From positions 1 to 50,314 of the forward strand of contig JAFTJI010000099.1 of assembly GCA_017456495.1 (NCBI GenBank): a stretch of DNA of 50,314 nucleotides. The letters run 5' to 3'. Both the position numbers and the translations under genes were made by a program. The notes under the pieces were generated by a model, which was given only the letters and a program-made list of their open reading frames with translations, had not been told where the DNA came from and did not search any database. This DNA comes from Lentisphaeria bacterium. GTDB taxonomy: Bacteria; Verrucomicrobiota; Lentisphaeria; Victivallales; UBA1829. This document shows positions 1 through 50,314 of the stretch, one piece after another; the stretch's first letter is position 1, and each line of letters opens with the position of its first letter.

Positions 1-182
1 GTAATTTCAAAAGTCTTCAAAAATGTCAGAAAATTCTTGTTGCGATCTGTAAAATGGGGCGTTTTCGGTTTATCCTCCATAGCTTCAGCGAAGGAGGATG
101 GCAGCCACGCTCAACCTACCATTTTCAGCTCATCAACAATCTTTTTTCAGACAAATTTTGCCGGACTTTTGAAATTGCCTCT
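1..182. mobile_element. MITE-like non-autonomous element, copy 1 (left end clipped)
   Basis: Terminal inverted repeats GTAATTTCAAAAGTC (1-15) and GACTTTTGAAATTGCCTCT (164-182). Near-identical reverse-complement copy at 50174-50314. Confidence 0.75.
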
Positions 183-330
183 AAAAATATTTATTTTTAC
201 CGGAGCTTGATATTCACAAGGCTCTTTCAAACGAGATAATCGAGCAGTTTACTTGCGTGATTTTCTGCTTTCTACTATTGCCTTCCGCTTTTTTTGCGAT
301 TCTTTTTGATCCTTAATGACAAATATATAC

Positions 331-358
331 TTGCATTTTTCAATAAAGCATGTATATT
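331..358 (+). promoter_or_regulatory. Putative sigma70 promoter of tRNA-Thr
   Basis: TTGCAT-16 nt-TATATT, ending 12 nt upstream of the tRNA. Confidence 0.45.
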
Positions 359-370
359 AATACAATTCGA

Positions 371-446
371 GCCAATTTAGCTCAGTTGGTAGAGCAGCTC
401 ATTCGTAATGAGCAGGTCATCGGTTCAAGTCCGATAATTGGCTCCA
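371..446 (+). tRNA. tRNA-Thr(CGT)
   Basis: 76-nt cloverleaf: acceptor GCCAATT/AATTGGC, anticodon arm GCTCA-TTCGTAA-TGAGC, T-loop GGTTCAAGTCC, encoded CCA. Confidence 0.97.
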
Positions 447-461
447 TTTTTTTGCCTTTTT
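395..461 (+). repeat. att site (left): 3' part of tRNA plus downstream T-tract
   Basis: Identical to 8071-8137. Confidence 0.95.
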
Positions 462-569
462 CAAAACCTAACTTGTTTATAATCAACAATTTACAACTTT
501 TTCGCTTTTGCTTTTCCAAAAATCAAAAAAATGCCTAAAATGCACGCAAAATGCAAAAACGACGCACGG

Positions 570-666
570 ATTACGGAAAAATTACGGAAAATTACGGAAA
601 ATTACGGAAAACAAAAAAGTTAATGATTAAAATTACGGAAAATTACGGAAAAAATTACGGAAAAAA
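570..666 (+). repeat. ATTACGGAAA decamer array, putative integrase arm-type sites (left end)
   Basis: Four tandem copies at ~570-610 and three at ~632-664. The same motif occurs twice at 8004-8026. Confidence 0.8.
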
Positions 667-707
667 CAAAAAAAGCAAGTTTTTTATTGCCTTGCTTTTC
701 CTGATCT

Positions 708-962
708 TTATTTTTTATTGTGATAGTGATATTCTAAAATCTTGATTTTATTATCTATCATTTTTTCAACTTGCTAAGGGGTTAAAATATTAGCTTGCAC
801 TTTTGTTATCTATATTCTGATTGCAGATAAATCTTTCTGCATGTTTTGCAGATTCTATAAAAAGATATTGCCAAAATAGCAAACAATAAAAAGCAATGCC
901 GCGGATATGCCTCCCTTAGTAAGATATTCTATGAACTCTTTTGAATTTTTGATTTTATCCAT
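708..962 (-). CDS. Small membrane protein, holin-like (84 aa, 3 in-frame TAG)
   Basis: RBS AAGGTG, ATG at 962, TAA at 708. One hydrophobic segment GGISAALLFIVCYFGNIFL followed by a coiled coil. Last gene of the late cluster. Confidence 0.65.
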
Positions 963-976
963 TTTGCTACACCTTG

Positions 977-1891
977 TTATTTATTATTGTTAAGCTAGTC
1001 AAGATATTTTTTTAACTCTATAAAACCTTGCTAATTCCATCTGCAATACTTTTTAGTGTGGATCGCTGATTTAAGAGAACAGCAGATTTTTTTATCAATG
1101 TAAACAGTAAAATCAATATCTTTCATAGCTTGTTTTTTTACTGCTGAATATTGATATACTGTTATCGGATATTTGCCTCTGTATTCTCCTATGTTTGCTG
1201 TAAATAGTTTTTTGTTTATCATTTGAGGTTTTAAGTTATCATAATTCAGAATATCAGATATTTTCAGATACTTTCTTGTATCAAGATCAATAGGGGTATT
1301 ATTATATGTAGGAACTATAGATTTTCCATTTACAGCCCCTAAAAAGGCTGTATTCTAATACATATAAATAAAATCATCTGATAAAAGCTAACTATTACAG
1401 AATGTATATATATCCTGACTCATTACTTGAACATCTTCAAACCTAGATAAATCAATATCGGAATATAGTACATAGATCTTGTTATAGTTTGATACATATT
1501 TTTTTATTGATTCAAGAGAAAAAGTAAAATAATCAAGATTAGTTACTTTCTAAAAAACTATATCAACATTTTTTTCAGCACTAACAGATAATAAACCTTG
1601 ATAATCTTTATTTTCTAATTTTTGCCAAAAATTACGGATAAATAATAAATCATCTGCAGTAACAGATATATTTTTATTTTCGAGGGATTTTCTAAAGTTC
1701 CTGAGCTATGATAACAGCTAATAATTATAAGATAATATATGATGTTCAAGATTGCAGATTTCCCCTAAAAAATCAATTCTATGATCTAATTCCGCGTTAT
1801 CTTGATTATGCCCCTGAATAATCTATTTTCCATAGCTTAAACTTAAAGCTAAATGTTTTTTACAGCATGTTAAACAATCCATATTTTTCAT
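977..1891 (-). CDS. Phage hypothetical protein (304 aa, 8 in-frame TAG), possibly with a glycosyltransferase/Stealth-like C-terminal part
   Basis: ATG at 1891 to TAA at 977 with only TAG interruptions. N-terminal CLTCCKKHL; internal LSDDFIYMY motif. Contains the 1031-1222 ORF in frame. Confidence 0.7.
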
Positions 1892-1893
1892 TT

Positions 1894-3432
1894 TTATTCA
1901 CTCCATATATACTCAAGTCCTATAATATTTACTGTATCAGTTTCCATAAAGGTATCTATATTATCCCCGCCGTTTACCTGTCCATCTATAACCCAATTTC
2001 CCTATAACCAACCGTCATTATTACAAGTAGGTTTTGATCTTACATTATATAATGAATAGTGTGTATGTAATGGGAAATAATAAGTTTCCCCGAAATTCAG
2101 GGAAATCTAATACACTGATTCTGTAATATTGTTAATATTATTATTGTTTGGTTTCCAGTTCCACTTATTATTTTTATCAATAATTTTGAACTTTATTCCG
2201 ATTGCTTTTTCAGGTGTTTTTTCAGTTTTTTCAATGTAAAACTAACAAGCTCTGAAAATCCAACTCCCCAAAGTTACAGAACCGTAATAGTTATCATGCT
2301 TTCCGGATTGCCATTCTGCTTTCATACATAAACTATTAGAGTTCTAACAGATATTCTAGCTCCATCCTGTCCCCTTACGCTAATAATATAAATACTGCAT
2401 ATATCCATTATTTATTATATATGTAGGGTAAACCCCATAAAGGGATCTGTCTGCAACATGTTCCCTGATAAAAGCATTGATTTCCGATAATCCTGAATCT
2501 GCATTTAACTGCTACTAACAACTAACTGTAAAATAACCATTTTCATAATGTCCACCAGTTGAAACAAACTTTTCAAGTGTTATTTGATCGTTAGGAGCTG
2601 AATAGTTATAACATTCTACACCGTAATCTATTGGCTGATCTTCATACTTGTACTATTCTGTAATCATTCTTGAACCCTCAGGGCATGTTTCGCAACCTGA
2701 ATTACCGTATGTAGCACAATCAACCCAATAATCAGTATCATTCTCTAAACAATACTTATTATATTCTGTTATGTAACTCCACTTTGTTACGCCTATATTA
2801 GTCCACCAGCATTGCCCCTTGATTCCTAATACTATTTTGTATGATAATGAATACTGATCTAAAAATAAAGGCTTCCAGTAGCCCTATACACAATTACGCC
2901 CCTAACCAGTTAACTACATTCTGCCGTAATACTAATCAATAATCAAAGGATATTTACCGCTTGAATCTTTTTCTATTCCGCATTCTTTATAAAAAATCTA
3001 AGCAAAATCATCATAATTCTAATATGTTCCTGTAAGATTATACACTTGAATCTATACAGCCTCCCAACATGGAAAATACCATTCCTTGCATTCCGTCCAG
3101 TCCTAATTCCACTATTTGCACTATTCCCAATCAGATATATTTTTAACTGTAGCTGTCCCGCATAATCCTTTTTTAGATGATACTTTAATTTGTGTAGGAA
3201 TCGCATATTCCCAAGTTATCTAGCCGTTAGTAACTTGATACACCATAGTTTCAAAATACCAACTGCACTAGTTATAGGGTATCATAGTTTCACAATTCAA
3301 TGATCTATACTTGATTCCGAAAACGCCCCAACCGTTTAATATATCCCCATTACAAGGGCAATTCTAACAAGAGATTATCTAACCTTTATCATTAGAGATT
3401 ATCTAACCGTTTTTATTTTTCCATACTTGCAT
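1894..3432 (-). CDS. Cys/Tyr/Trp-rich phage protein, putative virion/tail-associated (512 aa, 24 in-frame TAG)
   Basis: ATG at 3432 to TAA at 1894, no TAA/TGA in between. Begins MQVWKNKNG*IISNDKG*IISC*NCPC. Confidence 0.75.
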
Positions 3433-3439
3433 AAAAAAA

Positions 3440-5395
3440 TCACTCCTAACAGTTACCTATAGGGATTATTTTCAACTATCCATTCTGAATAGCTAAAACT
3501 CCATCACCTTCAGGAAGATTCAGAGATATTTTTAATTTTCCGTTAACTGATTCAAGTTTCAATGGAGCTGATACTTCTATTTTGTTCTATAAATAATCAG
3601 GCTAATTATCATCTTGATTTATTTTGACTTTATACAATCCCTAAACCCTGAAATCTAAACTTGTATTATTATCAGTTATCTTAACAGTTGAATCTGAACT
3701 TGTAAAATAAGATGGATTGATATTGATAGTCGTTGTTACCCCTATTTCCTATTGATTTTCAGGGTTAGGAACTTCTATAAATCCTATGTTGATACTATTA
3801 TTCTAACTTGATAATTTATCCTGTAAATATGCAGGGAAACAATCATTTTCATTGCTTTTCACTGTATAAGTATCTAAAAAATCAGAATCAACTATTCCCC
3901 ATGATACACCGCCTTTTGCAGTTCCAGTTAGTACATATTTGCTGTTTTCCGCTGTAGCCTATGGAGGGGTTGAAACATTAGGGATTCCGTTAGAATAATC
4001 CCATAACATTACAGCTTGCAAGGCGTTTTCCGATTTTCCCCCATTCCATAAAGATAAATTTCCGTTTTGTTTCTGAAAAACAAAATTGCCTGTATCACTT
4101 GATACTTGCTAATCAGCTTTCCATTTCACTTCTTTACCCTCTAAACCCTAACTGATCTATACATGATTAGCTAAACTTCCTATAACTTTAACTTGCTAAT
4201 CATCCTATGTTTTCCACATTAAACTACCGCTTGTATTCAGCAATTTTTGTTTTTTGCTTTTATCGTAACCGTTTATTTTATGGTACATGAAATAAGGCTT
4301 GATTTTAGTTGTAATTACGCCCTAATTATCAGTTGTTTCCTGTTTTCCCCCTATTAAAGATAAATTAGGGTAATCATCATCCCCCATAGCACTATGAAAC
4401 TAAAATTTATTCCCTAAATAATCGGGCTGATCTTGCTATGTTACTTTTACTTTATATGTATCAGAATTAGCATAAATAAGAGAATCTATATATTGTTCAA
4501 TCCATAAACCGCCCCCATTATCATATCTGATAGAACCTATTCTGTAATTATAGATTTTATTTTCTTTATCGTAAAAAGCAAGATCATTTTCAGTGATTAT
4601 TACAGCAGATTTTTCTTTTTCATTTACTGAACAATAGATAGAACTATCTGCAGATACAGATATATTAGTATCTGCTGTATAGATTATATCATCACCGATT
4701 TTTACAGCTCCCTGCATAACGAAAAATGAAAAATCTGAAAGAATCCAGTTATTTTTTACTGATCCATTATCAATACTTGTTTTTGCGAAAATTGCAAAAG
4801 GAGTTTTCAGCCCTGCATAACTTACTACAAAGTTACCTAATATTTCATTAGTTACTGTATATTGTTTATGTTCATTTTCAGCAGTAACTTTAACTGTTCC
4901 TAACGGGATTGAAAATACCCCTCTTGAACATGGTACATTATTAGTTAGTGAATCAGATTTTACAAAGTAAATATAAGGAGTATAAACAGGGTTTAATGAA
5001 TCCCCATTAAACAAAGGATTATATACCATTAACAATATAACATGATATTCCCCCTAATCAGAAAGTTTATCAAGAGATATTTTTTGATCTTGAATATAAC
5101 ATCTGTTTTGTGCCTAATCGTTTATTTGTATTCTTCCGTTTTGAACAGATAAAAAATCAGAATCATTCTCTGTAATAACAGATAACTTAAAAGGATATTT
5201 GATTTTTTGACTGCCGTTTTTTCCTGTTCCATTGTTAATACATGATATAGTGATTCCGCTTGTATTCTGATTGATCTTTATAGATTGATTATCACCGCTT
5301 AAACGCTGAGTTTTCAAATAATCTATAATCTGATTGATTGTTTTTACAGCGGAATCCTTAAAGGGCTGTCCTGATTGTAATTTAGTAGGTATCAT
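3440..5395 (-). CDS. Putative tail fibre/tail protein (651 aa, 18 in-frame TAG)
   Basis: Joins ORFs 5114-5395 and 4436-5035 in one frame and continues to TGA at 3440. Three internal repeats YxVK...PxYL. Confidence 0.75.
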
Positions 5396-5401
5396 ATATT
5401 A

Positions 5402-6166
5402 TCATTCTCCATATAAATCTTTATCCCAACCGTTAGAGTCACCGCTTTTTGTATAAACATTTTGTACTATCCAATGTTTTCCATCGTAACTAATAGAACT
5501 CTAATCATGTTTCCAGTTTCCAACATTCAAACCGAAAGTATTATCAGGTGATTTTATTGTATTGATACTTTTTTCTATTGCATTCCCTGCTGAATTAGCT
5601 GTGTTATATTTTGCTGTTTCAGTAACTACAAAAACAGCAAAATCATAATATTCTACACCTTGTTTTGTAGGTTTTTGCAATATTCCCCAATATTCCCCAT
5701 TTTCAGCCTGCTAAAGGGGTAATTCCCCTATTGATTTAATCCATGCGTATTTCCCCCTATCAGATACAGGAATAATTGTATCTTTAGCAGTAGTAGCCCA
5801 TGCAGGGAGTGTTACTTTCCCTAAACCTATTAAATAATGATTCCACATAGTCAAATAGTTAGGTAAACCCTATAAAGGTAACTGTATATTCCTAACTGAT
5901 AATGTAGCAGATTTTTTTCCGGTTACTGTATCTGTTCCAACATCATACTAATAACTATAAACTAAATCAACCTGCCATATATTAGCGTCCTTTTGAGATT
6001 TACTAATACTTGTTAAATATCCTTTATACTCTTGATAATAGTTTCCAATAACAAGAGAATTGATTTTAGAATCAATCTATGTTTCATTTCCGTATAAAGT
6101 TACATTGCAAACATTTTCTGTTTGATTTTTTGAAATATTGATACCTTGAAAAGCTGTATTTATCAT
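5402..6166 (-). CDS. Putative tail protein downstream of tape measure (254 aa, 5 in-frame TAG)
   Basis: ATG overlaps the upstream TGA (ATGA at 6163-6166). Ends GWDKDLYGE-TGA, 6 nt before the next start. Confidence 0.75.
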
Positions 6167-7074
6167 ATCAACCCCGCTCCTACAATAATAGTTTTCATTT
6201 GAGATAGAATATTAGCTGTTTTAGCTGAATAATCTTTAATTTGAGTGTTTATTTTTGCTATATCCGTAAATACACCCCCACTTGCAAAACCGCCTCTAGC
6301 CGTTAAAGAATTAGTTTTTTCAGTATAATCTATTTTCAGCTGTGGCATATTATCAAGTTTGTTTTGCAGATTGTATAAAGTTTCAATTTTTTTCCTTTGC
6401 TCATCATTCAAAGTTACACCATATTGATTTTCATACTGAGCAATTTTCTTTTCTATATCTGCTGTTTTCCCTAATCCTTGTTTATGGTATATTTGCCATA
6501 AAATTTCCTGAGCTTCATTAGTGAATGCTGATTGTATCTGTACCCCTGCAAGTTCTTTCTTTTTTTGCATGATAATACTTATCTAACCCTAATCTATATT
6601 CAGCCCTTGTTTTTTAAGATCGTTAATGATTCTCAATCTTTCTATCTACTCTTTGCTTGCAGTCGCTTGTAATCTTGCAAGCTCTAACTAATTATCTAAA
6701 TCTTGCTTAATGTTTTTGTATTCTTTTTTACTCTGTAAATCCTTTAAGATACCTTTTTTAGCTAAAAGATTTTTAATCTAACTCTAATCTATATTCAACC
6801 CTTGTTTTTTAAGATCGAAAACTATTTTCTGATATTCAGCCTAATCTATTTTATCTTGTAAAAGTAACTGTTCTATAGTGATCTGATTCTATAAAGTATT
6901 ATTCTGATCTTGATAATATTTTTCTGATCTTTTTTTCAGCTTATCTATTTTCTGCTGAATTTTCAACTGTTCAAACTGAGCCTGAGCAATATTATACTAC
7001 ATTCTAACATTCAAAAACGCCCTAAACATATTCAAGCCTGTATTTTTCTTTTGTATCTTTTTGTTTTTGCTTTT
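6163..7074 (-). pseudogene. C-terminal fragment of tape-measure-like protein (9 in-frame TAG), 5' part lost
   Basis: Helical K/Q/E-rich sequence with a 65-aa repeat (DLKKQGLNID*x*I twice) and C-terminal SLTARGGFASGG motif. No convincing start. Confidence 0.65.
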
Positions 7075-7092
7075 TTAGAATCGTATCTTGTT

Positions 7093-7935
7093 TCAGTTAT
7101 ATAACCATTCATAATCAAGTATCGGCAATATAACATCATTGCCGGTTTTGTTTTGTTTCAGTTTTATCATTTTTGAATTAAAATCTATTTCGTTCCATTC
7201 AAGATTACAAAGATCACCTAATCTAAGCCCTGTATAGAATGCTAAACGGAATAAAGGAATAATTAAGCCACTTGTATCTTTATCTTTGCTACTAAGAATT
7301 AACTTTATTTCCTCTTCCGTGAAAATATCTCTTGTATTTTTTTCATGTTTAACTTTATCAACTGTAGTAAATGGGTTAATGGTGAAACTGCTATTCCTTA
7401 AAACAGAATCAAAAATCACTGAACAAAACATAATGATTCTATTAACAGAATGGGACGAAAGATTAGAGATAGTTTGTTTTTGTTTTATAATTTTGCCGTT
7501 CCTGATATATTCTGATTGATTATTATATCTTCCGTGTTCCTTGATATAATCAACATAACCGATAATATGATCTTCCGTTATCTCTGAGATATATTTAACT
7601 TTATCATTCTCTAAAAATGAACAAAAATCGAACCAATAAGCAAGATACTGTTTTTTTGTTTTCTCTGCAATGTTTTTTCTATTGCCTTTATTCAAGGCAA
7701 TATTTACCGCTGTCCTAATCTCTATATTCTCCGATCCTTTAATTTCGGTGATTCTGTTCCGGTGATACTCAATCGGATTAACAGCTTCATTTTCGTTTTT
7801 TAATTCTTCTTTTCTTTTTTGCTCAAACGCCTTTGCCTCTCTTTCTGTGGTACATCCTTCACATGTTCCGTAAAATCTTTTGCGATTAACCATAAATTCA
7901 TAATAGAATACATTTTTTTTCTTTTTGATTGCCAT
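7093..7935 (-). pseudogene. Tyrosine integrase, C-terminally truncated
   Basis: Arm-binding-like N-terminus, YTGLRLGDLCNLEW (catalytic Arg box) and KQNKT. Stops before the HxxR and Tyr boxes. RBS AAGGAGG. Confidence 0.85.
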
Positions 7936-7969
7936 TTTTTAGCCTCCTTAAAGTGTTGATTTCAGGTAA

Positions 7970-7998
7970 AATATACACCCTCAGAATGCAAAATGCAA
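7970..7998 (-). promoter_or_regulatory. Putative integrase promoter
   Basis: Minus strand TTGCAT-17 nt-TATATT upstream of the RBS. Confidence 0.55.
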
Positions 7999-8003
7999 AC
8001 AAA

Positions 8004-8026
8004 AATTACGGAAAAATTACGGAAAA
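8004..8026 (+). repeat. ATTACGGAAA x2, arm-type sites (right end)
   Basis: Same motif as 570-666. Confidence 0.75.
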
Positions 8027-8070
8027 TCTTTCATTTTTTAAGCGTTTTGAGTTCAAAATAGCCGTTTTTT

Positions 8071-8137
8071 CAGCTCATTCGTAATGAGCAGGTCATCGGT
8101 TCAAGTCCGATAATTGGCTCCATTTTTTTGCCTTTTT
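8071..8137 (+). repeat. att site (right): duplicated tRNA-Thr 3' fragment
   Basis: Identical to 395-461; lacks the 5' acceptor strand and D arm. Confidence 0.95.
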
Positions 8138-8337
8138 TTGGCTTTTTTCCATGTAAATACCTCCGAAATATCACTTTTCTTCCAACTTTTTTCCTTTTTT
8201 TTCTTTTAATGGGTTGTTTTTTTTGCCATTATGTCTTATATTAGGCTTGGTGAACCTGTTTTATGAGCGGGTTACCGGTAAAAAAAGGATCTTATTCAGT
8301 GCAACATAAATAACAGAAGAGAAGGAGTGGGATTTTT

Positions 8338-9090
8338 ATGGACAAAACGCAGAAAAAACATTTTACATTGATTGAACTGCTCGTGGTGATCGCCATCATC
8401 GCGATTCTGGCAGGTATGCTGCTGCCGGCTTTGAACAATGCAAGAGAACAGGGACGTGCAAAGGGTTGTTTGAACAATATCAAACAGACCGGAGCGGTTT
8501 GTCTGTTATATGCAAACGATTACGATGATGTTCTTCCCTTCAAGGGGCATACAGATTCCAAGACGGGGATCAATTACGGCGCATATTTTTCAAGCGGTTA
8601 CCATTGGCAGGATGCAATGTATAAGGCATATAATGGAAGTGTAAACAAAAATCTCTCCATGTGTCCGGCAACACTCACAAAATTTAAACCTACAGTCAAT
8701 ACAACCTATGGAATGAATAATTATCTGGCTGCCGGGACAATGATACATAGCAGTTATCATGCAAAATTCAATGTTCCGATCCGGAAAGTTTCTCAGTTGA
8801 GAGCAGCCTCTAAAAGTGGACTGATGGTCGAAAACAGAGGTCACGGCGGTTGGGGCGGTAATGAATCAGAAACCGCAACAGATGCAACCCGCACCCACTT
8901 TATCCATAAAGAACGGGCTAATGCTGTTTTTATCGATGGCCATGCAGAATCCAGAACATACTCCGGCATCCCTTCCTATGAATCGACCCTTTACACTGCA
9001 ATGAAAAAAGGGCAGTCTGAACGGCTCAATACTTACTTTCATATAGGCGAAGTTTTCAGTCATACAGCCACAGCTTACCCCGGATTGTAA
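8338..9090 (+). CDS. Prepilin-type N-methylation protein, DUF1559/H-X9-DG type
   Basis: [24 protein letters not shown]; C-terminal [13 protein letters not shown]. Confidence 0.9.
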
Positions 9091-9114
9091 TACCAACATA
9101 GAAGGACGTTTTAT

Positions 9115-11976
9115 ATGAAAAAATTTTTTGTGCTGCTGGCATCGGCAGTTTTAGCAGCAGTTACGGCGGCACCTGTTCCGCAGGATCAGAAACCGTCAAG
9201 TTACAAGTTTGATCTGACCGGAAAAGGCTTAAAAAAACTCTCCTCCGGTGCGTGGCTCTGGAAGATCCCGGCAAATAAGGAACAGCAGAAAATCGTCTTC
9301 GATCTTGATGCGCTCAAAATCATGCCAAATGATTTTGACGAGATCAGGGTCCTCATGAAAAACACAAAGGCGAATTCCGGGCTGATGGTCCGCATTACGG
9401 ATTATCCCTCCAAAGATCAGCTCCGCAGCTGGTATTCCAAGACGGATATTCCCCTGAACAAAGTGACCGATCTGCGCTTTGATCTGCGTTTGGATGATGA
9501 TGGCTGGTGGCACGGCACGAAGCCAAGAGGCGGACGGAAACTGGAGATTTCTCTCATTAAGAAATACCGCCGCACACCCGGTGAGCCCCCCGACCGGGAA
9601 ACAGAAATTTATGCGATCGAACTCATCCGCCGCAGTGCCGATATCTCTTTCGATGAAATCAAAGCAACGCTGGAAACCACATGGTTCAGCTATGTCTGGC
9701 GTTATGAACTGAATATTCTCAACCGGGAATCCTCCGAACGGAAGATCGACCTTGTCCTTGATACAAAAGGCCTCAAATATTTCAAGCCGAGTTGGACAAA
9801 AAAGAGTTTGAAACTCAAGCCCCGTGAAATGGTGACGATCCCCCTGGAACTTTCCATCAGCAAACGCGATGCCGCAAAGCTCCCGGTTCTTTACAGTGAA
9901 CGGGTTCTGCCGAAACTGATTTTCCCGGATGCCCCGGAAGTCTTCCCCCTCATGGGATACCGTCCCCGTTATGTCTGGGGAACGATCCCTCTGACAGAAA
10001 TCAAGTATCAGCTGGATCTTCCCAAAACGGAAGCTGACAGGAAAAAACTCATTGCCGAAGCAGACAGAGATGTTGCGAGACCATTCAGTGTTCCGCCGCA
10101 AGTCGTCCCGGCATACTGCGCTGTCTTCAAGCCCCGTGAAATGGAAGCTCTCAGCTTCTTCCGTGTCCGTGACCGGAAAACCGGAAAAGATATCAGCAAC
10201 CTGCCGAATGTGACAGCTTCTTACATTTACCATCACAATCAGCAGACATTCTCTGCTATCAAGCGGATGGGCCAGGCTTACAAGTTGACCGGCAACAAGG
10301 CTTATGCGGAAAAGATCCGGGATATTCTTCTGGAATATGCCTACTGGTTCCGGTTCCTGCCGCCTCAGGCGCCTTCCTCCACTTCCGGCGGATCACGTCT
10401 GACCTTTACGACCCTTGACCTCAGCTACTTCCTTGCTGACGGCGCAGAAGGTTACGCGGCAGTCAAAAACTCCGGAGTCTTCGGAAAACGGGATATAGAT
10501 CTCATCGAAGAAACCATTTTCCTGCCGCTGATGAAAGAACTTTATACTCATAATATTGAGTTCACCAACATGCAGCTGCACCATATTACAGCATACGGAA
10601 CTTCCGCAATCGTTCTGAACCGGGCACAGAACCTGTTCGGCGACGCACTTTACGGTGACCATGGGTTCCACAGTTTTCAGGACAAAGGTTTTACCGCTGA
10701 CGGTATGGCACTGGAAGGCGGGGTCTACCACTGGTACGGCGTTGTGCCCCTGCTGAAGTTTGCCGATAAAATGCGGGGAACCGGGATCGAACTCATCGGC
10801 AAAAAGTTCAAACCCATCTATGACTACGGAATCAACAACTCCCCCAACGGCGTTGCCGAAGCGACTCTCCGCAACACCTATGTTGAGGCTTGGAGACTCT
10901 TCAAAGATGAAAGATATCTGCCCACGCTGAAGTTGATCAAAAAGCTCCCCGAAGGCATTGATCCGAAAACCGTTCCCGATACTCTTGATCTGCCAAGCGC
11001 ACTCCAGAAAAACAACGGTTATGCTTGGCTCCGCGAAAGAAGCAAGTACGGTTTCCGAGCTGTTGCCATCAACTGGATCATGGGCTGGGATCGTCTGGAA
11101 CATGACCGCCTGAGCTATCGTCTGTTCGATGAAAAAGGGATGATCTCTCATGAAGTCCACCGTGTCGGCTACACCAATCCGGGCGCGGATATGGAAGCAA
11201 CCATCTCCCACAACACAATCGTTGTTGATGAAAAAGATGCAGCTCCCAATTCCTCAACGCTGGCAGTTTTCCTTGACAGAAAATCCATGCCGGCGTTCCT
11301 GATTACAGAAAATCCGGAATCCCGGCTCTACCCCGGCATTGATTTCTCCCGTGCCATGGCGATTTTCGACGGCATCATCTTTGTCGGTGACAAGGTTCAT
11401 GCCATCGACGGGAAAACCCATACCTTTGACTGGCCCTTCTACAATCCGTGGCAGCCCTGGACAAAGCCGGGAAAACTGGAATTCAACGTTCCCGGCAAGT
11501 TTGACAAACAGCTGAAGACCAGCTATAAACATGTAAAGAGTTCTTACTGTTCCCCTGCTGCAGACGGTTTGAAAGTGAACGTGGATATTCCGCAGTCCAC
11601 CGCCCTGCGCGGCTTTGATGTCCGCCTGAAACCGGATAGAAAGCTCTATCTGAACTTTGCGCTCCCGAACCAAACAACGGTTGCCAAGTTCATGATCGGA
11701 CGCGGTCACAATCCCAAACCGGGTCCCATGCTTCTGCTCCGTCAGACAGGAAAAGGTGCAGAGTTCGCCTGTGCGTTTGATATCGTGAAAAACGGCGCAA
11801 CGCCCCGGATCAAATCTGTCAGAAGCGTGCCGTTCACTCCGGCACACCCCCTCTCTGCAGTCTGGGAAGTCAAAGCGGATTCCGGAACCTACTACGTCAT
11901 CGTGAACAGAACCGGAAAAGAACTCAAATTCGGAAACATGAAAACAACCAATAAACTGGAGGTTATAAAGAAATGA
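9115..11976 (+). CDS. Secreted polysaccharide lyase-like protein (alginate lyase/heparinase II-III fold)
   Basis: Signal peptide; motifs AYKLTGNKAYA, EGGVYHWY, TISHNTIVVD. Confidence 0.7.
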   Translation: MKKFFVLLASAVLAAVTAAPVPQDQKPSSYKFDLTGKGLKKLSSGAWLWKIPANKEQQKIVFDLDALKIMPNDFDEIRVLMKNTKANSGLMVRITDYPSKDQLRSWYSKTDIPLNKVTDLRFDLRLDDDGWWHGTKPRGGRKLEISLIKKYRRTPGEPPDRETEIYAIELIRRSADISFDEIKATLETTWFSYVWRYELNILNRESSERKIDLVLDTKGLKYFKPSWTKKSLKLKPREMVTIPLELSISKRDAAKLPVLYSERVLPKLIFPDAPEVFPLMGYRPRYVWGTIPLTEIKYQLDLPKTEADRKKLIAEADRDVARPFSVPPQVVPAYCAVFKPREMEALSFFRVRDRKTGKDISNLPNVTASYIYHHNQQTFSAIKRMGQAYKLTGNKAYAEKIRDILLEYAYWFRFLPPQAPSSTSGGSRLTFTTLDLSYFLADGAEGYAAVKNSGVFGKRDIDLIEETIFLPLMKELYTHNIEFTNMQLHHITAYGTSAIVLNRAQNLFGDALYGDHGFHSFQDKGFTADGMALEGGVYHWYGVVPLLKFADKMRGTGIELIGKKFKPIYDYGINNSPNGVAEATLRNTYVEAWRLFKDERYLPTLKLIKKLPEGIDPKTVPDTLDLPSALQKNNGYAWLRERSKYGFRAVAINWIMGWDRLEHDRLSYRLFDEKGMISHEVHRVGYTNPGADMEATISHNTIVVDEKDAAPNSSTLAVFLDRKSMPAFLITENPESRLYPGIDFSRAMAIFDGIIFVGDKVHAIDGKTHTFDWPFYNPWQPWTKPGKLEFNVPGKFDKQLKTSYKHVKSSYCSPAADGLKVNVDIPQSTALRGFDVRLKPDRKLYLNFALPNQTTVAKFMIGRGHNPKPGPMLLLRQTGKGAEFACAFDIVKNGATPRIKSVRSVPFTPAHPLSAVWEVKADSGTYYVIVNRTGKELKFGNMKTTNKLEVIKK

Positions 11977-13160
11977 AAAGATTGCTGATCGGTGCGATTG
12001 CGATCGCAACATTGGGAGTTCAGGCTGAACTCAAAGACAAGGTGTACAGATTCATGCCGCTGCAGAAAGATCTGACCGTTCTCTCTGCAAAGGGTGCGCC
12101 CACCAATGAGGCGAAATATAACAGAAAATCAACAGCATTGACCCCTGATTTCAAAGAAGCAGCTGTCAACGCCCCCCGCTTCTGGAATGGCGGTTTGCTC
12201 ATTGAACACGGAGGAAAAACGCTGGAACGCGGTGCAGTCAACTGCCTGCCTGCCGATGGAAAGATCTTCTCCGTTGCAGGAAAAAAAGTCGCCGGAGTTT
12301 ATAATCAGGAAGGGCTTGAATTTTTCGGAACATGGGAACTCAATCCCGTCAAACATCAGCCCATGCTGAGCGGTTCTTACACCTTCTCTTTCTATGCAAA
12401 AGGTTCCGGAACTCTTTCTGTAACTCCGATCCTGAAAGTCGGCGGCAAAGACAAAGCTCTGCCGGAACAGAAGTTTGCTCTGACCGGAAACTGGAACCGT
12501 TATTTCATGAAACTGGATGCCGGAGCAAGAAACAAACCGGCTCAGATGGCGGAAACCATCCGGGCAAAGTTCCAGGGTCAGAATGTTGTCATCTCCGCAC
12601 CCATGCTGGAAGGACCTTCTGTTTATCCCAATATCCATGCACCTACAACCTATGTCGCCCCCGGAAAATTCCGTGAAGCAGATAAACTTTCTCTGTCTGT
12701 CATGACTCCCGAACTCGGCAATGCAGGTGCGGTTGCATTCAACTGTACTCCGCAGGTGATTTGCGGCTGGTTCGATCTCTTCGCCACTGATGGAAGCTGG
12801 AGACCCCAGATCGCTCTCAGCTACAATATTTATCACAAACATGCTTACCGCTATCAGGTCATCTATCATGGAAAAACCTATAATTCCAGGAACATCGCTT
12901 TTGAAGCCGGAAAGACTTATCACTATGTTCTCAACTGGGACAAAGATAAGTTTGCTCTCTGGGTCGACGGTGTGAAAGTCATGGAACACAAGGTTGCAAG
13001 CAAGCCGCTGACCAAGAAAGATATCTGGATCGGCAGCCGTTCCATTCAGGCTTCTGCCAACGGTGCATTCAAAAACTTTGCTATTTTCAATCAGGCTCTT
13101 ACAGATGCAGAAATTCAGGAACTTGCAAAGAATCCTGATCTTTCCGCAAAACTCCGCTGA
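11973..13160 (+). CDS. Secreted protein with CBM-like and LamG/concanavalin-like domains
   Basis: Signal peptide; YTFSFYAKG; YHYVLNWD...LWVDG...FNQALTDAEI. ATGA overlap with the upstream gene. Confidence 0.75.
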   Translation: MKRLLIGAIAIATLGVQAELKDKVYRFMPLQKDLTVLSAKGAPTNEAKYNRKSTALTPDFKEAAVNAPRFWNGGLLIEHGGKTLERGAVNCLPADGKIFSVAGKKVAGVYNQEGLEFFGTWELNPVKHQPMLSGSYTFSFYAKGSGTLSVTPILKVGGKDKALPEQKFALTGNWNRYFMKLDAGARNKPAQMAETIRAKFQGQNVVISAPMLEGPSVYPNIHAPTTYVAPGKFREADKLSLSVMTPELGNAGAVAFNCTPQVICGWFDLFATDGSWRPQIALSYNIYHKHAYRYQVIYHGKTYNSRNIAFEAGKTYHYVLNWDKDKFALWVDGVKVMEHKVASKPLTKKDIWIGSRSIQASANGAFKNFAIFNQALTDAEIQELAKNPDLSAKLR

Positions 13161-13183
13161 CGAAAATTCGGTTTGAACATGAC

Positions 13184-13212
13184 AAGCCCGCAGAACTTTC
13201 TGCGGGCTTTTT
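13184..13212 (+). terminator. Intrinsic terminator
   Basis: AAGCCCGCAGAA-ct-TTCTGCGGGCTT followed by Ts. Confidence 0.8.
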
Positions 13213-13238
13213 AACACTGATCCCGATAAATGTTGGTA

Positions 13239-13538
13239 TTTGGGGAAGCGGAAAAAACTTTTGAGGAAAGTCTTTTCCGCTTCCCCAAGCCCCATCACCT
13301 TTTTCAAACCTTTTTGCGGCATATCAATTTTTTGCAAACAAAAAATTAATATGCCATCTTAAAAAAGTTTGGAAATTATCAAATAACCTAAAGCGCTGTT
13401 CCCCATACAGGTGGGTAAATCCATCTGCTATTTCAACTTTAAGATGGCATTTCGATTTTTACATCGTAAAAATCGGAATGCCGCAAAAAGGTTTGGAAAA
13501 AAGGGGTGGAGTTTGAGGAGGGGAAAAAGCACTTTCCT
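13239..13538. repeat. Long palindromic REP/MITE-like element whose right arm is interrupted by IS110 (continues at 14956-14980)
   Basis: Arms pair: AAACCTTTTTGCGGCAT with ATGCCGCAAAAAGGTTT; ATGCCATCTTAAA with TTTAAGATGGCAT; GGGGAAGCGGAAAAAACTTTTGAG with CTCAAAAGTTTTTTCCGCTTCCCC. Confidence 0.8.
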
Positions 13539-13653
13539 TGTATATTACTCCCCAGTTATCAGATAGCAGCAGCTCCCTTTGGCGAGAATGGGATTGCCAC
13601 TCGTCGGAGCCAAAGGTGAAGAGCTGCTGCTTGACAAATGAAAAAGTTATGCT

Positions 13654-13844
13654 ACGGTAACTTGTGTGTATTTTCGGTTGATCTCGAAAAAACACACGGA
13701 AGATGCAGTATGAGATCCTTTCCAGATCGTAAAGATCGTTTTTGAGGTAATACGCATCTTCCGTTACCGTGCTCTTCACAAAAGGTCGTAAAAACCATCT
13801 TGAACTAAAAGTTCGTATAGTTGCAAGGATGACCAGTGAGGCAC
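13654..13844 (+). ncRNA. Predicted IS110 bridge RNA (target- and donor-binding loops)
   Basis: Two stem/internal-loop/hairpin modules whose loops match the target (CTTTCC, TTTTGAGG) and the donor junction (AAACCATCT, TGCAAG). True 5' end uncertain. Confidence 0.8.
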
Positions 13845-13873
13845 AACAGCAATATACAATGGAAGGGATTAAA

Positions 13874-14938
13874 ATGCAAATCCAAAATCAAAAATTATGG
13901 GTCGGAATTGATGTTGGCTCCAAGTCTTTTCATGCAGCATTGGATTTTCCGCAGCTGTTTGAAAACCAACCCATGCTCTCTGTGTCAGACTTGCCGGAGC
14001 GTGAATTTAAGTTGACTAATGCCGGTACAAAAAGTTTTTTAAGTTGGGTTCAAGCCCTGCAAAGTGATTTTTTTGCCTTGTATTCAGAAGATCCCTTTGA
14101 TGATTTGCCATTGCATATCGTAATGGAATCCACGGGGGTTTATTCGATTCAGTTGGAAAAAATGATTCTTGCCTTATTTCCCTATGCCAAGGTTGTTATT
14201 GCTAATCCTGAACCAATAAAGGCATTTTCTATCTCTTTGAATATCAAAAATAAAACCGATAAAATAGATGCACAGGTCATTGCCAGATACGGCCGCGAAC
14301 GCACACCTGTTGCTAAAAGAAAAATGTCGGCAGAAATGGAAAAATTGCGTTCTTATGCCCGAGCCAGATCTTTTTTGAAAGATCAGAGGATAGCGTTGGG
14401 GAATTATCACGACAATATCATTGATTCTCTGGCAAAAAGAATGTGCACAAATGTTGCTAAATCAATAGACAAGGAAATTGCCGGACTGGATCGGGAAATT
14501 GATAAGATTGTTTTAAGCGCTCCGGAAATCAAGCATGAAGTGGATATAATGACATCTATGCCAGGGATAGGTCAGGGAACAGCAGTAATGTTACTTGGGG
14601 AGTTAGGATCACTTAAAGATTATCCCACCCGCCAAAAGATAACAGCTATGAGTGGGTTGAATCCTGTAAGAAAGCTATCCGGAACAAGTGTAAATCAAAC
14701 TAAATTAAGTAAGAAAGGGTCTCCGCTTGTCAGAAGATTTCTTTATATGTGTTCCAAAACAGCAATGCCCCGCATCCCGGTATTACAGGATTTGTATAAT
14801 AGAGTGCTTGCTAAAGGTAATACCAGAATGCAGGCTCGTTGTGCTGTGATGAGAAAGATGTTATTAATTCTCCGGGGAATGGTCATAGCCGATAAAGAAT
14901 TTGATAAAAATTATCAAAATATTTCAAAATCGGCTTGA
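13874..14938 (+). CDS. IS110 family transposase/recombinase (354 aa)
   Basis: GIDVG, MESTG and KTDKIDA (DEDD); PGIG and LNP...SGTS. ATG at 13874 follows RBS GGAAGGGA. Confidence 0.93.
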   Translation: MQIQNQKLWVGIDVGSKSFHAALDFPQLFENQPMLSVSDLPEREFKLTNAGTKSFLSWVQALQSDFFALYSEDPFDDLPLHIVMESTGVYSIQLEKMILALFPYAKVVIANPEPIKAFSISLNIKNKTDKIDAQVIARYGRERTPVAKRKMSAEMEKLRSYARARSFLKDQRIALGNYHDNIIDSLAKRMCTNVAKSIDKEIAGLDREIDKIVLSAPEIKHEVDIMTSMPGIGQGTAVMLLGELGSLKDYPTRQKITAMSGLNPVRKLSGTSVNQTKLSKKGSPLVRRFLYMCSKTAMPRIPVLQDLYNRVLAKGNTRMQARCAVMRKMLLILRGMVIADKEFDKNYQNISKSA

Positions 14939-15000
14939 CTTTAAGCAAACCATCTCAAAAGTTTTTTCCGCTTCCCCAAAATTCCAATCTTTATCAGATC

Positions 15001-17235
15001 TTACAGAGAACACTCGTATTCTGCAAACAGATCTTTCTGCAGGAATGTCGAACCGTTCGGCAGAACAACACGACAGGGGACTCCGGCGGGGATCGTCAAC
15101 GCCAAACGGAATTTTCCGTTCTCTTTCTTCCAATCGACTGTCACTTTTCCGCTGGCAAGTTTGCTGCTTACCCGCAAAGAATCCAATTCCTGCGGCGCAA
15201 ACGGCTTGATCGTCAACGCAGAAAAACCGGGAGCGGTTTCATCCGGCACGATTCCGCCTAAATACTGGATCATCCACGCCGCAATGTCTCCATACATGAT
15301 GTGACAATGAGACGAAAAACCTTTCCACTGCTCCCACAGTGTTGTTGCACCGTGATTGATCCAGTTCACCCAGCCCGGATAGGCAGGCTGCATCAGGATC
15401 CGGTAGGCAGTCTCGCCATAGCCGTAATCGGAAAGAACACGCAAGATATATTTTGATCCGAGGATCCCGAAGTCGGACTTGTAATTCCGAGCGACAAAAA
15501 GATCGTTCAGACGTTTTGCGGTTTTGGCTGACTCCGACTCCGGACACAATCCCCAATAAAGGGCTGTTGCAAGGGCGGTAACGTCATCATCACGTTCAGG
15601 TGTATCTGCACATCCATAAAGACCTTCCCCGCGGTAAAACGCTTCATGAAACGCCTTTTTGATGGACTCCGCAAGTTCCGCAAAGGCAGCAGCATCCTCT
15701 GTCTTTCCAAGAAGCGCAGCCGTCTTTTTCATCATAACAGCATCGGCATAATAATAGCCGGTAGATGTGATCCGGGTATCAGTCATGCGCTGCAGATCTA
15801 CCGGACACCAGTCGCCAAGCCCGAAGGAAAGAATATGATCCGTCGCCATGGTGGAAAGATACTTCATATACTGCTTCATCCTGTCATAATTCTCTTCCAG
15901 AATGCGCGTTTTTCCGGTATAGACATAAATATACCACGGGATCAGCAGAAATGCACTGTCCCACGCCGGACCGTTCCCCCAGTTGAAGCCCCAGCCATTA
16001 CTCGGAATGATCGCAGGGAACTGTCCGCTGGGACGCTGTGCGTCGCCCATTGTCTGAAGCCAGTCATAATAAGAAGATTCCAGGTCATAGTGAAACAGCC
16101 CCATCTCTGCAGCCATAAGCGCATCCCCCGTCCAGCCGTTCTTTTCACGGTGCGGACAGTCCGTCGGGATCCCGGTGAAGTTGTCAATGAAACTCCAATG
16201 GGTATTTTCATGCAGTTTGTTCAGAACAGGATCGGAACTTTCAAACTCTGTAAGAAACTCAAAATCCGTATGTACAACGCACCCGGATATCTCCTTGATC
16301 TCTGCCACGCCTTCGATTTCGACCCGGACATAACGGAACCCATGATAAACAAAACGCGGCTCCCACTCTTCAATGCCAGCCCCTTTCAGAATATACTCAT
16401 CCGTCTGAAACCGGTCGGAGGTCACATAGGGTTCCAAATCTTTCCGGTCGATATTACATTGGTAATGATCCATCAGCTCAGAATAGATGAACTTGACTTT
16501 TGCTCCGGCTTCTCCCTGAACCTTGACGTTCACCCAGCCGGTAATGATCTGCCCGACATCATAAACCACCGCATCTTTGGGCGGACCGGGAACGACTTTG
16601 ACTGCCGGAAGCCGCTGCATCACCTTGCAGGCAGGCATGATCTGCTCCGTCAGGATCCCGCCGGGTCCCGGAACAATACGGGCTCTCTTCCAGCCGGAAT
16701 CATCAAAGCCGACACAGTTCCAGCCGGGCATCTCAAGTCTGGCATCATAAATTTCGCCTTCCCGCAACGCATCGAACCGGATCGGACCTTCCACGCCGGA
16801 ACACTTCCAGCCGGAATCAGAGACAACAACTGCAACACCGTCACAATCAAGTTCAAGGATCATTTTCGGATAATCGCGCCATGCCGCACGCTCAAAATAC
16901 CAGGTATTTTCCGTGCTGCAGTTGTACCAGCCGTTCCCGAGGATCACGCCGAAAACATTCTCTCCTTTCCGGAGCTTTGCGGTAAGATCATACCGCAAAT
17001 ATCTGGAACGTTTGTCATATTGAGTAACAACAGGCTGCAAAACGCCGTCATCAACTTTTTCGCCGTTGAGATAAAGTTCAGAATATCCCAGACCGCAGAA
17101 AAAAACTTCCGCCTTCCTGGGCAGCGTATCAAGAATAAAAGATTTCCGGAAAAAAGGAGCCGGTTTGACCGGTGATGTCCTGCCGACAGCCCCACCCGCT
17201 CCGATCCATTTACAATTTGCAAATAATTCAGCCAT
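15001..17235 (-). CDS. Alpha-L-rhamnosidase, GH78
   Basis: PTDCPHREKNGWTGD, GATTLWEQW, SHCHIMYG, FVYHGFRYV. ATG at 17235 follows RBS GAAAGGA. Confidence 0.9.
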   Translation of the reverse strand: MAELFANCKWIGAGGAVGRTSPVKPAPFFRKSFILDTLPRKAEVFFCGLGYSELYLNGEKVDDGVLQPVVTQYDKRSRYLRYDLTAKLRKGENVFGVILGNGWYNCSTENTWYFERAAWRDYPKMILELDCDGVAVVVSDSGWKCSGVEGPIRFDALREGEIYDARLEMPGWNCVGFDDSGWKRARIVPGPGGILTEQIMPACKVMQRLPAVKVVPGPPKDAVVYDVGQIITGWVNVKVQGEAGAKVKFIYSELMDHYQCNIDRKDLEPYVTSDRFQTDEYILKGAGIEEWEPRFVYHGFRYVRVEIEGVAEIKEISGCVVHTDFEFLTEFESSDPVLNKLHENTHWSFIDNFTGIPTDCPHREKNGWTGDALMAAEMGLFHYDLESSYYDWLQTMGDAQRPSGQFPAIIPSNGWGFNWGNGPAWDSAFLLIPWYIYVYTGKTRILEENYDRMKQYMKYLSTMATDHILSFGLGDWCPVDLQRMTDTRITSTGYYYADAVMMKKTAALLGKTEDAAAFAELAESIKKAFHEAFYRGEGLYGCADTPERDDDVTALATALYWGLCPESESAKTAKRLNDLFVARNYKSDFGILGSKYILRVLSDYGYGETAYRILMQPAYPGWVNWINHGATTLWEQWKGFSSHCHIMYGDIAAWMIQYLGGIVPDETAPGFSALTIKPFAPQELDSLRVSSKLASGKVTVDWKKENGKFRLALTIPAGVPCRVVLPNGSTFLQKDLFAEYECSL

Positions 17236-17275
17236 GTTATTTCCTTTCAAAAAAAAAGAATCAGCGGGATATTCC

Positions 17276-17524
17276 TCACTGATTCCAATTTTCAGATGCT
17301 TTCCGCACCATATCGTGAAACTCTTCACGGGAAACATCTTCCAGACGTTTCCCTTTCCTTGCGAGCTGCTCATTCACCTTGATCGCCGTCTCCGACATCC
17401 GTTCATGAGTCTCTTCACTTCCACCCGCAAGGACAAAGTTTTCTCCTTTTGTCAAGCGTTTATGCCCGTCTCCGCCGTCAAGACCGAGACCGAGCATCAT
17501 CGCTTTTTTATCACCCTCCGGCAT
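17276..17524 (-). CDS. Conserved small hypothetical protein
   Basis: LGLGLDGGDGHKRLTKGENFVLAGGSEETHERM; RBS GGAGG-like region; tightly spaced after the secretin gene. Confidence 0.7.
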   Translation of the reverse strand: MPEGDKKAMMLGLGLDGGDGHKRLTKGENFVLAGGSEETHERMSETAIKVNEQLARKGKRLEDVSREEFHDMVRKASENWNQ

Positions 17525-17526
17525 GA

Positions 17527-20145
17527 TTACTGACGGAACGGCGGCAGACCGCGCATTTCACGTTCGCGGACAGGGGAACCGTCCGGGTTGATCATACGGC
17601 AGGTCATAAAGATCAAAAGGTTTTTCTTTTCAGAAACACGTGCCTTGGACTGGAACAGACGTCCGATCAGCGGAATATCTCCGAGAAGCGGATACTGGTC
17701 ATCAAGAGAGTTGGAGGTGTCATAAACAACTCCGCCAAGGATGATCGTTTCTCCGTCGTCGCAGGAAACCAATGTCTGAACAACACGGTCTTCAAAAATC
17801 GGCATACGGATGATGTTTGTGAAGGTTTCTGAAACGTTTTCTTCAACAGAAACTGTCACAGGGTAACTGTAGTCGACCCAACCCACATGTTCGCGGACGT
17901 TCGGCTTCAGAGGAAGTGTGATCGTTCTTCTGTTGGCATCAATTTTCGGCTGAACATCAAGACGGACACCCATTTCATCTTCTTCCAGTTCAGGAATGGA
18001 GGATGTAAACAGAGGAACGCTTCTTCCGCCGGATGCAATGGTACCGACTTCTGCTTCTTCCCAGTCTGTCGGGAAGTACTTCTTGGTAACCATTTTGATG
18101 GTTGCAGGATAGTTGTTTGTAGTGGTGATTCTGGGGCAGAACAACACATCCGCAGAGTCGGACTGGTCAATCGCTCTGACAGCTCCGCTGATAGACAAAC
18201 CATTGTCATAGTTGGTGTACTGAGCACTGAACAGACCATCCATCACAGTTCGGTTGCCGATGTCATTCACATTACGGACAAGGTTGGCAGAGTTGGGACC
18301 GAACTGCAACTGGCGGCTGCCATACTGAACAGGGGCCTTGCTGTAGTAGTAAGTCTGGTTACCTGTCGCAGCAACAGTCTGTCCGGGAGAAACTGTCCCG
18401 AGATATTGATATTTACCGCCGGATCTCGAATATACGTTGGCAGTAGCGGAAGAACCCAACCCCAAATCTTCAGAGGTAAGAGTAATGTTCTGACCGCCTA
18501 CAACAAATTGACTTCCGGTCGGGACGTCATTCTTTGTATTGGAAGCCTGACGGGAAACCTGATACTGGAAACCGAGCTCTTCAATATCATTCATAGAAAC
18601 TTCCATGAACTTTGTTTCGACCAGAATCTGAGCCTCAGACTTATCATGATCGTCAAGATACGCCTTGATCTTCTTGATATTTTCCGGAGTATGAGTGACA
18701 ATCAGACGACCGGAAATATATTTGACCCCGGTATTATCGCCAAAGACAATTCCAAGTTCACTGAAACAATCCTTGAGAGAACCTTTTTCGATCAAACTGT
18801 CATAAGTTGTCTTTTCAATCGTGAAGATATGAGTTTCATGCTCGTCGAGAGGTGCACCCCGCGGAGCAATCACAACAGCATGATCTTCGATCTTGTACTT
18901 CAAGCCGCTCATATTACAGATGGACTGAATAACATCTCTGAGAGAAACGTTACCGGTAAGAATGGTGATCGTCTTTTCTTCATCGGTGTTTTCAGCTGCA
19001 CTGCCGCCCTCTCCCGTTGTTGCAACCTGACCATTGTAAGGAAGGTAAACAATGTTCACCCCCATATTATTGTTCATTTCATAACTGCGGGTCTGAAGTG
19101 ATTTCAAAACTTCTGTAAGAAGTTCATTTTCGAACTCAAGAGAAGGAATGATGATGGAGTCAAGTCTTTCATTGATGGACTGTGCAGCCTTATCCTTGAT
19201 GATAACATTTCCTTCAGCAGGTTTCAATGCTTGAGGAGCAGTGTGACTTTCACGGGGGATCAGAGGAATGACAGGAGTCCAGATCGCTTCAGAAATATAC
19301 TGCTGACGTGCGACATTTCTGCGACGCTGACCAGCCTGGATCAACTTTCTGTTTGTCTTTCTGATCGCCATGATCGCTTCGGTGTTGAAGGGATCCATGG
19401 AAAGAACCTGTTCATATTTATTACGGGCAAGAGCCCACTGACCTTCAGCAAACAAAGCGTCTGCCTGACGCATGATAAGATCAATGGAGAAAGCTCTGCC
19501 TTGCGTTTCCGGTACAACCACCTCTTCCTTTGTTCCGGCGACATACTCAGCGGAACTCTTCATGCGCTGGAACTTGGCAATAGCATCCTGCATTCTCTTC
19601 TTGCTTGCAGGCCAAATCGCAGCAGCTTTCGTACATTTTGCAATAGCTTCGTCAAAGCGTTTCAGATCAGCAGAGGTAAGAGCTTCATTGTAAAGCTGCT
19701 CCGCCCAGTAGAAATAACATCTGGCGATTGCTTCCTTACATCCTCTGATCTTCCGCTGAACATCAGCGTTGCGCGGTGAAATCTTTTCAAATTTTGCAAG
19801 TGCGGCAAGATAATAAGCAATTGCCTTTTCATAAGAAGCTTTCTTATTGGACTCAACAGCATTTCTGACAAGTTCATCGGCTGAAAGCTTCTGATCTGCT
19901 GCTGACAGCCCGATACCTTCATAATAAAGTGTTGTCACATTGCCTTCATCTGCAAAGTTTGTCGCCCGGGGAGCAGCATTATCATCCAGCTTGCTCTTCG
20001 GAAGAGTCTTCACCTGAGCGTGAAGCTGGATCGCTCCGGACAAAACCAACAGACCAAGTGTTGACGCGACATAACGTCCGGCTGTACTGGATATGCGCAT
20101 TGTACTCTCCTTGGATTCGATATATTTCTTCATCATCTTAATCAC
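17527..20145 (-). CDS. Secretin (PilQ/GspD-like, Amuc_1098-like) with TPR N-terminus, copy 2
   Basis: QILVETKFMEV, DGETIILGG, PLLGDIPLIGRLFQS, NLLIFMT. Confidence 0.88.
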   Translation of the reverse strand: MIKMMKKYIESKESTMRISSTAGRYVASTLGLLVLSGAIQLHAQVKTLPKSKLDDNAAPRATNFADEGNVTTLYYEGIGLSAADQKLSADELVRNAVESNKKASYEKAIAYYLAALAKFEKISPRNADVQRKIRGCKEAIARCYFYWAEQLYNEALTSADLKRFDEAIAKCTKAAAIWPASKKRMQDAIAKFQRMKSSAEYVAGTKEEVVVPETQGRAFSIDLIMRQADALFAEGQWALARNKYEQVLSMDPFNTEAIMAIRKTNRKLIQAGQRRRNVARQQYISEAIWTPVIPLIPRESHTAPQALKPAEGNVIIKDKAAQSINERLDSIIIPSLEFENELLTEVLKSLQTRSYEMNNNMGVNIVYLPYNGQVATTGEGGSAAENTDEEKTITILTGNVSLRDVIQSICNMSGLKYKIEDHAVVIAPRGAPLDEHETHIFTIEKTTYDSLIEKGSLKDCFSELGIVFGDNTGVKYISGRLIVTHTPENIKKIKAYLDDHDKSEAQILVETKFMEVSMNDIEELGFQYQVSRQASNTKNDVPTGSQFVVGGQNITLTSEDLGLGSSATANVYSRSGGKYQYLGTVSPGQTVAATGNQTYYYSKAPVQYGSRQLQFGPNSANLVRNVNDIGNRTVMDGLFSAQYTNYDNGLSISGAVRAIDQSDSADVLFCPRITTTNNYPATIKMVTKKYFPTDWEEAEVGTIASGGRSVPLFTSSIPELEEDEMGVRLDVQPKIDANRRTITLPLKPNVREHVGWVDYSYPVTVSVEENVSETFTNIIRMPIFEDRVVQTLVSCDDGETIILGGVVYDTSNSLDDQYPLLGDIPLIGRLFQSKARVSEKKNLLIFMTCRMINPDGSPVREREMRGLPPFRQ

Positions 20146-23100
20146 CTGTTAAAGTCAAATCTGCCTTTATCAGGAACTGCATTGACAGGTACACCATTGT
20201 AACCGATCAAGCGCGGTGTGACAAAGATAAGCAGGTTTTGTTTCACAGAACGGGAAGCTTTGTTGGAGAACAGTGTTCCAACAAGCGGAATCTCTCCCAG
20301 GAACGGATATTTATCGTCTCTCTTCATGCTCTGTTCCTGAAGAACACCGCCGAGAACAACGGTATCACCATCGTAAATCTTCAGCTGGGTGGAGAGAGAA
20401 CGCTCTGAAATTTCAGGCATCTTCATCTTTGCAGCATAGACGTTGCTGGTGGAACTGACAGAACGGATACTTCCGATAATAAACTGGTAGTCATAATCTG
20501 TCCAGCCCACAAGTGCCGTAATACTCGGAGAAAGAACCAGTGTGATCGTTCTCAAGTTGGTGCTGACGGTCGGTGTCACTGTAAAGTTTGTACCGATCGG
20601 CTGTGCATCGCCCATTTCAGGAACAGGCGGTGTATATTCAAAGGTGTTGTTACCTTCTTCCAACTCTGCTTCTTCCCAGTCTTCAGGGAAGTACATCTGC
20701 TGAACCATCTGGATCGTTGCGGCAGAACCGGACTTCGCAAGAACCTTCGGAGCGGCAATCACTTCACCGCGGGCAGACTGGTCAACCGCATGAACCGTAA
20801 GGAACATATTGTAAGCACCATCTTTTCCGAAGTTTGGAATGATGTTCAGATTGTTGATCAGGTTCAATGCACCGATCGCATCTTCTGTACTGAAGTTACC
20901 GCCGGATCCGCCTCCGCCGGTATGACGAACCAGAACCTGGTTGATTACAGCCTCTCCAAGCTGGAATGTTTCGGCAGAACCGAATGTACTGTCAGTCTGT
21001 GTTGCATTACCAAACAAAAACTCAGGGTCAGTATTGTTGTGGGTCAGGGTCCAGTCAAAACCGAGTTCTTCCAGATCGGTCACTGAGATTTCAATGATCT
21101 TGGCTTCAACAAGAACCAATTCCGTTTCAACGTCGATCTTCTCCAGAAGTGTTGCAATCGTGCGCAAATTTTCAGGAGTGTTCTTGACTGTCAATTTGTT
21201 GGAAATCTTGCTGTAACTGATACCGGAGCCTTCTCCAAAAGGAATACCGCATTCGATAAAGAAGTTTTTCAACGCATCAGAACCGGCAGTTGTAGTACCG
21301 GCATCAGCATTTCCTGCCGCAGGTTTGGCGGATGCGGCTGGTTTGGCGCCCTTGTTGTCATCATCTCCAAACGGATTGTCGTTTCCTTCCTCCGCAAGAA
21401 GATTTTTGGTTTCACCGGTTCCGACTCCGGTAATCGTATCATACAAGGTGTTGGACATAGTAAAAGTCTGAACCCTCATATCATCCAGAGTACTGTCGCC
21501 GATCACAACCCCCTGATGCGTGATCTTATACTTCAATCCGGCGTACATACAGACGTAACGGATCAACTCCCCAATCGGGAGAGGTCCCATTTTCAGCGTA
21601 ACAAATTTGTCATCCTTGAACTGGGGATAGAAAATGGAGATACCTTTCTTTTCAGGGTCAAGCTCACGGCTTCTGCGCTGAATCAAAGCAAACACATCAG
21701 AGACGTTTTCATCTTCAAAGTCAGCTCCGGGATAAGAAATATCCTGCAGTTTTCTGTAAATAGACGCACGTTCTGTTGTGGTTTCATCCTGAACCGGAGT
21801 TTCATCCAGGGGGTCTTCAGTTGTCTGCCGGGAGGGAAGCACCCATTTCCATTCAACTTCATTGATACGTTCCAGAATTTCATTTTCACGGCGCATCCAC
21901 GCGGTATCAACGATCTTGCGGTAAATTTTACCCAGCATGATGTTTGCCTGTTCGTTGAACGGATCGAGGATATAAACCTGCTCATAGGTATCACGCGCCT
22001 TGGAATACATTTTATTTCTGTAATACGTTTCACCCTTGATCAGGAGCTTCTGAATATTGCTGCGGCGGTCTGACAGATCCTGAGCTTCTTCGATGCTGGC
22101 AAGAGATGTTGCACCGATAAATTCTTCAGATTTTACAAGCTTGTTGCAGGCTGTCTCAAACTCTGCCAGAGTCTTTGACGGTACCGGCAATTCTGCTTTG
22201 GCTTCAACAATACGGTTCAGGACTCCGCGGGCAATAGCAAGAGCCTGCTTCGGATCCTTCGGAGCCAATTCGGCAGCTCTGACATAACCGGCACGAATCT
22301 CCATTACATATGCCATTTCCCACTGGCGGAGGATTTCACGACGGAGAGCGATCAGCTGGCTCCGTAATTCAAGCATTTTGGGAGAATCACTGAATTTCTG
22401 ATCCTTAAGAAGCTTTGATGCGTCCACCCACTTTGCGTAAGCACGCTTGAAACTCTTCTGTTTCAAAAGCTTCACAGCATCCTGACAGAGCGGATTGATC
22501 TTTTTCAGGATAAAAGCTTCTCTTCTTGCACTTTCCTGAGCACTCTTAAGTCCCCAACGCGCCGTCGGGGAAGAAAGCTGTTTCTGGGCAGCTGCCTTCA
22601 GTGTCAGAACCTCAGACTTCATAAAGGGAAACTGAACTGCAATTTTATCAGCTTTATTTGAGATATATTTAAAGTGTGCAATCGCACGCTGCTCACAATA
22701 AGAAGGATCTTTTTCAGACTCATTCTTTGCGCTTTTGGGATTATTGCGAACGAAAAGCAAACGTTCTGCTTCAGAATAAACCTTTCTCAAATCATTAGCC
22801 ATAAAATTTGCCCATCTTGTCTGAATCTCAGACCGAAGCTGGGCAATCATGCTTTTCTGGGCAGTCACCTGAGATGATGCAAGAAACTTCTGAGTCGCAA
22901 AAACTTTATCAATTTCATTACATTTCAACAACGCCTGTTCATACTTTCCGGCACGGAAAAGAGAGATAGCCTCATTCATCAGAGGTCCTACAAGCCCAGC
23001 CATCTTTGCATCTGACGCCTCGATTGCAGCCCGGTTTTCAGCAGAATGCACCGGGAGAGGTGCGCCTGCAGAAAGGGCAAAAACAGCAACCGCAAACAGA

Positions 23101-23168
23101 CCAATCGGACGAGCCGTTGACCACATTGTCTTTGTTGTTTTTCTTCTGTTCATCTGTTTTATCTCCAA
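20142..23168 (-). CDS. Secretin (PilQ/GspD-like, Amuc_1098-like) with extended TPR N-terminus, copy 1
   Basis: VLVEAKIIEI, DGDTVVLGG, PFLGEIPLVGTLFS, NLLIFVTPRLI; signal peptide. Confidence 0.88.
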   Translation of the reverse strand: MEIKQMNRRKTTKTMWSTARPIGLFAVAVFALSAGAPLPVHSAENRAAIEASDAKMAGLVGPLMNEAISLFRAGKYEQALLKCNEIDKVFATQKFLASSQVTAQKSMIAQLRSEIQTRWANFMANDLRKVYSEAERLLFVRNNPKSAKNESEKDPSYCEQRAIAHFKYISNKADKIAVQFPFMKSEVLTLKAAAQKQLSSPTARWGLKSAQESARREAFILKKINPLCQDAVKLLKQKSFKRAYAKWVDASKLLKDQKFSDSPKMLELRSQLIALRREILRQWEMAYVMEIRAGYVRAAELAPKDPKQALAIARGVLNRIVEAKAELPVPSKTLAEFETACNKLVKSEEFIGATSLASIEEAQDLSDRRSNIQKLLIKGETYYRNKMYSKARDTYEQVYILDPFNEQANIMLGKIYRKIVDTAWMRRENEILERINEVEWKWVLPSRQTTEDPLDETPVQDETTTERASIYRKLQDISYPGADFEDENVSDVFALIQRRSRELDPEKKGISIFYPQFKDDKFVTLKMGPLPIGELIRYVCMYAGLKYKITHQGVVIGDSTLDDMRVQTFTMSNTLYDTITGVGTGETKNLLAEEGNDNPFGDDDNKGAKPAASAKPAAGNADAGTTTAGSDALKNFFIECGIPFGEGSGISYSKISNKLTVKNTPENLRTIATLLEKIDVETELVLVEAKIIEISVTDLEELGFDWTLTHNNTDPEFLFGNATQTDSTFGSAETFQLGEAVINQVLVRHTGGGGSGGNFSTEDAIGALNLINNLNIIPNFGKDGAYNMFLTVHAVDQSARGEVIAAPKVLAKSGSAATIQMVQQMYFPEDWEEAELEEGNNTFEYTPPVPEMGDAQPIGTNFTVTPTVSTNLRTITLVLSPSITALVGWTDYDYQFIIGSIRSVSSTSNVYAAKMKMPEISERSLSTQLKIYDGDTVVLGGVLQEQSMKRDDKYPFLGEIPLVGTLFSNKASRSVKQNLLIFVTPRLIGYNGVPVNAVPDKGRFDFNR

Positions 23169-23180
23169 AATTGCTTATTA

Positions 23181-24491
23181 TTATTTAAAGTTGGGAAGTG
23201 CTCCGGGATTTTCTCCTTCAGGAGCAGGCTCATTGCCATACTCACTGCGAGTCTTGATATCAAAATAAACAGCAGCTTTCAAGTTCTTCTGCTGAACTTT
23301 TGCTTTCAAACGGTCTTCTGCAGCTTTCGCTTCAGGATCGCGGTCCGCAGAGACAGTCGCAAAAACATCGACCCCGGTATCTGCATTTCCGATCTTGAAC
23401 TCAGCACCAATTTTCACAACAATACCATTGAGTTCCTTATTAAATGACGGAACAAGATTTTCAGGCAGCTGACATTCAAAAACGATCTCTTTCTTGGGAT
23501 CAATAAAATCCTGATCTACCGTCGCTGAGAAAAGCTCTCCGGTATCGACCCGCTTCAGGATAACAGTGGAAATATTCACCCGTGCACCGTCTTTATCCCC
23601 GAATTTCGGAATAATACGTTCCACCTTATAGGTATGACCATCTGTTCCAATTTTCTTGTATTCACGACCAACACGGGCTCTGACAGTTTTAGAACTCTTT
23701 TTCTCGTTAACTTTTCCTTTTGAGTTCTTTTTCCGTGTAATCGTTGTAGAAGCAAGCTGAACGGTCCATTTTTCAGGATGTTTTTCATCATTGTCATTAA
23801 TAAAACGGGTAACACGGATTCCGATCGGAGTCTCCTTGATCTCTTTGACAAAAAGCTTTGTTGCATAGGAAGGACGGCTCTTTGGGTTGTTGATCATGGT
23901 TCCGAGACGGAACTCTTCCAAATTGCTGAAGCCATCTTTGTCCAGGTCTCCCGCTGCATCGTTGGGGTTCTGGGGATTAAGCCCGACCTTCTTTTCTTCA
24001 TCATCCGGAATACCATCGTTATCACTATCTTTCAGAGACTGAGCTGCTTCAGATGTATTGAAAAGTTCCGGAGGGACATAATTTAGAGGCGCATTACAGG
24101 AAGAACATTTTTTCTTTCCGATTTCCTTCTCATTTGTGGGGAAGTCTGTAACAGGAATCAAATGCTGCTGTCCATCAACAGGACATCTTGCCAGTCTGGG
24201 AGGTGCAAGCAAGTCGATCTCTGAATACATCTGTTTTGCATCCTTGGAACCTTTTGCTGCAGGAGTCGTTTTAAGAGAAATATCTCCGGACATTTTCCCG
24301 AACAGCTTGGAAGCATCATATTTTTCTTCTGTGAAAACAATTTTCTTATAATCTTTCCGCGGAGGAGGAATCATCGTATCCGCGGGTTGTTCTTCTGCAA
24401 TAGAAAGAACCTGAACTCCAAAAAGAAGGAGAAAAATCAGAAGAAGAAAAATAAATATAAATTTTTCATAATGTTTTTTCAGCATCTTCAT
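23181..24491 (-). CDS. Amuc_1099-like pilus system protein
   Basis: KKHYEK plus TM helix; Ca-binding-like DSDNDGIPD...DLDKDGFSNLEEF; synteny. Confidence 0.7.
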   Translation of the reverse strand: MKMLKKHYEKFIFIFLLLIFLLLFGVQVLSIAEEQPADTMIPPPRKDYKKIVFTEEKYDASKLFGKMSGDISLKTTPAAKGSKDAKQMYSEIDLLAPPRLARCPVDGQQHLIPVTDFPTNEKEIGKKKCSSCNAPLNYVPPELFNTSEAAQSLKDSDNDGIPDDEEKKVGLNPQNPNDAAGDLDKDGFSNLEEFRLGTMINNPKSRPSYATKLFVKEIKETPIGIRVTRFINDNDEKHPEKWTVQLASTTITRKKNSKGKVNEKKSSKTVRARVGREYKKIGTDGHTYKVERIIPKFGDKDGARVNISTVILKRVDTGELFSATVDQDFIDPKKEIVFECQLPENLVPSFNKELNGIVVKIGAEFKIGNADTGVDVFATVSADRDPEAKAAEDRLKAKVQQKNLKAAVYFDIKTRSEYGNEPAPEGENPGALPNFK

Positions 24492-24506
24492 AATATTCTG
24501 AACTCC

Positions 24507-25781
24507 TCATTTCTGCGATTCAATCTTTTTACGCTGAATTATATCATCTGCATAGATAATGTAATCCACAACGATGATACACTCAACAGAAGGATCCTTA
24601 CCGATCACTGTCAAGCCATAGTTATCGGAAATTTTTCCTTCATTACTCACACTGGAAACATTTTCATCGAAGATCTTCTTGATATTTTCACCTTTTTCGC
24701 CATCAACATCCCGAAGCAGGCGGACATCGCGGACATTGTAAATCCGGTTATCTTTATGTGCGCTTGCCAGGCTGTTCAAAAATCCTCTGATACTGTCCAT
24801 TGATCCCCGGACTTTGATCTCATAAGTGTAATAAATATAGGATCCGCGCTTTTCACCTTCAAGCGGGTCGGTCTGAGCTGTTCCACCCGGCATAGACTGA
24901 TTGTTATTCTGAGCTGCAGAAGCTGCGAGACGAAGATATTCGACCTTTGCAATCTTGGCAGCAGTCATTCTCTTGTAAATATCCTGCCGGATCTGAATCT
25001 GGCGGTAAGCAAGCCACAACTGGTTAATACTCAGATTGTCGTAAGCAATCAGCAGTTCCTTGATCTGCTTTTCCTGATTTTCAGGCTCGACGATATCTTT
25101 GAATCCCGGAATGATTGCTCCCCATTCGGTGTTATTTCCTTCCAGAATATTTCTCAAATTTCCAAGCCGGTCTGTTACAGGCAAACCAAGAGCTTCAAGG
25201 AGACATTTGTATTCATTTCCGGGAATTCTGCGATATTCAACGTACTCCTTCCGGACATATTTATAGAAATTCTCGCATGCCGCATCAAAGCGTTTTTTCA
25301 ATTCAGGATCTACGACAGATTTCTTTTCACCGTCAACTTCGGTCTCTTTCGTATAATAACGAGCCATGAACTTATCAAAGATATTCCGGTCTTTTCCTTC
25401 GGAGTTATCAGCTTTCTCTTCGTCCGGCAAACCATCATGGAATTCTTTAAAAGCCTTCAGCAGAGCTTCCTCGGTAGTTCCAAGCTCTGTTGCAAAAACT
25501 CTCAGAGCTTTCCGGTGGATCTTTCCATAACGGCTCTGGACTTCATAAAGACGCCGTTTAAGCTCTTTGATATCATTCTGGATCGCATTCAGATTATCTG
25601 TGCCATAAGAGGGTTTTTTCTGACTGTTTCCACGGATTTCTTCCATATAAAGAGAAATTTCGGATTTGGCATTCAAATAACCAATGTATGTCTGAATATC
25701 AATCACTGTAACTGCCAAAGCTACAACAATCGTTAAAACGACAAAACATAAAAGCGGAATATTTTTTTTCAAATAGTTCAT
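24507..25781 (-). CDS. Amuc_1100-like (PilO-like) pilus system protein
   Basis: N-terminal TM helix, coiled coil, C-terminal YEIKVRGSMDSIRGFLNSL; position between PilM and Amuc_1099-like genes. Confidence 0.6.
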   Translation of the reverse strand: MNYLKKNIPLLCFVVLTIVVALAVTVIDIQTYIGYLNAKSEISLYMEEIRGNSQKKPSYGTDNLNAIQNDIKELKRRLYEVQSRYGKIHRKALRVFATELGTTEEALLKAFKEFHDGLPDEEKADNSEGKDRNIFDKFMARYYTKETEVDGEKKSVVDPELKKRFDAACENFYKYVRKEYVEYRRIPGNEYKCLLEALGLPVTDRLGNLRNILEGNNTEWGAIIPGFKDIVEPENQEKQIKELLIAYDNLSINQLWLAYRQIQIRQDIYKRMTAAKIAKVEYLRLAASAAQNNNQSMPGGTAQTDPLEGEKRGSYIYYTYEIKVRGSMDSIRGFLNSLASAHKDNRIYNVRDVRLLRDVDGEKGENIKKIFDENVSSVSNEGKISDNYGLTVIGKDPSVECIIVVDYIIYADDIIQRKKIESQK

Positions 25782-25784
25782 TAT

Positions 25785-27611
25785 TTAAAAACTCCTCACT
25801 TTTTCAAACGGCTCTTTTAATTTGGCTTCAATAGTGAATTCTGCGATATTATGCCCGATCGTATCGTAGACTCTGTCCAACCGCAGAATGTCATTATCCG
25901 TGAAAGGCTCAAAAACTCCGCAGGTTTCAAGATATTTACGTAATTCTTTATAAACAGCTTCGCGTTCATCAACAGAAGTTGCTCCTGCCGCATTATGAAC
26001 CTTGATAGAAGGCTTGCTGACAATAATATAGCCTTTGATCTCAATATAATTGACTTTTTCAGGACCGGCAGGAAGATTGCTGCCGGAAGAAGTCGGAAGA
26101 GATCCGAAAGAGCCATTTGCAGCATTATCAGTTTTCGACTGGGGCAAATCTGAAATTCCCTTGATAGAGGTAAACCAGACACCCTTGGGGAGACCGCGAT
26201 TCAGCGTCGTGTTAAATTGGATCGCTGAAATAATATTGTACCATCTGTTACGGTTTTTGATCAATTCTACCGCTGCAGTTTCATAATCTCCCATAACACC
26301 GGAAAGTTCACCGTTTGCTTTCTGAACTTTCTCAGCTTGTTCCTTGATCGTTATATTTTTGGAAAGAACAAAATCCCGGATCTGCTCCTGATCATTTTTC
26401 TGTTGCCAGAAGTTCCAGTAAATCACAAACACACAGAACAACAGAGCCAGACAGGAAAGATAAAAGAAGGGAATCTTTTTCTTCATTTCTTCCTGGGCTT
26501 TGCGTTCCGGAGGCTGCAGAGAAATCTCAACCGGACAAACAACTGCATTACGCAAAGACAGCCCGACGACCTCAGAAAAGAGGTGTGCAACAGATGCCAA
26601 TTCTTCCTTGTTGACAGAAGGAGAAACGGCAATAACCTGGAACGGGTTGAAATATTCTACAGGAATATGCAATTTTTCAGAAAAGAAATGCGTTGTATAA
26701 GTCATGACGGAACTTCCACCTGTCAAATAAAGCTTTTCCGGTTTTCTTCCTCCGCCGGCACGGTAAACATTGATCGTCCGGATAATTTCACCATGAAGAC
26801 GGGTCATCACATTGCGAATGATCTTTGATACGGTCGAGGCAACAACGGATTCCGGTTCTTCGTAAGCACCGCCGAGTCCGACGAAGCCATGACGGATCTT
26901 CAATTCTTCTGCTTCTTCATAAGAGATATTGAACTCTTTGCTGATCTGCTGGGTAATCGCATGACCGGCAGTCAAAAAGGTTCTGACAAAGAACTTTCCC
27001 CGATCCATAAAGATCAATGTTGAAGAACGTCCGCCGATGTTGAGCACCATTTCACACTGAGCTGCACCGACGCCGTTGAAGTTGCAGGCGTTGTAACTGG
27101 CAGTTGCAGCGATTTCAACGTTACGGACTTTTTTCTTGAGACCTTCCATACAGCGCATGTAAGTTTCAGCATCGCTGCTTTTCACGATCGCAAACATTGC
27201 CTCGACCTGAGCATTTTCTGTATCTGTGCAGATAACCTGAGAGTCGTATGCGATCTCCTGCTCATCGAACGGAATATTCTGTTTGGCTTCAAATTCAAGC
27301 AGACGCTGAATCTTTTCCGGATCATCAGTCATTGCCGGAACTTTGACAAAACGGATGAAAGCATTCTGTCCGGAAATAGCAAGATACACATCTTTTGCAA
27401 GGAAACCGTTTGCCAGGATCAGGTTCCGGATCGTTTCAAGGATCTTGTCTTTTGCCTCCGGATTATCGCTGGAAACATCCCCCAAACCATTTTCCATACA
27501 AGCATATTTTTCAAGCAGAATAGCCCCTTCACGAGGCTGAGAAAATTCCGCAGCTTTGACGCTGTCGCTGCCAATATCAACGCATAAAACACGTGTATCT
27601 TTCAGAGCCAT
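25785..27611 (-). CDS. pilM: PilM-type actin-like ATPase fused to a PilN-like region (Amuc_1101-like)
   Basis: CVDIGSDSVK, FEAKQNIPF, LNIGGRSS, LTGGSS, FNPF, then a TM helix and periplasmic part. Confidence 0.85.
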   Translation of the reverse strand: MALKDTRVLCVDIGSDSVKAAEFSQPREGAILLEKYACMENGLGDVSSDNPEAKDKILETIRNLILANGFLAKDVYLAISGQNAFIRFVKVPAMTDDPEKIQRLLEFEAKQNIPFDEQEIAYDSQVICTDTENAQVEAMFAIVKSSDAETYMRCMEGLKKKVRNVEIAATASYNACNFNGVGAAQCEMVLNIGGRSSTLIFMDRGKFFVRTFLTAGHAITQQISKEFNISYEEAEELKIRHGFVGLGGAYEEPESVVASTVSKIIRNVMTRLHGEIIRTINVYRAGGGRKPEKLYLTGGSSVMTYTTHFFSEKLHIPVEYFNPFQVIAVSPSVNKEELASVAHLFSEVVGLSLRNAVVCPVEISLQPPERKAQEEMKKKIPFFYLSCLALLFCVFVIYWNFWQQKNDQEQIRDFVLSKNITIKEQAEKVQKANGELSGVMGDYETAAVELIKNRNRWYNIISAIQFNTTLNRGLPKGVWFTSIKGISDLPQSKTDNAANGSFGSLPTSSGSNLPAGPEKVNYIEIKGYIIVSKPSIKVHNAAGATSVDEREAVYKELRKYLETCGVFEPFTDNDILRLDRVYDTIGHNIAEFTIEAKLKEPFEKVRSF

Positions 27612-28300
27612 TATCTTTTTCCTTCCATCATACTTTTCGGCAGATCAAAATAATCTGTATCAATCCACTGCCACGGAGATTTATCTTTAGGCAGGATGCC
27701 GTTTTCAACTCTCATAACACGGAATCTTGATCCGTGATACTGTTCAAAAAGCCTTGCAATTTCTGCAACACTTTTGTTCTTCGTCTGTGCATAACCTGTC
27801 GCAATCACCTGATTATTACTTCCACGCCGGAAAACGACAGCGGCATACACATTTGCATCAAGAGAACGATTGTCAAACTTCGTAAATGATGTGTATTTTG
27901 TCAGAACAACGGGGGGAATATGGAAAAGAATATAATGCGTTTTCTTGTCTCCGGGAACAGAATAAAGAACCTGTTTTCCCGTAAACATGACTACATTTCC
28001 GTATCCTTTTCCTTTTTTTGCCGGAAGAAGAACGATCAGCTCAGCACTGAGATCATCCTCCCAAACCACATTGGTTCCTGCAGAAGAGGGAGTATAAGAA
28101 ATCAGGAACTGAAGCCACCTTGCGTTATCGTTGCCCTTGTCAAGCTTCCCGTAAGAACGGGTTGTCGTGAAAACCGGAGCCTTGACAAATTCCCGGTTGA
28201 TCTTGATCGAACTCTTATTAATAGTAAAACTCTGTGCCATGAGAGAAAAGCTCCCAAGCACACATACGAGAATCAATAATTTCAACGGTAAATTTGTCAT
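27611..28300 (-). CDS. Amuc_1102-like secreted pilus system protein
   Basis: Signal peptide; C-terminal ILPKDKSPWQWIDTDYF; first gene of the operon. Confidence 0.6.
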   Translation of the reverse strand: MTNLPLKLLILVCVLGSFSLMAQSFTINKSSIKINREFVKAPVFTTTRSYGKLDKGNDNARWLQFLISYTPSSAGTNVVWEDDLSAELIVLLPAKKGKGYGNVVMFTGKQVLYSVPGDKKTHYILFHIPPVVLTKYTSFTKFDNRSLDANVYAAVVFRRGSNNQVIATGYAQTKNKSVAEIARLFEQYHGSRFRVMRVENGILPKDKSPWQWIDTDYFDLPKSMMEGKR

Positions 28301-28320
28301 ATCAGCATCCCTGATTCTGA

Positions 28321-28779
28321 TTATTTTGCAACTTTTTTAGCGGCAGGTTTTGCGGGCTTAGCTGCGGGTTTCGCAACAGGCTTTGTTGCAGGTTTAGCTG
28401 CGGGTTTCGCAACAGGCTTTGTTGCGGGCTTAGCTGCGGGTTTTGTAACAGGAGCAACTGCAGGAGCAGACTGAGGTGCAGTTTTCGCTGCGTCTTCGGT
28501 GACCGCAAGGGCTGCACTGCTGTCAGCCGTACTGGAAGCAGATGCTTTTCTGCCGGAAACAGCTGCCAATGCCAGTGTTACAACGAAGAAAATTGCGATC
28601 AGAACCACCGTCAGTTTTGACAAATGATTCATTGTCTGTGCACCAAACACAGTTTCACCGGCTCCGCCGAATGCAGATCCCAATCCGCCGCCCTTTGACG
28701 GCTGAACAAGTACAAGACAAATCAACAAAATTGCAATAATAACCGCAATAGTGTAAAGAATTACGCTCAAAACGCCCAT
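28321..28779 (-). CDS. secG: Preprotein translocase subunit SecG with Ala/Lys/Pro tail
   Basis: LVLVQPSKGGGLGSAFGG...FGA; two TM helices. Confidence 0.9.
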   Translation of the reverse strand: MGVLSVILYTIAVIIAILLICLVLVQPSKGGGLGSAFGGAGETVFGAQTMNHLSKLTVVLIAIFFVVTLALAAVSGRKASASSTADSSAALAVTEDAAKTAPQSAPAVAPVTKPAAKPATKPVAKPAAKPATKPVAKPAAKPAKPAAKKVAK

Positions 28780-28920
28780 TTTTCTTACCTTTCGTTAGTT
28801 AATGACAATATTTTCACCTGATACAATAATCTATATTTCACTATTTTTCAACCCCAAAGATCATAAAATAAGGTTTTTTTTTGTAAATATTTCTTATTTT
28901 CAGCACTTGACAAGCTCTTA

Positions 28921-29682
28921 TTACGCATTTTCCAGTAATTTTTGAAGGACCAAAACCAACAAAAATCCGCCGATCATGGAAAAAGTCGCCTGTTTTTCAA
29001 AACCATGAGAGTGCGTTTCCGGAATCATCTCATCACTGATCACATAAAGCATCGTCCCTCCGGCAAATGACAGAAAGAACGGCATCAGCATGCTTGTCAC
29101 TTTTATCAAGCCGAACCCAAGCCCCATGCCCAACATGCTGATCACGCCGATCCCCACCGAAATCAGAAGTGTCCGCTTGATGGTCACTCCAATCGCAAGA
29201 AGCGGTGCAACGATCACCATCGCTTCCGGAATATTCTGCAGCGCAATACTGCCCGTAACAGTCAGGATATCTCCGGTATTTTCTGTTCCGAAACTGACCC
29301 CGGCAGCCAGCCCTTCCGGGAATTTATGGATGGCAATCGCAGAAATGAACAGCAAAACTTTTCCGGTTCCGGCATTGTGAGTGTGTTCTTCCTGATCCAG
29401 TCCGGCAAGTTTATGCAGATGCGGAGTGATCCTGTCAAGGATACTGACCAGGGTTGCCCCTGCCAGCACACCGCAGACTGTCATAGCAAGAGAATATTTC
29501 CCCTCAGACTCCATTGCGGGGAGGATCAAACCTACAATTGCCGCAGCCAGCATGATTCCGGAGGCACAGCCCAGAATCAAGTCATTATATTTATGCGGGA
29601 TCTTCCGGATCAGAACGCCGAAAGCGGTTCCTGCAACAGAGGAGATTCCGACAGCGGCAGCTGTTATAAGAAAAAGACTCAT
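28921..29682 (-). CDS. ZIP family metal transporter
   Basis: AIAIHKFPEGLAAG, IALQNIPE, EMIPETHSHG. Confidence 0.9.
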   Translation of the reverse strand: MSLFLITAAAVGISSVAGTAFGVLIRKIPHKYNDLILGCASGIMLAAAIVGLILPAMESEGKYSLAMTVCGVLAGATLVSILDRITPHLHKLAGLDQEEHTHNAGTGKVLLFISAIAIHKFPEGLAAGVSFGTENTGDILTVTGSIALQNIPEAMVIVAPLLAIGVTIKRTLLISVGIGVISMLGMGLGFGLIKVTSMLMPFFLSFAGGTMLYVISDEMIPETHSHGFEKQATFSMIGGFLLVLVLQKLLENA

Positions 29683-30290
29683 CAGTCCTCCGCTCTTTTG
29701 AAATTGGTGATATCGTCCACTTTACCGAAATGCTTTCTGTAAGCACCTCCGGCATCGTTCCGTTTTCCGCAATTCGGGATATCTGTCGCGCCGAACTTGC
29801 TTGCGGCATCATCGCCCAGCAGTTTATTTGCTCCGCCGGACCCCAGGTCAAATTTATTCTTATTGAACACGCCGGGATATACATATATAACAGGAGAGCC
29901 CCAGCCGTCAAGAATAAGAATATCATCCCCCTTCCGGACGATATTTACCCCTTTGATCCCGGTGATCTCATCACTGCTGTTGTAGGAAACATCATCAAAG
30001 AAGGCAATCAAACTTCCCTTATCATCTTTGCTGTCTTTAACCGGGATCCTGAACACAGCCTGCCCGATTTCTTTATCAGGTTTTCCATTCAAAGCAGGAT
30101 AGCTGCCGTACTTATTTTTATACTGCTCCAATGCCATTTCCAGCATTTTGATCGTGGTCTGAGTCTGAACTTCGCGATTTCTGTTCTTAACATAAGCTGT
30201 AACGCCGAGAGAGATCCCGGCAAGGATGCCGATAATTGCGACAACGGTCAAAATTTCAACTAGAGAGAAGTAAGAGAGTTTCCGTTTCAT
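29682..30290 (-). CDS. GspG-like pseudopilin
   Basis: FSLVEILTVVAIIGILAG, ALEQYKNKYGSYP, DGWGSPVIY, DDITNF. Confidence 0.8.
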   Translation of the reverse strand: MKRKLSYFSLVEILTVVAIIGILAGISLGVTAYVKNRNREVQTQTTIKMLEMALEQYKNKYGSYPALNGKPDKEIGQAVFRIPVKDSKDDKGSLIAFFDDVSYNSSDEITGIKGVNIVRKGDDILILDGWGSPVIYVYPGVFNKNKFDLGSGGANKLLGDDAASKFGATDIPNCGKRNDAGGAYRKHFGKVDDITNFKRAED

Positions 30291-30414
30291 AATAAAATCC
30301 TTTCCTGCTGTATTTCTGTTGTAACATAACAGCAGAATGCAGCGGTGTCAAGTCCGGAATAAAAAAAAAGACGATCCCGGAGTTGGAATCGTCTTGAAAA
30401 GCGGCAAGTTTCAA

Positions 30415-30804
30415 TTACTTGACAGCGTTCCCGGAGATGTCGATGGTCTTGACAGTGAACGGGAAGATCCAGAAATCGCTTCTGCAGGAAGTAAGATCTG
30501 TAATGGAGGTTGCATCCAGAGAAGCGGCTTTCTTGGTGATCATGCGGGTGGCATTTTCAATTTTCACGGTATCTCTGAAAACAACACACTGACCAATCTT
30601 TGCAGTATTACCGGTAAAGACGGGCAGAAGGTTCAGGAAGTAAACGCCCCAGACCTGTCCGTTCAAATGTGCAATAGAGGTTGCATTCGGATTTTCTGTC
30701 AGGCGGAGATTGTTGAGTTGGGGAGCTGTTTCCACAGAGGAACAAGCAGTGAATCCGGCAAGCATAGCAGCAGCCGCGAGAACCATGATTGTTTTCTTAA
30801 GCAT
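30415..30804 (-). CDS. Lipoprotein of unknown function
   Basis: Lipobox-like FTAC after a signal peptide; RBS AAAGGA. Confidence 0.7.
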   Translation of the reverse strand: MLKKTIMVLAAAAMLAGFTACSSVETAPQLNNLRLTENPNATSIAHLNGQVWGVYFLNLLPVFTGNTAKIGQCVVFRDTVKIENATRMITKKAASLDATSITDLTSCRSDFWIFPFTVKTIDISGNAVK

Positions 30805-30900
30805 CTTTTTATCCTTTATGTTTTGTTGATGTTTGCTGATACTAATTTACATCCATTTGAAGATTCTTCAAGTGAACTTTGAAAAAAAACTTCCGTTTTC

Positions 30901-32397
30901 TCACTCTTCCGTCTTTTTCACGCCGCGCTTCTTGGAATCCGGACGCAAATAAACAGTTGTCTTTTTCGCTTTCAGCTTGACACCGCGGTTTTTCCCCTGT
31001 TTTTTAACAGTTGCTTTGTGTTCGATAAACACCAGTTCCCGCCGTTCCCGTGCCCGGAACTCAAGACGGATCGGCATCCCGGTGAAACCAAAGGCTTTCC
31101 GGATGTAATTTTCAAGATAAACTTTGTAGTTATCCGCCAAAAGTTTGGGATCGTTCACAAAAAGCGCGATGGTCGGCGGAGGGTTCTTGATCATCGTTCC
31201 GTAATAAATCTTGAACGCCTTTGTTCCCTTGATGGGGGCACTGTAACGGTTTTCCGCATCTTCCAGAATACGGTTCACCATGGCAGTAGAGACCTTGATG
31301 GACATCTGAGCCCGGACTTCTGCGATCGCAGAGTAGAGCAGTTTCACGTTGTAACCGCTGATGGCGCAGGTGAAAACCACCGGAGCATAGACAAGTTTCG
31401 GCAGGGTATAGCGGATCTCGTTCAGGACATCCTGCTGTTTCAAACCGGAACAGGTATCCCACTTATTAGCAACGATAATACAGGGTTTTCCGGCATCGCC
31501 GATCATCTTCGCGATCGTCTTATCCTGAGCCGTTGCCCCGAACTGGTCGGACGTAACAAGGAAAAGAACGATATCGCATTTTTCCACAGCTTCGGAAGCG
31601 CGCATCATACTGTAACGCTCGACTGCGCTGTCGACTTTGGATTTCCGGCGGAGTCCGGCGGTGTCGATCAGGGTCGCGGGGACATCTTCATCACCGCAGG
31701 GCAAGGTAAAATCGACGTCGATGGAGTCACGGGTCGTACCTGCGACATCGCTGACGATCACGCGCTCTGCCCCGAGCATTTTGTTGACGAGAGAAGATTT
31801 TCCCGCGTTGGGTCTTCCCACGACAGCGATCCGGAGCCGGGGCTCATTTTCAGCTGTTTCCGAAGCATTTTTGGCAAACTCAGCCAAGGCTCCGTCAAGC
31901 AGATTCTGGATCCCTTTCCGGTGCAAACTGGAGACGGGATAAACTTTCTTGAATCCGAGTTTATGAAACTCTTCCACGCCCTCGTTTCTGCCGAAATCAT
32001 CCACTTTGTTGACGACCAGAATGATATTCCGTCCGGTTGCACGGAGGCGCGCCGCGATCTCCTGATCCAGCGGAGTCAAACCGTCGTTGACATCTGTAAC
32101 AAACAAAATCGTATCAGCTTCTTCGATAGCAGTTTCCACCTGTTTTTCGATGGAGGTATCCCAGAAACCGACACCTTTTTTCTCTCCGGAGTACATGGCG
32201 AGCCCGCCTGTATCAACCAGCTGATAACGTTTTCCATTATAAACACCCGTTGTGGAAACTCTGTCACGGGTCACACCGCTGTCAAAGTGAACAATTGCGT
32301 GCCGCCGTTTCAGTATTGCATTGAAAAGAGAAGATTTTCCCACATTCGGACGCCCGACAATGACGAGTGTCGGGAGACTCTTTCTGTTTTCTTCCAT
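30901..32397 (-). CDS. der: Ribosome biogenesis GTPase Der (EngA)
   Basis: Tandem GTPase domains GRPNVGKSS and GRPNAGKSS, DTGG/DTAG, NKVD/NKWD, KH-like C-terminus. Confidence 0.97.
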   Translation of the reverse strand: MEENRKSLPTLVIVGRPNVGKSSLFNAILKRRHAIVHFDSGVTRDRVSTTGVYNGKRYQLVDTGGLAMYSGEKKGVGFWDTSIEKQVETAIEEADTILFVTDVNDGLTPLDQEIAARLRATGRNIILVVNKVDDFGRNEGVEEFHKLGFKKVYPVSSLHRKGIQNLLDGALAEFAKNASETAENEPRLRIAVVGRPNAGKSSLVNKMLGAERVIVSDVAGTTRDSIDVDFTLPCGDEDVPATLIDTAGLRRKSKVDSAVERYSMMRASEAVEKCDIVLFLVTSDQFGATAQDKTIAKMIGDAGKPCIIVANKWDTCSGLKQQDVLNEIRYTLPKLVYAPVVFTCAISGYNVKLLYSAIAEVRAQMSIKVSTAMVNRILEDAENRYSAPIKGTKAFKIYYGTMIKNPPPTIALFVNDPKLLADNYKVYLENYIRKAFGFTGMPIRLEFRARERRELVFIEHKATVKKQGKNRGVKLKAKKTTVYLRPDSKKRGVKKTEE

Positions 32398-32433
32398 ATC
32401 GTTAAATAACCTTTCAAAATCGAATTGACCGGA

Positions 32434-33465
32434 TCAATTGATCGCATCTTTCGCGACTTCTCTGTCGTGGAAAAGAGCAACCGCGAGAACGGACCAGGCT
32501 CCGGCATAGAGCGTACAGTAAATGAAAGACCAGACAATATAGGACAGAGGAACCTGTGTGTGAGATGCCAGAGCATCCGCCATCCAGAAATACTGCCAGT
32601 CCGGAAGGAACAGCCGCGCAATTCCTCCGCATATCGTTTTGAACACAGATGCCACTGATTCTGCAGTCTCAACAGGCAGCCAGGAGAACAACGCATCAGG
32701 TGCTGAACTCTGTGTCCAGTTCTTGGAAATAAATTTTGAAATCAGCCCGAGGAGGAACAGCAGGGAACAGATCGTCAGATTGGTAACGATCCCTACACGG
32801 GTCGCAAGAGCTGCAGCAATCGCACCCATGATCCAGACAGCCGGGAACAGCAGCAGGATCGCTGCAATATACTGCATGGGCGGAACAAAACCTTCATCAT
32901 CCGGGGTACCGCGGATAATAAAAACCGCAATGGAAAACAGGGGAACCGCAATGGTCATAAAGACCGCTGCATAAGAGGTAAAGCAGACGCCCTTCAAATA
33001 GTTGTAAACCCCTGCAGCTGCGCAGCAGAGAGCCAGAAGAATAAAGTAAGCCGACATCACAGGAAGGTCGATCCGGAACTGATCTTTTGCAATCATGATC
33101 GCGGTAAATCCGGCAGAACCGAGCAGAAGGGTGAACATTGTCAAAGCAGCCATAAGCCCGGTAAGCTTGGCAAGAATAAAGCTCCAGCGTGTCACAGGTT
33201 TGGAAAGAAGAAGCAGAACCGTTCCGTTCCGCATTTCACGGGTAATGGTATGACTCGAACAGAGTGTCGCTGTAACCAATCCCAACACCAGCGTGATCGC
33301 CATGGCACTGTCGACAACCAGCTTGACCTGTTCACGGAAAACATACATGGTAAAAGTGGGAAGGATCCCGATCATACAGACACCGATCAGGAGCAGCAGA
33401 AAGAAGACAGGTTCGCGCACGCACTCCCTGAAAGTGTTCTGGACAAGACGAAAATAGATATTCAT
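32434..33465 (-). CDS. ABC-2 type transporter permease
   Basis: NTFRECVRE, REMRNGTVLLLLSKPVTRWSFILAK; multiple TM helices. Confidence 0.8.
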   Translation of the reverse strand: MNIYFRLVQNTFRECVREPVFFLLLLIGVCMIGILPTFTMYVFREQVKLVVDSAMAITLVLGLVTATLCSSHTITREMRNGTVLLLLSKPVTRWSFILAKLTGLMAALTMFTLLLGSAGFTAIMIAKDQFRIDLPVMSAYFILLALCCAAAGVYNYLKGVCFTSYAAVFMTIAVPLFSIAVFIIRGTPDDEGFVPPMQYIAAILLLFPAVWIMGAIAAALATRVGIVTNLTICSLLFLLGLISKFISKNWTQSSAPDALFSWLPVETAESVASVFKTICGGIARLFLPDWQYFWMADALASHTQVPLSYIVWSFIYCTLYAGAWSVLAVALFHDREVAKDAIN

Positions 33466-33574
33466 TGCAAAAATTCCTCAGTTTTTTTTCATTTTTTTTC
33501 AATTTTTCATTTGCCGAAATGCAAAGATGGTATATTTTATATGTTCATTGCGAAAAATGCAAATCGGAGAAGCC

Positions 33575-34483
33575 ATGAATAACCAACTTTTTCAAAAAAA
33601 AATGCCATCTTTTAACAAAATAGACCGTTTCGACGGCTCTTTCGTTCCTTCCGCAATCATTTTTATGAGCGGATCGGGGACCAATGCCGTAAAATTACTG
33701 GAATCACCCGACTGCGGGAAATTATGGAAATGTTCTGCAATCGTCACCGACAGAGTCAAGGGCTGCCGCGCTAAAGAAATCGCGGAACGTTTCAACGTGC
33801 CCTATATCCTCCATGACATTTTCCAGTTTTACAGGGACCACGGCGCAGAAACCATCTCTGTCGCAACAGAACGCGGAATGGAACTGCGGAACCTCTGGAC
33901 CGATGAATTACGGAAAAAAATCGCTGATGTCCCCCACGATTTCGGACTGCTTGCGGGGTTCGTCCCCCTCTCCAATATCGTGGCAGATTTCCCGTGTCTC
34001 AATGTTCATCCCGGCGATTTGACCATAGAAAAGGACGGTGTCAGGCTTCTTGCAGGGCTTCACTCCGGTCCGGTGGAAACTGCGATCCTGGAAAAACATC
34101 CGGCTCTCCGGAGCAGTGTTATCATCGCAACGCCCTATATCCCCGGCGAAAAAAATGTCGATGCCGGTTTTGTCCTCGGAATCTCGGATCCGGTGGCAGT
34201 CGAACTTCCGGAAGGCGTTACTGTTGAGCAGCTTCAGGCTTGCAAAAAAAGCCGGGTAAAAGGTCGGGATGATCTCCTCGGAAAAATCGCAGATGAACAT
34301 ATTGACCGTCTGAAAGAAGGCGGTGACTGGAAACTCTTCCCTGCTGTAACAAAGGCATTCACACAAGGAAGATATGCGTATTCAGAAAACAATACTCTTC
34401 TGTGGAAATGCGACGACGGTATTTTCCGGGAAGTCAAAACGGTCCTCTTTGAAAACGGTGAAATGACTCCGGTATTTCTCTAA
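33575..34483 (+). CDS. Formyltransferase family protein (PurN-like)
   Basis: IFMSGSGTN, LAGF, LNVHPGDL, VDAG. Confidence 0.75.
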   Translation: MNNQLFQKKMPSFNKIDRFDGSFVPSAIIFMSGSGTNAVKLLESPDCGKLWKCSAIVTDRVKGCRAKEIAERFNVPYILHDIFQFYRDHGAETISVATERGMELRNLWTDELRKKIADVPHDFGLLAGFVPLSNIVADFPCLNVHPGDLTIEKDGVRLLAGLHSGPVETAILEKHPALRSSVIIATPYIPGEKNVDAGFVLGISDPVAVELPEGVTVEQLQACKKSRVKGRDDLLGKIADEHIDRLKEGGDWKLFPAVTKAFTQGRYAYSENNTLLWKCDDGIFREVKTVLFENGEMTPVFL

Positions 34484-34534
34484 CTGCCTGATAGCCCCAC
34501 AGTACGGAAAACAACACCGTTACTGCACATAAAA

Positions 34535-34575
34535 AAGTGGAATGTCACCCATCATTTCGAGTGACATTCCGCTTT
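34535..34575. terminator. Hairpin, likely bidirectional terminator between convergent genes
   Basis: AAGTGGAATGTCAC...GTGACATTCCGCTTT. Confidence 0.6.
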
Positions 34576-34660
34576 GATTATGACCGGGTTATAACTGTTC
34601 GACAACTGTCTGTCCGGGAAACAGCTTTTCCGGCAAGATTGACGACCTTATTATCAAGGA

Positions 34661-35071
34661 TTAAAGCAAAGACTTGCACTTCTTACTTATTATGGAAGCT
34701 GTGACATCAAGATCCGGTGTCGTAACCTCTTCCACTTCGCTCTTTTCCTCTTCTTCCTCTTCTTCGTCTTCATCTTCTTCGTACTCGACGTCACCCTCGC
34801 TGTCGAAATAGGTCTTTGTCAATTTTTCCAATGTTCTCTGCATATCAGCATCCTGATAACAATACACTGCACCTCCGGCAACACCGGCAACCAGCAAAGC
34901 GATCACACTCCAGATAATGATTTTTTTCGCAGGACTTTTCTTGATAACTGTTTCAGGGGAAACAAGGAAATTTTCATTACAGACAGGACACTTGATTTCT
35001 GTGTCTTTCATTTCTGCTGTAATTTCGATAGATTTCTGACAATGTGTGCAACGAGTTTTCATGATTTTCAC
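34661..35071 (-). CDS. Zinc-ribbon membrane protein with acidic tail
   Basis: CTHC...CPVC, one TM helix, Glu/Asp run. Confidence 0.65.
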   Translation of the reverse strand: MKIMKTRCTHCQKSIEITAEMKDTEIKCPVCNENFLVSPETVIKKSPAKKIIIWSVIALLVAGVAGGAVYCYQDADMQRTLEKLTKTYFDSEGDVEYEEDEDEEEEEEEKSEVEEVTTPDLDVTASIISKKCKSLL

Positions 35072-36164
35072 CTTTTCCTTTCGGTTTTATTTTGTTGTTT
35101 CTGTTATAGAAGAAAAACTACAGGTAAAAATCTGACAGAGGGAAATAAAAAAAAATCAAATTTGCAGATACTTCCGGTACTCCGATTCCTTCAGATCTAC
35201 AACCTGACCGACAAACGGCTGCAATATCGCCACAATATCCCGATGATCCTCCTCCGAATACTCCTCAATCGAATACCGGATATCAGGATTCTCAGGATCA
35301 AACGTCCCCACATTATCCGTCGCAGATTTGATTTGATTCGGATAAAAAGCAACAACTTCATCACCGTTTTTGGATTGCATTACACCATCATATCCATTAC
35401 GTTCAAGCCAGGAACGAAATTCATGTTCACCATAAAAATCACGCAGCAATCTGTATGGAATTTCAACAGTGAGATCTCTTCTTGAAAAGCCTCGATCCTG
35501 AAAATACAAATGTGTTGCCAAAAGCTGTAAATCTGTATTTGAACCGGGATTGTAAATGCGTTCAGAAAAACCATATTCAATCCATGTATGTCCATTTTCT
35601 TCATGCTTTACAGGATCTGCTTCAATAACAATTTCATCGGAATTTGAACTTTTCCGGATAGAAAATTTTTTGTTGTGATACACATCGATAAACATTCTGG
35701 CATATTTATCAAGCGTGATTTCTCCTGCAAAATCCCCATTTTTATCATAGGTACTCAAAGTAAAATCTTTAAGTAATTCAGGAAATAACTTCACAGCATT
35801 AACAATTTCAACAGAATTTACTTCGTCTCCTAAAACTGGTTTTCCATTCCAATAATACAGACTTTCAGAGAAATAAAATGGATTTTTAATACTCAAATAA
35901 AACGGGTAAACATTCTTTCCATAATATCCAGCTTCTCCTTCACTTGCTTTGCCATTTCCAAAAGTAAAATAAAAGCCACGTCCAAAAAATCCATTATCAC
36001 CACTTCCTGATCCGCGATATTTATCAGAAAAAACAGCTTCACCGGAAGGCTCTGAAAACATATCCCAATTTGTCCCATGATAAACCACCATTGGATCACC
36101 ATTTTCATCCACAACCTTGCTTTTGCCAAACCACTTTTTAAACTGCAAAGTTTCCGTTTGCGGC

Positions 36165-36270
36165 TTGACTTTTAAGCCAACATCGGCTATATTACGCATG
36201 ACGGAATCAAATGCGTATCTGTTGGGGAATTGCACCCCTTCAGCATTAAGTATTGATTCCGCTTTTTTTT
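36165..36270 (+). ncRNA. Putative antisense small RNA unit (promoter, hairpin, U-tract)
   Basis: TTGACT-17-TATATT; closing stem CGGAATCAA/TTGATTCCG; T8. Confidence 0.55.
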
Positions 36271-36864
36271 GTGCATAAAGAACACTTGGTATTCCATTTT
36301 TTTCTTTTTCAACAGCATTTTTTGCTAACTTTGAAAATGCATTTGCACGACCTTGCGCTGAAGTCATAATATGAGCATCTATTTTATTTTGCTCTGAACG
36401 ACCATTCAATAAAATCGGCACAACAACAGCATCACCGTTTTTATCTGTCAATTCAAGAATGACTACAACACTTGTATCCGGATGAGTTTCTGAAGTAATT
36501 ACCATCAAAGGATTTTCAAGTTTTTCAGGAATCTGTTTGATCAATTCTCCCAAATCATGATTATGATCCTTCTCTGTTTTCTTTGGTAAATAAATACTCT
36601 CAATATGTTTTGCTGTTGTCATTATCGGCAATTTGGAAAAACCCATGTCAATAAAAATTTGCGGTGTATCACGCATAAAAACAGACCCATTGCCTGAATA
36701 TGTATGATTTAAAACAGCATCAACACTGTTAGAAAATGGAATTTGATAAAAAACTTTACCGTTTTCCTCCATTTTTCCCTGTTCATCAACAGAATACCGG
36801 ATCCCGTTACCTCCGTTTAAGTCCGTTCCCGTCCGTAATTCTCCGTCATTTTCCGTTCCATCAC

Positions 36865-36961
36865 TTGAATTTTCCGGAATCAATGATATACTATGATCGG
36901 TCAACATTCCGGTCGCGGACGCTCCTCTTTGAGCGAATTTACGGCGTTTGTTGACTTTTTT
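36865..36961 (+). ncRNA. Putative antisense small RNA unit
   Basis: TTGAAT-16-TATACT with extended TG; closing stem GTCAACA/TGTTGAC; T6. Confidence 0.5.
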
Positions 36962-37131
36962 ATTGCTGTAAAAAGACTTGAAATCACCCCTGTTTCCAGT
37001 TGATAAGGTATAAACTGTTTTACCAATTTTATACTTATAAACTTTATTACGCCGTTTTTTCCCCTTTTTATTTTTTGTTATTTCAATTGCCGGCGTTTCT
37101 GCTAAGGCTAGGAGAAATTGAAAAATCTCGC

Positions 37132-37239
37132 TTGACAAAATCAATTAGTTGTTGTATTGTAAGGCTGCGGTCGGCTGATGGATCAACAACCCCAAGACTG
37201 TAATCTTGTGTTTGTCCCACGTACAGAGACCGCTTTTTT
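37132..37239 (+). ncRNA. Putative antisense small RNA unit, cloverleaf-like
   Basis: TTGACA-17-TATTGT; closing stem GCGGTC/GACCGC; T6. Confidence 0.55.
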
Positions 37240-37799
37240 ATGCTTATATCCTTGAAATACGCCCTGTTATCTGCTGCAGTATCATCAAGTTTGATTGCCG
37301 CTATATAATGTTCTCCATTAATATCTAAAAGCGCAGCATAAACAAACTGCCCCTTAAGATCTTTGCGTTTTTCCTTATGGTAAAATCAGTTTCCCTGAAA
37401 ATCTGTCCCTTTTGCGTGTCCCGCCATAGCTCTTTGAGCGGCGGCGGAAGGGTAAATTGTCACGACACGGGGTAGCGAGATAGAGAGAGATTTTTGAGAG
37501 AAATTGAGGGTTTTCTCTCAAATATACTTTGCAACTGACATCTCTGTTTAAAATAAAAAAAATTACACAATCCTGACTCTCGCAAGGGAGAAAACTTCAC
37601 GGGCAGCGCAAGCTGACCTCTTCACAAGTGTAATGGAGCGTAAGCGGAATGAAACGTCTTCACAAGCAAGGCGTTGCCTGAGTTTTAGTGAAAAGCGGCT
37701 GTCGCCGCGTGAAGATGTGAAGAGCTTTTGCGATTGCCGCTTATGCGGCAAGTTGCCCAAAGCGTGAAGTGAAGCCTTGCGGCTTCGTTCACCAAAAAT

Positions 37800-37822
37800 A
37801 AAAGCCGCCCTTTTGGCGGCTT
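37800..37822 (-). terminator. tmRNA terminator
   Basis: Minus strand AAGCCGCC-AAAAG-GGCGGCTTTT. Confidence 0.8.
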
Positions 37823-37829
37823 GAATTTT

Positions 37830-38185
37830 TGGTGGAGACGGCGGGAGTCGAACCCGCGTCCTGTGACAGCTTTCCGATGGCATCAACATGCTTTCTCCAT
37901 CTTTATCGTTTTTTCGTCTCGCGGCTGAGCCAATGGATAGGCGGCTTTGCGACTATACTGTCTGAATCTCACTGATTTAACAACAGTCCGATCAAATCAG
38001 CCAGGACTCTGACGACGTCTCAACTTCCCTTAGAGTCCGTCAGGGAGGAGACGTCACTGCAACTTAGGCAGCGAGAGCGTACTCTTCGTTCGCTTGTATT
38101 TTTTGACAGAAGTTTAACGAGGCCAACTGTCATCCTCGGCATGCAGCTGTCGGTCTACTCGTCCAGTCGAAACCATGACGTCCCC
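37830..38185 (-). ncRNA. ssrA: tmRNA
   Basis: 5' GGGGACG pairs with CGTCTCC-ACCA; T-loop GGTTCGACTCCC; tag ORF ANEEYALAA-TAA. Confidence 0.96.
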
Positions 38186-38305
38186 AGCTATTTTACAGAT
38201 AATACGCCATAATATATCATAATCTTTCAAAAACTCAATCGTTTCTTGCAATTTTTTTTCGATTTTTACAAAAAAAATCAGAAGTTTGACAAGATATCAT
38301 CAGCA

Positions 38306-41300
38306 TCAATGTGCTGCAATCGTTCGCAATTCAGGCATTTCGAGTAAACCATACGGAACCGTTGTCCGGTCGGAAGAGACATACAGTTTATACTGGTAAG
38401 GTCCTGTGCGAACCGGATAGGCTTCCCCATGATAAAAGGGTCCCAGGGCATTGCGGCGGTGTCCGAAAACACAGATCTCCAACCTGCATTTTCCGGGGAT
38501 CATCAGGCAGTACGGCGGGGCATAAAGCAACTGCATTTCGCCGGAATCAACTCTGATTCCAAGCATCGTTCCGCGCCATAGACGGAAATTCAGCAGCAAT
38601 GATTCTGCCGGTTCGTCAAGATCGAAAAAGTAACTGATATTTCCGGCGTAATTACAGAGAGCCTGCGGTCTGAGATCGCCGCAATTCACCGTTTCCGGAA
38701 GAGTGGTGATCAATGATTCGTTGCGAACTCCGAATTTTCCGGAAATAAAGATCGTTTCCAAACCGCGCTGACCGCAATGGTATGTTGAACGCAGAAGCAG
38801 AGTATTTTTGCCATCCCGGAACAGATTGCGGGCAAGCGGAATGCCCTGAAGGACATCTTCCATCCAGAAACTCTCCGGAATATTGCTGAGCAAGGTTCCG
38901 TTGAACTCGATCTCATAAAGTTCCGGATGTTCCATCAGGAGGCGGCAATCATGTTGGGGAACAGAGGCGCAAGAGAAAGTATATTCCAATTCGATCTTCA
39001 GTTCCGGATATTGTTTTTCGGGATCATTCAGCCACGGTTGAACCATTAACCCGCCACGAGGCGGCTCACCCAGCTTTTCGCGCAAATCGTCGTCCAGCAG
39101 CAGGATATATCTGTTTTCGCAGAAGAGCTCACCATTCACACGGCACAGCGCGTGATCCAGCACGAGTTTATTTTCTTCCGACAGAGTGTAAGGAATATTC
39201 TGAGACGGAAGTGTTTTCAGAAAAGCTGTTTCCGGCAATTCCGGCTTTACTGTCAGGGGCGAAACCGCTTCTTTTGTGACGATGAAAAATCGGGAACCGA
39301 TCGCCGCCAGAGAGGTGGTAAAGGAGAGATACTCCCCGATTCGTTCCGAAGTGACCGGATATTTTTTTCCGCTTTGGAGATCAAGCTCATAGACTTGTCC
39401 GGCGTTTTCCGGGATCCGCACGCGGAGTCTGACATCCTTATAAGCCTTTGACCGATCCCTGACCAGCGGTGCGTTGCGGATATCGGTAGTAAATTCCATT
39501 GAGGTATTGACCAGAAAAACCGCCCAGGAACCATCGTCAAATCTGGAAAGATGGTACAACGTTTCCGGAATTTCCCTGTCTTGATTGTCCGTAATGGAGA
39601 CCCGGCGGTAGTGTTTTCCAATAAGTTCCGCGGCATTTTCCCAGGTGACTTGAGTGAAGTTCCGGTAGATCTGCGCCGCCCGGTCAGAGGGCTGAGCATC
39701 CACAAATTCAGGAGCTTTGCCAAGATAAAATACTTTTTCAGGGATTTCTGCCAGGAGGTCGAGGGTTGTCGACCGGATCGTTTTGAGAGCCGGGAGAAGA
39801 ACCATTTTATAATCGGCACAGCCAACTTTCAATTCGCCGTCATTGACTTTTCCGATCCGGGAGATGATTTCTTCGTCGCCGAAGTCAAAATCCAGATTTT
39901 CCCGGAGCAGCAGATTTGTCAGATCCGTAAAATCTCTGTCCAGTTGTAAAATTCTGGGAGAATCGAACCCGTCCAGCACTTTGCAGCCGGGTTTGACCTT
40001 GCGTCCTCCACTGTCAGCCGGATTTTTGATCATGACACCCCAGAGTGATTCGAGAGGATGGATCACAAGCAGATCCCGAACTTCCTCCCCGCCGGAAAGC
40101 AGCGCGCCCAGACGGGCAAAGTAATCCTCAATGGCTTTATATTCCCGGAACCAGGGAGAATGACTGGAAATGCTTGCCGGATAATCCCGTTTGCCTTCCG
40201 CCTCCATGGAGTACCAGATCAAATGATGACAGCGGCGGTTGATCCCGAGCGCAAACTGCCAGTCAGCCAACGCTTTGTGACCGGACAGGGGAAAATCCCA
40301 TCCGGTGCAGGCGTAAGTTTCCGTGAGCCGTTCCCGTTTTCCGAACTGACGCGCACTGGAAACACACTGTTTGACCGCATTGAAAACATTCCAGTGTTCA
40401 GTCAGGACATCGACGGCAGGCAGCTGCATGTGTTCGTAAAAGCGCATTGCACTGCCGATGTAAAGCGTTTGTGTTGAGAGAAGATCCTCCCCGAGCAGAT
40501 GACCGGTGAAGATCATATTGTTTGCCGCACACCACTTTCCGATCGTTCCGCTGAAGGCTTCGGAAAAGAGAGCCGACAGAAGATCGAAATAGTCGTGGCG
40601 CGCCCGGGAGACTTCGGATTCGGTATCAAAGAAAAGTTCCGGCAGGTGTTCGATCAGATCATAGCCGTACCGCTCCTGGAATTTTTCGGGGAGATCGTCG
40701 GTCCACGGCATCCGGTCGGAAGCATCGCCATGAATATAACATGGTTCATCGGAAAAGATCCCCGGAACACTTTTTCCGAATTTATTACCGCACTCTTTTT
40801 TGTAAACTTCGTGAGTGACTTCAACAAATTTTTCAACGGCGGCAGGATTGAGGGTGTCCAGATAGGTCTCTCCGTTGTACCAGGAGGAACGCGCCATATA
40901 TTCGCGGTAGAAGGAAAAAACTTGCACACCTTCCGGGGGCTGTTCGTTCTCCTGCAGCAGTTTTTTCGCTTCAAGTTTTGCGCCGTTATATTTCAGAGCG
41001 AACCGGGCGATGAGTTTTGTATTTTCGGGGATAGACTCACCCGGACAGAATTTCAAGTGACGCGCCTTGAATCTGTCATCGGCAGTGACAGCCCCGCCTG
41101 CAGCTCCGCTTGGCCAGCGGTCCTCATCATAAAGCCAGGCATCCATGTGCAGTTTTTCCGCTTCATCAATGCAGCTGTGAATACATTCGAACCACTTTTT
41201 GCCCAGATAGGGAGTTCTCAATCCGGTACGGGAGTGCATGAAGAAGCCGCCAAATCCCATTTGGTGCATTTCCCGGATCTGCTGACGGAGTTTTTCCGGC

Positions 41301-41383
41301 TCCAATGCAGCGTTCCAAGCCCAGAAAGGAGTTCCCCGGAATCTGTTTTCCGGATGATCAAATTGCTGTAAAGTTTTCTTCAT
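38306..41383 (-). CDS. Glycoside hydrolase, GH106-like
   Basis: PFWAWN, MGFGGFFMHSRTGL, YDEDRWPSGAAGG, GIFSDEP, KRDYPAS. Confidence 0.8.
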   Translation of the reverse strand: MKKTLQQFDHPENRFRGTPFWAWNAALEPEKLRQQIREMHQMGFGGFFMHSRTGLRTPYLGKKWFECIHSCIDEAEKLHMDAWLYDEDRWPSGAAGGAVTADDRFKARHLKFCPGESIPENTKLIARFALKYNGAKLEAKKLLQENEQPPEGVQVFSFYREYMARSSWYNGETYLDTLNPAAVEKFVEVTHEVYKKECGNKFGKSVPGIFSDEPCYIHGDASDRMPWTDDLPEKFQERYGYDLIEHLPELFFDTESEVSRARHDYFDLLSALFSEAFSGTIGKWCAANNMIFTGHLLGEDLLSTQTLYIGSAMRFYEHMQLPAVDVLTEHWNVFNAVKQCVSSARQFGKRERLTETYACTGWDFPLSGHKALADWQFALGINRRCHHLIWYSMEAEGKRDYPASISSHSPWFREYKAIEDYFARLGALLSGGEEVRDLLVIHPLESLWGVMIKNPADSGGRKVKPGCKVLDGFDSPRILQLDRDFTDLTNLLLRENLDFDFGDEEIISRIGKVNDGELKVGCADYKMVLLPALKTIRSTTLDLLAEIPEKVFYLGKAPEFVDAQPSDRAAQIYRNFTQVTWENAAELIGKHYRRVSITDNQDREIPETLYHLSRFDDGSWAVFLVNTSMEFTTDIRNAPLVRDRSKAYKDVRLRVRIPENAGQVYELDLQSGKKYPVTSERIGEYLSFTTSLAAIGSRFFIVTKEAVSPLTVKPELPETAFLKTLPSQNIPYTLSEENKLVLDHALCRVNGELFCENRYILLLDDDLREKLGEPPRGGLMVQPWLNDPEKQYPELKIELEYTFSCASVPQHDCRLLMEHPELYEIEFNGTLLSNIPESFWMEDVLQGIPLARNLFRDGKNTLLLRSTYHCGQRGLETIFISGKFGVRNESLITTLPETVNCGDLRPQALCNYAGNISYFFDLDEPAESLLLNFRLWRGTMLGIRVDSGEMQLLYAPPYCLMIPGKCRLEICVFGHRRNALGPFYHGEAYPVRTGPYQYKLYVSSDRTTVPYGLLEMPELRTIAAH

Positions 41384-41483
41384 ATTTCCGTCCGTACCGT
41401 TTCAAAGTTTTTCGCGTTTTCAACACAGCATTAATATATCGTTCCCGGGGAAAATATCAAGAAAAATTTCTGGAAAAATCTGT

Positions 41484-42158
41484 TTACCGGCAGGCACAGG
41501 AACCATCAATGGTACAGCCGTTGCTGAAGACATCGGTATTGGTATAGGCTTTCCAGTACTGCGTTATATTGGCGGTTCGGTCTCCGACATGACCATCGGC
41601 ATAAGAGGACACCGTTTTGCTCCCTGAGTGACGGAACGCGGCAGCCTGGGTAACAGATTCCTCATTATCAGTAATCATCTGATAGGAAGTTTTTGAGGCG
41701 GTATCACCATAGACCAGAGCCTGAGAGGGCTGTTTGATGTAAGTCTGTTTGTTCCGCGGCAGCATTCTGTGCAGGAGATAAGTATTTGTTCCGTAGTGAG
41801 TATATGTCCATTGAGTCAGAGGCTGCGGGGCGGTCGGACAGATGAAACTTTTATATTTCTTTTCAAAATCCGGATTGGCAGGGGTCAGATAGGTCGTATC
41901 GCGGGCACCCATATAACCGTTGATGATATACCACCACGGCTTATCCCATTTATTGTCGGCATAACCGGACAGCAGCCATCCGTCATATTCTCCGGAATAC
42001 ATGTTGAATCCGATCATCATCTGTTTGAGGTTGTTGGTACAGTTACTTTTTCTGCCGCTTTCCCGTGCGTTGTTGAGTGCGGGAAGAAGCATTCCGGCGA
42101 GGATTGCGATAATGGCAATTACAACAAGGAGTTCGATCAGAGTAAAATGTTTTCTCAT
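41484..42158 (-). CDS. Prepilin-type DUF1559/H-X9-DG protein
   Basis: [13 protein letters not shown]; [16 protein letters not shown]. Confidence 0.9.
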
Positions 42159-42180
42159 TTTTCAAGAGATCCTTTCTGAC

Positions 42181-45100
42181 TTATTTCAAAACAAATATGT
42201 GATATTTTTCCGGTGTCTTTCCGCCTGCGATCCCGGGGGTCAGCTGCATCCAGTAAGTCGGGAATTTCTGTGGATTATCCGTATCCATAATCAGGAAGTT
42301 GAATCCGAACATCAATCCCTTCTGCGGTTTCATGGGAGCCATTTTTGACCACGGAAGAGTGATCTCATAGGTCGTTGTTTTCTGCGTTTCATTCCGTGTG
42401 ATCACCGGCTTGACCGTTGAAAAATCTGCTTTGGCAGTTCCATTGATATGACAGAACATGACCGGTTTTCCGCCGGCGAGACCTGCAGTCAGGAAGAAGT
42501 CGTCACCGAACAGACCGCGTTTTCCCTTCAGCAGTTTTTCTCTGGCATCCAGATTCGGATCGAACGCAAACTGCAGGGAGTCACCCGCCCAGAGAGCATC
42601 TTCCGATGTATGCCGGTTTGTATGGATCTCATCACGGACGACGATTGTCATATAAAGATTTTTTTCATCATATCCCATATAAAGTTTTGCGGAGCAATCT
42701 TCCGGACCGCTCCAGACACCCCGTCCAGCCATATCGGGAATATTCAGATAAAGTTCACCGTTGCTGAGATCCACAACCGGTTTTCCGGAAGTCAGTTGTG
42801 ACTTTGAACTGATCCGCGGGATCCCATGAATATGGAACGCATCCGTTTTTCTGTAAACCTGTTTTTGAGCGGAGATATTTTCGACTGTAAATTCCACGCC
42901 CGAAAGGTTTGCCGCATCCTGATTTTTCAGCGGGATCTGCAGTTTCAGGATCCCATTGCCTTGCACGGTGTAATTTTTCCGGAAATCAGCAAAACGGTTC
43001 TTCATGGAAAGAGTTCCATTCACCGGAACAGAGAAAAGATTTTTCACCAGGACTTCCATGAGATCCGCTCTCTTCAGGATCATTTCAACTCTGACTGCCG
43101 GAAGTTCAACAACTGCTTCACGCAGAATCTTTTCCAGCTCTGCGAGTTCCTCAGTTGTCTGCAGATAGACCGGTGCGGAATCCAGTTGAAGTCTCAGACT
43201 TCCATCTGAAACAACGGGAGAAACCGCATTCCCCTGCATATCCAGCATCGTCAGGTTCCGGGGGACTTTCTTCAGGGTGACTCCGGCTTTTCCAACGCCT
43301 GTTCCGCCATGCCACAAGGGAATGATCCGGATGTCCCCGTTATCAAAAATATAACAGGGGATGTTGGAATGGAGCGACATAACTTTCACGCATTTTGCGT
43401 TTGCCAGGATCCGCGCCGTTGCTGCATAAACTGCCGCCTTCGGACGGGGAAAGCGGTCATACCACATTCCCCAGTCGAATTCATCTCCCAACCGCCAGCG
43501 TTTCCACATAAAATAGAGATAGTGCTGCACCTCCGGAATACTCTTCACCGTAATATAATCCCGGGCGATATTTTCCGCCATATCCACTGCATAATGGCTG
43601 TCAACGGGAAGAGACTGCACGATGTTGAACCCTTTTTCGTCAATGGAAATGAACTTGTTTTTTCCTTTTGAGCGGGCGATCCGCAGGGCTTCCAGCATGA
43701 TGTCACGGATCATGCCGGTTTCGGAGTTGATGGGTTTATAGCCGGGACCGAACGTGCAAGGGTTGGTGTACTGGTCGATTCCCAGTCCATCCAGATAATC
43801 AGAGAGTTTGTGATTGTACCAGAGATCCCGCAGGACAGGATAGCGGGGCAAAACTCTGCCGTCACCGCCGGAACAGCCGATTCCGGCAAGAGTGTTTTCC
43901 GGCGCAACCTCACGCATGACTCGGGAACAGTTTTTGATCCGGCGGATATAATATTCGTATTCATAATAATTGCGTTGTTTCAACAGGTCGATCTCTCCAA
44001 TGATCGCCCAATGTTTGATTCTGCCGCGATACCGGGCGAACAATGCACGTTCAAATTTCATGGCATTTTCCAGAAAAGCATCACTGAACGGAAACTCTTT
44101 CCGGGCTTTCCGTTCGTTGATCTCTTTCAAAAAGCGGAACGGCACATTGTGGGTTGAAATTTCGATTCCGCCGATGGGTTCGATCCCGGCGCGTTCAAGA
44201 GCTTCCAGATCCCGGTCGGCTTGTTCCCAGTTGTAGGTTCCGTTGAACTCTTCCACTGAGGACCAGCTGATGAAAAGCCCCTTGCTTCCATTCGCAAGCC
44301 GTTCCATTGCAGTCGCATACTGCGCATTGTGCGCCATGAATGTAACTCCGAAAAACGGATCTTTCTTTTTCTTGAATCTGGAAACCATCGCAAAGGAAAC
44401 GATGTCTGTTTTCTTCTCTTTCAGAGAGTTCCATTGCAGATGAACACTGTAAAAACCGAGCCGTTCCGGACGGGGAAATTCAATTTTGTGATTGGAAATA
44501 TTTTTCGCCGGAAGTTCCAGATTCCGCGTAAATTTCTGAACGATGTTTCCTCTGATGTCCCGAAGTGAACAGTCCAATGTCAAAGTCTGTTTTTTCAGAG
44601 TAAAGTTCTGGAACTGCAGCATGGCAAACGGGGTTTCATCCGGGTAGAAAAGCCCCTGTCTGTCATCGTTCCAGGCATAAACAAGCCTGATGTGATCATC
44701 ACGCGGTGTCAGAGGTTCCAGTTTGAGCTCTTTGAAGATCACTTCACCGTCTTTGGAAGATTTTCCGCTGATCCCGACAGATGCGGAGATCTCTCCGGTA
44801 TTTGACGGTGCAGAAAAATAACATTCAAATTTCTGGAATCCGTCTTTTGTGCCGCAAGGTTTGCAATGAACCTGGAACGGCTTCCCTTTTGCTGTATAGA
44901 CCGGACGAACCAGCACGTTCATGACCGGAAAGATCCCGGCAGGAGCTTTCACCAGTGCGGAATAACGGAAATTTCCGGTTACGTTTGCCGCGATCCCCAT
45001 CACCCGCTGCTGAGTCAATCCGCGCTGACCGGCTTTGATGCGGAAGGTCACACTGTCCGCAGAGGACTTGAACGGAGCGGCATCCGGCAGCCATGTGACA

Positions 45101-45774
45101 GGTGTCCAGCCGGAAGTCAGAATGGATTTTCCGGAGGGAGTGCCAAGATCTGCGACAGGCGGCTTATTTACTGTTTTTTTTTTAGCCTCCGGCTTGTCTG
45201 AATCAACCGGAGGAATGCCATCAGCTTTTGATTTCAATGGAGTTACGCTGACATCATCGAACCAGACAGTTCCCTGTGCTTTCGGGTCCATGTGAAGATA
45301 GATCTTTGCCATCGGTCCGGCGTTGGCAGGGAGTTCGATCACCGGGGAAACATATTCCATCCAGCCGGTTTCGACTTTATTCTTCCCGCGATCATAAGTT
45401 GAGATCGCCCACAGACTCTTTTTCACATTCTGGACTTCAAGATAGGCAGCGGAGTAAGTATAACCGAGATTTTTTGTTTTTACCATCAGCCTGATCTGAA
45501 GATATTTACATCCGGCAGGGATCACAAAGTTATGATAAACGATTGCCCGTTTTCCCTTTTCCCCCTGCAATTTCAGAGATGCCTTTCCACCTCCGGCTGT
45601 AATGGAAGTATCAGAGACAGGATGAACAGTATTTTTCAACCAGGAAGGAACGAGCCATTCCGCCGTTCCGTTTTCCATAGATCCGTTTTTCAGAAGATTT
45701 TCTGCAGAAAGCGGACAAAATGCTGCCATTGTCAGGACTGTGCCCGATAGAATTTTTACAAAAGAGTTTCGCAT
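42181..45774 (-). CDS. Large secreted multidomain carbohydrate-active protein (CBM4/9-like, GH39-like barrel, CBM9-like)
   Basis: ENLLKNGSME...GTVWFDDV; PFFGV...WSSVE...YNW...WAIIGE; C-terminal WAGDSLQFAFD...YEITLPW...GFNFLIMD. Confidence 0.65.
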   Translation of the reverse strand: MRNSFVKILSGTVLTMAAFCPLSAENLLKNGSMENGTAEWLVPSWLKNTVHPVSDTSITAGGGKASLKLQGEKGKRAIVYHNFVIPAGCKYLQIRLMVKTKNLGYTYSAAYLEVQNVKKSLWAISTYDRGKNKVETGWMEYVSPVIELPANAGPMAKIYLHMDPKAQGTVWFDDVSVTPLKSKADGIPPVDSDKPEAKKKTVNKPPVADLGTPSGKSILTSGWTPVTWLPDAAPFKSSADSVTFRIKAGQRGLTQQRVMGIAANVTGNFRYSALVKAPAGIFPVMNVLVRPVYTAKGKPFQVHCKPCGTKDGFQKFECYFSAPSNTGEISASVGISGKSSKDGEVIFKELKLEPLTPRDDHIRLVYAWNDDRQGLFYPDETPFAMLQFQNFTLKKQTLTLDCSLRDIRGNIVQKFTRNLELPAKNISNHKIEFPRPERLGFYSVHLQWNSLKEKKTDIVSFAMVSRFKKKKDPFFGVTFMAHNAQYATAMERLANGSKGLFISWSSVEEFNGTYNWEQADRDLEALERAGIEPIGGIEISTHNVPFRFLKEINERKARKEFPFSDAFLENAMKFERALFARYRGRIKHWAIIGEIDLLKQRNYYEYEYYIRRIKNCSRVMREVAPENTLAGIGCSGGDGRVLPRYPVLRDLWYNHKLSDYLDGLGIDQYTNPCTFGPGYKPINSETGMIRDIMLEALRIARSKGKNKFISIDEKGFNIVQSLPVDSHYAVDMAENIARDYITVKSIPEVQHYLYFMWKRWRLGDEFDWGMWYDRFPRPKAAVYAATARILANAKCVKVMSLHSNIPCYIFDNGDIRIIPLWHGGTGVGKAGVTLKKVPRNLTMLDMQGNAVSPVVSDGSLRLQLDSAPVYLQTTEELAELEKILREAVVELPAVRVEMILKRADLMEVLVKNLFSVPVNGTLSMKNRFADFRKNYTVQGNGILKLQIPLKNQDAANLSGVEFTVENISAQKQVYRKTDAFHIHGIPRISSKSQLTSGKPVVDLSNGELYLNIPDMAGRGVWSGPEDCSAKLYMGYDEKNLYMTIVVRDEIHTNRHTSEDALWAGDSLQFAFDPNLDAREKLLKGKRGLFGDDFFLTAGLAGGKPVMFCHINGTAKADFSTVKPVITRNETQKTTTYEITLPWSKMAPMKPQKGLMFGFNFLIMDTDNPQKFPTYWMQLTPGIAGGKTPEKYHIFVLK

Positions 45775-45786
45775 ATCTGAAATCCT

Positions 45787-46539
45787 TTATTGGGGTGTTG
45801 AGGAGTCATAGTACCAGCCTTCACGGAGGGACGGATGCGGCAGGAGCCAGAGTTCATTACTGCTCAACGCTGTAACACCGAGAACTTTCTGAGTTGCACG
45901 GACGGAACCATCAAGGAATGCACCGTTCAATGCACGGGCATGCGCACCGTATTGTCCGAAACTGAATTTGCTGATCTCATTCATAACATAAATATTATCC
46001 TTAGTCCGGCTCGGATGTTTCCAGTTGTCTGAAAACACAAGCATCTCACCGGCAAAGCGGTTTACCTGAGTCAACGACATGAACCCGCGGGAATTGTTCC
46101 ACCAGTGGTTGAGCCCCGCATAGTTGATATAACCGTAACTGAGGGCGACTTTGAAGTTAACATAAACCTGTCCGATCAGCTTGCTGTCGCTGGGGCAGAT
46201 GAAATATTTTCTGGAGGGAGTCGTCTGCTGGTAGTCCGCATCTCCGGAACCGGGCAGATACCCATTGTTGAACAGCCAGCTGGGCCAGGGTTCTCCGGTG
46301 CATTTATTTCCTTTATAATAATACTCGCCGTAACGGGGAATCACAAAGTTATTGTTATCCATAGCGTACATGTTCCATCCGAGAGAAAGCTGTTTGAGGT
46401 TATTGGTACAGCTTGCAGATCGTCCTTTCTCTCTTGCCTGATTGAGTGCGGGGAGCAGCATTCCGGCAAGAATCGCAATGATGGCGATCACAACCAGAAG
46501 TTCGATCAGCGTAAACGCGGTCTTTCTCATGTTTTTCAT
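45787..46539 (-). CDS. Prepilin-type DUF1559/H-X9-DG protein
   Basis: [14 protein letters not shown]; [14 protein letters not shown]. Confidence 0.9.
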
Positions 46540-46581
46540 TTTGTACCTCCAGATTATCCTGTCGTTATAATATGATTATCA

Positions 46582-49533
46582 TCAGTAAACTTCGATTTCC
46601 GTCAATGCACGGCGGGGTTCGCCAGGAGTAAACTTGAACCCATCCAGACGGATCTTCTTCGCTTTCACAGACGGGAACGTGATTTCGATCCGGCTTCCGT
46701 TTCTGCTGACAACGGACTTCAATTTCGCAAAACCTTTGCCGTCATGATAAGAGATGTCTGCTCCTGTCAGACGGGCTTTTCCGTTCATGGAAATTTTTGT
46801 GTAGAGAACGACTTTGGAAACCGTTTCTTCTTTGGGAAGAGTGATTTCGATCCACGGTTTCTTGTCGTTGTAAGCCGGACCCCAGATCATAAACTCAGAA
46901 GAGTGATCCGTCACACCGTCAAAGAGGAAATAGAAGGTTCTCATCTTGTACATGTAGATCGTGAACCATGATCTCAAGTCGGAAGAACCTTTGATCTCTG
47001 CAACATGGGCAGGACGTTTTCCCTGATCGTACTGACGGTAGATGCGGAAATAGTCGATTTCACCGAGCGCGACTTTGTTTCGGGGCTTCTTCCGGTCAGC
47101 TTTCATTTTTGCGATCCGGTTCCGGATGGATTTCAAATCTTCCACACTGTCGGCTTTTGCCTTGGATGTCAGATAAACATGAGTTTCAGCAGGTCCGAAG
47201 TGATCCCTGAACGTCCCGTTTTTCAGTTTGACGGAGCGTTTTTCTCCGAGAACATGCAGTTCACCGGGGAGGTTTCCTGAAACGGTAAAGTCAGCAGAGA
47301 AGCTCTTCAAAGAGGTGTTGACCGCAATCAGGATATATTCTCCCTTCCAGAATTTCAAGCCAGCCTGAAAATGTTCTGCTCCTTTGGGAGTTTCCACTTT
47401 GACAGCTCCGGGGATCGTATTTTCCAGAACTAGATCTTTCAACTGCTTCAGTTCCAGACCGACGGCATCGGGGGCAACGGTCAGAGAAGAGTGCAGTCTT
47501 GATTCCGCAAAGTTATAAAGCTGGAACCCTTTGCAGTTATGGATCAGAGCCTGCCAGATCTCTGCGCGGTAATCATCGAAAGTGGGAGCCGCATTTCCCC
47601 ACAGGAACACCTGCGGAACGAGCCATGCAGGTTTGCCAAGGGTCGCAGCGGTCTTCATCCAATCGGCAATCGCCCAGCGCGGCTTTTCTGTGGTCCCGTC
47701 TGCCATATAGCGGATATAACAGTCCGGAATAAGGATGTCGCATCCTTCATAGAACTGCTGCATTCCGTGGATTCCCCAGTTCAGCATCAGATTGGGATGA
47801 TAAGGATCCATTTCCTGCATAACTTCATGAGCCTGAACGAACCACTGGGGATTATTTCCGCCGCGGCTTTCCGGTTCATCGGCAAAATACCATGCCAGCA
47901 GAGAGGGATTTTTACTCATCGCGGGAATATATTTTTCCAGATGTTTTTTCTGTTCCGGGAGCAGTCTTCCGACACGGGTGGAGTGGGCAAAGATCTTCCA
48001 TTCATGACTTCCGTTAAACTCCTGATAGGGAAACACAATGCTTTTCAGTCCCATATCAGCATAATTTTTCAAATTTCTGTGAAACGCTTCCAATGATTTT
48101 GCCCCGATCCCGTAGTTCAGCTGGGAGTTGAATGCCGGAGTTTTCGGGTCATAGGGCTGGAAAATAAACCATCCGTAAGGAAGGTAACGTTTGCCATCGA
48201 CATGGGTGATCCCCTGAGCATCGAGGTAGACTTCTCCGGGCTGATAGGGCAGTTTCCGGATTCTGACACTCTGCTTATATTCCTTTCCCGCAGTGACTTC
48301 CAGAAAATAGGAGCCGTCTGCAAGATCTTTTCCCGGGAACTTGACTTTTACCGGAAGGGATTTTCCGGAGTATCTCTTTGTGAAAAACAGTTTTCCGTTC
48401 TGATCCTTCAGGGAAACATTGACCGTTTCAGCTTTGATCCCGTCAAGAGCGACCTCTGCTTCAATGGTCTTGTCTGTCATCGTTGCATAAAGATTGTTTC
48501 TGTATGCCGGACGGATCAGTTTCAGAACGATAGGCTGATAGTGGATCGCCGTCGGAACAAGGGTTTGTTTCAACAGATGTCCTGCCGGGGACCAGTAGGC
48601 GATGGAAAGGAAATATTTTCCGTTTTGGATATCAACGAGGGGAATTTTGACCCGTACAAATTTTCCATTCTGAAGATTGACCTGTTTGGAATTGGAAGCA
48701 AGACAGCGGAATTCGGAATCAAGCAGTTCATATTTTACGTTCACGATCCTGAAATTTCCGGACATATTGATCAAATCGGCGGAAACTTCATGAACGATTT
48801 TCTTCTGTTTGTTCAAACGGGTTTTTCCGGCGATATTATCCACAGCAAACTGAAACTCTTGCGGATCGACTTCCGGAAGAGAAAACTCATGATAAACAGC
48901 CGGCTGGGAAGAGCCTTTCACTTTAGCCCAGGAGGTGATCTCCATTCCCTTTCCGGCATGTCTGTTCCGGTTGATGTTGAACCGCCATTTCGTTTTGGTT
49001 CCGGGATTGAGGGAGGCGATCGGAACAGAACATTCCACCACCCAGCGGTCAGCATGACGTTTCGTTTTTACAACGGCATTGCTTTTCCACTGGAAGAAGG
49101 GAGTGTAAATGCTCCTTCCGGTGTTGTCATCACCGAAATAGACTTCCTGGATCTTCCCTGTGGGATCGACCAGGATCTTGTGATAGAAAAGCAGAGCCGG
49201 ATCGTGAACCATCTGAATTTCGACAGTATCGTTCATCCAGAACATCTCGGAAGTCCGGTTGAGGGACCGGATGGAGAGCTTGTTCATGAATGGTTCAAAC
49301 GCTTCGATCAGAAAATAAAGATTCTCTCTGTCATAAGCCGCTTTGAATCGGGTCTGAGCCTTGGGAACCGCATTTGTTTTGTAGGTGGTAAAACCGCTGT
49401 TCCAGGCAAGTTTTGTCCAAACCGGATCGTCACCGGAACCATTGACCACCGGAGCTTTCTCTGCAAAAGCGATTTCTGCAGAAAAAACGGTCAGGCTCAA
49501 AAACGATAAAAAAAGACAGAGAGACTTTTTCAT
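46582..49533 (-). CDS. Secreted protein: CBM9-like domain, GH-like barrel, discoidin (F5/8)-like C-terminus
   Basis: APVVNG...AYDRENLYF...WRFNINRNR; LLAWYFADEPE...DPYHP; ALTEIEVY. Confidence 0.65.
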   Translation of the reverse strand: MKKSLCLFLSFLSLTVFSAEIAFAEKAPVVNGSGDDPVWTKLAWNSGFTTYKTNAVPKAQTRFKAAYDRENLYFLIEAFEPFMNKLSIRSLNRTSEMFWMNDTVEIQMVHDPALLFYHKILVDPTGKIQEVYFGDDNTGRSIYTPFFQWKSNAVVKTKRHADRWVVECSVPIASLNPGTKTKWRFNINRNRHAGKGMEITSWAKVKGSSQPAVYHEFSLPEVDPQEFQFAVDNIAGKTRLNKQKKIVHEVSADLINMSGNFRIVNVKYELLDSEFRCLASNSKQVNLQNGKFVRVKIPLVDIQNGKYFLSIAYWSPAGHLLKQTLVPTAIHYQPIVLKLIRPAYRNNLYATMTDKTIEAEVALDGIKAETVNVSLKDQNGKLFFTKRYSGKSLPVKVKFPGKDLADGSYFLEVTAGKEYKQSVRIRKLPYQPGEVYLDAQGITHVDGKRYLPYGWFIFQPYDPKTPAFNSQLNYGIGAKSLEAFHRNLKNYADMGLKSIVFPYQEFNGSHEWKIFAHSTRVGRLLPEQKKHLEKYIPAMSKNPSLLAWYFADEPESRGGNNPQWFVQAHEVMQEMDPYHPNLMLNWGIHGMQQFYEGCDILIPDCYIRYMADGTTEKPRWAIADWMKTAATLGKPAWLVPQVFLWGNAAPTFDDYRAEIWQALIHNCKGFQLYNFAESRLHSSLTVAPDAVGLELKQLKDLVLENTIPGAVKVETPKGAEHFQAGLKFWKGEYILIAVNTSLKSFSADFTVSGNLPGELHVLGEKRSVKLKNGTFRDHFGPAETHVYLTSKAKADSVEDLKSIRNRIAKMKADRKKPRNKVALGEIDYFRIYRQYDQGKRPAHVAEIKGSSDLRSWFTIYMYKMRTFYFLFDGVTDHSSEFMIWGPAYNDKKPWIEITLPKEETVSKVVLYTKISMNGKARLTGADISYHDGKGFAKLKSVVSRNGSRIEITFPSVKAKKIRLDGFKFTPGEPRRALTEIEVY

Positions 49534-49543
49534 GAGTTTCTCC

Positions 49544-49993
49544 TTAGCGTTTCAGCGTGAATAAAATATTTTCATTCACCATTTTGCTGATGACTTTATT
49601 GTTCTTGTCCCGTGCTTCAAACATAATGTACAGAGACATTCTGTAGTCTCCTGCGGGCCAGTTTTTGGTATCTTTCACAAGCACATAATCTGCGGGGATT
49701 TTCCAGATCCAGTTCATGATAAAAACGCTGCTCCACTCTTTCATTTTGTGGGGAGTGATCTTGTTTCCGGTAACTTTGGCAAAGTCAGAGGGAAGATTCG
49801 GAACATAAGCCACCAGTCTCCATGCCTTGGGCACATAACCTTCCGGACATTTCCATGCAAGTTTAATCTTCAGCGGAGTACCAGCCTGGATCACCGCCGG
49901 AACAGCAACAGGCTGAAGTGAAAATGCTTTTTCTTTTCCATACAGCCCCATGACTGCGCAACACAAGATAAGACCGATCATCATTCTTTTCAT
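49544..49993 (-). CDS. Secreted hypothetical protein
   Basis: RBS GGAGG before ATG at 49993; signal peptide MKRMMIGLILCCAVMGLYG. Confidence 0.7.
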   Translation of the reverse strand: MKRMMIGLILCCAVMGLYGKEKAFSLQPVAVPAVIQAGTPLKIKLAWKCPEGYVPKAWRLVAYVPNLPSDFAKVTGNKITPHKMKEWSSVFIMNWIWKIPADYVLVKDTKNWPAGDYRMSLYIMFEARDKNNKVISKMVNENILFTLKR

Positions 49994-50050
49994 GACTGAA
50001 CCTCCATTTTCAGATTTGGTACTTTTTTCTGTCATATAACATCTTAAGAG

Positions 50051-50157
50051 AATCTTGACCCACTCAAGATTTTATCTTTCCAGCATATTATATCACAAAT
50101 TAAAAATATTGTCAATTATTTTTGAAATATTTTTTTAATATTTCTTGACCCACTCAA
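50051..50157. promoter_or_regulatory. Two copies of a palindromic operator TCTTGA-CCCAC-TCAA
   Basis: AATCTTGACCCACTCAAGATT (50051-50071) and TCTTGACCCACTCAA (50143-50157), upstream of the 49993-41484 operon. Confidence 0.65.
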
Positions 50158-50173
50158 AAATCGTGTTATATTA

Positions 50174-50314
50174 AGAGGTAATTTCAAAAGTCCGGCAAAA
50201 TTTGGCTGAAAAAAGATTGTTGATGAGCTGAAAATGGTAGTTTGAGTGTGGCTACCCGCAGGGTAACCACCGAAAACGCTCCATTTTACAGGGCGCAACA
50301 AGGATTTTCTGACA
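50174..50314. mobile_element. MITE-like element, copy 2 (inverted, clipped by window end)
   Basis: AGAGGTAATTTCAAAAGTCCGGCAAAATTT... is the reverse complement of 25-182 with a few substitutions. Confidence 0.75.

What the first reader, a model, noticed from the sequence alone, without database searches (positions are those of the whole stretch)
708..7074. Prophage late genes use TAG as a sense codon inside a standard-code host
Seen: the 6.4 kb looks nearly non-coding in code 11. Reading through TAG gives six continuous minus-strand ORFs (708-962, 977-1891, 1894-3432, 3440-5395, 5402-6166, 6163-7074). They carry about 67 in-frame TAGs by manual count and no internal TAA/TGA. Five start at ATG and all end at TAA/TGA. 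The gaps between them are 14, 2, 7 and 6 nt plus one ATGA overlap. Established: TAG recoding (code 15) occurs in crAss-like, Lak and other gut phages. Inference: this is a recoded temperate phage of a Lentisphaerae-like host, a host group in which I do not know of an example.
Basis: partly seen in the sequence, partly recalled or inferred. Interest (0 to 1): 0.92.

Follow-up and report, generated by a model that had tools for sequence, protein, structure and literature searches.

The report
Amber-recoded prophage remnant, TAG likely glutamate
A 7.6 kb leftover of a virus sits in a gut Victivallales bacterium, and its tail genes use the stop codon TAG as an amino-acid codon that comparisons suggest means glutamate, not the glutamine reported for other such viruses.

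Summary
Six minus-strand ORFs (708-7074) carry 67 in-frame TAGs and no internal TAA or TGA. ORF cover of the island rises from 24% under code 11 to 90% with TAG as sense; code 4 gives 25%.

The island (462-8070, about 30% GC against 47% for the genome) sits in tRNA-Thr(CGU) between perfect 67-nt direct repeats. It is a remnant, not a whole prophage. Its integrase stops after 280 aa, without the catalytic C-terminal half. It abuts the C-terminal third of a presumed tape-measure gene. Head, packaging and replication genes are missing, and no CUA tRNA was found.

Same-family genomes are titled Victivallales or Lentisphaeria. The host has RF1 and uses TAG as a rare stop.

TAG-recoded prophages with TAG-free integrases in standard-code hosts are already published (Borges et al.). 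The amino acid looks different here. TAG columns behave like glutamate columns, not glutamine columns, in profile tests, in DNA-verified standard-code homologues, in composition, and in an independent recoded relative (L061). I put TAG=Glu at about 0.75. No paper found reports this for a phage. It needs proteomics or the suppressor tRNA, which I could not find.

The parts
371..446 (+). Host tRNA-Thr (anticodon CGT), the integration target
   Evidence: ARAGORN; Rfam RF00005, 72 bits
395..461 (.). attL: left copy of a perfect 67-nt direct repeat, made of the 3' half of the tRNA plus 15 nt
   Evidence: the repeat finder family D3, 100% identity to 8071-8137
547..674 (.). Cluster of AAAATTACGGAAAA-type direct repeats just inside attL; candidate integrase arm-type sites (inference)
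   Evidence: the repeat finder families D1, D2 and D4, with related copies at 7982-8027
708..962 (-). ORF1, 84 aa, 3 TAG; small protein with one hydrophobic segment, possibly holin-like (weak)
   Evidence: only weak PHROG hits, E 0.005-0.08, one of them a holin family
977..1891 (-). ORF2, 304 aa, 8 TAG; function unknown
   Evidence: no Pfam or PHROG family; weak relatives in L026 and L086
1894..3432 (-). ORF3, 512 aa, 24 TAG; cysteine-rich late protein of unknown function
   Evidence: database relatives P0099 (73% identity) and P0100 (64%); standard-code relatives in prophages of the same order
3440..5395 (-). ORF4, 651 aa, 18 TAG; tail fibre or tip-like protein by position. Its first 93 aa have no TAG and are the part shared with standard-code prophages
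   Evidence: 98 relatives in the representative library; N-terminal matches in 4 of 60 related genomes
5402..6166 (-). ORF5, 254 aa, 5 TAG; conserved protein that follows the tape-measure-like gene (distal-tail position)
   Evidence: 31 relatives; found in 72 of 251 genomes of the order, with TAGs only here; model pLDDT 90.1, no PDB fold match at E <= 0.001
6163..7074 (-). ORF6, up to 303 aa, 9 TAG; C-terminal fragment of a tape-measure-like protein
   Evidence: 17 relatives are 526-922 aa long, and the query covers only their C-terminal part; matches the C-terminal part of the 905-aa L061 protein
7075..7092 (.). Presumed deletion junction between the integrase fragment and the tape-measure fragment
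   Evidence: sequence read; bridged by a 777-nt Logan contig of run X1, 6872-7648, 1 difference
7093..7935 (-). Tyrosine integrase fragment, 280 aa, 0 TAG, lacking the C-terminal catalytic half
   Evidence: PF00589 E 4.2e-10, but only profile positions 3-73 of 172; phrog_1 integrase E 1.2e-26
7982..8027 (.). Right-end copies of the ATTACGGAAAA-type repeats
   Evidence: the repeat finder families D1, D2 and D4
8071..8137 (.). attR: right copy of the 67-nt repeat (partial tRNA)
   Evidence: the repeat finder family D3; Rfam partial tRNA, 32.4 bits

Best explanation
Bases 462-8070 are the defective remnant of a temperate siphovirus-like phage of Victivallales (Lentisphaeria). A tyrosine integrase inserted it into tRNA-Thr(CGU), which duplicated 67 nt as attL and attR.

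An internal deletion later removed everything between integrase codon 280 and the last third of the tape-measure-like gene. What remains is the distal late module: the tape-measure C-terminus, ORF5, ORF4, ORF3, ORF2 and ORF1.

The parent phage wrote its late genes in a code where TAG is a sense codon and kept the integrase free of TAG. The host has RF1 and terminates at TAG, so it cannot make these proteins unless the phage supplies a UAG decoder. That decoder, presumably a tRNA with anticodon CUA, is not in the remnant, so the six genes are now silent cargo.

The amino acid at TAG is most likely glutamate, not the glutamine of code 15.

Shown here: the frames, the att sites, both truncations, the host's standard code, and Glu-like behaviour of TAG columns.

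Inferred: the decoder, the order of events, and silence in the host.
For: Frames and chance.

Island limits: GC 27-33% against 46.8% for the genome. Perfect 67-nt repeat at the tRNA.

Truncations.

Phage nature: the recoded relative L061 has the gene order capsid, connector, tape-measure-like, ORF5-like, ORF4-like. Its capsid matches PF05065 at E 1.2e-22 and phrog_617 at 1.8e-34. ORF6, ORF5 and the ORF4 N-terminus are syntenic in standard-code prophages of same-family genomes.

Host code: prfA and glnS over their cut-offs; TAG ends 44 of 1,264 long frames.

TAG=Glu:
1. Profile test on 43 aligned TAG columns of 56 in ORF3-6. E is best, 16.8 nats over K and 25.4 over Q and D. 37 of 40 canonical codons with at least 8 columns decode correctly.
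2. TAG columns differ from canonical Gln columns (Mann-Whitney p 3.8e-5). 0 of 5,000 resamples of Gln columns reach the observed E-over-Q sum. E is best in 4,997 of 5,000 resamples of the TAG columns and in each of the four ORFs.
3. In DNA-verified standard-code homologues, ORF5 TAG30 and TAG99 align with E in 14 of 14. TAG columns hold 42% E and 0% Q in ORF5, and 42% E and 5% Q in ORF6.
4. Among conserved cells (consensus at least 0.4), 6 of 7 TAGs fall on E-consensus columns (Fisher p 2.1e-6) and 0 of 4 Q-consensus cells is TAG.
5. Canonical E is depleted and canonical Q is already at family level. TAG=Q makes outliers, for example the L061 236-aa protein at E z -6.3 and Q z +7.1, against +0.3 and +0.9 with TAG=E. 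The GC-matched standard-code relative L114 has normal E and Q content. It carries GAA, AGT, GAA, GAT, GAA at the five ORF5 TAG columns.
6. In the independent recoded contig L061 (150 TAGs), the 55 aligned TAG columns match E columns (p 0.57) and not Q columns (p 0.0013).
Against: No suppressor tRNA, aminoacyl-tRNA synthetase or release factor of the phage was found. There are 41 tRNAs in the 91%-complete genome, none with anticodon CUA. Nothing was found in the island or in L061, L086 or L115.

E and Q are similar residues. With profiles built only from distant standard-code homologues, pooled canonical Gln columns also come out as 'E best' (Q -18.0 over 117 columns; -16.4 over 61). So the bare 'best residue' is biased towards E, and only the comparison with Gln columns carries weight.

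TAG columns are slightly less E-like than canonical E columns in the database profiles (p 0.028).

Conserved Gln columns are few (4-8 cells). Aligned sequences are related, so the p-values overstate.

An internal repeat in ORF4 aligns one TAG with a canonical Q (PDYL motif; seen by eye).

The host has GlnRS, so the published route to TAG=Gln would be available to this phage.

The deletion junction is bridged only by a contig of run X1, which may be the sample the window was assembled from.
Confidence: 0.68

Rival explanations
1. Same remnant of a recoded temperate phage, but TAG is read as glutamine (NCBI table 15), as in crAss-like, Lak, Garnet and Topaz phages. On this reading the TAGs at glutamate columns arose by GAG-to-TAG mutation and are tolerated E-to-Q replacements.
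For: Every phage TAG reassignment in the papers read is Gln. The Lak paper saw some TAGs aligned with E and explained them this way (PMC8346664, passage read). The host has GlnRS. One ORF4 internal repeat aligns a TAG with a canonical Q. With distant profiles, true Gln columns also score 'E best'.
Against: TAG columns differ from canonical Gln columns in three data sets (p 3.8e-5, 1.6e-4 and 1.3e-3). Two invariant-E columns (14 of 14) carry TAG. TAG=Q gives 7-13% Gln and 2.5-5.7% Glu, outliers for every family tested, also against a GC-matched relative. Against P0099 (71% identity), canonical Q sites show 0 of 11 E and canonical E sites 0 of 27 Q, while TAG sites show 9 E of 21. CAG is not depleted (35 CAG to 59 CAA), as it should be if TAG were its synonym under AT pressure.
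Confidence: 0.17
2. The locus holds a complete recoded prophage, and the 7.6 kb form with fused integrase and tape-measure fragments is an assembly collapse.
For: The window is a contig of a 233-contig metagenome bin. Relatives' proteins come from contigs of 24-39 kb. Odd joints involving 4890-7045 and 7811-4439 appear in single contigs (table 5c).
Against: An independently built Logan contig of run X1 covers 6872-7648 across the junction with 1 difference. No other contig of the genome has a GC near 30%; the lowest is 38%. ORF5 has no second copy in the genome. Island depth (4-5) matches the single-copy host flank (3-4) in X1.
Confidence: 0.1
3. The TAGs are nonsense mutations accumulated in a decaying standard-code prophage.
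For: The element is defective (truncated integrase) and has no decoder.
Against: There are 67 TAGs against 0 internal TAA or TGA. Decay would give all three stops, and frameshifts too. Relatives from other samples show the same pattern: L061 has 150 TAGs and no internal TAA or TGA in its largest read-through frames. P0119 shows 'Q' at 10 of 10 TAG sites of L061.
Confidence: 0.01
4. TAG encodes another residue (Lys or Asp), or is read ambiguously (a Glu/Gln mixture).
For: K is second best in the profile tests (-16.8 nats). D is common in TAG columns of ORF4. A CUA tRNA charged by a non-discriminating GluRS and partly amidated could give a mixture; the host has gatB.
Against: TAG columns differ from canonical Lys columns (p 7.7e-13) and Asp columns (p 1.1e-7). 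Invariant-E columns carry TAG.
Confidence: 0.05

Closest known systems
TAG-recoded Garnet and Topaz prophages in standard-code Prevotella and Oscillospiraceae (Borges et al., bioRxiv 10.1101/2021.08.26.457843; passages read)
   Same: Low-GC element at a tRNA gene (their Topaz prophage sits at tRNA-Thr). Integrase without in-frame TAG. Structural genes full of TAG. Host uses the standard code. Code-11 gene calls are fragmented.
   Different: Theirs are complete genomes of about 24 kb read as TAG=Gln, in Bacteroidetes and Firmicutes. This one is a 7.6 kb remnant in Victivallales, its integrase is truncated, and TAG columns behave as Glu. Clade membership cannot be tested because no terminase is left.
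NCBI translation table 15 as used for crAss-like and Lak phages (proteomic support: PMC9523058, abstract and one passage read)
   Same: TAG is sense; TAA and TGA are kept as stops; the recoding is concentrated in late genes.
   Different: Table 15 assigns Gln. Here Glu fits better. Those phages are virulent and much larger.
Eukaryotic nuclear codes with TAG (and TAA) read as Glu, such as peritrich ciliates and Blastocrithidia (recalled; one 2026 preprint mentions 'TAA/TAG reassignment to glutamate' as known)
   Same: UAG read as glutamate.
   Different: Those are cellular eukaryotic codes that also change TAA. Here only TAG changes, in a phage of a standard-code bacterium. TAA ends three of the six ORFs.
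Standard-code prophages of Victivallales that carry the ORF6-ORF5-ORF4 module
   Same: Same gene order and 30-45% protein identity. The ORF5 family is in 72 of 251 genomes of the order.
   Different: Their GC is 45-63%, they have no in-frame stops, and they use TAG as a stop.

Membership tests
Stop-codon-recoded (alternatively coded) phages and prophages | Many in-frame copies of one stop codon in otherwise open frames; low coding density under code 11 that is restored by reading that codon through | tested here: met
   67 TAG and 0 internal TAA or TGA; cover 24.3% rising to 90.5%
Stop-codon-recoded (alternatively coded) phages and prophages | Host uses the standard code | tested here: met
   prfA at 451 bits, over its cut-off; TAG ends 44 of 1,264 long frames; host ORF cover 95.3% under code 11
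Stop-codon-recoded (alternatively coded) phages and prophages | Integrase or lysogeny genes free of the recoded codon | tested here: met
   0 TAG in the 280-codon integrase fragment
Stop-codon-recoded (alternatively coded) phages and prophages | Phage-encoded suppressor tRNA (found in about 40% of TAG-recoded genomes in Borges et al.) | tested here: not met
   No CUA tRNA in the island, the genome (41 tRNAs) or the partial relatives L061, L086 and L115. No complete relative could be fetched.
NCBI table 15 (TAG = Gln) | TAG positions align with Gln in homologues | tested here: not met
   E is best by 25.4 nats over Q. TAG columns differ from Gln columns (p 3.8e-5). TAG columns in DNA-verified standard-code homologues hold 0% and 5% Q.
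Integrated temperate phage with a tyrosine integrase at a tRNA gene | Direct repeat of the tRNA 3' part at both ends of the element | tested here: met
   Perfect 67-nt repeat, 395-461 and 8071-8137
Integrated temperate phage with a tyrosine integrase at a tRNA gene | Complete catalytic domain of the integrase | tested here: not met
   PF00589 matched only at profile positions 3-73 of 172; the protein ends at residue 280
Integrated temperate phage with a tyrosine integrase at a tRNA gene | Full set of head, packaging, tail and lysis genes | tested here: not met
   Only six late ORFs remain. Capsid and connector genes are seen only in the relative L061.
Garnet or Topaz clades of Borges et al. 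| Placement in their large-terminase tree | not testable with these tools
   No terminase in the window or in the relatives held. Their supplementary tables could not be opened.

The most novel reading that the evidence does not exclude
A lineage of temperate siphovirus-like phages of Victivallales (Lentisphaeria) writes its structural genes in a code where UAG means glutamate. I found no report of that code for any phage or bacterium. It would require a Glu-accepting amber suppressor tRNA or a retargeted GluRS. It would also show that phage amber recoding is not tied to the readiness of GlnRS to charge CUA tRNAs.
Probability: 0.72. Interest if true: 0.85.

Novelty: new variant of a known kind. 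Interest (0 to 1): 0.74.

Why it matters
The current account of phage stop-codon recoding says only TAG-to-Gln and TGA-to-Trp occur. It explains this by host GlnRS and TrpRS accepting suppressor tRNAs (Borges et al., discussion passage read). A phage clade with TAG=Glu would break that rule and point to another charging route.

There is a practical consequence too. Gene callers that apply table 15 put Gln where Glu belongs. I saw this directly: database protein P0119 shows Q at all 10 TAG sites of contig L061. That distorts composition, charge and homology for this clade.

The finding also extends recoded temperate phages to a third host phylum. And it shows a recoded prophage decaying into untranslatable cargo, which is a natural test of how long such genes stay open without their decoder.

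Tried and rejected
Searches for complete relatives:
- The search for related loci with ORF4 and with P0001 found nothing in viral contigs.
- The ORF3 alignment found nothing in metagenome contigs. The tool picked motifs that contain TAG-coded positions.
- The ORF5 alignment found nothing in genome contigs.
- tblastn of ORF4 and ORF5 against 50,697 phage records found nothing.
- My degenerate DNA motifs for ORF3 gave only chance hits in IMG/VR. One ORF5 motif gave none.
- A looser ORF5 motif worked. It brought only partial recoded contigs (L061, L086, L115), so no suppressor tRNA could be sought in a full genome.

Host hypothesis: I asked whether the host lacks GlnRS, which would have explained Glu. 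It does not; glnS scores 756 bits. Rejected.

Function:
- PHROGs found no family for 9 proteins of the standard-code prophage in G014.
- There are no Pfam or PHROG families for ORF2, ORF3 and ORF5, and only weak ones for ORF1, ORF4 and ORF6.
- The ORF5 model (pLDDT 90.1) has 0 PDB matches at E <= 0.001 among 760 listed. SPP1 Dit appears only at E 0.12.
- The names 'tape measure' and 'distal tail' therefore rest on position and size only.

Empty site: the same-genus genome G001 matches the right flank from 8187 on (87-92% identity) but has different sequence and no tRNA upstream. So there is no clean empty site.

Laid contigs:
- No joint joins attL to attR and there is no circle junction. Contigs cannot show absence.
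- An RNA library (X5) holds island pieces, but DNA carry-over cannot be excluded. No claim of expression is made.
- Habitat is given only as the 'gut metagenome' labels of the runs.

Tools and files that were closed:
Tables S1 and S2 of Borges et al. might list other reassignments or hosts.
- I read only the preprint of that work, not the journal version.

Papers: no report of TAG-to-Glu in a phage turned up in search or in passages of the papers read. This covers only the held library.

Full report
**Observation.** Under table 11 the first 8 kb of the window hold only short ORFs. With TAG read through, six contiguous minus-strand frames appear at exactly the coordinates given. A script counted 3, 8, 24, 18, 5 and 9 in-frame TAGs, 67 in all. 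In 2,114 codons the only TAA or TGA are the six terminal stops.

In the other two minus frames TAA or TGA make up 4.3% and 8.3% of codons. The chance of such open frames is therefore e^-92 or less. ORFs of at least 100 aa cover 24.3% of the island under code 11, 90.5% with TAG as sense and 24.6% with TGA as sense. The host part is 95.3% covered under code 11.

**Anatomy.**
- The low-GC block (27-33% per kb against 46.8% for the genome) runs from the 3' end of tRNA-Thr(CGT) at 371-446 to 8070.
- It is bounded by a perfect 67-nt direct repeat, 395-461 and 8071-8137. The repeat is the 3' half of the tRNA plus 15 nt. Rfam sees the right copy as a partial tRNA.
- ATTACGGAAAA-type repeats lie just inside both ends.
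- Next to attR is a tyrosine integrase gene with no TAG. It is only 280 aa long and matches PF00589 at profile positions 3-73 of 172, so the catalytic C-terminal half is missing. phrog_1 integrase matches at E 1.2e-26.
- Eighteen bases downstream the frame of ORF6 opens without a proper start.
- The 17 relatives of ORF6 are 526-922 aa long, and ORF6 matches only their C-terminal part.
- So the element is a 7.6 kb remnant. A deletion appears to have fused integrase codon 280 to the last third of a tape-measure-like gene.
- There is no tRNA in the island. None of the 41 tRNAs of the 233-contig, 90.9%-complete genome has anticodon CUA. No other contig has a GC near 30%. ORF5 has no second copy in the genome.

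**Is it a phage, and whose?**
- The six ORFs have no convincing Pfam or PHROG family.
- ORF6, ORF5 and the N-terminus of ORF4 are syntenic, at 28-45% identity, in standard-code prophage regions of same-family genomes.
- The ORF5 family is in 72 of 251 genomes of the order. Only this window's copy has stops inside.
- Public titles of contigs identical in length to those of G005, G014 and G022 read Victivallales or Lentisphaeria.
- A metagenome contig, L061 (9,803 bp, 32% GC), is a heavily recoded relative with 150 TAGs in nine genes. Its order is capsid, connector, tape-measure-like, ORF5-like, ORF4-like. The capsid matches PF05065 at E 1.2e-22 and phrog_617 at 1.8e-34.
- L086 and L115 are smaller recoded pieces.
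- L114 is a 34%-GC relative in the standard code.

**Host code.** The genome has prfA (451 bits, over its cut-off), glnS (756 bits) and gatB (602 bits). TAG ends 44 of 1,264 frames of at least 400 codons, or 3.5%. The host therefore reads TAG as a rare stop.

**Are the TAGs real?** Logan contigs of four runs from four studies, labelled gut metagenomes, hold parts of the island at word depth 2-8. None of the 24 displayed variant places that I checked falls in a TAG codon. Of the 67 TAG codons, 7 (X3) and 8 (X5) lie in listed pieces that show no difference from the window. A further 92 variant places were not displayed.

A 777-nt contig of X1 spans 6872-7648, across the junction, with one difference. 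X1 may be the source sample.

Six lines of evidence point to Glu instead.

1. I built profiles from the relatives of ORF3, 4, 5 and 6 and summed log emission probabilities over the 43 TAG positions that align (of 56), as Codetta does.
   - E is best, by 16.8 nats over K and 25.4 over Q and D.
   - 37 of 40 canonical codons with at least 8 columns decode correctly. The misses are CAG (K over Q by 1.1), ATG and CAT.

2. TAG columns differ from canonical Gln columns.
   - Per-column ln(eE/eQ) averages 0.59 for TAG, -0.06 for Gln codons and 0.81 for Glu codons.
   - TAG against Gln gives p 3.8e-5; TAG against Glu gives p 0.028.
   - 0 of 5,000 resamples of Gln columns reach the TAG sum.
   - E wins in 4,997 of 5,000 resamples of the TAG columns and in each ORF separately.

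3. The database translates relatives with table 15. P0119 equals the L061 ORF5 homologue except for 4 residues and shows Q at all 10 of its TAGs. So those profiles are biased towards Q, and E still wins.

4. I then used homologues whose DNA I hold and which have no in-frame stop.
   - ORF5 TAG30 and TAG99 align with E in 14 of 14.
   - TAG columns hold 42% E and 0% Q (ORF5, 72 residues) and 42% E and 5% Q (ORF6, 78 residues).
   - Canonical Gln columns hold 15-19% Q.
   - With 48 and 31 distinct standard-code homologues, 6 of 7 TAG cells on conserved columns (consensus at least 0.4) are on E-consensus columns (Fisher p 2.1e-6). 0 of 4 Q-consensus cells is TAG.

5. Composition agrees.
   - Canonical Glu is depleted in all four ORFs against their families: 5.7 against 7.6, 3.5 against 5.0, 3.9 against 5.9, and 5.3 against 10.4%. 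Canonical Gln is already at family level.
   - TAG=Q gives outliers in Q, E and net charge. The L061 236-aa protein has E at z -6.3 and Q at z +7.1. Tape-measure net charge is at z +3.3 to +5.5. TAG=E mostly stays within 2 SD.
   - Low GC is not the cause. L114 has 11.3% E and 4.7% Q in its tape-measure-like protein. It carries GAA, AGT, GAA, GAT, GAA at the window's five ORF5 TAG columns.

6. Two more observations fit Glu.
   - Against P0099 (71% identity), canonical Q sites show 0 of 11 E and canonical E sites 0 of 27 Q. TAG sites show 11 Q, 9 E and 1 D. This fits a relative that is itself recoded and was called with table 15.
   - L061 alone gives the same picture: 55 columns, p 0.0013 against Gln columns and p 0.57 against Glu columns.

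**Caveats.**
- With profiles made only of distant standard-code homologues, pooled true Gln columns also come out 'E best'. The bare ranking is therefore biased, and the comparisons between column classes carry the argument.
- Conserved Gln columns are few. Aligned sequences are kin, so the p-values are too small.
- One ORF4 internal repeat aligns a TAG with a canonical Q.
- No decoder was found.
- The Lak paper saw occasional TAG-E alignments and read them as GAG-to-TAG under TAG=Gln (PMC8346664, passage). That is the main rival here. I give it about 0.17.

**Mechanism (inference).** The parent phage would bring a UAG-decoding tRNA that is charged with Glu, by the host GluRS or by a phage enzyme. 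This would make late proteins only once that tRNA is expressed, as proposed for other recoded phages. The TAG-free integrase is translatable by the host alone.

In the remnant the decoder is gone and the integrase is truncated. The six genes should therefore be untranslatable and the element unable to excise. My idea that the host lacks GlnRS was tested and failed.

**What is known.** Borges et al. describe TAG-recoded Garnet and Topaz prophages of about 24 kb at tRNA-Met and tRNA-Thr in standard-code Prevotella and Oscillospiraceae, with TAG-free integrases. They state that they observe only TAG-to-Gln and TGA-to-Trp where the phage code differs from the host's, and that the predicted hosts are Firmicutes and Bacteroidetes (preprint passages).

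The phenomenon is thus known. The host phylum, the decayed state and, if right, the amino acid are new. Four literature searches and the passages read found no phage with TAG=Glu. Supplements could not be opened.

**Verdict.** I rate it a new variant of a known kind, with interest 0.74, driven by a probability of about 0.72-0.75 that this clade reads UAG as glutamate.

Noticed in passing
window 547-674 and 7982-8027: Clusters of AAAATTACGGAAAA-type direct repeats lie just inside both att sites. They are candidate arm-type binding sites for the integrase.
   Followed up: no
window 3440-5395 (ORF4), first 93 codons: The N-terminal 93 aa have no TAG and are the only part shared with standard-code prophages (39-42% identity). 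The first TAG is codon 94. The protein database holds exactly this 93-aa fragment (P0013), a code-11 call cut at that TAG.
   Followed up: partly
window 8338-8540 (start of the 250-aa ORF 8338-9090): About 100-190 nt at the 5' end of this host gene recur at 72-90% identity on dozens of contigs of the two same-genus genomes. The encoded N-terminus looks like a prepilin-type cleavage/methylation signal; the motif name is recalled, not tested.
   Followed up: no
window 1-300: Summed contig word depth is 260-670 in all four runs, against 2-8 for the island. The contig starts in a multi-copy or widely shared sequence, with several alternative joints.
   Followed up: no
L125 1483-2493 (G000:C200), host prfA: The RF1 ORF ends at 336 aa with a TGA, while the family profile continues about 22 residues beyond it ('1 TGA inside'). 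The GGQ motif and the P-x-T-type region are present.
   Followed up: partly
L114 2572-3369: A 34%-GC relative in the standard code appears to end its ORF5-like gene at a TAG (six residues after the conserved DLY, where relatives also end). So close relatives differ in whether TAG is stop or sense.
   Followed up: partly
window 5402-6166 (ORF5): The confident model (mean pLDDT 90.1) has no PDB match at E <= 0.001. The family is widespread in Victivallales prophages (72 of 251 genomes) but has no Pfam or PHROG family.
   Followed up: partly
L020 6904-18669 (G014 prophage next to tRNA-Arg): Nine proteins of this standard-code relative prophage, including one of 1,101 aa, match no PHROG family at E <= 0.001.
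   Followed up: no
window 6581-6634 and 6776-6829 (inside ORF6): A 54-nt direct repeat at 87% identity, 195 nt apart. It encodes the repeated motif DLKKQGLNID-TAG-x-TAG-I, with TAGs kept in both copies.
   Followed up: no
L050, L066, L100: These are low-GC (34-41%) relatives whose ORF5-like gene is split between frames without any TAG. They may be frameshifted or carry sequencing errors.
   Followed up: no

What the first reader, a model, noticed from the sequence alone, without database searches (positions are those of the whole stretch)
774..3405. TAG may encode Glu rather than the usual Gln
Seen: the internal repeat WE*CK*WN*DWTECKEWY (~3073-3129) aligns *CK*W with ECKEW. Other contexts read naturally with Glu: LTP*QVEKM, IRI*ITKV, C*NCPC, LPL*GLPNY and DFIYMY*N. 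Counter-evidence: in the tail repeats (YKVKVT*QD-QPDYLGNK, YTVKSNENDCFPAYLQDK, YKVKINQDDN*PDYL*NK) TAG aligns with Q three times and E once, and LDN*L aligns with L*NQI. GAA, GAG, CAA and CAG are all still used. Inference: the assignment is unresolved. TAG=Glu is known to me only from some eukaryotes and would be new for a phage; conservative E-to-Q change via GAG-to-TAG under code 15 is the alternative.
Basis: partly seen in the sequence, partly recalled or inferred. Interest (0 to 1): 0.85.

Follow-up and report, generated by a model that had tools for sequence, protein, structure and literature searches.

The report
Phage remnant reads TAG as glutamate
A decayed prophage in a gut bacterium, and its metagenomic relatives, use the stop codon TAG where unrecoded relatives have glutamate rather than the glutamine assumed for all recoded phages, so current pipelines probably mistranslate this clade.

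Summary
Six minus-strand ORFs (708-7035) are open only if TAG is read. They hold 67 in-frame TAG and no in-frame TAA or TGA in 2,095 codons.

They lie in a 7.7-kb, 30% GC prophage remnant. It sits in tRNA-Thr between exact 67-nt repeats, in a 47% GC standard-code host.

I fetched DNA of relatives: 3 TAG-recoded contigs used in the tests and 66 standard-code loci.
- Profiles built only from standard-code homologues score TAG=Glu best over 210 TAG codons: Asp -45.5 bits, Gln -63.4. The true residue ranks first for 55 of 57 sense codons, including CAA and CAG as Gln.
- Against the closest standard-code relative, 55 TAG positions pair with Glu 23 times and Gln 0 times.
- TAG sites match Glu-codon sites (p=0.72) and differ from Gln-codon sites (p=1e-10).
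- The recoded ORFs lack Glu by about their TAG content.

No suppressor tRNA was found and there are no peptides, so the decoding is inferred. My literature searches found no phage or bacterial TAG-to-Glu code.

The parts
371..446 (+). Host tRNA-Thr (anticodon CGU), the integration target. Its 3' half is part of the left att repeat.
   Evidence: ARAGORN; Rfam RF00005, 72 bits.
395..461 (.). Left copy of an exact 67-nt direct repeat (attL core).
   Evidence: the repeat finder family D3, 100% identity, spacing 7,676 nt; alignment.
578..674 (.). Cluster of AAAATTACGG repeats just inside the left end, with a similar pair at 8002-8025. Possibly integrase arm-type sites (inference).
   Evidence: the repeat finder families D1, D2 and D4.
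708..962 (-). 84-aa ORF with 3 in-frame TAG and one hydrophobic stretch. Possibly a holin-like membrane protein (inference).
   Evidence: No Pfam hit and only weak PHROG hits.
977..1891 (-). 304-aa ORF of unknown function with 8 in-frame TAG.
   Evidence: It has 18 database homologues. The TAG at residue 23 lies in a column with E in 16 of 18 and Q in 2.
1894..3432 (-). 512-aa Cys-rich ORF with 24 in-frame TAG. It holds the WE*CK*WN*DWTECKEW repeat.
   Evidence: It has 37 homologues in the representative library. Glu scores best against every homologue set except the 2 DNA-verified homologues, which have no power.
3440..5395 (-). 651-aa tail-fibre-like ORF with 18 in-frame TAG.
   Evidence: Its first ~260 aa match L022:10787-12517, whose C-terminal part hits PHROG tail-fibre families. 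The public database holds this protein with Q at all 18 TAG (P0007).
5402..6166 (-). 254-aa conserved tail-module protein with 5 in-frame TAG. It is the best-conserved marker of the phage group.
   Evidence: alignment A3. The TAG at residue 99 lies in a 'PL[E]' column with E in 24 of 31 and Q in 7. It was used to fetch 71 related loci.
6163..7035 (-). C-terminal fragment (290 aa, 9 TAG) of a tape-measure protein. The N-terminal part is deleted.
   Evidence: It aligns to residues about 290-600 of 544-614-aa stop-to-stop frames (the tape-measure homologues run 724-906 aa).
7093..7935 (-). N-terminal fragment (280 aa) of a tyrosine integrase. It has no TAG (26 Glu codons, all GAA or GAG) and lacks the C-terminal catalytic part.
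   Evidence: Pfam PF00589 matches only profile positions 3-73 of 172. It aligns to aa 45-311 of a 480-aa and aa 65-319 of a 546-aa homologue ORF.
8071..8137 (.). Right copy of the 67-nt repeat (attR). It is a tRNA-Thr 3' fragment, not a suppressor tRNA.
   Evidence: The Rfam hit at 8061-8119 (32.4 bits) has anticodon loop CGU and no D arm.

Best explanation
Positions 462-8137 are the remnant of a temperate tailed phage that integrated into tRNA-Thr of a standard-code gut bacterium. Relatives' record titles point to Lentisphaeria/Victivallales as the host group.

An internal deletion fused a truncated integrase to the C-terminal end of the tape-measure gene. This left the distal tail module and a small membrane protein.

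The phage lineage reassigned the amber codon. TAG appears only in its late genes and stands for glutamate, not glutamine. It supplies about 28-46% of Glu positions (TAG/(TAG+GAA+GAG)) in the recoded contigs. The integrase keeps to GAA and GAG.

Shown here:
- TAG-only read-through.
- The remnant structure.
- TAG sites behave like Glu-codon sites against DNA-verified standard-code homologues.

Inferred:
- Intact relatives carry a tRNA with anticodon CUA that is charged with Glu. A single anticodon change from tRNA-Glu CUC would give it.
- The recoding delays late-gene translation, as proposed for code-15 phages.

In this assembly no such tRNA is present, so the remnant's genes are probably not translated in full.
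For: (1) Likelihood test. HMMs were built only from homologues in 66 loci classed as standard-code by their DNA (GC at least 0.46, and not among the 11 loci set aside as TAG-open, ambiguous or low-GC; the marker gene carries no TAG beyond a single one at or after its end). Q/E content played no part in the classing.
- 15 recoded ORFs were scored: window 3, L024 5, L026 5, L027 2. Together they hold 210 TAG.
- Summed hmmsearch bits with TAG read as each residue: E best, D -45.5, S -59.4, H -60.3, K -61.0, Q -63.4.
- The true residue ranks first for 55 of 57 sense codons with n of 10 or more. CAA gives Q by 19.8 bits over E, CAG gives Q by 8.8, and GAA gives E by 77.6 over Q.
- Without tape-measure-like ORFs (111 TAG): E best, Q -30.8, controls 53 of 54.
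- Window alone (32 TAG): E best, D -10.0, K -14.0, Q -17.7.
- E minus Q is above 0 in 13 of 15 ORFs, 0 in one and -0.2 in one.

(2) Per-site log2 E/Q emission.
- TAG: +1.13 [0.92, 1.34], n=102.
- GAA+GAG: +1.06 [0.89, 1.22], n=173.
- CAA+CAG: +0.33 [0.17, 0.51], n=190.
- Mann-Whitney: TAG vs Gln codons p=1e-10; TAG vs Glu codons p=0.72.

(3) Pairwise against the closest standard-code relative, L022.
- 55 TAG positions pair with E 23, D 8, K 7, V 4, N 3, T 3, L 2, and Q 0.
- Glu codons pair with E in 39 of 77. Gln codons pair with Q in 17 of 48.

(4) Among the recoded relatives themselves (symmetrised counts).
- TAG partners are E 27%, TAG 25%, Q 7%.
- Glu codons face TAG in 18% of cases. Gln codons face TAG in 5%.

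(5) Composition. GAA+GAG content is below the standard-code homologues' mean Glu content in 15 of 15 ORFs. Adding TAG closes most or all of the gap (in a few ORFs it overshoots). For example 2.2+6.5 vs 8.8, and 4.1+1.9 vs 6.2. Gln content is at or above the homologues' mean in 10 of 15 ORFs.

(6) Conserved columns in database homologues.
- 'PL[E]' in P0004: E in 24 of 31, Q in 7.
- Residue 23 of P0003: E in 16 of 18.
- P0001: E best against every homologue set from the protein library.

(7) The codon is avoided in the integrase. TAG makes up 67 of 159 (TAG+GAA+GAG) in the six late ORFs and 0 of 26 in the integrase (Fisher p=3e-6).

(8) The host rarely stops on TAG: 79 of 2,149 ORFs of 300 codons or more.
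Against: - No tRNA with anticodon CUA was found. I looked among 41 tRNAs in the 91%-complete host assembly, in 71 related loci and with Rfam on the recoded contigs. The recoded contigs I could reach are 1.3-9.8 kb fragments.
- There is no peptide evidence.
- Some TAG sites lie in columns conserved for other residues. In P0001, residue 10 faces K in 25 of 28 and residue 173 faces Y in 17 of 30.
That test has no power: K 0, Q -0.4, E -1.3, with controls right for 15 of 32. Its Glu call rests on database homologues of unverified code, with margins of 2.2-9.1 bits over Gln.
- Three of 15 ORFs did not put E first. L024's tape measure gave P, the L027 fragment gave G, and one ORF with a single TAG was tied.
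- Raw emission sums also favour E for CAA and CAG, so only the log-odds scores and the relative comparisons discriminate.
- The host has GlnRS. Nothing in the host explains why Glu rather than Gln would be inserted.
- I did not complete a positive control on a validated code-15 phage.
Confidence: 0.8

Rival explanations
1. Ordinary code 15. TAG is decoded as glutamine by a Gln-type amber suppressor. TAG codons merely arose from GAG at sites where Glu-to-Gln is tolerated.
For: - It is the only amber reassignment reported for phages whose host uses the standard code (Borges preprint passages; abstracts listed).
- The host has GlnRS.
- Some TAG face Q in internal repeats and in database homologues. 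In P0003, residue 179 faces Q in 11 and E in 7 of 18.
- With database homologues that include probable forced-Q translations, Q is only 0.3-2.5 bits behind E for P0001.
Against: - Q is 63.4 bits worse than E over 210 TAG, while CAA and CAG are correctly called Q by the same profiles.
- 0 of 55 TAG pair with Q in the closest standard-code relative, against 35% for true Gln codons.
- TAG sites differ from Gln-codon sites at p=1e-10.
- E-to-Q exchange at sense codons is rare: 3 of 77. Mass replacement of Glu by Gln would go against the selection seen in the same proteins.
- It would leave the proteins short of Glu and with excess Gln in most ORFs.
- CAG is not depleted here. CAG/(CAA+CAG) is 38% in the window and 27% in L024. 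In the code-15 phage Phass-1 it is 10-18% in recoded ORFs.
Confidence: 0.06
2. TAG is read as another residue, or ambiguously. Examples are Asp or Lys, or a mixture inserted by near-cognate or several suppressor tRNAs. Glu-like sites would then simply be the most tolerant.
For: - D and K are the next-best residues.
- Several TAG lie in K-, Y-, D- or T-dominated columns of P0001.
- No tRNA is known for the clade.
Against: - D is 45.5 bits and K 61.0 bits behind E.
- The per-site E/K and E/D ratios of TAG equal those of Glu codons and differ from Lys and Asp codons.
- Conservation of TAG as TAG or E among recoded relatives is 52%. That equals the self-conservation of Lys (52%), Asp (54%) and Gln (47%) codons.
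Confidence: 0.08
3. The TAG codons are nonsense mutations in a dead prophage, and nothing reads them.
For: - The element is a deletion remnant with a truncated integrase.
- No suppressor tRNA is present in the genome.
Against: - There are 67 TAG and no TAA or TGA in frame over 2,095 codons.
- The same TAG-only pattern occurs in independent metagenomic relatives L024, L025/L026 and L027.
- Of the 37 variant codons listed for other samples, most are synonymous (26 by my recount of the listing), as expected of coding sequence under selection.

The remnant itself may well be silent in this host. That concerns this copy, not the code of the lineage.
Confidence: 0.02

Closest known systems
Amber-recoded gut phages using genetic code 15 (TAG=Gln): crAss-like, Lak, Garnet and Phass-1
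   Same: - The host uses the standard code.
- In-frame TAG is confined to late or structural genes and avoided in the integrase. Passages of 10.1101/2021.08.26.457843 report integrase avoidance in Garnet and Topaz.
- The habitat is the gut.
- The phage is AT-rich relative to its host.
   Different: - TAG sites match Glu, not Gln.
- That preprint states that only TAG-to-Gln and TGA-to-Trp were observed in phages whose code differs from the host's.
- GAG rather than CAG is the depleted sister codon in L024 and the window, relative to Phass-1.
- No suppressor tRNA has been seen yet. Phass-1 carries an annotated tRNA-Sup-CTA.
Ciliate nuclear codes with UAG=Glu: the peritrich code (NCBI table 30, recalled) and an oligohymenophorean code where UAA and UAG differ (PMC10553269, listing and abstract start only)
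   Same: UAG is read as glutamate.
   Different: - Those are eukaryotic nuclear genomes.
- In table 30 TAA is also Glu (recalled). Here TAA ends 3 of the 6 ORFs and never occurs in frame.
- Here the code belongs to a virus and differs from its host's.
Temperate phages integrated in tRNA genes
   Same: - A 67-nt exact duplication of the tRNA-Thr 3' half flanks the element.
- A tyrosine-integrase gene lies next to one end.
   Different: - Only 7.7 kb remain.
- The integrase lacks its catalytic C-terminal part and the tape-measure gene lacks its N-terminal part.
- Head, packaging, replication and any tRNA genes are gone.

Membership tests
Stop-codon-recoded phage (amber reassignment in a standard-code host) | Long ORFs are open only when one stop codon is read through, and the other two stops stay out of frame. 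| tested here: met
   67 TAG, 0 TAA and 0 TGA in frame in 2,095 codons. The same holds in L024, L025/L026 and L027.
Stop-codon-recoded phage (amber reassignment in a standard-code host) | The host uses the standard code. | tested here: met
   Host ORFs are unchanged by reading TAG. TAG ends 79 of 2,149 long ORFs. RF1 is present at 451 bits. No other TAG-open region exists in the genome.
Stop-codon-recoded phage (amber reassignment in a standard-code host) | A phage-encoded suppressor tRNA with anticodon CUA. | tested here: not met
   None in the window or genome, in 71 related loci or by Rfam. The remnant and the recoded contigs are fragments, so intact relatives remain untested. Borges et al. 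found suppressors in only 35-40% of recoded phages.
Stop-codon-recoded phage (amber reassignment in a standard-code host) | The recoded codon is enriched in late genes and avoided in the integrase. | tested here: met
   TAG/(TAG+GAA+GAG) is 67/159 in the six late ORFs and 0/26 in the integrase fragment (Fisher p=3e-6).
NCBI genetic code 15 (TAG=Gln) | TAG positions align with glutamine in homologues that use the standard code. | tested here: not met
   Q is 63.4 bits below E. 0 of 55 TAG pair with Q against L022. TAG sites differ from Gln-codon sites at p=1e-10.
Peritrich-type code (TAA and TAG both Glu; table content recalled) | TAG=Glu. | tested here: met
   This is comparative inference, not proteomics.
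Peritrich-type code (TAA and TAG both Glu; table content recalled) | TAA is also a sense codon. | tested here: not met
   No in-frame TAA. TAA terminates 3 of the 6 ORFs.
Functional tRNA-integrating prophage | att duplication of the tRNA 3' end. | tested here: met
   67-nt exact repeats at 395-461 and 8071-8137.
Functional tRNA-integrating prophage | An intact tyrosine recombinase and a full gene set. | tested here: not met
   PF00589 is matched at profile positions 3-73 of 172 only. Homologues run about 130-230 aa further. The element is only 7.7 kb.

The most novel reading that the evidence does not exclude
A clade of temperate tailed phages of gut Lentisphaeria/Victivallales has reassigned UAG to glutamate. 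This would be the first UAG-to-Glu code in a virus or any prokaryotic system. TAG rivals GAA as the main Glu codon of late genes: 150 TAG vs 161 GAA and 15 GAG in contig L024. It would imply that a bacterial GluRS, or a phage-supplied one, can be made to charge a CUA-anticodon tRNA. It would also mean public pipelines that hard-code TAG=Gln mistranslate the whole clade.
Probability: 0.78. Interest if true: 0.9.

Novelty: new variant of a known kind. Interest (0 to 1): 0.85.

Why it matters
- **The known set of phage codes.** Stop-codon recoding in phages is currently described as TAG-to-Gln or TGA-to-Trp (or Gly in code-25 hosts). The explanation offered is that GlnRS and TrpRS are easy to hijack (passages of 10.1101/2021.08.26.457843). 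A TAG-to-Glu lineage breaks that rule. It adds a natural genetic code not listed for any prokaryote or virus.
- **Translation errors in public data.** Gene callers that switch to 'code 15' write Q at every TAG. The public protein collection already holds this window's fibre protein with Q at all 18 TAG. In this clade that replaces 2-6% of residues and removes negative charges. This degrades homology searches, structure predictions and any protein expressed from such sequences.
- **A possible tool.** If the tRNA is found, it would be a natural amber-to-Glu suppressor of interest for code engineering.

Tried and rejected
**Searches that found nothing**
- GenBank phages (INPHARED) by tblastn with P0001 and P0002: no match.
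- IMG/VR scans with P0002, alignment A1 and P0001: no confirmed relative. A3 and the L024 capsid query gave only standard-code contigs L022/L093 and L023.
- The genome search with P0002 in 61 relatives gave only short N-terminal matches. With A2 in 401 genomes of the phylum it gave 3 full-length standard-code homologues at about 24% identity.

**Tests that were weak or flawed**
- Grouping database homologues by Q content is circular. I replaced it with DNA-based classing and with a FYMINK/GARP proxy.
- In one search the P0004 rows are empty, because my script skipped codons with n below 6.
- The P0001 test with 2 DNA-verified homologues had no power.
- Conserved-column tallies at emission 0.5 or more had too few sites (3 TAG).
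- Raw emission sums do not discriminate.

**Ideas rejected**
- 'The host lacks GlnRS, so a Gln-type suppressor stays Glu-charged.' The host has GlnRS at 756 bits as well as GatB and GluRS.
- The rest of the prophage or a suppressor tRNA lies elsewhere in the genome. Only C80 holds TAG-open ORFs, and the low-GC parts of C64 are standard-code.
- The Rfam tRNA hit at 8061-8119 is a suppressor. It is the attR fragment of tRNA-Thr.

**Polymorphism test**
- I laid contigs of 4 runs on 462-8137. None of the 37 variant codons listed touches a TAG. A further 33 differences were not shown. This says nothing about the TAG reading.
- One X1 contig spans the integrase/tape-measure junction (6872-7648). It may come from the source sample.

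**Positive control on a code-15 phage: not completed**
- Phass-1 (OQ749652) was fetched.
- Its 1,885-aa recoded ORF has no relative in the collection.
- Two crAssphage accessions recalled from memory are not in the collection.
- I rely instead on the internal CAA/CAG controls and on the papers' statements that TAG aligns with Gln in those phages.

**Left open**
- L043 (few TAG), and L044, L055, L062 and L072 (possible in-frame TGA), were left out of both sets as ambiguous. L071 was left out only for its low GC; its match is short and has no in-frame TAG or TGA.
- L025 was left out as a near-duplicate of L026.

**Literature**
- Six full-text searches found no phage or bacterial TAG-to-Glu code.
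- Supplementary tables are closed. Those of the Borges study might list per-clade assignments that I could not see.
Full report
**What is there.** The window is a whole 50,314-base contig of a 3.43-Mb, 47% GC assembly. Its first 8 kb have about 30% GC.

Under table 11, positions 1-7035 hold two ORFs of 100 aa or more. With TAG read through they hold six contiguous minus-strand ORFs:

| ORF (minus strand) | In-frame TAG |
|---|---|
| 708-962 | 3 |
| 977-1891 | 8 |
| 1894-3432 | 24 |
| 3440-5395 | 18 |
| 5402-6166 | 5 |
| 6163-7035 | 9 |

That is 67 TAG in 2,095 codons, with no in-frame TAA or TGA. The ORFs end in TAA three times and TGA three times.

**The element.** Exact 67-nt direct repeats at 395-461 and 8071-8137 duplicate the 3' half of tRNA-Thr(CGU) at 371-446. 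The 7,676-nt spacing bounds an integrated element.
- Next to the right repeat lies a tyrosine-integrase gene (7093-7935) with no TAG. It is cut short. Pfam PF00589 covers only profile positions 3-73 of 172, and homologues continue for about 130-230 more residues.
- The ORF 6163-7035 matches only the C-terminal 250 residues of the 724-906-aa tape-measure homologues.
- By homology with a standard-code IMG/VR contig (L022), the neighbours are tail-module genes of a phage with a protease-capsid fusion and a tail fibre.

So this is a prophage remnant with a large internal deletion. It is the only TAG-open stretch in the genome. The assembly has no tRNA with anticodon CUA among 41 tRNAs. The host reads TAG as stop but rarely uses it, in 79 of 2,149 long ORFs, and has RF1.

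**Getting unbiased homologues.** Protein-library searches gave homologues for four ORFs. That library contains this window's own fibre protein with Q at all 18 TAG (P0007). Gene calls with TAG forced to Q are therefore present in it, and Q in such homologues cannot be trusted. The homologues are indeed bimodal in the P0001 family: Q 5-8% with mostly lower E (3.3-7.9%), against Q 2-3% with higher E (6.5-11%).

I therefore fetched DNA. An alignment of the conserved 254-aa tail protein (A3) retrieved 2 IMG/VR, 56 metagenome and 13 GTDB loci. The GTDB contigs are mostly titled Lentisphaeria, Victivallis or Victivallales MAGs.

Judged by DNA alone:
- L024 (9.8 kb, 32% GC), L025/L026 and L027 are TAG-recoded. 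L024 has 150 TAG in 3,116 codons.
- 66 loci with GC of 0.46 or more and no internal TAG form the standard-code set. This count includes five stretches from the genome search.
- Ambiguous low-GC loci (L043, L044, L055, L062, L071, L072) were left out of both sets.

**Test 1, likelihood.** For each of 15 recoded ORFs with 3 or more standard-code homologues, I built an HMM from those homologues only. I then scored the ORF with TAG read as each residue.
- Summed over 210 TAG, Glu is best: Asp -45.5, Ser -59.4, His -60.3, Lys -61.0, Gln -63.4 bits.
- The same procedure applied to every sense codon puts the true residue first for 55 of 57 codons with n of 10 or more.
- In particular CAA gives Gln (19.8 bits over Glu), CAG gives Gln (8.8), GAA gives Glu (77.6 over Gln), and GAG gives Glu.
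- Excluding tape-measure-like ORFs (111 TAG): Glu best, Gln -30.8.
- Window alone (32 TAG): Glu best, Gln -17.7, though the controls are weaker (28 of 34).
- L026 alone: Glu best, with controls 43 of 43.
- L027 is weak: Gly best, Glu -2.2.
- Glu is first in 12 of 15 ORFs. Glu beats Gln in 13, ties in one and loses by 0.2 bits in one.

**Test 2, site classes.** The mean log2 E/Q emission at match columns is:
- +1.13 [0.92, 1.34] for TAG (n=102);
- +1.06 for Glu codons (n=173);
- +0.33 for Gln codons (n=190).

TAG differs from Gln codons (p=1e-10) and not from Glu codons (p=0.72). The E/K and E/D ratios likewise match Glu codons and not Lys or Asp codons. Raw emission sums favour E even for CAA and CAG, so I do not use them.

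**Test 3, closest standard-code relative.** In pairwise alignments with L022 (31-63% identity):
- 55 TAG positions face E 23, D 8, K 7, V 4, N 3, T 3, L 2, others 5, and Q 0.
- True Glu codons face E in 51% of cases. True Gln codons face Q in 35%.
- If TAG were Gln, about 19 Q would be expected.

**Test 4, within the recoded clade.** In well-aligned blocks (symmetrised counts):
- TAG faces E 27%, TAG 25% and Q 7%.
- Glu codons face TAG in 18% of cases. Gln codons face TAG in 5%.
- E plus TAG together give 52-55% conservation, like Lys, Asp and Gln codons.

**Test 5, composition and codon usage.**
- GAA+GAG content is below the homologues' Glu content in 15 of 15 ORFs, by roughly the TAG content. 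Gln is already at or above the homologues' level in 10 of 15 ORFs.
- GAG, not CAG, is the depleted sister codon in L024 (GAG 8.5% of GAA+GAG, CAG 27% of CAA+CAG) and in the window (14% vs 38%).
- In recoded ORFs of the code-15 phage Phass-1 it is CAG that is low, at 10-18%.

- P0001 has only two distant DNA-verified homologues, and that test is powerless. Against database homologues Glu is always first, with Gln 2.2 to 9.1 bits behind when low-Q or GARP-rich sets are used and 0.3-2.5 bits behind when probable forced-Q sequences are included.
- The repeat WE*CK*WN*DW / TECKEW falls in columns dominated by E: residue 107 has E in 14 of 22 filled cells, and residue 110 has E in 11 of 22.
- P0003: residue 23 faces E in 16 of 18. 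Overall Glu is first and Gln is -1.7 bits behind.
- Some P0001 TAG sit in K-, Y- or D-conserved columns. These remain unexplained under any single residue.

**Mechanism.**
- Shown: TAG-only read-through, late-gene restriction with an integrase free of TAG (67/159 vs 0/26, p=3e-6), and Glu-like site behaviour.
- Inferred: a phage tRNA with anticodon CUA charged with Glu in intact relatives. It was not found in any DNA I could reach.
- My idea that the host lacks GlnRS failed.
- Contigs from other gut metagenome runs carry near-identical copies whose differences are mostly synonymous (26 of the 37 variant codons listed, by my recount). None touches a TAG.

**Comparison with what is known.**
- The architecture matches amber-recoded gut phages. 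The Borges preprint (passages read) states that only TAG-to-Gln and TGA-to-Trp were seen in phages whose code differs from the host's.
- The Codetta paper (passages) states that all known bacterial changes reassign UGA.
- UAG=Glu appears in my searches only for ciliates (listing).
- Six searches found no phage or bacterial UAG-to-Glu code.

**Verdict.** The Glu reading is supported by five concordant comparative tests with internal controls. It remains an inference until a tRNA or peptides are seen.

Noticed in passing
P0007 (protein library), equal to window 3440-5395(-): The public protein collection already holds this window's fibre protein as a 651-aa sequence with Q at all 18 TAG positions. 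Many close homologues show excess Q and low E. Code-15 gene calls of this clade are therefore probably mistranslated.
   Followed up: partly
L024 (metagenome contig, 9,803 nt): This relative is very heavily recoded: 150 TAG in 3,116 codons against 161 GAA and 15 GAG. Its tape-measure gene has 56 TAG. TAG is close to being the main Glu codon.
   Followed up: partly
L055:1592-2392, L062:48-920, L072:305-1012: Homologues of the 254-aa tail protein in three low-GC contigs are open only if TGA is read (3, 9 and 2 in-frame TGA). This could be TGA recoding or frameshifts. I left these loci out of all tests.
   Followed up: no
window 578-674 and 8002-8025: Clusters of AAAATTACGG repeats lie just inside both ends of the element. 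They may be integrase arm-type binding sites.
   Followed up: no
window 37830-38185 (-): Host tmRNA gene (Rfam RF00023, 152 bits).
   Followed up: no
G000, whole genome: The host almost avoids TAG. It ends 79 of 2,149 ORFs of 300 codons or more, and the TAG trinucleotide is 3 times rarer than TAA and 7 times rarer than TGA, although RF1 is present. This would make amber suppression cheap for a phage.
   Followed up: partly
window 8338-9090 (+): The first host gene beyond attR encodes a protein with a prepilin-type N-terminal motif ([16 protein letters not shown]), read by eye only.
   Followed up: no
window 462-8137, read laying tables 5c and 7: Contigs of other runs leave the stretch at several inner places (for example 1913, 5510, 6168). 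One X1 contig joins 4890 to 7045 with 33 other letters between. Differently arranged or intact relatives may exist in those samples.
   Followed up: no

Follow-up and report, generated by a model that had tools for sequence, protein, structure and literature searches.

Does the left end of the insertion sequence in the window, i.e., the whole stretch of 50,314 nucleotides analyzed here, encode a guide RNA, and do its guides read the site in which the element now resides? According to the original prediction, the region harbors an IS110 bridge RNA with the architecture of IS621 and a CT core, its guides match this insertion's own target and donor, and the recombinase stems from a host of the PVC group. 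We arrive at a probability of about 90% that the stretch 13651-13844 specifies the bridge RNA belonging to an element of the IS110 group that spans positions 13539-14955. This reading is based on the architecture of the RNA, covariation of its base pairs and of its guides with the flanks, the catalytic residues of the recombinase and targets located in the loops of REP-like palindromes.

The element and its recombinase

The element, its junctions and its gene are arranged as follows:

13539..14955, plus strand: IS110-group insertion sequence, 1417 bp including the right-hand CT core, both junctions read
13537..13538, no strand: left CT core dinucleotide, junction GCACTTTC-CT followed by TGTATA
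14954..14955, no strand: right CT core dinucleotide, junction AAACCAT-CT followed by CAAAAG
13874..14938, plus strand: recombinase gene, 354 amino acids plus stop codon, RBS-like GGAAGGGA at 13861-13868, intact DEDD/Ser frame

Reading of both ends revealed CT at each junction; terminal inverted repeats and a target duplication are both absent. The left end comprises 335 nt before the recombinase ATG and the right end 17 nt past the stop codon. The ends, TGTATATTA... and ...AAACCAT-CT, recur in relatives at 14 left and 42 right junctions. The core is CT in 14 of 17 left junctions of relatives, the exceptions being L035 (TT), L036 (CG) and L063 (CC), and CCATCT terminates every listed right junction. 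The genome itself contains a single full copy in addition to end stubs on contigs C27, C168, C140 and C16.

Two Pfam domains, DEDD_Tnp_IS110 (PF01548) and Transposase_20 (PF02371), were recognized in the recombinase, and NF033542 ('IS110 family RNA-guided transposase'), an NCBIfam equivalog model with a cut-off of 140 bits, matches residues 9-337 with 157.9 bits. The transposases of IS621 and ISCro4 are the closest solved relatives: IS621 structure 8wt6 is retrieved with E 1.2e-23 by phmmer and 6.4e-44 with a profile, followed as second best by ISCro4 structure PDB 9t56 (E 8.9e-23, and 3.4e-43 with a profile). E85, D129, D132 and S269-G270 align to E60, D102, D105 and S241-G242 of IS621, and D13, the putative counterpart of IS621 D11, is kept in 10 of 10 relatives. 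For a 45-residue N-terminal piece, Pfam gave no useful match. The nearest plasmid-borne relatives of the protein are less than 31% identical (about 30%).

Architecture of the bridge RNA

The RNA consists of a 5' stem-loop and, after it, two stem-loops with internal loops:

13651..13844, plus strand: bridge RNA, its span set by covariance model R1
13663..13697, plus strand: 5' stem-loop TGTGTGT...ACACAC with inner CG/CG pairs, from the minimum free energy fold; helix 2, 2 of 5 pairs compensatory
13698..13762, plus strand: target-binding loop; helix 3, 12 of 15 pairs compensatory, and helix 4, 3 of 4
13774..13841, plus strand: donor-binding loop; helices 5-7, 13 of 17 pairs compensatory

Model R1 scores the RNA with 229.8 bits (E 6.4e-60). 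The 191-nt stretch 13654..13844 folds with -66.2 kcal/mol compared with -40.98 ± 4.23 kcal/mol for shuffled sequences (z -5.96), and none of the 200 shuffles folds as well. Loop 1 is closed by pairing of GGAAGATGC (13698-13706) with GCATCTTCC (13754-13762) and contains the inner hairpin GATC-GTAAA-GATC (13725-13737). Its left target guide, CTTTCC (13718-13723), has the same sense as the left target, and its right target guide (13740-13746, within TTTTGAGG at 13740-13747) is antisense to the core plus right target, CT-CAAAA. Loop 2 has an outer stem CTTCAC/GTGAGG, followed by GGTCGT (13784-13789) paired with ATGACC (13829-13834), and an inner hairpin GAAC-TAAAA-GTTC (13802-13814). The left donor guide AAACCATCT (13792-13800) is identical to the final 9 nt of the element. 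The right donor guide TGCAAG (13822-13827) forms five Watson-Crick pairs and one G-T wobble with CT-TGTA; a perfect match, TACAAG, occurs in 7 of 17 relatives (L024, L026, L027, L028, L039 and others of this type).

Candidate handshake dinucleotides are G13747-U13748 in the target loop and G13828-A13829 in the donor loop. The donor-loop GA is complementary to the TC before the core, which is found in 8 of 12 distinct left flanks, with C at position 7 in 11 of 12, and the target-loop GU (AU in the L024 type) lies opposite the AT of the donor. This pattern fits the account by Hiraizumi et al. 2024 (PMC11208158); the dinucleotides are nearly invariant. Helix 1 pairs positions 13651-13660 with 13764-13772; it is conceivable, though not likely, that it encloses both the 5' stem-loop and the target loop, forming a three-way junction not present in IS621. 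A search of Rfam with positions 13000-15500 returned 25 matches at E up to 10, none of them within 13500-13870 and none named bridge RNA; Rfam holds no bridge-RNA family to match against.

Guides and flanks covary among relatives

How much do the guide matches mean within the window alone? When 5000 dinucleotide shuffles were searched with matches allowed anywhere, the 6-nt left-target match was reached in 1009, the 7-nt right-target match in 654 and the right-donor 6-mer match in 1065 of them. The 9-nt left-donor match was rare (14 of 5000) and is the only one of the four that exceeds chance on its own; all four jointly were reached in 0 of 5000 shuffles.

Relatives carry the argument further. 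Compensatory changes are found in 32 of 49 base pairs distributed over seven helices in 20 sequences, with 97.1% of the cells paired. None of 500 shuffles reached this degree of pairing and compensation, a count that overstates the support: alignment A2 had been built to fit the model, which also tilts the pair counts towards the structure, and its members are related. Slid controls were 29-44% paired, with 6-7 compensatory pairs. In the 17 close copies, the scaffold is 85-98% identical, but about six classes of first-loop guides can be told apart, and the guides of every class match the flanks beside them. For the right target guides, 41 of 50 positions match the copy's own flank (22.98 expected; 10 of 100,000 permutations reach this value), and for the left target guides 75 of 91 (47.48 expected; 0 of 100,000). 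L033 and L034 differ in a single guide base (GACAA versus GATAA), and this difference is mirrored in their flanks. Clear misses are the right side of L062 (0 of 5) and the left side of L027 (2 of 7). The copy in the window scores 5 of 7 plus one core base on the left and 5 of 5 plus both core bases on the right. Upstream of recombinases with 38-44% amino acid identity, the covariance model finds the same RNA with E 1e-16 to 1e-19. Among these distant orthologues, the guides fit their own flanks where the ends were located, i.e., in L064, L015 (with a CA core), L020 and the right side of L014; the donor-loop sequences did not lead to the ends of L016, L017 or L021, nor to the left end of L014. 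The arms of the first loop covary with the left and right flanks in an IS621-like sense/antisense pattern, and because the covariation in relatives is position-specific, the RNA lies far beyond chance. That the loop is a captured copy of the target is ruled out by the opposite sense of its two arms, sense on the left and antisense on the right.

The original prediction is borne out in most respects by these results. All motifs lie where it had placed them (CTTTCC, TTTTGAGG, AAACCATCT, TGCAAG, both closing stems and inner hairpins), the protein belongs to the IS110 family by its score against NF033542 and its best solved relatives, and the fold, the two loops reading flanks and ends and the prevalence of CT at left junctions agree with an IS621 bridge-RNA architecture with a CT core. 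Folding and covariation speak for it as well, and so do the insertion sites of other copies, which follow their loop sequences class by class apart from the two misses. The predicted PVC host is likewise correct: related loci originate from Lentisphaeria and Victivallaceae MAGs, i.e., Lentisphaerota, and the host is a gut bacterium of this phylum (Victivallales). We regard the assignment as supported: an insertion sequence of the IS110 group whose left end carries a bridge RNA of the IS621 kind.

Could the structured left end be a mere leader of the recombinase mRNA serving translational or transcriptional control, with flank matches due to chance or composition? The 6-7-nt target matches are indeed reached by 13-20% of shuffles when position is free, the 3' end of the structure takes in an in-frame ATG at 13829, and transcription of the bridge RNA is predicted, contigs from RNA libraries being no proof of expression. 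Against this stand the position-fixed guides, which covary with the flanks across the specificity classes down to the single-base pair L033/L034, the second loop, whose agreement with the ends of the element extends over 9 of 9 positions, and the persistence of the same layout at 38-44% protein identity. Such a leader is therefore very improbable. Even less credence is due to an IS1111-type element with a seekRNA-like guide in place of an IS110-group bridge RNA. The proteins share a superfamily, but here the RNA resides in the 335-nt left end upstream of the gene, the right end extends only 17 nt past the stop codon, and reading of both ends disclosed no subterminal inverted repeat. The bridge-RNA reading concerns the kind of RNA; a different alternative, set out below, concerns the copy that carries it.

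Target sites and integrity of the contig

Both flanks are halves of REP-like palindromes, and an intact palindrome lies 250 bp upstream:

13515..13536, plus strand: left flank, made up of the left half of a palindrome of REP-1 type, GAGGAGGGGAAAAAG plus CACTTTC
14956..14979, plus strand: right flank, made up of the right half of a palindrome of REP-2 type, CAAAAG plus TTTTTTCCGCTTCCCCAA
13241..13289, minus strand: intact REP-2 palindrome whose loop holds the uninterrupted target CTTTC-CT-CAAAA, from hairpin alignment

The sequence CTTTCCTCAAAA occurs 15 times in the genome, 14 times in loops of REP-like palindromes. In gut Lentisphaerota, REP-like palindromes serve this element as landing pads.

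The flanks belong to two different REP families, and probably two insertions have been joined in the contig. On this alternative the bridge RNA is genuine and the copy is decayed or chimeric, through assembly stitching of two or more copies or recombination between insertion sequences, such that the pairing of guides with flanks does not reflect one event. Apart from the unlike halves, several observations point in this direction. In sister genome G019, the sequence past the left-flank orthologue matches G000 contig C168, which begins with an IS end stub, behind which the syntenic right partner of the left flank is located. In the same genome, the right flank has as its orthologue a REP-2 without interruption, ...GACTTTC-CT-CAAAAGTTTTTTCCGCTTCCCC..., i.e., an empty site (L073). 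Between the window copy and the end stubs on C27 and C168 the identity is 96-97%, and a contig of run X1 links the right end of the element to a REP-1 right half. On the other hand, the recombinase is encoded in an unbroken frame and the element has canonical ends on both sides, L025, which is 98% identical and carries the same guides, sits in ACCTTTC-CT-CAAAAGG, and both candidate sites contain CTTTC-CT and (C/A)AAAA. Because these motifs are common to both, the guides fit either site. A search for the left-flank partner of the right-hand insertion led to contig C8, which carries the syntenic gene and then continues into other repeats. On balance we lean towards a chimeric copy. This alternative concerns the record and not the nature of the RNA, and it is compatible with the bridge-RNA explanation.

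What does this mean for the claim that the guides match the insertion's own target and donor? The donor part stands, the donor guide being identical to the element's ends (9 of 9). The target part has to be revised: since the flanks probably belong to different insertions, the element's own target cannot be rebuilt from this contig, and the target that had been rebuilt combines a REP-1-type left half with a REP-2-type right half, even though its 16-mer GCACTTTCCTCAAAAG occurs intact once in the genome, on contig C146. Similarly, CTTTCC as left target guide provides six contiguous matches and covers just 6 of 9 positions, with A in place of U opposite the second core base. The element breaks MAG contigs and may mis-join them.

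Putative promoters and a conserved leader hairpin

Outside the bridge RNA, the ends contain the following elements:

13541..13546, plus strand: TATATT preceded by TG, -10 half of a putative circle-junction promoter, from reading the sequence
14935..14940, plus strand: TTGACT, -35 half of the putative circle-junction promoter, followed by 15 nt to the element end; after the model of Durrant et al. 2024 (PMC11208160)
13631..13658, plus strand: candidate internal promoter, TTGACA, 16 nt, TACGGT, preceded by TGC; a suggestion from the sequence
13559..13634, plus strand: conserved leader hairpin between left tip and bridge RNA, with invariant CGAGAATGGG and ACTCGTCGGAG

TTGACT contains the stop codon of the recombinase, and on a circle the predicted spacer between TTGACT and TATATT is 17 nt. 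TGTATATT occurs 183 times in the genome, 96 times with TTG at -35 distance, compared with 6 of 61, 4 of 88 and 23 of 156 for permuted controls. Joined on a circle, the ends of the element would thus rebuild a promoter of the host type. A -35-like hexamer at the spacing of the candidate internal promoter is kept in relatives. A consensus promoter scan of the linear sequence called neither TTGACA-16-TACGGT nor the junction promoter. No joints of the circle junction were present in the assembled contigs of four runs (three RNA libraries and one DNA), and these contigs gave no usable transcript starts or ends; contig coverage in an RNA library does not prove expression. Contig breaks at 13566-13568 were considered as transcript ends and ruled out, as they are present in both DNA and RNA runs.

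The leader hairpin has a minimum free energy of -37.9 kcal/mol and 16 consensus pairs, five of them with compensatory changes in 13 sequences, and it shows strand-specific G-U pairs. The motif was found in 31 of 85 loci and was absent from the three plasmid IS110 loci checked. The leader lies 3' of the putative circle-only promoter and 5' of the possible internal promoter and would therefore be part of circle-derived transcripts only. It is conceivable, albeit unlikely, that this hairpin of about 75 nt with its invariant CGAGAAUGGG and ACUCGUCGGAG constitutes an undescribed functional module of this clade's guide RNA. If so, it could gate production of the bridge RNA or the recombinase, RNA processing or complex assembly to the excised state.

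Proposed mechanism

By analogy with IS621, transcription, circle formation, catalysis and programmability may be pictured as follows. The element would excise as a circle, bringing TTGACT of the right end and TG-TATATT of the left end to a distance of 17 nt, and the host-type promoter so rebuilt would drive transcription of the left end as well as of the gene for the recombinase. Dimers of the enzyme, bound to the two loops, would then bring the circle junction together with a REP-like palindrome's loop. The donor loop is predicted to read the joined ends of the element (AAACCAT-CT and CT-TGTA) and the target loop CTTTC-C and CT-CAAAA. Cleavage after CT would be catalyzed by Ser269 together with D13, E85, D129 and D132. 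Strand exchange may be aided by the handshakes, GA (13828-13829) by its complementarity to the TC lying before CT in most targets and GU (13747-13748) by pairing, with one wobble, to the AT of the donor.

Comparison with known systems

The search for compact and programmable tools for inserting DNA has turned to bridge recombinases, and better enzymes have come from new orthologues. The about six naturally retargeted first loops on a near-constant scaffold represent a ready-made specificity panel. We found no report of a bridge RNA for Lentisphaerota in the literature.

IS621 from E. coli with its 177-nt bridge RNA is the reference, as described by Durrant et al. 2024 (PMC11208160) and Hiraizumi et al. 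2024 (PMC11208158). Both elements share a DEDD RuvC-like domain, a Tnp domain with the catalytic serine and an RNA in the left end, which comprises a 5' stem-loop followed by target- and donor-binding loops. Guides are sense on the left and antisense on the right, both types covering the CT core. The variable first loop, the conserved second loop and the long left end likewise correspond (Durrant et al. 2024, PMC11208160), as do the candidate handshake dinucleotides 3' of the core-pairing bases, the targeting of REP-type repeats and the division of the putative promoter into a -35 in the right and a -10 in the left end. On the other hand, the proteins are distant (phmmer E 1.2e-23) and align only from residue 80; about 72 residues separate the first Asp from the Glu here as opposed to 49 in IS621 (D11-E60), which amounts to about 22 inserted residues. 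Five bases plus the core are paired by the right target guide, as opposed to a four-base guide in IS621, the left guide of this copy covers 6 of 9 positions, and the conserved leader hairpin of about 75 nt is extra. With filters off, model R1 gave no significant match in three plasmid IS110 left ends (E. coli, Acidisarcina and Herpetosiphon; best E 0.99-1.3), a result for loci with about 30% protein identity that is silent on those elements' own bridge RNAs. The bridge recombinases of ISCro4 and IS622 have the same domain order and differ as IS621 does.

IS1111 elements with their seekRNAs belong to the same recombinase superfamily and follow the same RNA-guided logic of two loops. According to Durrant et al. 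2024 (PMC11208160), they carry their guide RNA in a long right end and have subterminal inverted repeats of 7-17 bp, unlike the element described here. A closer parallel in target choice is ISPpu10 from Pseudomonas putida, for which a preprint (10.64898/2026.03.19.712850) places all insertions in copies of one stem-loop-forming intergenic repeat, just as 14 of 15 exact target 12-mers reside in REP-like palindrome loops here. There, a GC-rich 5' extension next to the target forms the stem-loop, whereas here the cut site lies within the palindrome loop. The known mechanism is left unchanged by our analysis, and the element is a further IS621-like bridge-RNA system.

The IS110-group element and its recombinase

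The element is bounded by CT on each side and contains a single gene, which encodes a recombinase of 354 amino acids.

13539-14955, forward strand: IS110-group element, 1417 bp, left junction ..GCACTTTC-CT/TGTATATTACT.., right junction ..GCAAACCAT-CT/CAAAAG..
13874-14938, forward strand: recombinase gene

The protein comprises the Pfam domains DEDD_Tnp_IS110 and Transposase_20 and matches the NCBIfam model NF033542 ('IS110 family RNA-guided transposase') over residues 9-337 with 157.9 bits (cut-off 140 bits). Its closest relative of solved structure is the IS621 transposase 8wt6 (E 1.2e-23 with the single sequence, 6.4e-44 with a 10-sequence profile), and the ISCro4 transposase is also among the best. 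In a pairwise alignment, E85, D129, D132 and S269-G270 lie opposite E60, D102, D105 and S241-G242 of IS621, as numbered by Hiraizumi 2024 (PMC11208158). D13 (W-x-G-x-D-V), the putative first Asp of the DEDD motif, is kept in 10/10 relatives. The non-coding left end comprises 335 nt and the right end 17 nt past the stop codon, an asymmetry reported for the IS110 group (Durrant 2024, PMC11208160). A start at the in-frame ATG at 13829 would lengthen the protein by 15 residues (MTSEAQQQYTMEGIK), with overlap between this extension and the 3' stem of the bridge RNA; the frame from there is open in 11 of 20 copies examined. More likely, translation begins at the ATG at 13874, which follows GGAAGGGA. 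The flanking genes, for a Laminin_G_3/carbohydrate-binding protein (11973-13160) and a four-domain alpha-L-rhamnosidase (15001-17373, reverse strand), are ordinary glycan-degradation genes.

Conservation of the bridge RNA

The original prediction had placed an IS110 bridge RNA at 13654-13844, with guides fitting the element's own target and donor. All motifs it listed are present where it had located them, and both loops are closed and carry inner hairpins as described.

13651-13844 (approximately), forward strand: bridge RNA
13698-13762: first, target-binding loop
13774-13841: second, donor-binding loop

The 191-nt stretch folds with -66.2 kcal/mol compared with -40.98 +/- 4.23 for shuffled sequences (z -5.96; 0/200 as good). 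When the stretch was dinucleotide-shuffled 5000 times and match position left free, the 6-nt left-target match was reached 1009 times, the 7-nt right-target match 654 times, the 6-nt right-donor match 1065 times, the 9-nt left-donor match 14 times and all four jointly in none. Since the short matches alone are thus weaker than they appear, the case rests on relatives.

Of 60 genomes belonging to the same family, 12 carry relatives of the recombinase, and a species-representative genome collection has them at 38 loci, nearly all of these in records titled Lentisphaeria, Victivallaceae or Victivallales MAGs; the PVC host proposed before is borne out by this lineage, the Lentisphaerota. A 23-nt scaffold pattern retrieved five metagenome contigs. 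From these three sources 17 non-redundant RNA copies were extracted, which are 85-98% identical outside two short segments. For these copies RNAalifold yields 49 pairs, with compensatory changes in 3. The covariance model based on this alignment found the same RNA, on the forward strand and preceding the recombinase gene, at six loci (E 1e-16 to 1e-19) whose recombinases are only 38-44% identical. In the resulting 20-sequence alignment 97.1% of cells are paired and 32/49 pairs are changed on both sides, counts that favour the structure because the alignment was fitted to the model. None of 500 shuffles matches this pairing, and with partners slid by 1-3 columns 29-44% are paired, with 6-7 compensatory pairs. 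Folding and covariation, suggested earlier as a check, therefore both speak for the RNA, and we conclude that it is a genuine bridge RNA.

Three copies 73-83% identical (L026, L033, L035) reside on short contigs (1.5-4.4 kb) of MAGs titled as Acutalibacteraceae/Faecalimonas (Firmicutes), representing either a mis-binned repeat contig or transfer between phyla. One further copy (L039 = L022, contig C128 of genome G020) retains the recombinase only up to about residue 102, beyond which unrelated sequence follows; on its left it shares the repeat cluster that flanks the element in the window.

Guides of the first loop follow the flanks

Within the first loop, the two variable segments immediately adjoin the inner GATC hairpin, one on its 5' and one on its 3' side, and both follow the flanks.

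First-loop guides of the window and of related loci (L-numbers), with their own flanks
Window, L025: left guide CCTTTCC; left flank (A)CCTTTC-CT / CACTTTC-CT; right guide CT-CAAAA (target sense); right flank matching
L024 type: left guide CCTTTCCT; right guide CT-AAAAA (target sense)
L030, L031: left guide AAAATTCCT; left flanks AAAACTC-CT / AAAAGTC-CT
L032: left guide AATTTTTCC; left flank AATTTATC-CT
L033: right guide CT-GACAA (target sense); right flank GACAAGG
L034: right guide CT-GATAA (target sense); right flank GATAAGG
L035, L036: left guide GCCGCCC(T/C); left flanks GCCGCC-CT / CCGCCC-CG; right guide CT-(C/A)CAGG; right flank ACAGGG
L065: left guide CCTGCTCCT, flank 9/9; right guide CCTCCGGA (target sense), flank 8/8

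A one-base guide difference between L033 and L034 is mirrored by the same base in the flanks. For dereplicated pairs, own matches amount to 41/50 on the right (permuted mean 22.98; 10 of 100,000 permutations as high) and to 75/91 on the left (permuted mean 47.48; 0 of 100,000), where a one-base shift was permitted equally for own and permuted pairs. These permutation counts overstate independence because the copies are related; the cross-tables are nevertheless plainly diagonal. Misses are L062 (right, 0/5) and L027 (left, 2/7). Insertion at sites unrelated to the loops, which would have spoken against the prediction, is thus not the pattern found among relatives. The ends of distant elements were located from their second-loop sequences and guide fit was read by eye: L064 fits its flank 9/9 left and 5/5 right, L020 7/10 left and 5/5 right, L014 6/6 right, and in L015, whose first loop also fits its flanks, all four guide positions carry a CA core. 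This comparison leaves aside L016, L017, L021 and the left end of L014. A contig of sequencing run X8, with a loose end before window position 13745, combines a left guide of class D with another right guide (..GATCGACCCGC + AGG); because of this further variant, target classes exceed the six tabulated.

The second loop is nearly invariant among copies, as are the element ends. Its left donor guide AAACCATCT equals the final 9 nt of the element, and its right donor guide TGCAAG (TACAAG in the L024 type) pairs with CT-TGTA. On the model of Durrant 2024 and Hiraizumi 2024, the bottom strand would be bound by the left guides, at left target and left donor alike, and the top strand by the right guides, at right target and right donor; the recombinase serine would cut after the core. 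The donor-loop dinucleotide GA (13828-13829), 3' of the core-pairing bases, is complementary to TC, the dinucleotide found before CT in 8 of the 12 distinct left flanks (C alone in 11/12); the target-loop dinucleotide, GU in the window and AU in the L024 type, faces donor AT. These are 'handshake' positions as described by Hiraizumi 2024 (PMC11208158). As they barely vary, they provide consistency but no test.

REP-like palindromes as targets

The genome, a MAG of 233 contigs, contains one assembled full element copy and one assembled RNA copy; element end stubs lie at the edges of contigs C27, C168, C140 and C16. The 12-mer spanned by the two guides of the window copy, CTTTCCTCAAAA, occurs 15 times, 14 of them in loops of REP-like palindromes (10 of GGGGAAGCGG type, REP-2; 3 of GGGGAGAAAAGAG type; 1 of GAGGAGGGG type, REP-1). 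Another 14 palindromes carry ACCTTTCCT(A/G)AAAAGG, and most REP-1 palindromes of the genome have in their loop CT-AAAAA, the right guide of the L024 type. An intact target copy lies 250 bp upstream of the element.

13231-13297: REP-2 hairpin (intact copy 13241-13289)

Tobes and Pareja are said to have described in 2006 the insertion of IS110 elements into REP loops. ISPpu10 provides a precedent (preprint 10.64898/2026.03.19.712850).

The intergenic stretch left of the element (13225-13536) is a nested palindromic-repeat cluster, parts of which recur on many contigs; besides the REP-2 hairpin it holds a 60-nt imperfect inverted repeat and two 17-nt hairpins (GGCATATCAATTTTTTG and GGCATTTCGATTTTTAC types). 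The same genome also has a diverged version of the element (C16:24728-24823, C140:1-119; L004, L005). Its right end is 78% identical, its left end departs after TGTATATTACT, and it is inserted at ..CCGTCGCC-CT / CT-ACAGGGC.., fitting the L035/L036 guide class; its own RNA is not in the assembly.

The flanks of the element come from two palindrome types: on the left stands the left half of the GAGGAGGGG type, on the right the right half of the GGGGAAGCGG type. In the related genome G019, the right-flank orthologue is an uninterrupted palindrome, ..GACTTTC-CT-CAAAAGTTTTTTCCGCTTCCCC.., adjoining the same rhamnosidase gene; this palindrome (L073) is an empty site. The left-flank orthologue in G019 continues into a gene found, in the window's own genome, on C168 directly behind an element end stub, and a contig from a DNA run joins the right end of the element to a GAGGAGGGG-type right half. 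Given the differing flank halves, G019 synteny and this join, the window's contig (C80) most probably runs across the repeat out of one insertion and into a second, be it by an assembly join or by real recombination between two copies. The guides fit either candidate site, because both share CTTTC-CT and (C/A)AAAA; the claim that they match the insertion's own target should nevertheless not be read at face value.

Candidate promoters and a leader hairpin

14935-14940, right end: -35-like TTGACT, then 15 nt to the end
Start of left end: -10-like TATATT, preceded by TG
13631-13636 and 13653-13658: TTGACA, 16 nt, TACGGT, candidate internal promoter
13559-13634: leader hairpin between left tip and bridge RNA, -37.9 kcal/mol

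In a circle, right-end TTGACT and left-end TG-TATATT would be set as -35 / 17 nt / -10. Sequencing runs examined as assembled contigs showed neither a circle junction nor transcript ends. TGTATATT occurs 183 times in the genome, 96 times with TTG at -35 distance (e.g. C98:1657, C214:11909, C42:12441), versus 6/61, 4/88 and 23/156 (5-15%) for permuted motifs; on these counts, the element ends appear to mimic a host promoter. TGTATATT(AC) with TTGnnn 16-18 nt before is a genome-wide pattern and looks like the host's main promoter.

From the candidate internal promoter, which a consensus promoter scan did not call, transcription could start near 13661 and give an RNA of about 180 nt resembling that of IS621. 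One pair of helix 1 (13651-13660 with 13764-13772) is C-G, U-G or, once, U-A, which hints at a start further upstream. In the leader hairpin, CGAGAATGGG and ACTCGTCGGAG are invariant, 5/16 pairs are compensatory among 13 sequences (L014 and L020 excluded as unalignable) and there are G-U pairs, which exist on the forward strand only. Its motif occurs in 31 of 85 loci (duplicates counted); three plasmid IS110 elements of about 30% identity lack it, as do L081, L014, L020 and L065, the last with a variant. We met no description of it in the portions of the bridge-RNA literature available to us.

Comparison with known systems

In sequence the system is remote: plasmid relatives (1791 records) are less than 31% identical to the recombinase among the matches listed and less than 60% overall. 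The covariance model did not detect left ends of other clades, and a 151-genome sample of the phylum contained the RNA in five genomes, all of one order. A full-text literature search returned no paper linking Lentisphaerota names to IS110 or bridge RNA; the orthologue tables of Durrant 2024 may already include the element. A bridge RNA is expected here because Durrant 2024 (PMC11208160) predicted one in 85.7% of IS110-group elements. The IS621 architecture originally proposed is recovered, with a two-loop RNA in the left end, guides co-varying with the flanks and a CT core, and a variable first loop is combined with a conserved second loop, as described by Durrant 2024. Judged by the defining features testable in silico, the system works like IS621, and it supplies a useful natural panel of retargeted first loops along with an unexplained leader hairpin.

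Follow-up and report, generated by a model that had tools for sequence, protein, structure and literature searches.

RNA-OUT of IS10, a small antisense RNA that a mobile element produces from a constitutive promoter in or next to its coding region, folds almost entirely into a single long stem-loop; its target is the mRNA of the element itself, with which it pairs. Lambda OOP RNA and IsrR of Synechocystis are small antisense RNAs that lower the mRNA of the gene they overlap; to our knowledge, modular co-inheritance with protein domains has not been described for RNAs of this type. In type I toxin-antitoxin systems, the antitoxin RNAs (such as Sok, and RNA II of par) face toxins that are small membrane peptides, and control is exerted at translation initiation. 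Among the counter-defence proteins that phages and conjugative elements encode, polyvalent proteins rank with the largest and the most widespread; we know of nothing on how the carrier cell keeps their expression safe. FinP is a structured antisense RNA that targets the traJ leader. FinO/ProQ proteins bind such RNAs at terminator hairpins (PMC12001967, PMC9977716). According to the main text of Iyer et al. (2017; PMC5512222), polyvalent proteins of phages and mobile elements carry domains such as MuF_C, ART-PolyVal and LPD3 in variable orders. The terms 'linker', 'antisense', 'small RNA' and 'promoter' are absent from that main text; its supplements might hold data on domain boundaries.

The three putative antisense units described here, cassettes A, B and C, lie in a polyvalent-protein relic of a Lentisphaeria bacterium, within a 50,314-nt stretch of DNA analysed as a whole (the window). 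As short, promoter-bearing antisense RNAs of a mobile element that each form a whole-RNA stem-loop, their predicted products would resemble RNA-OUT. However, the region of the transposase mRNA that RNA-OUT covers is its start, with the ribosome-binding site, whereas the cassettes lie mid-gene at domain boundaries, with up to three in one gene, and vary in sequence from module to module. With OOP and IsrR they would share an own promoter, a possible intrinsic terminator and the overlap with coding sequence of a phage or host gene, although OOP and IsrR are single units per target and do not lie in a multidomain effector gene. The likeness to type I antitoxins would be that of a cis-encoded antisense RNA opposite a possibly harmful gene on mobile DNA, but the partner of the cassettes, a multidomain protein, measures from 660 to more than 2000 aa, and any start codon is far from the RNA. 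The cassette RNAs would also be comparable to FinP, as highly structured antisense RNAs of mobile elements ending in a terminator hairpin and U tail, while differing in target: the traJ leader for FinP, the middle of the polyvalent gene here.

The host gene is a broken relic and not an intact polyvalent gene. Its main open reading frame (35156-37144, minus strand) encodes 662 aa from a TTG start and contains MuF_C (aa 189-282; Pfam E-value 2.2e-15) and ART-PolyVal (aa 346 to about 615; 3.8e-19), with a second ART stretch also detected. A 100-aa fragment in another frame (37086-37385, minus strand), comprising the C-terminal part of an LPD3 domain and a linker, has a stop codon just before it and overlaps the main frame. 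Thus, the gene is 5'-truncated and frameshifted near 37120-37135. The domain series of the relic is LPD3 fragment, unnamed piece, MuF_C and ART-PolyVal. The window's own LPD3 fragment had no match in a Pfam search, and its assignment comes from homologs, with Pfam LPD3 in four of the five homolog ORFs tested. Homologs of the fragment are 36-78% identical in tblastn alignments, and the four that bear Pfam LPD3 are 46-82% identical in a separate table. The unnamed N-terminal piece (aa 1-100) matched no Pfam family at E ≤ 5, PBECR included; the preliminary description had called it a short PBECR-like piece, a label that is not supported. The homologous 221-aa stretch in locus L031 (L-numbers denote loci of relatives) gave a single chance-level Pfam match, to CUB, an unrelated family (E 0.21; 12.4 bits, the cut-off being 30). 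The gene belongs to the polyvalent-protein class of Iyer et al. (2017), with MuF_C and ART-PolyVal recognized by Pfam and LPD3 through homologs, the copy here being truncated and frameshifted.

The main frame is present in single copy in the genome and has a GC content of 36.7%, against 43.7% for the whole window. By GC profile, the low-GC relic starts about 445 nt past the 3' end of the tmRNA gene (37830-38185, minus strand; Rfam RF00023, 152.2 bits). In a genome of the same genus, homology ends at the tmRNA 3' end, and that contig itself stops 127 nt later. The relatives encode proteins of 2200-2700 aa in place of the 662-aa frame here, and two full-length relatives adjoin phage tail proteins (phrog_376, 1e-192 and 6e-161). 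As the gene is broken, a live target for the RNAs may be missing from this genome.

The plus strand, opposite the gene, bears all three units, and the layout claimed for them in the preliminary description, a near-consensus sigma70 promoter-like site followed by a 6-9 bp stem and a T6-T8 tract, was recovered at the same positions. Cassette A (36165-36270) has a TTGACT-17-TATATT site (10/12 matches to consensus; -35 at 36165-36170, -10 at 36188-36193), a 9-bp closing stem CGGAATCAA/TTGATTCCG (36202-36210 with 36253-36261) and a T8 run at 36263-36270; its predicted RNA, at about 36200-36270, is antisense to codons 292-327, between MuF_C and ART. Cassette B (36865-36961) has a TTGAAT-16-TATACT site (9/12; -35 at 36865-36870, TG-extended -10 at 36887-36892), an 8-bp stem GGTCAACA/TGTTGACT with one G-U pair (36899-36906 with 36949-36956) and T6 at 36956-36961. 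It lies opposite codons 62-94, which follow the motif SFYSNKK. Cassette C (37132-37239) has a TTGACA-17-TATTGT site (10/12; -35 at 37132-37137, -10 at 37155-37160), a 6-bp stem GCGGTC/GACCGC (37167-37172 with 37228-37233) and T6 at 37234-37239, and is antisense to the linker following the LPD3 fragment. The stems start 8, 6 and 6 nt after the -10 in A, B and C, and the gap from stem end to T run is 1, 0 and 0 nt. All three RNAs are predicted to fold into hairpins closed end to end, with z-scores of -4.38 (A), -2.59 (B) and -2.96 (C). The cassettes resemble one another over one 22-nt stretch at 77% identity (family D12) and nothing beyond. Cassettes A and B are inside the 662-aa frame; C lies outside it, in the 100-aa upstream fragment read in another frame, with its -35 overlapping the main-ORF start and the frameshift junction of the broken gene.

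Long-range closing stems make unusual terminators. In all instances, here and in relatives, a T-rich run directly follows a stem of 6-13 bp, and a simple, generic terminator scan calls none of them (0/3 in the window) because the loops exceed 8 nt. Rfam returned at best 17.6 bits against a gathering score of 60 for 36050-37450, and only tmRNA and tRNA across the whole window.

The three-unit layout in this gene is not due to chance. Formally defined and searched on both strands of the window, the layout gave four matches: the three cassettes and an ordinary terminator (34605 to 34531, minus strand). The same definition gave 52 matches in the 3.43-Mb genome. In 2000 codon shuffles of the gene there were no matches in 1928, one in 72 and at least two in none, and in 2000 dinucleotide shuffles none in 1956, one in 44 and at least two in none; the resulting P-values are optimistic, as the definition was written after the three units had been seen. 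The evidence from homologs is independent of this definition. Considered one by one, the 5 promoter-like sites and the 8 T runs of the cassette strand are numbers to be expected from its composition (P about 0.25 for each in the shuffles). Antisense cassettes occur at 0.0156/kb in long ORFs of the same genome (37 in 2365 kb) and at 0.176/kb in 13 polyvalent ORFs (11 in 62.4 kb), codon shuffles of which contained 2.74 +/- 1.74 cassettes with a maximum of 8 in 100 shuffles; low-GC ORFs of the same genome reach 0.083/kb, only about twofold under the polyvalent set.

The antisense layout is conserved in relatives, and signatures of selection at the RNA and promoter levels accompany it. Cassette A has counterparts in L044, L045, L038, L042, L019, L033, L035, L036, L041 and L085, with stems CGGAATCAA, GCGTTGAAGC, GCCAGATGGTATA, GGAAGTCGGAAT and GAACTCGGAAGC in the family. 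The layout of B recurs in L043 with the same stem and in L031 and L019 with different ones (family stems GTCAACA, GCTCCGGGC and GCTGGC), and that of C in L048-L052 with four different stems (GCGGTC, CGGAGA, GGCATC and GGCACCTG). Since related genes keep the units with different sequences, the units are probably real small antisense RNA genes. When arms were swapped between homologs, own pairing exceeded swapped pairing in families A (11.1 against 6.5) and B (8.5 against 5.9), and marginally in C (6.3 against 5.0). A detector equally tolerant of G-U and A-C found 111 Watson-Crick, 15 G-U and 2 A-C pairs in closing stems, a bias that fits antisense RNA only, although these counts, like the codon counts below, are not independent events because the homologs are related; the symmetric result (15 vs 2) is used in place of the 24 vs 6 given by a G-U-only detector. 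In 15 of 18 cases the RNA folds more stably when read from the antisense strand than from the sense strand (mean difference -2.5 kcal/mol), and among 15 homolog RNAs z was -2.1 or lower in 14, with end-to-end closure in all. In L051 and L052, amino acids have changed on both sides of the stem while pairing is kept. The RNA_B segment is 93-100% identical to that of L043, against 27-73% for its flanks. Loops are poorly conserved (30-47% in family C), and no loop motif is common to all families. On these grounds of varied stems at the same position, G-U bias, swap control and z-scores, the predicted RNA structure can be regarded as conserved.

These stem tallies are register-based counts made by script in place of alignment-based covariation, MAFFT/RNAalifold having left the diverged stem arms misaligned. 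On three close sequences with little variation, formal covariation was weak, amounting to one double-change pair, a level reached in 166 of 500 shuffles. A covariance model from three close sequences added only L038 (20.9 bits, E 0.14) and matched weakly an ordinary terminator at 34528-34576. A search of genome contigs for close relatives found one locus, and a pattern search across 251 genomes of the order yielded six loci, all of them part of the set before. Viral contigs held no close relative by protein or degenerate pattern, and plasmids had no match at 1e-8.

The promoter-like sites of relatives reach 12/12. Within the predicted -35, the valine codon is GTC in 12 of 13 cases (26% gene-wide), and within the -10 the isoleucine codon is ATA in 15 of 17 (16% gene-wide), counts again drawn from related sequences; in L030, L033, L036 and L042 the promoters are kept despite a differing peptide. 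The finding that the predicted hexamers force codon choice is supported, and it points to selection at the nucleotide level. Sites of at least 10/12 were present within 120 nt upstream of 16 of the 41 host tRNA/tmRNA genes, as opposed to 74 of 5000 random windows, and 15 of those 16 sites have TATATT as the -10. The cassette -10 TATATT is therefore identical to that of the host's own tRNA promoters. An independent sample was provided by 80 diverse ART modules from metagenomes. Of their 16 antisense sites of at least 10/12, 6 fell within 120 nt of either side of the module start, a zone that makes up 10% of the sequence, compared with 0 of 15 sense-strand sites. Full cassettes occur at the ART module start in L073 (12/12), L085, L102 and L117. 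Across these 80 loci there were 12 cassettes in 197 kb, not clearly above the shuffle-derived rate, so that position alone is enriched. Three distant high-GC phage ART genes (F116, vB_PaeM_USP_18 and Dfl-JY45) have no promoter-like sites or cassettes (0/3), which indicates that the feature is not universal to ART-PolyVal genes.

The preliminary description assigned one cassette to each nuclease-like domain, as its putative RNA antitoxin or regulator, and none to the ART domain. In the window scan, no cassette follows ART, and C does follow LPD3. The assignment is less clear for B, whose PBECR partner found no support, and for A, which tracks the start of the ART module. The conserved beginning of that module holds the promoter of A, and in L033 and L036 the cassette precedes ART with no Pfam MuF_C upstream of it; thus, A is at least as much a companion of ART as of MuF_C. 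An exception is L035, in which about 315 aa separate the homologous cassette from ART downstream of it. The suggestion of modular travel is supported, in that each unit marks a boundary between domains and reappears together with it in other architectures. Together, the comparisons support the interpretation of the units as putative cis-antisense small-RNA genes that move along with their domain modules.

In the explanation we favour, the units are genuine cis-antisense small-RNA genes in the linkers of polyvalent genes; taken as a whole with the mechanism proposed below, we give it a probability of roughly 50%. A host-type sigma-70 promoter (TTGACA/T, 16-17 nt, TATATT-like) would initiate 6-8 nt ahead of a long imperfect hairpin. 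The closing stem would join the 5' end of the RNA to its 3' end, with the U run at once after it, so that the hairpin may double as an intrinsic terminator. This would give a stable transcript, about 60-75 nt long, with perfect complementarity to the polyvalent mRNA. We infer that these RNAs pair with that mRNA and cut its output, either through cleavage of the duplex or by blocking elongating ribosomes, in a manner that may be likened to OOP, RNA-OUT, IsrR and type I antitoxin RNAs; this regulatory mode is suggested purely by analogy. Leaky expression of a potentially toxic late gene bearing ART and nuclease domains could in this way be kept harmless while the element resides in a host. It is in its linkers that a protein can accommodate a second code at the RNA level; this would account for where the cassettes lie and for their travel with modules. 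A doubtful extension holds that each domain module carries its own linker antisense RNA gene, that the two are shuffled together, and that chromosomal relics have been domesticated to silence the effector mRNA of related incoming phages. The relics that would be domesticated in that joint reading are the copy here beside ssrA and, in L045, the remnant that follows hisF and comprises little more than a cassette.

Other explanations place the function elsewhere. Transcription itself could act, the head-on promoters and terminators serving as roadblocks, interference points or insulators against antisense read-through. Near-consensus to consensus host-type promoters do face the sense gene, the terminators would confine transcription to about 70 nt, and poor loop conservation (30-47% in family C) is expected if RNA content matters little. 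Interference has no need, however, for pairing of the 5' and 3' ends, yet the stems persist through sequence change with antisense-specific G-U pairs, and RNA_B is 93-100% conserved; we consider this reading unlikely. The RNAs could instead act in trans, as phage decoy or counter-defence RNAs or as domesticated relic RNAs that give superinfection immunity, a possibility we regard as rather improbable. All three cassettes are intact in spite of the truncated, frameshifted ORF; the remnants in L045 and L046 consist of cassette A and the first 30-45 ART-module residues with little else, that of L045 beginning exactly at the T8 run just past the stop codon of a hisF-like gene; and the near-identical RNA_B of different genomes would permit cross-pairing. 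Families without a common loop motif argue against a common trans target, the relics may simply be young, and the loci examined include no intact phage gene with a near-identical cassette.

It is very unlikely that the units are DNA-level junction signals, in which inverted repeats and conserved DNA promote domain-shuffling recombination. The KVKPQTETLQFKKWF junction region is highly conserved in nucleotides among proteins 33-70% identical, the homology breakpoint of L045 is at the edge of cassette A, and modules recur in different orders. Nevertheless, cruciforms predict equal numbers of G-T and A-C mismatches, against the 15 and 2 observed, and recombination leaves the promoter at a fixed distance, its codon choices and the T run unexplained. 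Little credence is given to a feature of the sense mRNA, with a lysine-encoding A run and hairpin pausing or shifting ribosomes at domain boundaries. A8 and A6 runs do precede the hairpins on the sense strand, but the stem follows at 0-1 nt, which is too close for a classical -1 frameshift stimulator, and the homolog tails (TCTTTTATT, TTTTGTT and GATTTTATT) are not slippery, so that classical -1 frameshift sites were rejected. In addition, G-U pairs turn into A-C mismatches in the sense RNA, the sense fold is the weaker in 15 of 18 cases, and the conserved antisense promoter would be unexplained. An equally slight chance is left for a by-product of AT-rich, lysine-rich linker DNA: the ordinary counts of promoter-like sites and T runs and the larger number of matches in low-GC ORFs of the genome speak for it, while the shuffles, the scarcity of matches in the genome, the excess in polyvalent ORFs, the G-U bias, the swap control, the codon bias at the hexamers, the positioning at ART starts and the fold z-scores of homologs speak against it.

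Integron attC sites and MITE-like insertions were also considered and rejected. The arms differ between families and, judged by eye, misfit the R'/R'' boxes of integron attC sites. For a MITE-like insertion, the cassettes are alike over 22 nt at 77% only, and the reading frame runs through them. The small hydrophobic toxin of a type I toxin-antitoxin system is lacking, the partner being a 662-aa ORF with the cassettes mid-gene. The tandem RNA repeat array of a type III (ToxIN-like) system is also lacking, the same 22 nt being all that the cassettes have in common.

The preliminary description knew of no account of such an arrangement, and none was found among the literature matches listed for polyvalent proteins or ART-PolyVal with antisense or small RNA, as judged by titles and the beginnings of abstracts. 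If the favoured explanation is true, the cassettes would represent a class of small RNAs hidden inside coding sequence, invisible to intergenic small-RNA searches and co-inherited with protein modules. They would also offer a clean natural case of dual coding, with amino-acid changes that preserve stems and an opposite-strand promoter that dictates codon choice. In thousands of unannotated giant phage genes, the cassettes would provide a sequence handle on module boundaries and regulation. Should the doubtful modular reading also be true, protein and RNA would be joined in a double code, and immunity would be built from phage debris.

The polyvalent gene that holds the three cassettes occupies 35156-37385 on the minus strand, in a low-GC stretch (36.7% GC; whole window, 43.7%; neighbouring genes, about 50%), and is present in a single copy in the genome. 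Its main ORF of 662 aa (35156-37144, minus strand) contains Pfam MuF_C at residues 189-282 and the ART-PolyVal (ART) domain from residue 346 to about 615. Upstream, in another frame, lies a 100-aa open fragment (37086-37385, minus strand) preceded by a stop codon. A Pfam search of this fragment alone gave no match; in tblastn alignments it is 36-78% identical to proteins of other genomes of the order, a separate homologue table gives 46-82% identity for its four Pfam-matched homologues, and Pfam LPD3 was found in four of the five homologue ORFs tested, ending just before the linker of cassette C. Homology in the frame of the fragment extends to '...QQLIDFVKRDF', while that of the main ORF with other polyvalent genes begins at 'SEIFQFLLALAE...'. 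Since these two homologous readings share nucleotides, the gene is 5'-truncated and frameshifted near 37120-37135 and is thus a relic. The overlap between the LPD3-linker frame and that of the main ORF, at 37120-37135, falls on a repeated GAGATTTT-like motif. In the homologous locus L048 both peptides lie in a single frame ('VKGDFAQSEIFS'), and this comparison suggests that a small deletion caused the frameshift in the window.

Of 251 genomes of the order, 17 contain relatives of the gene, the window's genome being counted among them. These relatives are mosaics: each matches other parts of the query, a shuffling of modules that polyvalent proteins typically show. Two full-length relatives, of 2454 and 2679 aa, adjoin phage tail proteins (phrog_376, E 1e-192 and 6e-161; tail-fibre families); thus, the gene class is probably a virion-associated phage effector. 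A tmRNA gene (37830-38185, minus strand; Rfam, 152 bits) has its 3' end about 445 nt from the start of the relic, and the 3' end of tmRNA genes is a classic insertion point of islands. In the same-genus genome G067, homology to the window stops at this 3' end, 127 nt short of the contig end. The gap between tmRNA gene and relic contains a stretch of about 33 nt (37762-37794) that recurs at 97-100% identity on several further contigs of G067 and of a second same-genus genome, G066, and looks like a short dispersed repeat. Elsewhere in the window, a weak tRNA-like Rfam match (8061-8119, plus strand; 32.4 bits, just over the gathering score) was not reported by ARAGORN, and ORF 28321-28779 (minus strand) contains a periodic repeat of 12 nt in seven overlapping copies (28350-28457), indicating that this ORF would encode a repetitive peptide.

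The three plus-strand promoter sites of the preliminary description were independently listed by a promoter scan: TTGACT-17-TATATT at 36165 (10/12) in cassette A (36165-36270), TTGAAT-16-TATACT with TG at 36865 (9/12) in cassette B (36865-36961) and TTGACA-17-TATTGT at 37132 (10/12) in cassette C (37132-37239). The hairpin and T run described after each were also recovered, as every predicted RNA is a single closed hairpin, with runs of T8, T6 and T6, respectively. Between the -10 element and the closing stem there are 8, 6 and 6 nt, which puts the start of the stem at about the expected transcription start, and 1, 0 and 0 nt separate its end from the T run. Compared with dinucleotide shuffles, the folds have z-scores of -4.38, -2.59 and -2.96. 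A generic terminator scan called none of the three because their loops are long.

Chance is one rival explanation of such an arrangement. The layout was formalized as a promoter of at least 9/12, an uninterrupted stem of 6 bp or more whose 5' arm starts 4-11 nt after the -10 element and whose 3' arm ends 0-2 nt before a T6+ run, and a T run 40-90 nt after the -10 element. Both strands of the window gave four matches, namely cassettes A-C and 34605->34531, and the 3.43-Mb genome 52. The fourth (34531-34605, minus strand) consists of a GC-rich hairpin of 13 bp and a T run, and closely follows the stop codon of a zinc-ribbon/acidic-tail ORF (34661-35071); it is most simply the ordinary terminator of that ORF, with a weak 9/12 promoter-like site there by chance. 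Two contigs of the genome, C117 (18450-18732) and C205 (25831-26248), each carry two matches close together. Among 2000 codon-preserving shuffles of the gene, 1928 gave no match, 72 gave one and none gave two or more, nor did any dinucleotide shuffle give two or more. The antisense strand has five promoter-like sites and eight T runs, both ordinary for its composition; the improbable part is the arrangement of promoter, stem and T run, not their numbers. As the definition was drawn up after the fact, evidence independent of it was sought.

All three cassettes recur on the antisense strand of relatives at the homologous place, although these homologues are related to each other and their counts overstate independent events. 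Cassette A, immediately upstream of the ART module start (KVKPQTETLQFKKWF), was found by the detector in L044, L045, L038, L042, L019, L033, L035, L036 and L041 and by eye in L046 and L030; cassette B, downstream of SFYSNK, in L043, L031 and L019; and cassette C, downstream of LPD3, in L048-L052, with a promoter in L053. Position and layout are constant while stems vary between lineages: CGGAATCAA, GCGTTGAAGC, GCCAGATGGTATA/GCCAGTTGGTATG, GGAAGTCGGAAT and GAACTCGGAAGC in family A; GTCAACA, GCTCCGGGC and GCTGGC in family B; GCGGTC, CGGAGA, GGCATC and GGCACCTG in family C. In some homologue pairs both arms are altered through amino-acid replacements; between L051 and L052, Met to Val in one arm, together with Ser to Pro in the opposite arm, replaces a U-A pair by C-G. 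Pairing is better between the two arms of one sequence than between arms exchanged among homologues (11.1 vs 6.5 in A, 8.5 vs 5.9 in B and a marginal 6.3 vs 5.0 in C). A formal alignment-based covariation analysis of the homologues failed for want of a good structural alignment. All 15 homologue RNAs folded are closed end to end, with z-scores from -1.3 to -5.9 (-2.1 or lower in 14), and between the window and L043 the predicted RNA of cassette B is 93-100% identical, its flanks 27-73%. In a same-family genome, a remnant (L045:5118-5399) comprises cassette A and the first 45 or so ART-module residues; it starts exactly at the T8 run, and the stop codon directly before it belongs to a hisF-like gene. 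In another locus (L040:4584-4682, plus strand), a hairpin closed by 9 bp and a T-rich tail follow a TG-extended promoter that is perfect at 12/12 (TTGACA-17-TATAAT). This unit, about 45 nt past the stop of a polyvalent ORF of 921 aa, faces the 3' end of that ORF and may encode one more antisense or 3'-end RNA.

The -35 element overlaps a Val codon in families A and C, and the -10 element an Ile codon in all families. At sites gathered by peptide motif alone, the Val codon is GTC in 12 of 13 (26% gene-wide; the one other codon comes from a locus whose frame is interrupted by a stop) and the Ile codon ATA in 15 of 17 (16% gene-wide), the background being gene-wide usage in 13 polyvalent ORFs. 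The promoter is kept despite a differing peptide in L030, L033, L036 and L042. Upstream of the genome's own tRNA and tmRNA genes, a site of at least 10/12 lies within 120 nt in 16 of 41 (random windows, 74/5000), with TATATT as the -10 element in 15 of the 16; the housekeeping consensus from tRNA genes is TTGACA/TTGACT/TTGAAA, spacer, TATATT. The cassette promoters, as read from sequence, resemble those of the organism itself.

Sense-mRNA effects and recombination signals are two further, unlikely rival explanations of the cassettes. A G-U pair in the antisense RNA is an A-C mismatch in the sense RNA, and in DNA the two kinds of mismatch are equivalent. With a detector accepting both equally, closing stems of antisense-strand cassettes contain 111 Watson-Crick, 15 G-U and 2 A-C pairs, and this excess of G-U over A-C points to a structure belonging to an antisense-strand transcript. 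Of 18 instances, which had been picked with a G-U-tolerant detector, 15 also have a more stable fold on the antisense than on the sense strand (mean difference, -2.5 kcal/mol).

A relaxed detector applied to 13 polyvalent ORFs from the order (62.4 kb) found 11 antisense cassettes against 2.74 +/- 1.74 after codon shuffling (maximum 8 in 100 shuffles), and 4 on the sense strand against 1.06 +/- 1.05. Antisense cassettes number 0.0156 per kb in long ORFs of the genome, 0.083 in low-GC ORFs and 0.176 in the polyvalent set. Among 80 diverse metagenomic ART modules (197 kb; 33-56% identity to the query), 12 antisense and 2 sense cassettes make an unremarkable overall count, but position stands out: within +/-120 nt of the module start (10% of sequence) lie 6 of 16 antisense and 0 of 15 sense promoter-like sites of at least 10/12. 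Full cassettes stand there in L073 (perfect TTGACA-17-TATAAT), L085 (homologous inner hairpin), L102 and L117. No such feature was found in three distant phage polyvalent genes (64-66% GC); thus, the feature is recurrent but not universal.

The best reading is that the cassettes are real small cis-antisense RNA genes, predicted within inter-domain linkers, where the protein would tolerate a second code, each inherited together with a module boundary. The RNA would pair with the polyvalent mRNA and so hold in check a late or effector gene that is potentially harmful during residence of the element in its host, an action likened to that of lambda OOP, IS10 RNA-OUT, IsrR and type I antitoxin RNAs. 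Pure transcriptional interference is a rival to such pairing, and trans-acting or domesticated RNAs are another; as the window copy is a relic, the target of its predicted RNAs may not be live. The more specific proposal of one RNA antitoxin per RNase-like domain is not established. Cassette C does follow LPD3; the promoter of cassette A lies inside the conserved ART-module start, and the 'PBECR-like' piece is without Pfam support. In L033 and L036 the cassette directly precedes ART, with no MuF_C found upstream of it, while in L035 the cassette A homologue lies about 315 residues ahead of ART and therefore belongs to the upstream module.

Cis-antisense RNAs of mobile elements are of a well-known kind. 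No Rfam family matches the cassettes, and a literature search found no description of such cassettes in polyvalent genes; the main text of the founding polyvalent paper (Iyer et al., 2017; PMC5512222) is without the terms 'linker', 'antisense', 'small RNA' and 'promoter'. Three features are apparently new: a single giant multidomain gene whose linkers hold several predicted antisense RNA genes, the inheritance of these genes along with protein modules, and a choice of codons that visibly compromises with the constraints of promoter and stem.
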